The notes below the pieces were generated by a model. The model saw only the letters and a program-made list of their open reading frames with translations. It did no database searches and was not told the DNA's origin. Shown one piece after another: positions 1 to 9,262 of a stretch of 9,262 nucleotides of DNA. Source of the DNA: an archaeon (GTDB lineage: Archaea; Asgardarchaeota; Thorarchaeia; Thorarchaeales; Thorarchaeaceae); NCBI GenBank assembly GCA_024275415.1, contig JAJRZD010000074.1, positions 1-9,262 on the forward strand, given 5' to 3'. Each line of letters starts with the position of its first letter. Positions within the stretch are counted from its first letter, which is position 1. The translations under genes and the position numbers were made by a program.

Positions 1-31
1 ATGCCATAAGAGTGTGTCCTATCAAACAATC

Positions 32-1873
32 CTATTCAGACATATATGGGTCCTCATCGATGTCTATCCCGAAGTACCCCATCTCTTCAAGAATGTCTTC
101 CATTGCTTCCGCACCTGAAACCCATGTCACCTTCCAATCTCCTTCAGGTGTCAAGATAAGTTCTACATCCGGAAGATCACCAAGCAGGTTGTGGTTCATC
201 TCGATGACATCTTGATATGCGCCTGTAAGAGCGATGACAAAATAGGAACCCTGTACATCCTTGAGCGACCCCACAGGTATCCCGAGCCCCATCTCTGCGT
301 TTGGCATTGCAATTGGTCTGTTGTCACGGGCAAACCACACCTCACCTACACCTTTCCTATGAAACTGGGATATCTCTCCATCAGAGTCGCAAGTGATGTC
401 CACAAGCCTGACCGTGGTTTCGGGTCTTAGATGGAGGTCTCTGACCGGGATGATGGGGAAATGCTGTTGAACCAGCACATGATCTCCAGCAGCATTGAAG
501 ACACTAAAGTTCCCGATGACGATGTGGTCAGGATACCAGATGTTTTCCAGTATCCTGTCTGACCTTAGGCTCTTGCTTCCCAATCGAGCAAGCTGACGCC
601 TCATCTCAGCACGAAGCTCGCCCACAAACCGCTCCTTGTCTAAGAGGCTCTCCAATGTTTCTGTTGTAGGTTTGGCGACTGAGAGATACTCATTCCAGAT
701 ATCCGCAAGCTCTGATATGGATGCAGCATCACTCAGTTTGTTTTTCCAATTCTCCATAACCTCCAGAAGATGTATTGGCAGTTCGTGTTCTGGTGGGAAT
801 ACTGATCTCACTTCAAGTGCTTTCACCACGACCATCGAGGACAACGCCGTAATTCCTCTTCCAGACTCGATCATGATGTCAGGCGGCTGTCGAGCGCTGC
901 CTATGTTCTTCACTTCATCTAGGATGCCCATTACGATTGCCTGTGCATACCGTTCCATCAAATTCGGGGAATGCGAACTCGTATAATCAATAGGCAAGCC
1001 ACCACCAAAGTCAATCCTCCGCAATTCCTTCAAGCCCCTCTCCCTTAGTTCGTAGAACACCCGAGTCATGAATCCGGCGAACCTTCCAAAGTCCTCGATA
1101 GCAGTGATTTGAGACCCAACATGTCCTAGAACCGTTGTGACACAGTTCTCGAAACCCTCCTTCTTGAGCAGGTCAATGACACTAAGAAGGTCGTGAATGC
1201 TCAGCCCGAACTTGGAATCCCTTCCTGCGGAGTGTGACCAATGTCCTCTGACCGTCAGATACGGCTTGATTCTAAGGACGAGAGATGTTTCTTGCGAACT
1301 CAGGATATCTACGATAAGTCTAGCCTCGTGGATTGACTCTATCGATATAGCAATGTTGTATCCATCTTTGACAAACTCCTCGATGGCTCGCAAATACTCA
1401 GGATCCTTCGCTCCATTGCAGATGATGAGCCTGTCCTTCTCGTCCTTAAGGACACTTCGTATGAGATACAATTCAGCCTTGGTTCCAGCCTCAAGCCCAT
1501 ATGACCTGTCTGCTTGCAGTACTGGGATAACGCAATCCTTCCGCTGATTCACCTTTACAGGATAAACAGCACCGAACTTCCCTTTATAGTCAAGTTCAGC
1601 CATGACTCTAGTGAAGGCGGACTTCAATTTGTGAATCTGGTAATGGATAAGCTGGGGCATCCTAAGTGTGAACGACGATGTGTATGCAGTCCTTGAGCCG
1701 TTTTCCGATTCGATCTTGCGGATGAGTTCGTCAAATGCAATGGTCTTGCCCATGAATCGGATGAACAGCTTGCCGTCATTCCCGATGTCAAGGAAATGGA
1801 GGTCATTCTTGCCAAGCCCATACACTACCCGCGACCTGTCTATTGTCCACTCTTTTGCCTTCACATGAGTCAC
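32..1873 (-). CDS. speA: Biosynthetic arginine decarboxylase (PLP-dependent, fold type III, SpeA family)
   Basis: 613-aa ORF with the SpeA motifs in order: YPVKVNQ (PLP lysine), GLEAGTKAEL, ICNGAKD, SKFGLS, HVGSQI, DFGGGLPIDY, ESGRGI, NFSVF, DITCDSDG, GAYQDV..NHNLLG. The annotated start is GTG at 1873. GTG at 1864 is at least as likely, because GGAAGTGA (1877-1870) lies 5 nt upstream of it. Confidence 0.93.
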   Translation of the reverse strand: MTHVKAKEWTIDRSRVVYGLGKNDLHFLDIGNDGKLFIRFMGKTIAFDELIRKIESENGSRTAYTSSFTLRMPQLIHYQIHKLKSAFTRVMAELDYKGKFGAVYPVKVNQRKDCVIPVLQADRSYGLEAGTKAELYLIRSVLKDEKDRLIICNGAKDPEYLRAIEEFVKDGYNIAISIESIHEARLIVDILSSQETSLVLRIKPYLTVRGHWSHSAGRDSKFGLSIHDLLSVIDLLKKEGFENCVTTVLGHVGSQITAIEDFGRFAGFMTRVFYELRERGLKELRRIDFGGGLPIDYTSSHSPNLMERYAQAIVMGILDEVKNIGSARQPPDIMIESGRGITALSSMVVVKALEVRSVFPPEHELPIHLLEVMENWKNKLSDAASISELADIWNEYLSVAKPTTETLESLLDKERFVGELRAEMRRQLARLGSKSLRSDRILENIWYPDHIVIGNFSVFNAAGDHVLVQQHFPIIPVRDLHLRPETTVRLVDITCDSDGEISQFHRKGVGEVWFARDNRPIAMPNAEMGLGIPVGSLKDVQGSYFVIALTGAYQDVIEMNHNLLGDLPDVELILTPEGDWKVTWVSGAEAMEDILEEMGYFGIDIDEDPYMSE

Positions 1874-1877
1874 TTCC
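1870..1877 (-). promoter_or_regulatory. Shine-Dalgarno-like GGAAGTGA for speA
   Basis: One mismatch to GGAGGTGA, 5 nt upstream of GTG 1864. Confidence 0.5.
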
Positions 1878-1891
1878 AGAGGATGATACCC

Positions 1892-3361
1892 CTACTGGGG
1901 CTCATCTTCTTTTATGGAGTCGAGCATCCCTTGGAACGCTCTTGCGAGGTCTCCAATCTCGTCATCCTTATCCATGTATCTCTTATCAACTTGAAGGTCT
2001 TCGGCATCAAGCTTCTCTTCCCTGATCATGGCTGAAACATTGCGAGTTGCAAGATCCATCAAGTACTGTAAAGGCCCAGTGATTTGATTGGCGACTGCAA
2101 CTGCCACCACAGCTGCCAATGCAATACCTCCTACAGTTATGGCAAGAATGAACATGGTGGCAGCAACATTGGCTTCTGTAATCCTTGCTTCAAGAAGTGG
2201 TATGGCTTCTTGCACCTCCTCCACAGGGACGATGATGATACAGATGTAGCCTCCAACTCCAACAGGTGTGTGAACAAGAATGAACTCCTTGTTATCTTTG
2301 CTGAACTCGATAGTTCCCGTTGTCCCTGAAAGGATCTGATTCATCTGGACTGTGGTCAATGCCGATGTTGTCCCGTCCACCTCGAACTCCTGAAGAGTAG
2401 GTAATCTCCCAAACTGTGTGTCGTACCGCTCATAGACATCATCGTCCACATTGGGGTGCGCTAGAATCTCACCTGACTGGGTCACCAATGCGGCATATCC
2501 TGTTTCTAAGATTTGAACATCAAGAATCTTTGATCGGATGTTCTCAATGGATATGTCACCGGCGACTATCCCGATTAGCGTTGCAGTATCATCGTAGACT
2601 GCTCTTCCAATTGACATCAGAAGGACGTTGTCTATTGGGTCCAGATATGGTCCATAGTAGACCATTTCTCCCATTCCTGCGCGGATTGCCTGATAGAATT
2701 CATCACCTGTAGGATACCATGGGTCTGTATTCCTATCAGTATCAGTTCCTCCTACGGAACTCCCAGGATAATTGATCCACAGGTCATTCTCAAAGCCAAC
2801 GTACAACCATCTGAACTCGGGTAACTGGGCATGGACATACTGGAACATAAAGTCGAGGTTGGAAACCCGTTCCAGTTTCTCTTGATTCGCAGTATAGTAG
2901 GTGGCGTAGTTAGTGGAATCCGAACCTGGAATGTACCAGCTACTGTAATTCCAGCTGATATTGATTCCATATCTGGAGTCATAATGCGTATCAGCAGGGT
3001 ATGTCCCAGCGGCACCGTATTGGAAGAAGTAGTCATAGTAAATGTTACTTCTTGGAAGGTAGGTGGAGCTCGAATCGAATAACTGCTCGCATTCTTCGGC
3101 GATAGCAGAAACCAGACCTTCGGCACTCTGCAACTTTTGCTTTATCACATCAGCATTCTCTTCTGCTGTTATCTCCATGTTCCTTCGGATCTGTTCCTCA
3201 AGTGCAAGCGAACTCTGACTGGTTGTAGAACTCCCAATCAAACCGATGAATTGGTATGAGATGAAGCCTGTTGCACCTAGTGATAGAATTGTTATCACTA
3301 GGAATGTTGCAATTACATTTCTCCGAAAACTCCCTTTCTTCTTTGTCTTTTCCATGGTCAT
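1892..3361 (-). CDS. Membrane sensor: TM1 - extracytoplasmic dCache_1-like domain - TM2 - HAMP, with no cytoplasmic output domain
   Basis: Basic N-terminus (KTKKKGSFRR), then hydrophobic TM1 (aa ~16-42). Cache signatures: WLYVGF..INYP, GPYLDP, IGIVAGDI, GYAALVTQSGEILAHP. TM2 at aa ~400-424. HAMP helices ITGPLQYL and DDEIGDLARAFQGML, with the stop ~9 aa later. Probable start is ATG 3355, 8 nt after GGAGG. Confidence 0.85.
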   Translation of the reverse strand: MTMEKTKKKGSFRRNVIATFLVITILSLGATGFISYQFIGLIGSSTTSQSSLALEEQIRRNMEITAEENADVIKQKLQSAEGLVSAIAEECEQLFDSSSTYLPRSNIYYDYFFQYGAAGTYPADTHYDSRYGINISWNYSSWYIPGSDSTNYATYYTANQEKLERVSNLDFMFQYVHAQLPEFRWLYVGFENDLWINYPGSSVGGTDTDRNTDPWYPTGDEFYQAIRAGMGEMVYYGPYLDPIDNVLLMSIGRAVYDDTATLIGIVAGDISIENIRSKILDVQILETGYAALVTQSGEILAHPNVDDDVYERYDTQFGRLPTLQEFEVDGTTSALTTVQMNQILSGTTGTIEFSKDNKEFILVHTPVGVGGYICIIIVPVEEVQEAIPLLEARITEANVAATMFILAITVGGIALAAVVAVAVANQITGPLQYLMDLATRNVSAMIREEKLDAEDLQVDKRYMDKDDEIGDLARAFQGMLDSIKEDEPQ

Positions 3362-3363
3362 CT

Positions 3364-3368
3364 CCTCC
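3364..3368 (-). promoter_or_regulatory. Shine-Dalgarno site GGAGG overlapping the upstream stop codon (TAGGAGG), consistent with translational coupling
   Basis: The minus strand reads TAG-GAG-GAG-ATG-ACC-ATG. GGAGG lies 8 nt before ATG 3355. Confidence 0.7.
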
Positions 3369-6208
3369 TAGTAATCGTCGGTTGTCCCTCCGACTTCCAG
3401 CTGTGCCATCATCACGGCGACCTCTTGGAACGCTCTTTCAATGTCCAACCTCACATTCTTGCTATCCACCACTGAGAAGTATTGACCTTGTGGGATAGAT
3501 TCACAGACTGACTCTAGTAACTCCTCGAATGTCATCCTCCGCCCTGTTCTTTCTGATCTGATATTCTCCTCGATTGGATTGGCCAATTCCTCTCCCACTC
3601 CAATGATGATCAAATTGACATCAAGGTGGTTATCTCGAATGAAACCCTCTATAGTAAGAGGTCTCCTTCTTCTTTGTCTGTCTTTCTCAGTCCGTATTCC
3701 TTTCAACATGTCAAGTGAGTACTTCTCAGAGCTATTATCTTGCCCATCCGTTAAGGCAATGACCCATCTGTGTTCGCTAGATTCGATTAGGTTTAGATCT
3801 TCCAGTGCTCTACCAAGTGCATCGTAGAATGCAGTAGCATAGTTCGGATACCTCAGAGAATCAAGCGCTTTCCATATCGGGCTATCTTTTGGATTCTCGT
3901 ATTCACCCTTTCTAGTAAGTGGAAGCAGCTGTTGGTATGAGCTGTTGAAGATGATTATGCCGACCTCATCTTGAGGGTTAATTTGACTAGAAAGTATCTC
4001 TTTTGCTCCAGTAACCGCAGCTTGAATCCGGTTCTGTGCTCTCATGCTTCCGGAGTAGTCGATGACAAATACCACGCTCTTCTTGAATTGTATCGAACGT
4101 CGCAGTTTCTCTGCTTGCCTTCGCAATTCGTGGCTTGACTCACCGAGTTGGTCTTTCACATCTGCAAGATGCTGCATGGCAACCACTTGCAATGCATATT
4201 CCTCGGTTCGCTCAGCATAGTTCACTGACTCTTGGTATGCGTTTTTCGCCTTTTGCCATTCGTCCTGCAACTCATGAAGTTCACCGATGTGATAGTTGAT
4301 GTATGCAAGCCCTCTATCGTAGTTGTGGTCTTCAGCTATACGTTTCGCCTCATTGAACTTGGAATAGGCTTGGCTATACTGTCCTTTCCGCATCATGACC
4401 AGACCCATTGCATCATATCGTCGGGCCAGTCCTCTTACATTCCCTATTGTCTGGTCAATGGCCTCTGCATCTTCAAGCCTCGATATGGCGTCATCGAATT
4501 CCTTCATGTCCATTTTTATGAGTGCAATGTTGTGATACGCTGAAGCAACTCGATCCATAGCATCGGTTTCATTCAGTCCACCTTCCTTTGCTTGCTTCAG
4601 AAGTTCTTTTGCAAGAGTAAGAGCCCGTTCGTAGTATTCTAGGGCATTCCCTGTATCTCCTCTTTGCCTGAAGACATTCCCAATGTTGAGATACATGGTC
4701 TGCTCCCCAATATCGATATCAAGCCTTCTACTGATCTCAAGCAGATTCTGGTAGTTAGACAATGCCCTGTTCAGGTCTCCACGGATGAATGCCTGATTTC
4801 CAAACCGGCAAGCTTCTTGAAAACTGAGAAGCGCGTCTACTGTCGTTCCGATTTCTTCATACATTGCTCCTGTAGCGGTGATGCTTCTCGTGAAGTCTTG
4901 TTTTGCCATCTTCTCCACGAGGTTTGTCATCTCCCTCAACGGCTCAACGACCGACTGTCCTCTCTTATAGGACACCACGCCCACAATTATCGCAACAGCA
5001 CCCAGCACTCCACCAAGGATGAGTGTCAGGAAGAATGTCTGTTGTTGCACTAGAGCAAGGATGTCCACTGCTGGCTGTACGACCTCAGATGAAGGAACCA
5101 CCACGGCAAGCAGGAATCCTGTGTTGTTAACACGTTCATAGGTGAAATACCACTCCTCTCCATCTTTGATGAAGGTGTCTTGTCCGCTACCCGAAGCAAG
5201 TGCACCGGTAAGGATGGATGAGAATGCGGTTCTTTCACTTGTTGATTGGAACTCAAGTTCGTAAATAGACTCGCGAGCGTCTGTCAGGTCTGGGTGAGCA
5301 AGAACATCACCATCCGATTCGAGGATGTATGCGTAGCCACTTTCCAGCACTTGGATGTCTAGGACACTTGTCAGGATTGTGTTCATGGTCACATCAGCTG
5401 ATACAACACCAATCAGTGTGCCATTGTCCCAGTAGATTGGCCTACCTAGTGAGATGACAAGTCCTGTTGAAGGGTCTCCGTATGGGCTAGTTATTACGAT
5501 TCCATCATCATTCATGGGGACTGCAGCAGCACTTGTGTACCATCCTTCTACCTGAGGATTGTAATCCTCGGCTGGTGTATCTCCAAGGAAATATTCGAGG
5601 TTATCGTAAGGATAGTTCTTGAACAAGTGGCTTGAGCTTACCGTTTCATCAAAGTACATGTACAGCCATATGTAATCAGAACTCATCTCATGCAATGACC
5701 GGAAGACATTGTCCATGTTGCTTGAAACATTGAGCAGATACTCTGTGGTAGTGTCAAGATTGAAGGGATCACCAGGTGTTGGATAGTAGTTTCTAGGCAT
5801 GTAGTAACAACTTGTTTCAAAGGAAATCGAGTACGAATCATAATCGGGGTTATATGAGGGGTCTAACCCCGGAACTGGATGCCCTCTCGAACTCTCTAAT
5901 GCCGGATCCCAGAAATAATAGTCTTGGGGGTTAGCATTTATCCTACCGTTAAAGAGGTCTTCTGCATACTTCTCCATGATATATACTCCATCAATGTAGT
6001 TCTTCATGCGCTCTTCGATGAACAGCGCAGTATCTCCTGCAATTCTCTGGAGATTTGCAACCTCTTCATTCTTCAGTGCTTGTGCAGCATCGCCTGCATT
6101 CTCATTTGAAACATTGAATATTGTCATCACTGATATTCCAGAGATGAACAGCATCGGGATCAATGAAACCGTCACGAATGCCACAATTATTCTCCTACTG
6201 ATTTTCAT
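3368..6208 (-). CDS. Membrane sensor: TM1 - dCache_1-like - TM2 - HAMP - TPR array - vWA (MIDAS) domain
   Basis: TM1 at aa ~7-30. Cache signatures: WLYMYF..KNYP, YNPQVEGWY, SPYGDP, IGVVSADV, GYAYILESDGDVLAHP. TM2 at aa ~392-413. HAMP: VVEPLREM...EEIGTTVDAL. About 5-6 TPR units at aa ~463-700 (e.g. YLNIGNVFRQRGDTGNALEYYERAL, YHNIALIKMDMKEFDDAISRLEDA). vWA at aa ~711-935 with VFVIDYSGSM (DxSxS), TAFYDAL and IALTDGQDN. Confidence 0.88.
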   Translation of the reverse strand: MKISRRIIVAFVTVSLIPMLFISGISVMTIFNVSNENAGDAAQALKNEEVANLQRIAGDTALFIEERMKNYIDGVYIMEKYAEDLFNGRINANPQDYYFWDPALESSRGHPVPGLDPSYNPDYDSYSISFETSCYYMPRNYYPTPGDPFNLDTTTEYLLNVSSNMDNVFRSLHEMSSDYIWLYMYFDETVSSSHLFKNYPYDNLEYFLGDTPAEDYNPQVEGWYTSAAAVPMNDDGIVITSPYGDPSTGLVISLGRPIYWDNGTLIGVVSADVTMNTILTSVLDIQVLESGYAYILESDGDVLAHPDLTDARESIYELEFQSTSERTAFSSILTGALASGSGQDTFIKDGEEWYFTYERVNNTGFLLAVVVPSSEVVQPAVDILALVQQQTFFLTLILGGVLGAVAIIVGVVSYKRGQSVVEPLREMTNLVEKMAKQDFTRSITATGAMYEEIGTTVDALLSFQEACRFGNQAFIRGDLNRALSNYQNLLEISRRLDIDIGEQTMYLNIGNVFRQRGDTGNALEYYERALTLAKELLKQAKEGGLNETDAMDRVASAYHNIALIKMDMKEFDDAISRLEDAEAIDQTIGNVRGLARRYDAMGLVMMRKGQYSQAYSKFNEAKRIAEDHNYDRGLAYINYHIGELHELQDEWQKAKNAYQESVNYAERTEEYALQVVAMQHLADVKDQLGESSHELRRQAEKLRRSIQFKKSVVFVIDYSGSMRAQNRIQAAVTGAKEILSSQINPQDEVGIIIFNSSYQQLLPLTRKGEYENPKDSPIWKALDSLRYPNYATAFYDALGRALEDLNLIESSEHRWVIALTDGQDNSSEKYSLDMLKGIRTEKDRQRRRRPLTIEGFIRDNHLDVNLIIIGVGEELANPIEENIRSERTGRRMTFEELLESVCESIPQGQYFSVVDSKNVRLDIERAFQEVAVMMAQLEVGGTTDDY

Positions 6209-6217
6209 GTCTTACAT

Positions 6218-6226
6218 TCACACTCC
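6218..6226 (-). promoter_or_regulatory. Shine-Dalgarno-like GGAGTGTGA overlapping the upstream stop codon
   Basis: The minus strand reads TAGGAGTGTGAATGTAAGACATG. GTGA ends 9 nt before ATG 6208. Confidence 0.55.

Positions 6227-9262: not shown

What the first reader, a model, noticed from the sequence alone, without database searches (positions are those of the whole stretch)
1892..3361. Output-less Cache-HAMP paralog: candidate co-receptor, modulator or decoy
Seen: a clear paralog of the upstream receptor (ILDVQILETGYAALVTQSGEILAHP versus VLDIQVLESGYAYILESDGDVLAHP) that stops just after HAMP. It has its own strong SD and intact TM1/TM2, so it does not look decayed. Its HAMP connector (NVSAMIREEKLDAEDLQVDKRYMDK) is longer and more charged than in receptor 1. 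Both TM2 helices have small-residue motifs (GGVLGA; GGIALAA). Established: HAMP domains work as parallel dimers. Inference: it forms a heterodimeric HAMP with receptor 1 (asymmetric receptor with one TPR-vWA arm), or the enlarged connector is itself a docking site.
Basis: partly seen in the sequence, partly recalled or inferred. Interest (0 to 1): 0.66.

Follow-up and report, generated by a model that had tools for sequence, protein, structure and literature searches.

The report
Output-less partner of Asgard receptor pair
This gene encodes a complete, strongly conserved membrane sensor that ends right after its signal-relay (HAMP) domain; in Asgard archaea it is always encoded directly behind a longer sister sensor, and in some other organisms the two are fused into one protein, so it most likely works as the second, output-less half of a two-part receptor.

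Summary
Window 1892-3361 (-) encodes a dCache_1-TM-HAMP protein (489 aa; probable start ATG 3355, 487 aa) that ends 3 residues after HAMP helix AS2. It is not a truncation. More than 200 homologue clusters of similar length (mostly 477-497 aa) were found, and the 25 aligned end at the same place. dN/dS is 0.03-0.09, and the HAMP is the best-conserved part.

In 38 of 38 Asgard loci where both genes are whole (CH2 identity 25-83%), the long paralogue (dCache-HAMP-TPR-vWA, "R1") lies directly upstream. The spacer is 2-22 nt, and a GGAGG-like site precedes the start in all 41 loci. The two gene trees mirror each other, pointing to one ancient duplication.

The ligand pocket is intact, and the HAMP connector is always 6-10 residues longer than in R1.

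New here: five database proteins of 1146-1634 aa carry a short-type unit and an R1-type unit in one chain, which supports a 1:1 asymmetric receptor. Short Cache receptors of protists and giant viruses nest inside the short-type clade.

Heterodimer geometry itself remains untested, because no multimer modelling was available.

The scan has noted this receptor pair before on other genomes. The fusions and the placement of the short form appear new.

The parts
1892..3361 (-). CH2 gene: output-less dCache_1-TM-HAMP receptor (489-aa ORF including stop 1892-1894; probable true start ATG 3355-3353, giving 487 aa)
   Evidence: ORF; Pfam; more than 200 homologue clusters of similar length; dN/dS 0.03-0.09; AF2 model pLDDT 88.4
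3362..3370 (-). R1 stop codon TAG (3368-3370) abutting an SD-like AGGAGGAG (3362-3369): a translational-coupling junction
   Evidence: Sequence. A GGAGG-like site before the start in 41/41 loci, directly after the upstream stop in most; spacer median 12 nt, range 2-22, in 38 loci
3320..3361 (-). Cytoplasmic N-terminal tail (residues 1-14) with a conserved basic motif (T-K-K-K-G-S-F)
   Evidence: Invariant T6 K8 K9 G10 F12 among 25 orthologs; 6 K/R against 1 D/E; pLDDT below 50 for residues 1-7
3245..3319 (-). TM1 (residues 15-39)
   Evidence: Hydropathy; continuous helix 12-94 in the model
2174..3244 (-). Extracytoplasmic double Cache (dCache_1) sensor, residues 40-396
   Evidence: Pfam dCache_1 65.1 bits; Foldseek top hits are PscC, Mlp24, PctA/B/C, Tlp3 and alpha2delta; profile hits to CACHD1 and Mlp24
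2555..2809 (-). Membrane-distal pocket segment (W185, Y187, D220, F222, Y223, Y239, D241, D269): amino-group residues kept, carboxylate-binding Arg replaced by Asp
   Evidence: Alignment to Mlp24/Mlp37. Among 41 orthologs W185, Y239, D241 and D269 are invariant, and the Arg position reads E18/D15/Q4/R3
2075..2173 (-). TM2 (residues 397-429)
   Evidence: Hydropathy; helix 386-446; spacing from the Cache-end Pro to the HAMP Pro is 51 residues in every family member
2024..2074 (-). HAMP helix AS1 (residues 430-446, begins with invariant P430)
   Evidence: P430 invariant in 40 orthologs; helix in the model
1961..2023 (-). Elongated, acidic HAMP connector (residues 447-467) with a conserved D-L-Q-V-D-type motif
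   Evidence: 14/21 residues charged, net charge -4; Pro-to-Glu spacing 35-39 against 29-30 in R1; motif conserved; two short helical turns in the model
1895..1960 (-). HAMP helix AS2 (468-486) plus a 3-residue acidic end; the best-conserved segment of the protein and its C-terminus
   Evidence: Invariant D466-L480 block in 25 orthologs; regional conservation 0.87, the highest; dN 0.033 against 0.134 in Cache
3368..6208 (-). R1: the long paralogue, dCache-HAMP-like-TPR-vWA (946 aa), the inferred partner subunit
   Evidence: Pfam; directly upstream in 38/38 loci where both genes are whole, with a cut R1 fragment upstream in two more; sister clade
32..1873 (-). SpeA-like arginine decarboxylase, 18 nt downstream; a frequent but not universal neighbour of the pair
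   Evidence: NCBIfam biosynthetic arginine decarboxylase 345 bits, cut-off 369; adjacent in 31 of 41 loci
6226..7668 (-). Beta-propeller / Zn-ribbon / winged-helix protein, first gene of the cluster in Thorarchaeia
   Evidence: Pfam; upstream of R1 in all 20 Thorarchaeia loci (window included) that reach that far, weak or absent elsewhere

Best explanation
CH2 is the output-less subunit of a two-subunit, enzyme-free transmembrane receptor.

It binds a ligand in its own double-Cache pocket, probably a cationic or amine-type ligand because the carboxylate-binding Arg is replaced by an acidic residue. It then relays the change through TM2 into a canonical HAMP with a long connector. Having no output of its own, it acts in a 1:1 complex with the co-translated long paralogue R1.

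The simplest geometry is an asymmetric heterodimer whose TM and HAMP helices pack together. The state of both sensors would then be read out through R1's single TPR-vWA docking arm, which in turn engages cytoplasmic partners (the propeller protein, possibly the arginine decarboxylase).

Shown:
- the gene is whole, under strong purifying selection, and always paired with R1;
- the pocket and HAMP are intact;
- natural fusions of the two receptor types exist.

Inferred:
- physical contact between CH2 and R1;
- the heterodimer geometry;
- the ligand class;
- the downstream partners.
For: 1. The protein is whole and constrained. More than 200 homologue clusters of similar length (mostly 477-497 aa) were found. 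The C-termini coincide to within 1-3 residues in the 25 aligned. dN/dS is 0.03-0.09.

2. The pairing is obligate. R1 lies directly upstream in 38/38 loci where both genes are whole, from 25% to 83% CH2 identity; the spacer has a median of 12 nt, and a GGAGG-like site precedes the CH2 start in all 41 loci, directly after the R1 stop in most. The CH2 and R1 clades are separated by one branch (support 100) and have mirrored topologies.

3. Rosetta-stone fusions exist. P0193, P0194, P0198, P0242 and P0228 (1146-1634 aa) have four TM segments. Unit 1 scores best with the CH2 profile (long connector). Unit 2 scores best with the R1 profile over its whole length; the three whose juxtamembrane sequence was read show canonical spacing, two with the RFGN motif, and Pfam finds a vWA domain in the three full-length fusions scanned. 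All unit 1 sequences fall on the CH2 side of the tree, and all unit 2 sequences fall inside the R1 clade (support 99).

4. The HAMP is the most conserved part, and the pocket residues are invariant. Both sensing and relay are therefore under selection.

5. The AF2 model of fusion P0228 has pTM 0.55, and only 632 of its 1146 residues reach pLDDT 50 or more. I infer that one unit alone could not give that value, so the two units are probably placed relative to each other. This is weak evidence from a low-confidence model.

6. There is a published precedent for an output-uncoupled HAMP that signals through a bound operon partner: the CHH receptor (bioRxiv 10.64898/2026.05.25.727664).
Against: - There is no direct test of contact. 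Multimer modelling was not available, and model coordinates and PAE cannot be read.
- Fusions show that the two units work together. They do not show which surfaces touch.
- The fused order (short unit first) is the reverse of the Asgard gene order, and the organisms carrying the fusions are unknown.
- The 51-residue Cache-to-HAMP spacing shared by CH2 and R1 also occurs in bacterial relatives, so it says nothing about register matching.
- Rate covariation is not specific to R1.
- The short-type relatives in protists and giant viruses may act without an R1-type partner. This could not be checked.
Confidence: 0.65

Rival explanations
1. CH2 is a separate homodimeric receptor. Its free HAMP bundle is the output surface, and a partner docks on it non-covalently: R1's TPR-vWA arm, the propeller/Zn-ribbon protein, or the arginine decarboxylase. 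This would resemble the Cache_heme-HAMP (CHH) receptor and its kinase.
For: - The CHH precedent: helical modules of an operon partner bind each HAMP subunit symmetrically.
- AS2 is close to the general HAMP consensus and is highly conserved.
- Two lineages added a Zn ribbon (plus HEAT repeats in one) directly after AS2, showing that the HAMP end can drive its own scaffold.
- The elongated connector carries a conserved motif.
- Short-type relatives in protists and giant viruses carry NPF/PPxY-like tails, which are adaptor-type motifs.
Against: The tandem fusions tie one short unit to one R1 unit, which a pair of independent homodimers does not predict. The strictly invariant 2-22 nt coupling to R1 is tighter than the linkage to the propeller or decarboxylase genes, which vary outside Thorarchaeia.
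Confidence: 0.22
2. CH2 is a decoy or ligand sink, or a dominant-negative damper. It competes for ligand, or titrates R1 into inactive dimers, without passing on any signal of its own.
For: It has an intact pocket very like R1's, with the same Arg-to-acid swap. It has no output domain.
Against: A sink does not need a HAMP, yet the HAMP is the most constrained region (dN 0.033 against 0.134). P430, E468 and G470 are invariant down to 25% identity. The pairing has been kept since before the Asgard lineages split, and fusion into one chain does not fit a titrating competitor.
Confidence: 0.07
3. The gene is a truncated or decaying copy, or an assembly or gene-calling error.
For: HAMP scores just under Pfam's cut-off (23 against 25). 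The genome search reported open frames of 1101-1146 aa in three genomes.
Against: The long 'open frames' are an artefact, since a TAG stop sits at each junction. The end point is the same in the 25 aligned orthologs, and more than 200 clusters share the length. dN/dS is 0.03-0.09. No closer relative of 857 aa or more was found, which is weak evidence. Real decay looks different: in genome G076 one deletion removed the propeller-R1-CH2 stretch and left fragments with stops.
Confidence: 0.01

Closest known systems
Cache_heme-HAMP (CHH) receptor of Pseudomonas azotoformans with its operon Ser/Thr kinase (bioRxiv 10.64898/2026.05.25.727664)
   Same: A transmembrane Cache-type sensor that ends in a HAMP domain with no output of its own, and that signals through a protein encoded beside it. 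The authors call such an uncoupled HAMP uncommon.
   Different: CH2 has a double Cache without the CXXCH haem motif. It has no kinase neighbour. Its constant neighbour is a paralogous receptor with a TPR-vWA arm. Its HAMP connector is 6-10 residues longer than canonical. It comes from Asgard archaea rather than proteobacteria.
dCache_1 amino-acid and amine receptors (PctA/B/C, Mlp24/Mlp37, Tlp3; the AA_motif of PMC8915833 and the AM_motif of PMC10589655)
   Same: The sensor fold and the amino-group-binding residues are the same (equivalents of Y129, Y144 and D173 are Y223, Y239 and D269). The layout TM - sensor - TM - HAMP is also shared.
   Different: There is no MCP, kinase or cyclase output. 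The carboxylate-binding Arg is Asp/Glu, so CH2 is not a dCache_1AA member. The full AM_motif was not tested.
R1, the neighbouring dCache-HAMP-TPR-vWA receptor (window 3368-6208)
   Same: It is a paralogue (26% identity) with the same topology, the same 51-residue Cache-to-HAMP spacing and the same Arg-to-acid pocket change.
   Different: R1's AS2 runs on through an RFGN motif into TPR repeats and a MIDAS-type vWA domain. Its connector has canonical length, and its HAMP is too divergent for Pfam.
Heteromeric dCache chemoreceptor models of Bacillus subtilis (PDB 9a65 YvaQ-McpB, 9a69 McpB-McpC)
   Same: These are the top structural matches to the CH2 model, and they are deposited as complexes of paralogous dCache receptors (entry titles only).
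   Different: Both partners there are full MCPs with outputs. I did not read the underlying paper.
Eukaryotic alpha2delta / CACHD1 (Cache plus vWA proteins)
   Same: CACHD1 is the best sequence match of the CH2 profile among solved structures (8s7c, E 6e-24), followed by alpha2delta. The Cache and vWA building blocks are shared.
   Different: There the vWA is inserted into an extracellular Cache domain within one chain. Here the vWA is cytoplasmic and sits on the partner subunit.

Membership tests
dCache_1 (PF02743) | Profile match above Pfam's gathering score | tested here: met
   65.1 bits against a cut-off of 45
dCache_1 (PF02743) | Double PDC fold between two TM helices | tested here: met
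   AF2 model pLDDT 88.4; Foldseek E 1e-10 to 1e-12 to PscC, Mlp24, PctA/B/C and Tlp3
HAMP (PF00672) | Profile match above the gathering score | tested here: inconclusive
   The window protein scores 23 bits against a cut-off of 25, and only profile positions 23-52 align because of the long connector. Orthologs pass: 34.7, 27.6 and 25.5 bits
HAMP (PF00672) | AS1 with conserved Pro, a connector, and AS2 starting with the E-x-G motif, directly after TM2 | tested here: met
   P430, E468 and G470 are invariant in 40 orthologs; helices 386-446 and 468-486
HAMP (PF00672) | Parallel dimeric four-helix bundle | not testable with these tools
   Only single-chain prediction was available, and coordinates cannot be read
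dCache_1AA universal amino-acid sensor (AA_motif, PMC8915833) | Arg of the R-x-W-Y motif that binds the ligand carboxylate | tested here: not met
   The position is D220 in the window protein and E18/D15/Q4/R3 among 41 orthologs
dCache_1AA universal amino-acid sensor (AA_motif, PMC8915833) | Aromatic and Asp residues that bind the amino group (W128, Y129, Y144, D173 in PctA numbering) | tested here: met
   F/W222, Y223, Y239 and D269; the last two are invariant
dCache_1AM amine sensor (AM_motif, PMC10589655) | The full AM_motif, including the extra cation-pi aromatic residue and the charged pair above the pocket | not tested
   The motif positions are given in a figure that is not held as text. 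Only the shared residues and the loss of Arg were checked
CHH-type output-uncoupled HAMP receptors | The protein ends after the HAMP with no output domain | tested here: met
   AS2 ends at residue 486 of 489. The same end is seen in 37 of the 41 proteins compared
CHH-type output-uncoupled HAMP receptors | Cache_heme sensor with a CXXCH haem-c motif | tested here: not met
   The translation contains no CXXCH; its only two Cys residues are isolated
CHH-type output-uncoupled HAMP receptors | Operon-encoded Ser/Thr kinase with helical HAMP-binding modules | tested here: not met
   No kinase in the window. The neighbours are R1, a propeller protein and a decarboxylase
Enzyme-output receptors (MCP, histidine kinase, cyclase, phosphatase) | An output domain C-terminal to the HAMP | tested here: not met
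   No such Pfam or NCBIfam hit. No closer long relative found, which is weak evidence

The most novel reading that the evidence does not exclude
The short-form plus long-form pair is an Asgard-born, kinase-free heterodimeric receptor that eukaryotes inherited or acquired early.

On this reading, the short Cache receptors of protists (Andalucia, Stygiella, Platysulcus) and of giant viruses, with their NPF/PPxY-type tails, descend from the CH2 lineage. So do the 1500-1600-aa tandem proteins that join a short unit to a TPR-vWA unit. This would be an undescribed receptor line linking Asgard archaea to eukaryotic Cache and vWA membrane proteins.
Probability: 0.3. Interest if true: 0.85.

Novelty: new variant of a known kind. 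Interest (0 to 1): 0.66.

Why it matters
HAMP domains are textbook relays between a sensor and an enzyme in the same chain. This one has nothing behind it, yet it has been kept under strong selection across Asgard archaea, always coupled to a paralogue whose only output is a docking arm.

If the pair is an asymmetric heterodimer, it would be a prokaryotic counterpart of eukaryotic receptors in which one subunit senses and the other signals. It would also be a way of signalling across a membrane without any kinase, cyclase or methyl-accepting domain.

The natural fusions give a ready-made single-chain construct for structural work.

The nesting of protist and giant-virus Cache receptors inside the short-form clade bears on two points. 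One is which membrane receptors eukaryotes share with Asgard archaea. The other is the published statement that all eukaryotic dCache_1 proteins carry a vWA insertion (PMC8915833).

Tried and rejected
1. **Fusion with the downstream decarboxylase.** The genome search reported open frames of 1101-1146 aa in three genomes, but a TAG stop is present at each junction. Rejected.

Context came from the genome search and the fetch from genomes instead.

3. **Identical 51-residue Cache-to-HAMP spacing in CH2 and R1** as evidence of register matching. Rejected, because bacterial relatives and the protist/virus clade have the same spacing.

4. **Acidic C-terminal end as a TPR-clamp ligand** (EEVD-like). 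Rejected, because the tail is basic or neutral outside Thorarchaeia.

5. **Mirror-tree / partial Mantel tests.** Periplasmic parts co-vary with periplasmic parts and cytoplasmic with cytoplasmic, but also with the decarboxylase. The signal is not specific.

6. **Zn-ribbon similarity** between the propeller protein and the Zn-ribbon-bearing CH2 variants. Only the generic CxxC...CxxC type is shared.

7. **Naming organisms by genome-contig scan.** The pattern was too generic, and only 3 Asgard loci came back.

8. **Viral contig scans** with A2 and with the Yasminevirus protein found nothing. A3 was too divergent to scan. The profile search with A3 returned almost nothing.

9. **A deep alignment for folding a fusion.** It failed because MAFFT stacked R1-type rows onto unit 1. 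The fold from 5 sequences is of low confidence (pLDDT 52.6).

10. **A read-through R1-CH2 pseudo-chain for AF2** was considered and not run. Without coordinates or PAE the result could not be interpreted.

11. **Promoter/terminator scan.** Counts were at chance level, and the models are bacterial.

12. **G058 'split' CH2** is a scaffold gap (a run of N), not biology.
Full report
**What is there.** The minus-strand ORF 1892-3361 encodes 489 residues.
- Pfam finds dCache_1 at 65.1 bits (cut-off 45). It finds HAMP at 23 bits (cut-off 25), matching only the end of the connector and AS2.
- Hydropathy gives TM1 at 15-39 and TM2 at 397-429. The N-terminal tail is basic, so the Cache domain lies outside the cell and the HAMP inside.
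- An AF2 model built on 40 orthologs is confident (pLDDT 88.4, pTM 0.72). It shows helix 12-94, a double Cache, helix 386-446 (stalk, TM2, AS1), a 21-residue connector with two short turns, and AS2 at 468-486. The protein ends three residues later.
- Foldseek places the sensor among dCache_1 receptors (PscC, Mlp24, PctA/B/C, Tlp3) and alpha2delta.
- The upstream 946-aa gene (R1: dCache, HAMP-like segment, TPR, vWA) is the only paralogue in the genome, at 26% identity and E 6.6e-34.
- The four minus-strand genes are separated by 17, 6 and 18 nt.
- The R1 stop abuts AGGAGGAG. Its spacing and the ortholog N-termini favour ATG 3355 as the true start.

**It is not a truncation.**
- A protein search returned more than 200 clusters, the whole ones mostly 477-497 aa, at 51-84% identity and about 99% coverage. 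Where they carry a name, almost all are from Thorarchaeota MAGs.
- In an alignment of 25 orthologs all C-termini fall within 1-3 residues of each other. The block from D466 to L480 in AS2 is invariant.
- dN/dS is 0.03-0.09 for ortholog pairs with unsaturated dS. Against the nearest relative, dS is saturated; dN is 0.033 in the HAMP and 0.134 in the Cache domain.
- The apparent open frames of 1101-1146 aa in three genomes are an artefact, because a TAG stop is present.
- No relative of 857 aa or more scored E 1e-20 or better, which is weak evidence.

**A fixed pair.**
- In the class, 72 of 87 genomes have a match, covering 16 of 17 genera. In the phylum sample, seven further families have one.
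- I fetched 40 loci, 20 from across Thorarchaeia and 20 from other Asgard families. The latter include MAGs labelled Heimdallarchaeota and Hodarchaeota.
- In every locus where the upstream flank is present, an R1-type gene of 870-960 aa lies directly upstream on the same strand.
- The spacer has a median of 12 nt (range 2-22) in the 38 loci where both genes are whole. All 41 CH2 starts are preceded by a GGAGG-like site, directly after the R1 stop in most.
- The decarboxylase gene is adjacent in 31 of 41 loci. The propeller gene lies upstream of R1 in every Thorarchaeia locus that reaches that far, and is weak or absent elsewhere.
- A tree of 41 CH2 and 38 R1 sequences splits them at one branch (SH-aLRT 100), and the two subtrees have the same lineage order. 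This fits one old duplication followed by joint inheritance.
- In genome G076 a single deletion removed the propeller, R1 and most of CH2, while the decarboxylase stayed.

**Features of the short form.**
- The pocket residues W185, Y239, D241 and D269 are invariant in 41 orthologs. The position of the carboxylate-binding Arg of amino-acid sensors is acidic: D220 here, and E18/D15/Q4/R3 overall. R1 shows the same change. CH2 therefore looks able to bind a ligand. It fails the amino-acid-sensor motif and fits a cationic ligand; this last step is inference.
- The HAMP Pro-to-Glu spacing is 35-39 in all CH2 proteins and 29-30 in all R1 proteins. The extra segment carries a conserved acidic-hydrophobic motif.
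- The 51-residue spacing from the Cache end to the HAMP is shared with bacterial relatives, so it is not informative.
- Four of the 41 proteins have more after the HAMP. Family f12 has a Zn ribbon plus HEAT repeats. A second Heimdall copy has a Zn ribbon only. Both are nested among output-less clades, so these are later gains.

**Wider family and fusions.** A profile search of 1.84 billion representative proteins gave 505 hits at E 1e-30 or better.
- Of the best 150 hits, 37 end within 30 residues of the HAMP. Many proteins of 500-620 aa have Pro/Tyr-rich tails with NPF/NPY and PPxY-like motifs.
- Named members come from Andalucia godoyi, Stygiella incarcerata, Platysulcus tardus, Yasminevirus, Mimivirus LCMiAC02 and a 650-kb viral contig. 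They have dCache_1 without a vWA insertion and keep the Arg.
- In trees rooted on bacterial enzyme-output receptors, R1 (support 98) is sister to CH2 plus this protist/virus clade (support 94). The protist/virus clade nests inside Asgard CH2.
- AU tests reject joining the protist/virus clade to R1 (p 0.017) and reject a CH2 clade that excludes it (p 0.004). The groups were named only after the tree had been seen, and long branches are present.
- The protist/virus clade shares the long connector, mostly 34-36 residues.
- Five representatives (1146-1634 aa) contain two receptor units in one chain with four TM segments.
  - Unit 1 matches the CH2 profile end to end and scores higher with it than with the R1 profile.
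  - Unit 2 matches the R1 profile; the vWA part is matched in the four that are not cut.
  - In the three fusions whose juxtamembrane regions I read, unit 1 has the long connector followed by an NPF motif. Unit 2 has canonical spacing, and two of the three show the RFGN motif.
  - In a tree, all unit 1 sequences fall on the CH2 side and all unit 2 sequences fall within R1 (support 99).
- A 5-sequence AF2 model of P0228 is poor (pLDDT 52.6). Its pTM of 0.55 about equals the fraction of residues with pLDDT 50 or more (632 of 1146). I infer that this needs both units to be placed relative to each other. This is only weak support.

**Reading.** The fixed coupling, the joint inheritance and the fusions argue that CH2 and R1 work in one complex at 1:1, with one docking arm per pair of sensors.
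- Whether the two HAMPs form one mixed bundle is untested.
- The main rival is a CH2 homodimer whose HAMP is docked by a partner, as shown for the Cache_heme-HAMP receptor and its kinase.
- A decoy role fits poorly with a HAMP under the strongest constraint.

**Literature and earlier notes.** I found no paper on this Asgard pair. Earlier notes of this scan describe the pair on this genome and several others. None mentions the tandem fusions.

Noticed in passing
P0193, P0194, P0198, P0242, P0228 (database proteins, organisms unknown): Single polypeptides of 1146-1634 aa with four TM segments. A short-type Cache-HAMP unit (long connector, NPF motif) is followed by a linker of about 80 to 190 residues and then an R1-type Cache-HAMP-TPR-vWA unit.
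   Followed up: yes
P0246 (Andalucia godoyi), P0224 (Stygiella), P0190 (Platysulcus), P0235 (Yasminevirus), P0285 (Mimivirus LCMiAC02), P0225 (650-kb viral contig): Protist and giant-virus Cache receptors without a vWA insertion nest inside the Asgard short-form clade. They have NPF/PPxY-like tails and keep the amino-acid-binding Arg. This extends the statement in PMC8915833 that all eukaryotic dCache_1 proteins have a vWA insertion.
   Followed up: partly
L052:296-2287 (-), L053:2700-4652 (+), L054:9110-10858 (+); P0121: In one Asgard family (f12) the short form carries a Zn ribbon and HEAT repeats after the HAMP (about 650-665 aa). No propeller gene was detected in the fetched flanks of these loci.
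   Followed up: partly
L056:8066-9697 (-); P0127: A Heimdallarchaeota MAG has a second R1/CH2 pair. Its short form ends in a Zn-ribbon segment with several CxxC pairs (544 aa).
   Followed up: partly
L111 (G076:C7), about 9979-10539: A natural knockout: one deletion joins the first 68 or so codons of the propeller gene to the last 143 or so codons of CH2 (with stops), removing R1. The decarboxylase and the deacetylase-like gene remain intact.
   Followed up: yes
L113:7589-9538 and L114 (G058): CH2 is interrupted by a run of N after about residue 128, and the rest of the gene plus the decarboxylase lies 180 kb away. This is probably a scaffolding artefact. An arginase/agmatinase-family gene sits at L113:9648-10586.
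   Followed up: partly
window 7738-8817 (+) and 8915-9262 (+): A histone-deacetylase-family gene (260 bits) is transcribed divergently from the cluster and was detected beside it in 14 of the 20 other Thorarchaeia loci; several of the rest end at a contig edge. The next ORF starts with a CxxxCxxC motif (radical-SAM-like, no Pfam hit on the fragment) and recurs in four of those loci.
   Followed up: no
Genome search output, G011:C56, G009:C38, G014:C42: The 'open_frame_aa' values of 1101-1146 run across a TAG stop that is present in the DNA. In these loci, and in the window, CH2 and the decarboxylase happen to share a reading frame.
   Followed up: yes

What the first reader, a model, noticed from the sequence alone, without database searches (positions are those of the whole stretch)
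3404..4966. Unusual receptor output: HAMP runs directly into a TPR array and a MIDAS-intact vWA domain
Seen: the second HAMP helix (EEIGTTVDALLSFQEA) continues with no linker into the first TPR-like helix pair (CRFGNQAFIRGDLNRALSNYQ). About 5-6 TPRs follow, then a vWA with complete MIDAS (D717-x-S719-x-S721, T792, D821). Established: MIDAS vWA domains bind partner acidic residues through a divalent metal and act as conformational switches (integrin I domains; vWA partners of MoxR AAA+ ATPases). Inference: HAMP motion is passed through the TPR solenoid to open or close the MIDAS site, giving non-enzymatic outside-in signalling.
Basis: partly seen in the sequence, partly recalled or inferred. 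Interest (0 to 1): 0.8.

Follow-up and report, generated by a model that had tools for sequence, protein, structure and literature searches.

The report
Enzyme-free Asgard Cache-HAMP-TPR-vWA receptor
This Thorarchaeota (Asgard archaea) gene encodes a membrane sensor whose inner side carries no enzyme, only a rigidly attached protein-docking arm (TPR repeats plus a metal-site vWA domain). It belongs to an apparently undescribed receptor family shared by Asgard archaea, a giant-virus contig and chytrid fungi, and it is predicted to dock a soluble propeller protein encoded next door.

Summary
The minus-strand gene 3368-6208 (946 aa) reads TM1, dCache_1, TM2, a divergent HAMP, 5-6 TPRs and a vWA domain. 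The metal-binding MIDAS motif (D717, S719, S721, T792, D821) is intact and invariant in 119 orthologues. The second HAMP helix runs into the first TPR helix with an 18-residue spacing that never varies, from Asgard to chytrid and giant-virus relatives.

The architecture is not a one-off. It is a conserved family: 95 of 301 sampled Asgard genomes have it. I found no paper describing it. This scan has already flagged the same system on other genomes.

The gene sits in a cluster kept in Thor, Loki-labelled and Hodarchaeales contigs: propeller/Zn-ribbon/winged-helix protein, long receptor, output-less dCache-HAMP paralogue, SpeA-like arginine decarboxylase.

A complex prediction supports docking of the propeller. 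The score was 0.63 against a best control of 0.00. The contact is an invariant helix between TPR and vWA, not the MIDAS.

A MoxR partner is not supported. The proposed HAMP-to-TPR-to-MIDAS switch is untested, and the MIDAS ligand is unknown.

The parts
3368..6208 (-). Long receptor gene (946 aa): TM1, dCache_1, TM2, HAMP, TPR, vWA
   Evidence: ORF, translation, Pfam. More than 120 full-length orthologue clusters at 59% identity or more; nearly all that carry an organism name are labelled Thorarchaeota.
6122..6196 (-). TM1 (about aa 5-29), preceded by the basic stretch MKISRR
   Evidence: Hydrophobicity scan. The N-in topology is inferred from the positive-inside rule.
5054..6091 (-). Extracytoplasmic dCache_1 sensor (about aa 40-385)
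   Evidence: Pfam dCache_1 6.7e-21. PctA, PctB and Mlp-type PDB hits. Pocket residues W223, Y224, Y243 and D272 are conserved, but the PctA R126 equivalent is E221.
4970..5041 (-). TM2 (about aa 390-413)
   Evidence: Hydrophobicity scan. AF2 models TM2 plus HAMP helix AS1 as one long helix.
4805..4969 (-). Divergent HAMP (about aa 414-468): AS1 with invariant P423, a variable connector, AS2 starting at E452 (EEIG)
   Evidence: Sub-threshold Pfam HAMP in 31 of 34 orthologues. HAMP at E<=1e-3 in 21 of 41 distant relatives. Spacing analysis.
4139..4819 (-). TPR array (about aa 464-690, 5-6 repeats). Its first helix is continuous with AS2.
   Evidence: Pfam TPR_12, TPR_1, TPR_2. AF2 pLDDT >90. Foldseek LGN/KLC TPR matches, E about 1e-8. 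Invariant 18-residue junction.
4091..4132 (-). Linker/capping helix (aa 693-706) with H693, R696, E700 and R704 on one face; predicted propeller-docking site
   Evidence: These residues are invariant in the 34 aligned orthologues and have the lowest-error contacts in the complex prediction. The motif is kept in relatives with a propeller neighbour and lost in those without.
3389..4081 (-). vWA domain (about aa 710-940), with a basic low-confidence loop at 834-849 and a conserved C-terminal tail ending in DY
   Evidence: Pfam VWA_2 and VWA above threshold. AF2 alternating strands and helices. Nearest PDB sequences are ITIH1 and BatB vWA. Loop and tail conservation.
4046..4060 (-). MIDAS DxSxS (D717, S719, S721). 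The remaining MIDAS residues are T792 (3833-3835) and D821 (3746-3748).
   Evidence: Positions. Invariant in 119 orthologues, in distant relatives and in the viral-MAG and fungal members.
6226..7668 (-). Upstream partner gene (480 aa; databases call it from 7653, giving 475 aa): beta-propeller 1-263, helix, Zn ribbon 292-313, two winged-helix domains, C-terminal helix. No TM segment.
   Evidence: Pfam. AF2 pLDDT 82. Foldseek WD40/NHL/IFT propellers. First winged helix is PCI-like, sub-threshold. Same taxon labels as the receptor. Adjacent to the receptor in other Asgard families. Predicted to bind the receptor.
1892..3361 (-). Short paralogue (489 aa): TM, dCache_1, TM, HAMP, then an acidic tail (KEDEPQ) and stop. 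No output domain.
   Evidence: 26% identity to residues 4-430 of the long receptor. Pfam dCache_1 and HAMP. A short Cache protein lies next to or near the long receptor in all 7 loci examined. Acidic tails in the Thor, Loki-labelled and Hodarchaeales copies.
32..1873 (-). SpeA-like PLP-dependent arginine decarboxylase (613 aa), the last gene of the tight cluster
   Evidence: Orn_Arg_deC_N 8e-25. NCBIfam biosynthetic arginine decarboxylase 345 bits against a cut-off of 369. PVKVN, HVGSQ, GGGLP and CDSDG strings are present. Conserved position in Thor, Loki-labelled and Hodarchaeales loci.
7738..8817 (+). Divergently transcribed histone-deacetylase-family protein (359 aa), possibly an acetylpolyamine or protein deacetylase
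   Evidence: Pfam Hist_deacetyl 3.6e-77. Same position in the two Thor loci L007 and L008, but not in L020 or L021.

Best explanation
The gene encodes the long subunit of an enzyme-free transmembrane receptor system conserved in Asgard archaea.

An extracytoplasmic dCache_1 domain binds a small ligand. In Thorarchaeota this is probably an amine rather than an amino acid. The signal crosses the membrane into a divergent HAMP. The second HAMP helix (AS2) is fused, with no linker and an invariant register, to the first helix of a 5-6-repeat TPR solenoid that carries a vWA domain with an intact MIDAS.

The output is therefore a rigid docking arm whose position or accessibility is set by the HAMP. 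It is not a catalytic activity.

The arm most likely docks the soluble propeller/Zn-ribbon/winged-helix protein encoded immediately upstream. Docking uses an invariant helix (H693, R696, E700, R704) between the TPR and the vWA, which is predicted to sit on the top face of the propeller. Ligand binding outside would then control recruitment, release or orientation of that protein at the membrane.

The MIDAS is left free for a second, still unknown acidic ligand. Candidates are the acidic C-terminal tail of the output-less dCache-HAMP paralogue encoded next door, which probably pairs with the long subunit, or the SpeA-like enzyme.

Shown here: the domain anatomy, the invariant MIDAS and junction, the family distribution and the conserved gene neighbourhood. 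Supported by prediction only: the propeller docking. Inferred: subunit pairing, the ligand class, and what docking achieves downstream.
For: Anatomy and conservation:
- Domains confirmed.
- No enzymatic or MCP output domain found.
- MIDAS invariant in 119 orthologues, in 41 distant relatives and in viral-MAG and fungal members.
- HAMP and vWA are the best-conserved segments: mean fraction of orthologues sharing this protein's residue is 0.77 and 0.75, against 0.54-0.60 for the sensor.
- The AS2-to-TPR1 spacing is 18 residues in 41 of 41 members, while the HAMP connector varies.

Gene neighbourhood:
- The order propeller, long receptor, short receptor, SpeA-like gene is kept in two Thor loci, a Loki-labelled locus and a Hodarchaeales locus at 33-71% receptor identity.
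- Across 301 sampled Asgard genomes the receptor module is found in 95 and the propeller in 78. Of the 13 propeller matches outside the window's own family, 11 lie within about 3 kb of a receptor match on the same contig (families f9, f22, f24).

Complex prediction, residues 467-946 plus the propeller protein plus Mg:
- ipSAE 0.63, 0.63 and 0.61, against a best control of 0.00.
- In the calibration this mark was reached by 58 of 80 solved complexes and 2 of 110 mismatched pairs. Those counts hold only roughly here, because my own alignments and a ligand were used.
- The runs agree in at least 55% of their contacts, and the partner's pLDDT is at least 83.
- The lowest-error contacts are exactly the invariant residues H693, R696, E700 and R704, against propeller residues that include the invariant Y16, Y35, S56 and R59.
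- The helix motif is kept in relatives with a propeller neighbour (L020, L021) and absent in those without one (L022, L023, L024).

Precedent: an output-less Cache-HAMP receptor was shown to signal through a physically bound cytoplasmic partner (bioRxiv 10.64898/2026.05.25.727664).
Against: - There is no experiment, and the docking rests on one structure-prediction test.
- The predicted interface leaves the invariant MIDAS unexplained.
- The propeller gene was not detected at E<=1e-15 in several Asgard families that have the receptor (f5, f12, f14, f27). It was also not found near the receptor on the viral-MAG contig. The propeller therefore cannot be the universal partner of the family.
- Pairing of the long and short subunits, the ligand class and the downstream effect were not tested.
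- The HAMP is sub-threshold in this protein, and the monomer model gives it low confidence.
- Conserved synteny with the SpeA-like gene could reflect shared regulation rather than physical coupling.
Confidence: 0.55

Rival explanations
1. One reading: an integrin-like allosteric switch. HAMP rotation travels along the TPR solenoid and shifts the vWA C-terminal helix, so that the MIDAS toggles between closed and open states and binds an acidic residue of a partner only in one signalling state.
For: The five MIDAS residues are invariant throughout the family. The HAMP-TPR junction is rigid and gap-free. A long C-terminal helix follows the last vWA strand, and the C-terminal tail is conserved. 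Open/closed MIDAS switching is established for integrin I domains (textbook knowledge).
Against: Five to six TPRs (about 230 residues) lie between the HAMP and the vWA, and I know of no precedent for allostery through such a solenoid. The only partner contact with predictive support lies outside the MIDAS. MIDAS geometry could not be inspected.
Confidence: 0.15
2. An intra-complex latch. The MIDAS or the TPR groove binds the acidic C-terminal tail of the short paralogue, or the receptor's own conserved tail ending in DY. This holds the long/short heteromer in an off state that ligand binding releases.
For: The short paralogue ends right after its HAMP in an acidic tail in every Thor, Loki-labelled and Hodarchaeales copy examined (KEDEPQ, GEEE, EEESEE, EEEEEDQ, DDEEDEDF). 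A short Cache protein accompanies the long one in all 7 loci, including those without a propeller. MIDAS sites and TPR carboxylate clamps both recognise acidic peptides (established knowledge).
Against: The tails of the more distant short paralogues (L022, L023, L024) are long and not markedly acidic.
Confidence: 0.12
3. Not a signalling receptor but a membrane anchor or assembly scaffold. It tethers a cytoplasmic complex (propeller protein, SpeA-like enzyme) at the membrane constitutively, and the Cache domain serves a structural or surface-binding role.
For: TPR and vWA domains are classic assembly scaffolds. The first winged helix of the partner is PCI-like (16 of 24 members give sub-threshold hits). 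The cluster is tight and includes a metabolic enzyme.
Against: dCache_1 plus HAMP is a dedicated signal-input and transmission pair. The conserved ligand-pocket residues W223, Y224, Y243 and D272 and the strongly conserved HAMP argue for ligand-driven signalling.
Confidence: 0.12
4. The vWA is a substrate adaptor for a MoxR-type AAA+ ATPase, as in the RavA-ViaA or BatA/B-type systems.
For: The genome encodes a canonical MoxR (AAA_3, 2e-62). The nearest PDB sequences include the BatB vWA.
Against: No AAA+ gene lies in any of the seven receptor neighbourhoods. The genome's MoxR on contig C7 lies about 1.2 kb from another vWA match.
Confidence: 0.03

Closest known systems
Bacterial dCache_1-HAMP transmembrane receptors (PctA/PctB/PctC and Mlp-type chemoreceptors; Cache histidine kinases)
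   Same: TM, dCache_1, TM, HAMP input and transmission module. The best PDB sequence hits of the sensor are PctA and PctB. The two-TM topology is the same.
   Different: After the HAMP there is no MCP signalling domain, kinase, cyclase or phosphatase, only TPR plus vWA. The carboxylate-binding arginine of the amino-acid motif (PctA R126) is glutamate, or glutamine in a minority, in 118 of 119 Thor orthologues.
Cache_heme-HAMP (CHH) receptor of Pseudomonas azotoformans with its bound Ser/Thr kinase (bioRxiv 10.64898/2026.05.25.727664)
   Same: A Cache-HAMP receptor with no intrinsic enzymatic output that signals through a physically associated cytoplasmic protein encoded in the same operon. This resembles the short paralogue, and the general logic of the system.
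   Different: There the partner is a kinase that grips the HAMP itself. Here the docking surface is a covalently attached TPR-vWA arm, the predicted partner is a propeller protein, and no kinase is present.
Integrin head (alpha-subunit FG-GAP propeller plus beta-subunit betaI/vWA with MIDAS)
   Same: A propeller protein and a MIDAS-containing vWA protein are encoded side by side and predicted to bind. There are weak FG-GAP-like hits in the propeller.
   Different: Both parts are cytoplasmic. The predicted contact uses the helix before the vWA rather than the MIDAS face. FG-GAP hits are below threshold (22.7 bits against 26.9). Foldseek finds generic WD40, NHL and IFT propellers.
Eukaryotic alpha2delta / CACHD1 proteins (dCache_1 with an inserted VWA)
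   Same: The only described proteins that combine dCache_1 with a MIDAS vWA (PMC8915833; PMC4822843). CACHD1 appears among the PDB sequence hits of the sensor.
   Different: In alpha2delta the VWA is inserted into the Cache domain and both are extracellular. Here the vWA is C-terminal and is separated from the Cache domain by a TM helix, a HAMP and TPRs. PMC8915833 reports that every eukaryotic dCache_1 protein has the VWA inserted and reports no dCache_1AA proteins in fungi. The chytrid members found here do not fit the first statement.
MoxR-associated vWA proteins (BatA/B, ViaA, CoxE)
   Same: A generic vWA fold with MIDAS. BatB is among the nearest PDB sequences.
   Different: There is no linked AAA+ gene, and the domain context is different.

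Membership tests
vWA domain with MIDAS (Pfam VWA / VWA_2) | Profile match above the curated threshold | tested here: met
   VWA_2 50.2 bits (cut-off 27) and VWA 37.8 bits (cut-off 23.8).
vWA domain with MIDAS (Pfam VWA / VWA_2) | DxSxS, a downstream Thr and a downstream Asp at canonical spacing | tested here: met
   D717, S719, S721, T792 and D821. Invariant in 119 orthologues and conserved in distant, viral-MAG and fungal members.
vWA domain with MIDAS (Pfam VWA / VWA_2) | Metal bound at the MIDAS, with the coordinating residues in the correct geometry | not testable with these tools
The secondary-structure order in the AF2 model fits an alternating strand/helix vWA fold.
HAMP domain | Pfam HAMP match above threshold | tested here: inconclusive
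   18.4 bits against a cut-off of 25, AS1 only, and no PDB HAMP hit with the profile. But 31 of 34 orthologues give the same sub-threshold hit, and 21 of 41 distant relatives hit HAMP at E<=1e-3, best 1e-13, at the same position.
HAMP domain | About 50 residues directly after TM2; AS1 with a conserved Pro; a flexible connector; AS2 beginning with an E-[IL]-G-type motif | tested here: met
   The TM2-to-P423 distance is 10 residues in 40 of 41 members. P423 and E452 are nearly invariant. The connector is 27-31 residues.
HAMP domain | Parallel four-helix bundle in a dimer | not tested
   Only a monomer was folded, and the connector and AS2 have pLDDT below 50.
TPR repeats | Profile matches and an alpha-solenoid fold | tested here: met
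   TPR_12 1e-20, TPR_2 and TPR_1 above threshold. pLDDT >90. LGN/KLC TPR structural matches.
Enzymatic or MCP-type receptor outputs (MCPsignal, HisKA/HATPase_c, GGDEF/EAL, cyclase, PP2C) | One of these domains is present after the HAMP | tested here: not met
   No such Pfam or NCBIfam hit in the 946-aa protein.
MoxR-vWA systems | A MoxR (AAA_3) gene adjacent to, or co-occurring with, the vWA gene | tested here: not met
   None in seven neighbourhoods. The genome's MoxR lies on another contig, about 1.2 kb from a different vWA match.
Integrin-type alpha/beta head | An FG-GAP propeller pairs with the MIDAS-bearing face of the vWA; extracellular location | tested here: not met
   FG-GAP_3 is sub-threshold. 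The predicted interface is the pre-vWA helix 693-704. The propeller protein has no TM segment in the hydrophobicity scan.
dCache_1AA amino-acid sensors | AA_motif, including the carboxylate-binding Arg (PctA R126) | tested here: not met
   The equivalent residue is E221: E in 105, Q in 13 and L in 1 of 119 orthologues. W223, Y224, Y243 and D272 are kept. The amine (AM) motif of PMC10589655 was not checked in full.
alpha2delta / CACHD1 architecture | VWA inserted inside the dCache_1 domain | tested here: not met
   The VWA is at 710-940, after TM2, the HAMP and the TPRs.

The most novel reading that the evidence does not exclude
The system is a prokaryotic receptor-adaptor device. An extracellular ligand would control, without any enzyme, the membrane recruitment of a propeller plus PCI-like winged-helix adaptor. 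The receptor family would be shared between Asgard archaea and early-branching eukaryotes (chytrids) and their giant viruses. It would therefore bear on the origin of eukaryotic receptor-adaptor signalling and of the eukaryotic dCache-VWA combination.
Probability: 0.2. Interest if true: 0.85.

Novelty: new variant of a known kind. Interest (0 to 1): 0.66.

Why it matters
Characterised HAMP-coupled membrane receptors generally end in an enzyme or a chemotaxis signalling domain. Here the same input machinery drives only a docking arm, in a family that is nearly universal in Thorarchaeota and is present in several other Asgard lineages, a giant-virus-MAG contig and chytrid fungi.

If the predicted propeller docking and a MIDAS ligand are confirmed, this would define a new output class for transmembrane signalling in the closest archaeal relatives of eukaryotes. 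The mutations to test are already identifiable (H693, R696, E700 and R704 against D717).

The chytrid proteins also do not fit the published statement that every eukaryotic dCache_1 protein carries an inserted VWA.

The conserved link to an arginine decarboxylase suggests a concrete physiological readout: sensing of agmatine or polyamines.

Tried and rejected
- A profile of the HAMP region against PDB sequences gave no HAMP hit. The HAMP call therefore rests on position, motifs and family-level Pfam hits.
- Foldseek searches with the whole cytoplasmic model and with the whole propeller protein were dominated by TPR and WD40 hits. They said nothing specific about the vWA or the winged-helix domains.
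- The winged-helix region gave no significant PDB hit by profile and only sub-threshold PCI hits. DNA binding and scaffold roles therefore remain open.
- The MoxR hypothesis was checked and rejected (and the neighbourhoods).
- A Sec23/24-trunk-like reading of the vWA was considered. No such Pfam hit appeared at E<=0.1.
- Literature searches for this architecture in Asgard archaea or elsewhere found no description.
- MIDAS geometry in the model could not be inspected, because coordinates are not exposed.
- Long/short heterodimer formation and tail-MIDAS binding could not be tested.


Full report
**What is in the sequence**

The window is a whole 9,262-bp contig (C54) of a 3.5-Mb genome that is 93% complete. 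Database names of the orthologues and earlier notes of this scan identify it as Thorarchaeota, an Asgard archaeon.

The finding's coordinates (3404-4966, minus strand) are residues 415-935 of the 946-aa ORF 3368-6208. Pfam places dCache_1 (75 bits), several TPR families (TPR_12, 74 bits) and VWA_2/VWA (50 and 38 bits) above their thresholds. Two hydrophobic segments, at about 5-29 and 390-413, flank the Cache domain. This gives the standard topology: sensor outside, everything after TM2 inside.

D717, S719, S721, T792 and D821 are exactly where stated.

**HAMP**

This is the only soft part of the observation.

- Pfam HAMP does not reach threshold: 18.4 bits against 25, matching only the first helix (AS1), when residues 408-475 are scanned alone.
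- A profile of the region finds no HAMP among PDB sequences.
- However, 31 of 34 orthologues give the same sub-threshold hit.
- Among 41 distant relatives, 21 hit HAMP at E<=1e-3 at the homologous position, best 1e-13.
- The TM2-to-Pro423 distance is fixed, and P423 and the E452 that opens the second helix (AS2) are nearly invariant.

I read it as a divergent but genuine HAMP.

**The junction**

- In 41 family members at 21-41% identity, E452 (AS2) and G470 (TPR1) are always 18 residues apart, and there is no indel up to G501.
- The HAMP connector, by contrast, varies from 27 to 31 residues.
- The same spacing holds in a giant-virus-MAG protein and three chytrid proteins.
- Placing the TPR consensus on the sequence, with G470 at consensus position 8, Y474 near position 11 and G477 at position 15, starts TPR1 helix A at about residue 464. 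That lies inside the end of AS2, so the two helices overlap rather than merely abut (read directly from the sequence).
- The AF2 monomer of 386-946 (34-sequence alignment, pLDDT 78) draws one helix across 457-475. It then shows five TPR hairpins plus one further helix and a capping helix at pLDDT >90, followed by an alternating strand/helix domain as expected for vWA at pLDDT about 80.
- Foldseek matches the repeats to LGN/KLC-type TPRs.

**MIDAS and conservation**

- All five MIDAS residues are invariant in 119 full-length orthologues.
- D717, S719, T792 and D821 are invariant, and S721 is at least 90% conserved, in the 41 distant relatives.
- All five are present in the viral-MAG and fungal members.
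- The HAMP (0.77) and the vWA (0.75) are the most conserved segments, against 0.54-0.60 for the sensor (mean fraction of orthologues sharing this protein's residue).
- By sequence the vWA is generic; its nearest PDB chains are the ITIH1 and BatB vWA domains.

**It is a family, not an oddity**

- A word-indexed search finds more than 120 orthologue clusters at 59% identity or more. Nearly all that carry an organism name are labelled Thorarchaeota, and none has a functional name.
- An exhaustive profile search finds about 40 further 50%-identity clusters with the same length and collinear match. Of the 41 aligned members (this protein plus 40 relatives), 40 carry dCache_1 and 40 carry VWA.
- Those with organism names are from Lokiarchaeota, Hodarchaeales and Sigynarchaeota.
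- In 301 sampled Asgard genomes the HAMP-TPR-vWA module is found in 95. That is 60 of 76 in the window's own family, and 34 more in seven other families.
- I also found full-length members named from the chytrid fungi Cladochytrium, Zopfochytrium, Gonapodya and Chytriomyces.
- Five literature searches found no description of this architecture.
- The paper that surveyed eukaryotic dCache_1 proteins states that all of them have the VWA inserted in the Cache domain, and reports no dCache_1AA proteins in fungi (PMC8915833). The chytrid proteins here do not fit the first statement.

**Neighbourhood**

Four minus-strand genes are separated by 17, 6 and 18 bp:

1. Propeller/Zn-ribbon/winged-helix protein (6226-7668).
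2. The long receptor (3368-6208).
3. A 489-aa paralogue with dCache_1 and HAMP but no output (1892-3361; 26% identity to residues 4-430 of the long receptor).
4. A SpeA-like PLP-dependent arginine decarboxylase (32-1873). It scores 345 bits against a cut-off of 369, and the strings PVKVN, HVGSQ, GGGLP and CDSDG are present. From my own knowledge of fold-type III PLP decarboxylases, these look like the PLP-lysine and active-site motifs.

How far the order is kept:

- The same order is found in two Thor loci at 61-71% receptor identity, in a Loki-labelled locus at 41% and in a Hodarchaeales locus at 33%.
- More distant loci keep only a short Cache protein next to or near the long one.
- The propeller protein carries the same taxon labels as the receptor.
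- In the 301-genome sample the propeller is found in 78 genomes. Of the 13 matches outside the window's family, 11 lie within about 3 kb of a receptor match on the same contig, in families f9, f22 and f24.
- It was not detected at E<=1e-15 in four families that have the receptor.

**MoxR**

The genome has a canonical MoxR on contig C7, but it lies about 1.2 kb from a different vWA match. None of the seven receptor neighbourhoods contains an AAA+ gene. I reject this part of the interpretation.

**The partner**

AF2 (pLDDT 82) models the upstream protein as a six-to-seven-bladed propeller (1-263), a helix, a Zn ribbon (292-313), two winged-helix domains and a C-terminal helix. Foldseek sees generic WD40, NHL and IFT propellers. 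The first winged helix is PCI-like at just under threshold in 16 of 24 members.

Protein-binding modules are the receptor's only output, and this gene is its most faithful cytoplasmic neighbour. I therefore spent the single complex job on residues 467-946 plus this protein plus Mg.

- The verdict was that the model supports binding but does not show it.
- ipSAE was 0.63, 0.63 and 0.61, against a best control of 0.00.
- In the calibration this mark was reached by 58 of 80 solved complexes and 2 of 110 mismatched pairs. Those counts hold only roughly here, because my own alignments and a ligand were used.
- The runs agree in at least 55% of contacts, and the partner's pLDDT is at least 83.

The interface is not the MIDAS. 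It consists of the end of the last TPR helix, the loop after it, and above all the helix 693-706 between the TPR and the vWA. On that helix, H693, R696, E700 and R704 have the lowest expected errors, and all four are invariant in the orthologue alignment. They spiral along one helical face and sit on the top face of the propeller, touching one residue or more from each blade. The propeller contacts include the invariant Y16, Y35, S56 and R59.

The SH..R...E motif is retained in the Loki-labelled and Hodarchaeales relatives that have the propeller gene. It is absent in the three relatives whose loci lack the gene. This is a small but consistent sample.

**What remains open**

The invariant MIDAS has no identified ligand. 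One observation gives a candidate. The short paralogue stops immediately after its HAMP in an acidic tail in every Thor, Loki-labelled and Hodarchaeales copy examined. This is the kind of peptide that MIDAS sites and TPR carboxylate clamps recognise. I could not test it.

A published precedent exists for an output-less Cache-HAMP receptor that signals through a bound cytoplasmic protein (bioRxiv 10.64898/2026.05.25.727664).

In the sensor pocket, the residues that hold the ligand's amino group in PctA are kept (W223, Y224, Y243, D272). The carboxylate-binding arginine is glutamate in 105 of 119 orthologues and glutamine in 13. Together with the conserved arginine decarboxylase neighbour, this points to an amine such as agmatine or a polyamine. 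It is an inference; the published amine motif (PMC10589655) was not checked in full.

**Verdict**

- Non-enzymatic outside-in signalling through a docking arm is the best reading.
- The supported contact is a helix next to the vWA, not the MIDAS.
- The MoxR idea fails.
- Allostery through the TPR to the MIDAS is untested.
- The system is a new output variant of the Cache-HAMP receptor class and is apparently undescribed in the literature.
- Other agents of this scan have already met it on other Asgard genomes. I formed the synteny and family reading before opening those notes. I took from them the giant-virus and fungal lead, which I then verified myself.

Noticed in passing
window 1892-1912 (-), C-terminus of the short paralogue; also L007, L008, L020, L021: The output-less dCache-HAMP paralogue ends directly after its HAMP in a short acidic tail (KEDEPQ here; GEEE, EEESEE, EEEEEDQ and DDEEDEDF in relatives). 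This could be a ligand for the neighbouring MIDAS or the TPR groove.
   Followed up: partly
window 3659-3706 (-), residues 835-850 of the long receptor: A low-confidence, strongly basic loop (KDRQRRRRP) is inserted in the vWA domain. Its net positive charge is kept in nearly all Thor orthologues but not in distant relatives. Its role is unknown; it might contact membrane lipid, nucleic acid or an acidic tail.
   Followed up: partly
window 3371-3403 (-), C-terminal tail of the long receptor: The last residues (QLEVGG-T-T-x-DY) are almost invariant in Thor orthologues, and a VEG[GF] motif persists in distant relatives. This is unexplained. It could be a self or trans ligand of the MIDAS or the TPR.
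   Followed up: no
window 5543-5548 (-), residues 221-222 of the dCache pocket: The arginine that binds the ligand carboxylate in amino-acid-sensing dCache_1 domains is glutamate here, while the residues that bind the amino group are kept. About half of the distant relatives keep the arginine (23 of 41). This suggests a switch in ligand class within the family.
   Followed up: partly
window 7738-8817 (+): A histone-deacetylase-family gene is transcribed divergently from the cluster, here and in two other Thor loci, but not in the Loki-labelled or Hodarchaeales loci. It may be an acetylpolyamine deacetylase linked to the polyamine theme; this was not examined.
   Followed up: no
L024 3868-8235 (contig labelled as a giant-virus MAG) and proteins P0426-P0429 (chytrid fungi): Full-length dCache-HAMP-TPR-vWA proteins occur outside archaea. 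The viral-MAG copy has the short paralogue beside it. Four chytrid genera are represented. These do not fit the published statement that all eukaryotic dCache_1 proteins carry an inserted VWA (PMC8915833).
   Followed up: partly
window 8915-9262 (+) and 3-215 (+): These are open reading frames at the contig ends, the first of which runs off the 3' end. Neither has a Pfam match.
   Followed up: partly

Follow-up and report, generated by a model that had tools for sequence, protein, structure and literature searches.

The window, that is, the whole stretch of 9,262 nucleotides that was analysed, comes from a Thorarchaeota (Asgard) archaeon and carries a cassette in which two adjoining receptor genes lie between a gene for a β-propeller protein and a SpeA-like arginine decarboxylase gene (Table 1). 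The product of the larger receptor gene (receptor 1) is a two-pass membrane sensor with an enzyme-free TPR-vWA arm: it consists, in order, of a first transmembrane segment (TM1), an extracytoplasmic dCache_1 domain, a second transmembrane segment (TM2), TPR repeats, and a vWA domain (Pfam dCache_1, TPR_12, and VWA_2/VWA), and its hydrophobic segments are just two, at residues 7 to 31 and 392 to 414.

Table 1. Genes of the cassette and pocket features of the two receptors, in coordinates of the window
Feature	Coordinates	Strand	Description
β-Propeller/Zn-ribbon/PCI-like protein	6226..7668	minus	First cassette gene
Receptor 1 gene	3368..6208	minus	946 aa; open reading frame and translation
Receptor 1 extracytoplasmic ligand-binding domain	5039..6118	minus	aa 31-390; net charge about -40
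Acidified segment D202-D235 (D202, D210, E214, D215, E221, D234, D235)	5504..5605	minus	Column contrast with Arg-type relatives
N-terminal half of pocket motif, Y216-N-P-Q-V-E221-G-W223-Y224	5537..5563	minus	Ungapped alignment to PctA, PctB, and Mlp24
E221 codon	5546..5548	minus	Position of the carboxylate-binding Arg (PctA R126)
Y243-G-D245, in PYGD (aa 242-245)	5474..5482 (Y243, 5480-5482)	minus	Equivalent to PctA Y144 and D146
D272 codon, in VSAD (aa 269-272)	5393..5395	minus	Equivalent to PctA D173, the amino-group-binding Asp
Receptor 2 gene	1892..3361	minus	489 aa; paralogous dCache_1, then HAMP-like end
Receptor 2 pocket motif, W215-Y-P-T-G-D220-E-F222-Y223	2693..2719	minus	Asp at the Arg position; HMM and MAFFT alignments
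P0004, SpeA-like PLP-dependent arginine decarboxylase	32..1873	minus	613 aa; last cassette gene; Pfam Orn_Arg_deC_N

The sensor domain of receptor 1 belongs to the dCache_1 family. Pfam places dCache_1 (PF02743) at residues 207 to 370 (E = 6.7e-21; 75.4 bits, above the cut-off of 45), and a profile search of the genome gave 76.8 bits. An AF2 model of the ligand-binding domain (m2f7323dcfac1; mean pLDDT, 88.7) has the double PAS-like fold and the long N-terminal helix that mark the family, and the domain lies between the two transmembrane segments. In the fold comparison, this model matched dCache_1 ligand-binding domains with Z scores of 18 to 21, including PctC (Z, 19.5; rmsd, 2.1 Å over 222 residues). 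The top solved sequence matches of the sensor domain are eukaryotic CACHD1 and α2δ.

We compared the membrane-distal pocket with that of PctA, an amino-acid sensor in which Y121, R126, and W128 touch the ligand carboxylate while Y144 and D173 touch the amino group; R126A weakens PctA binding 61-fold, and D173A abolishes it (PMC8915833). A phmmer search of the PDB aligned PctA ydpRsRpWY with receptor 1 ynpqvEgWY without a gap (E = 9e-12), and E221 therefore stands at the position of the carboxylate-binding Arg. The same alignment pairs PYVD with PYGD and VGGD with VSAD, giving as equivalents Y216 and Y121, E221 and R126, W223 and W128, Y224 and Y129, Y243 and Y144, and D272 and D173; the spacing from Y243 to D272 is 29 residues, identical to that from Y144 to D173 in PctA. 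Translation of the gene confirmed each pocket residue and the 29-residue spacing named in the first-pass annotation, and the alignment bears out its proposal that Glu replaces the carboxylate-binding Arg in receptor 1. Five of the six AA_motif positions are kept (Y216, W223, Y224, Y243, and D272), and only the Arg position departs from the motif. The AM_motif positions kept are W223/Y224, D272, and V251/S253 (PctD F188/Y189, D235, and M215/S217), as mapped indirectly via the PctA alignment and the AA-AM correspondences stated in PMC10589655; these positions are also common to amino-acid sensors and therefore do not discriminate between the classes. By homology to PctA R126, the side chain of E221 is predicted to face the pocket.

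The surroundings of the pocket are strongly acidified relative to Arg-type relatives, in agreement with the net acidic pocket that had been claimed for this window. A column contrast indicated that Arg-less receptor 1 proteins have lost both the R219 equivalent and R221 and have gained about five acidic residues (D202, D210, D215, E221, D/E222, and D234). Over segment 200-236, the net charge is -10.1, against -1.4 in the Arg-type sensors; over the whole domain, it is -43 against -22, and outside the segment, it is -33 against -21. General acidification, for example, by salt adaptation, was considered as a sole cause; it explains part of the difference but not the ~9 charge units gained within 37 pocket residues. 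The acidity of the entire domain, rather than of the pocket alone, also fits metal or pH sensing. We also considered whether R256, three residues past the pocket-strand residue S253, might be a relocated carboxylate binder, a clade-specific compensation, and rejected this idea because K or R is frequent at that position in Arg-type relatives (36 of 61). R256 could pair with E221 or D245, thereby partly neutralising the pocket.

Conservation was assessed in 120 Asgard homologues of receptor 1 with 41 to 82% identity. Position 221 is E in 104 of these, Q in 13, Y in 2, and L in 1, and is never R or K, whereas all 61 Arg-type relatives have R. Since the position is non-basic across all 120 homologues, the E221 swap is not due to chance; it is a trait of the whole family and not an oddity of a single protein. 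W223, Y224, D245, R256, and D272 are invariant, and Y216 and Y243 are each kept in 117 homologues. Near-invariance of the amino-group residues argues for a functioning pocket. Receptor 1 of the window has G222, where D or E is found in 104 of the 120. More distant relatives that share this architecture have the canonical Y.D..R.WY...Y.D...D motif, and the simplest reading is therefore that the Arg-less state is derived.

Other Asgard families with SpeA-linked receptors have other residues at position 221: Y, F, or Q in a Heimdall-named family, W or F in another, and S or Q in family f10. The change from Arg to Glu as originally described therefore stands for the loss of Arg, which is conserved, but not for Glu, and the universal feature is the loss of Arg with a gain of acidic residues rather than Glu itself. 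Likewise, retention of the amine-binding Tyr and Asp is upheld for receptor 1 and its main clade but fails for the SpeA-linked receptor 1 of f10, in which the Y243 equivalent has been lost and is replaced within an Asp-rich LDxDP stretch.

Judged by its sequence, P0004 is a divergent homologue of SpeA, similar over its full length and intact in its catalytic motifs (PVKVNQ, which has the PLP-Lys, and GGGLxIDY, ESGR, DITCDSDG, and GAYQ). It matched SpeA of known structure (PDB 3n2o) over residues 11 to 607 (E = 7e-58). Its score against the NCBIfam biosynthetic arginine decarboxylase NF003763 was 344.9 bits, slightly below the cut-off of 369, and against TIGR01273 it was 322.5, with a cut-off of 624. 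P0004 is the sole PF02784 member in the genome, where no pyruvoyl ArgDC was found; an agmatinase-family gene is present elsewhere. Receptor 2 adjoins receptor 1 in essentially all loci examined, and in SpeA-linked loci, it has E, D, Q, or N at the Arg position. Thorarchaeota loci keep the propeller gene upstream of receptor 1, and it also occurs in an Arg-type locus. The receptor pair and the propeller gene occur without SpeA as well, and SpeA is thus seen as an add-on to a receptor cassette.

Across Asgard loci, the absence of Arg goes together with an adjacent decarboxylase gene. Arg is missing from all 36 sensor domains that adjoin a SpeA-like gene and is kept in 12 of 13 domains in loci without SpeA; the exception is receptor 2 of locus L019, which has Asp in place of Arg with no SpeA next to it. 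The link to a co-clustered SpeA, first remarked on for this window, thus extends over Asgard families and at least two separate lineages (36/36 versus 1/13 Arg-less). It was seen in every SpeA-adjacent locus, in six genome families, with SpeA either co-oriented downstream or divergently oriented upstream. One genome (G065) carries both Arg-type and Arg-less sensors. Families f21, f22, and f23 contained no SpeA-like gene; the receptor loci analysed from these three families all came from f21 and were all Arg-type. SpeA-like paralogues without receptors were found at three loci (L035 to L037).

In the trees, Arg-less domains fall into at least four separate clades, with two lineages for either receptor. 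The clade of Arg-less receptor 1 and that of Arg-less receptor 2 are distinct, and each has an Arg-type neighbour; joining them was rejected (AU p = 1.7e-5). The SpeA-linked clades of f10 also stand apart (AU p = 0.0099). The clade groups for both tests were named only after a first tree had been inspected. The independent evolutionary contrasts number at most four (sign test p = 0.125), and their independence is limited by the context that the two receptors of a locus have in common. Receptor 1 appears from its phylogenetic placement to derive from Asgard amino-acid-type sensors.

Since the loss of Arg accompanies a neighbouring arginine decarboxylase gene, receptor 1 probably senses agmatine or a related polyamine, and not amino acids. 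On balance, we favour a model in which the distal pocket has been adapted to a cationic amine without a carboxylate, most likely agmatine or a polyamine, that feeds back on the SpeA cassette. The membrane-distal dCache_1 pocket would have been derived from the universal amino-acid-binding pocket and would accept a ligand with an amino group but no α-carboxylate. Y243 and D272, with D245, would grip the primary ammonium as in amino-acid sensors, and W223 and Y216 would form aromatic walls. In place of the carboxylate-binding Arg, Glu221 together with D202, D210, D215, and D234/235 would repel carboxylates and draw the cation. The ligand is predicted to come from the product side of the neighbouring decarboxylase, as agmatine (arginine minus its carboxylate) or as a di- or polyamine further down the pathway; for receptor 2, which shows the same kind of swap, a similar cation is the probable ligand. 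From the pocket, the signal would travel via TM2 to the enzyme-free TPR-vWA arm and tune the SpeA-containing cassette, in a direction and on a target that we infer, so that an external amine would act as feedback on the cassette in a manner comparable to that of cadaverine on CadC. The sensor faces outward and SpeA is cytoplasmic; a product-sensing loop therefore requires export of the amine or an external source.

It is conceivable that a basic amino acid (arginine, lysine, or ornithine) remains the ligand of receptor 1, placing it on the substrate side of the neighbouring enzyme, with the carboxylate held by Y216 and W223 alone and the acidic residues, E221 among them, engaging the cationic side chain. 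Substrate sensing beside a decarboxylase would be biologically sensible, the AA_motif is intact but for one position, and the nearest solved relatives in sequence and fold bind amino acids, including arginine in complexes of Mlp24, Mlp37, and PctB. PctA R126A reduces affinity without abolishing binding; a Glu at this position, however, would repel the carboxylate, which goes beyond the loss of one contact, and the second basic residue, the R219 equivalent, is also gone. Single mismatches in related motifs have been published to abolish binding of the expected class, and the canonical Arg-type paralogues, which are the expected amino-acid sensors, are precisely those not linked to SpeA. We consider it unlikely that a basic amino acid is the ligand.

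The acidic cluster might instead respond to protons or to a metal ion such as Ca2+ or Mg2+, which would make the cassette a pH- or ion-responsive decarboxylase system. The near-invariance of Y243, D272, W223, and Y224 in the main clade would be expected for an organic ammonium and not for a bare ion, but the gain in charge is not limited to pocket residues, the entire domain being highly acidic (about -40 over 375 aa), and the replacement of the Tyr243 equivalent in f10, inside an Asp-rich stretch, points the same way. Acid stress is a classic role of amino-acid decarboxylases, and the CadC sensor domain detects pH as well as cadaverine, but P0004 is closest to biosynthetic SpeA, and an acid-resistance-type antiporter gene was not seen in the loci examined; ion sensing thus seems improbable. 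The ligand could also be unrelated to polyamine metabolism, being some other small molecule or none at all, in which case SpeA adjacency would reflect co-inherited neighbours and not function. dCache_1 domains bind numerous ligand classes, the association rests on about four independent contrasts, and both the receptor pair with its propeller gene and the SpeA-like paralogues at L035 to L037 exist without the other partner. Mere co-inheritance nevertheless has a poor chance of being correct: the association holds in every SpeA-adjacent locus of six families in either SpeA arrangement, the same residue has changed in parallel in both paralogous receptors and again in a separate lineage, and a pocket that loses its carboxylate binder fits, in chemical terms, with an enzyme that removes a carboxylate.

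Three independent lines agree on the amine model for receptor 1: the chemistry of the pocket, the parallel changes in the paired receptors, and the repeated association with an arginine decarboxylase. Archaea need agmatine for the agmatidine of tRNA-Ile and for polyamine and hypusine synthesis, so that controlling the one gene recognisable for its synthesis would be of central physiological importance. Very few archaeal receptors have a known ligand, and the literature searched contained no Asgard sensor with an assigned signal; receptor 1 offers a concrete and cheaply testable prediction. If correct, it would be an example of an amino-acid pocket re-tuned for the decarboxylated product, would bring a new amine-type pocket within reach of the approach by which a motif predicts the ligand of a Cache domain, and would provide a first handle on the stimulus of enzyme-free dCache-TPR-vWA receptors in Asgard archaea. 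A much more tentative proposal, which we hold with some doubt, concerns the cassette as a whole. In this kinase-free, two-receptor Asgard cassette, both Cache sensors may have turned from amino acids to a decarboxylated amine at least twice independently, each time with recruitment of an arginine decarboxylase. Such a cassette would constitute an archaeal extracellular polyamine-feedback or signalling system and the third independently evolved dCache_1 amine pocket.

Among known sensors, the dCache_1AA domains (PctA/PctB/PctC, Mlp24/Mlp37, and CtaA; Gumerov et al. 2022, PMC8915833) have the same fold as receptor 1 (Z, 18 to 19.5) and are its top bacterial PDB sequence matches. Its closest database relatives are Asgard receptors with the full AA_motif and the same dCache-TPR-vWA architecture. 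Receptor 1 differs from dCache_1AA in the change of Arg to Glu, the loss of the adjacent basic residue, and the gain of about five acidic residues, as well as in a domain that is ~100 residues longer and an output through an enzyme-free TPR-vWA arm. The fold comparison ties amino-acid-type, amine-type, and other dCache_1 domains at Z scores of 17 to 21 and does not separate the classes; the scores to the amine-type domains 3lib (Z, 18.6) and 7prq (Z, 18.1) are tied with those to amino-acid binders, and the profile E value of 3lib (5.5e-17) is no better than that of Mlp24 or PctA.

Like the amine-binding dCache_1AM domains (PctD, PacA, McpX, and M. mazei 3LIB; Cerna-Vargas et al. 2023, PMC10589655), receptor 1 has the carboxylate-binding part replaced and the aromatic pair and final Asp kept, and its V251/S253 corresponds to the hydrophobic/Ser pair of PctD (M215/S217). 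The dCache_1AM domains form one branch, which has an upstream insertion carrying an Arg-Asp pair together with a Trp that sandwiches the ligand (PctD R103, D133, and W155) and is found within archaea only in Halobacteriota (PMC10589655). Their ligands are mainly small methylamines and quaternary amines, bound via cation-π contacts, and the dCache_1AM domains screened showed no thermal shift with putrescine or agmatine (PMC10589655). In trees built without verified dCache_1AM sequences, the Arg-less clades nest among Asgard Arg-type sensors.

The polyamine/histamine-type dCache domains of McpU (Pseudomonas putida) and TlpQ (P. aeruginosa) (PDB 6F9G and 6FU4) bind agmatine, putrescine, cadaverine, and spermidine with nanomolar to micromolar affinity. 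These are large dCache domains (334 aa in TlpQ versus ~360 aa in receptor 1), and their published pocket is highly negative, with a Tyr/Asp/Asp triad (Y208/D210/D239 in TlpQ) on the primary amine plus a Glu (E170 in TlpQ). Receptor 1 has Y243/D245/D272 and E221 in the same order, a likeness by published description and not by residue alignment. McpU and TlpQ are proteobacterial chemoreceptors with an MCP output, unlike receptor 1, which is archaeal and has no enzymatic or MCP output. A profile search of the PDB gave E values of 0.095 for 6f9g and 0.27 for 6fu4, versus 1e-20 for amino-acid binders; receptor 1 is only remotely similar in sequence to McpU and TlpQ, too remotely to count as their relative. 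Neither was among the best 50 Foldseek or VIA matches, which is no evidence that the folds differ. PacG, a recent agmatine-binding chemoreceptor, was dropped as a comparator, as its description provides no dCache pocket for comparison and touches on dCache only briefly.

CadC of E. coli, whose periplasmic domain takes feedback from cadaverine, resembles the proposed system only in the way it works. Its sensor fold is unrelated, CadC is a one-component ToxR-type DNA binder, and the CadBA decarboxylase acts in acid stress together with an antiporter. The Asgard cassette is likened to CadC/CadBA by its predicted regulation, since CadC, a membrane regulator, uses its extracytoplasmic domain to bind the amine made by the decarboxylase under its control.

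In sensors carrying the AA_motif, the ligand carboxylate is contacted by Y121, R126, and W128 (PctA numbering) and the amino group by Y144 and D173; in PctA, affinity drops 61-fold with the R126A substitution, and binding is lost altogether with D173A (PMC8915833). The first-pass annotation had described this motif correctly and had placed a Glu at the position of the carboxylate-binding Arg in receptor 1. Every residue that it named is present where it had been placed, and phmmer aligned the pocket segment without gaps to PctA, PctB, and Mlp24 in the PDB (E ~1e-11), with YNPQVEGWY matching PctA YDPRSRPWY, PYGD matching PYVD, and VSAD matching VGGD. Receptor 1 Y216, E221, W223, Y224, Y243, and D272 thus correspond to PctA Y121, R126, W128, Y129, Y144, and D173, which bears out the assignment of E221 to the Arg position.

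A search of 5.8 billion proteins yielded about 120 homologue clusters with the same architecture at 41 to 82% identity, and those with a named source are nearly all annotated as Thor-, Heimdall-, Hermod-, Hod-, Sif-, or Lokiarchaeota. Position 221 is Glu in 104 of 120 homologues, Gln in 13, Tyr in 2, Leu in 1, and Arg or Lys in none. W223, Y224, D245, S253, R256, and D272 are invariant in this set, and Y216 and Y243 are each present in 117 members; judged from the alignments, such conservation would not persist in a pocket that no longer functions. The proposed retention of the Tyr/Asp half holds for the window protein and for these homologues at the frequencies given, but not throughout: in the SpeA-linked receptor 1 of genome family f10 (loci L026 to L028, L030, and L031), the Tyr243 equivalent is also gone, with LDxDP in place of SPYGDP, so the amino-group-binding half is not universally kept. 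Position 221 in these f10 proteins is Ser or Gln in L026 to L028 and Glu in L030 and L031. One Thorarchaeota gene (G368:C1:196818-197939) has a TAA stop within the receptor 1 sensor domain and could be a pseudogene or reflect a sequencing error.

Somewhat more distant relatives were sought exhaustively with HMMER among 1.84 billion representatives. The canonical motif YD..R.WY...Y.D...D is complete in those of the same length at 33 to 40% identity, which makes derivation the simplest reading of the Arg-less state. Set against 61 Arg-type relatives, which keep Arg at this position, Arg-less receptor 1 shows loss of the two basic residues in the segment (the R219 equivalent and R221) and gain of D202, D210, D215, E221, D/E222, and D234. 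The net charge of the 37-residue segment 200-236 is -10.1, versus -1.4 in the Arg-type set; this contrast supports, at the sequence level, the earlier claim of a net acidic pocket, although the rest of the domain is more acidic as well (whole sensor domain, -43 versus -22; window receptor 1, -40 over 375 residues).

An AlphaFold2 model of receptor 1 residues 30 to 400, built with 25 homologues, had a mean pLDDT of 88.7 (~92 across residues 210 to 229) and matched solved dCache_1 domains with Z scores of 18 to 21, including PctC with GABA (Z 19.5, rmsd 2.1 Å, 222 residues). Because amino-acid-type, amine-type (3lib, PctD, and McpX), and other dCache_1 structures tied in these scores, the fold is uninformative on ligand class. 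E221 is predicted to point into the pocket, given its gap-free homology to R126 within a confidently modeled segment. When the Asgard sensor domain (window 5039-6118) was searched as a profile against the PDB, eukaryotic CACHD1 (E 2.8e-25) and alpha2delta-1 (E 6.7e-22) were the top sequence matches, above all bacterial ligand-binding domains. Since VIA alignments to alpha2delta span ~290 to 320 residues at 22 to 24% identity, versus 220 to 250 residues at 15 to 20% for bacterial domains, the ~100 residues by which the Asgard domain is longer may be matched in the eukaryotic proteins.

Genes of the cassette and its divergent neighbor in the window, and second Orn/DAP/Arg decarboxylase-family genes in related loci
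Feature	Coordinates	Strand	Remark
Beta-propeller/Zn-ribbon/PCI-like protein	6226-7668	minus	one of four co-oriented genes
Receptor 1, 946 aa	3368-6208	minus	one of four co-oriented genes
Receptor 2, 489 aa	1892-3361	minus	one of four co-oriented genes
SpeA-like PLP decarboxylase (P0004), 613 aa	32-1873	minus	one of four co-oriented genes
HDAC-family gene	7738-8817		divergent from minus-strand cassette
Second decarboxylase-family gene	L003:14132-15514
Second decarboxylase-family gene	L020:12615-14054
Second decarboxylase-family gene	L021:12235-13674

The only two hydrophobic segments of receptor 1 (aa 7 to 31 and 392 to 414) flank Pfam dCache_1, with TPR repeats and then a vWA domain C-terminal to it. 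Close homologues at the protein level bear the annotation Candidatus Thorarchaeota, a group of Asgard archaea. The decarboxylase P0004 aligned over its full length with the solved SpeA of V. vulnificus (3n2o; E 7e-58), retains the PLP-lysine and other active-site motifs in that alignment, and scored 345 against the NCBIfam arginine decarboxylase model, just under the cut-off of 369. In this genome (3.5 Mb, 92.9% complete, with the 9,262-base window as contig C54), P0004 was the sole PF02784-family enzyme found; neither LysA, the DAP decarboxylase of that family, nor a pyruvoyl arginine decarboxylase was found there, and the one agmatinase/arginase-family gene found is on contig C98. Being SpeA-like, alone in its family, and without a pyruvoyl counterpart in this search, P0004 is probably the cell's route to agmatine, with arginine as the predicted substrate.

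In the PDB, the HDAC-family gene product is matched best by HDAC6 and bacterial HDAH-type amidohydrolases; the gene adjoins the cassette divergently in Thorarchaeota loci. In the receptor-free Thorarchaeota genome G315 (L035:7132-10069), a homologue (53% identity) lies divergently beside a second-type SpeA-like gene (35% identity). There are hints of a polyamine-related deacetylase role for this gene, independent of the receptors. At window 8915-9262, an open-ended ORF weakly matches LipS2-family lipoyl synthase (E 5e-9); related Thorarchaeota loci have radical-SAM genes at this position, and L002 additionally has an LplA-B-like gene.

The trio of receptor 1, receptor 2, and SpeA-like gene occurs in Thorarchaeota and, beyond them, in loci from five other Asgard genome families, some annotated as Heimdallarchaeota; SpeA is either downstream in the same orientation or divergent and upstream (L017, L018, L023, and L039). 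In the Heimdall-named family, the SpeA-like gene is immediately followed by a shorter second decarboxylase-family gene (460 to 479 aa). For every receptor in 43 fetched loci, the residue at the Arg position was read off, and it was tabulated for domains with readable context: all 36 domains in SpeA-adjacent loci lack the Arg, whereas 12 of 13 in loci without SpeA have it. The sole exception, with Asp, is receptor 2 of L019 (L019:5863-7497), whose partner receptor 1 keeps Arg; the same genome, G065, has an Arg-less pair with SpeA at L018. The six fetched receptor loci of family f21 (L024, L032 to L034, L042, and L043) are all Arg-type, and a SpeA-like gene at E 1e-40 was found in 0 of 14 f21, 0 of 135 f22, and 0 of 4 f23 genomes.

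Because these relatives are not independent, sensor-domain trees were built. One clade (SH-aLRT 98 to 99) unites the SpeA-linked receptor 1 domains from Thorarchaeota and from families f8, f11, f13, and f14, and a different one (support 99) unites their receptor 2 partners; the Arg-type pair of L005 adjoins both, its receptor 2 as sister (95 to 96) and its receptor 1 less firmly (83 to 89). The f10 SpeA-linked receptors form two further clades (support 100) embedded among Arg-type sequences elsewhere. AU tests, on groups named post hoc after the first tree was viewed, rejected uniting the main receptor 1 and receptor 2 clades (p 1.7e-5) and uniting f10 with main receptor 1 (p 0.0099). Arg was thus lost (or, in a less parsimonious reading, regained) on four or more branches, each time in parallel with SpeA adjacency. 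The independent contrasts number only four, all concordant (sign test p 0.125), and their independence is limited by the common context of receptors 1 and 2 of one locus.

Sequence comparisons thus identify, as the conserved feature, loss of the carboxylate-binding Arg with acidification in both paired receptors, repeatedly coupled to an arginine decarboxylase gene. This partly supports, and sharpens, the amine-sensor interpretation of the first-pass annotation; that the ligand would be agmatine or a polyamine is a prediction with good grounds. The carboxylate removed by arginine decarboxylase would be exactly the group that the lost Arg formerly bound. If agmatine were placed like arginine in arginine-binding dCache_1 domains, Y243 and D272 would hold its primary amine, which was the alpha-amino group of arginine, and Glu221 would take up the room left by the absent carboxylate while contributing a salt bridge; an agmatine-derived di- or polyamine would be equally compatible. 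It is conceivable that the pocket takes basic amino acids in a changed binding mode, but we consider this improbable. The acidic cluster might sense protons or a metal, a slightly less remote prospect, though still an unlikely one. A ligand unrelated to polyamines seems equally improbable beside the recurrent SpeA linkage.

No account of this Asgard receptor family, of its pocket, or of any Cache sensor linked to SpeA emerged from the literature searches. The agmatine or polyamine reading has precedents. Agmatine, putrescine, cadaverine, and spermidine are ligands of the dCache domains of McpU and TlpQ, bound with nM to µM affinity in a highly negative pocket through Tyr/Asp/Asp plus Glu (PMC6234866); the similarity of these domains to the receptor 1 domain is remote (E 0.095 and 0.27). 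The periplasmic domain of CadC binds cadaverine, which feeds back on the cadBA decarboxylase operon (PMC11484849). The receptor 1 domain is a member of dCache_1 but departs from the dCache_1AA definition at one defining residue. The dCache_1AM motif was compared at the aromatic pair (W223/Y224), the hydrophobic and Ser positions (V251/S253), and the final Asp (D272), all of which are shared with amino-acid sensors, so that membership of dCache_1AM would be no more than putative. Archaeal dCache_1AM domains have been reported only in Halobacteriota, whereas the Arg-less Asgard clades arise among Asgard Arg-type sensors; the Arg-less Asgard domains likely originated independently of dCache_1AM.
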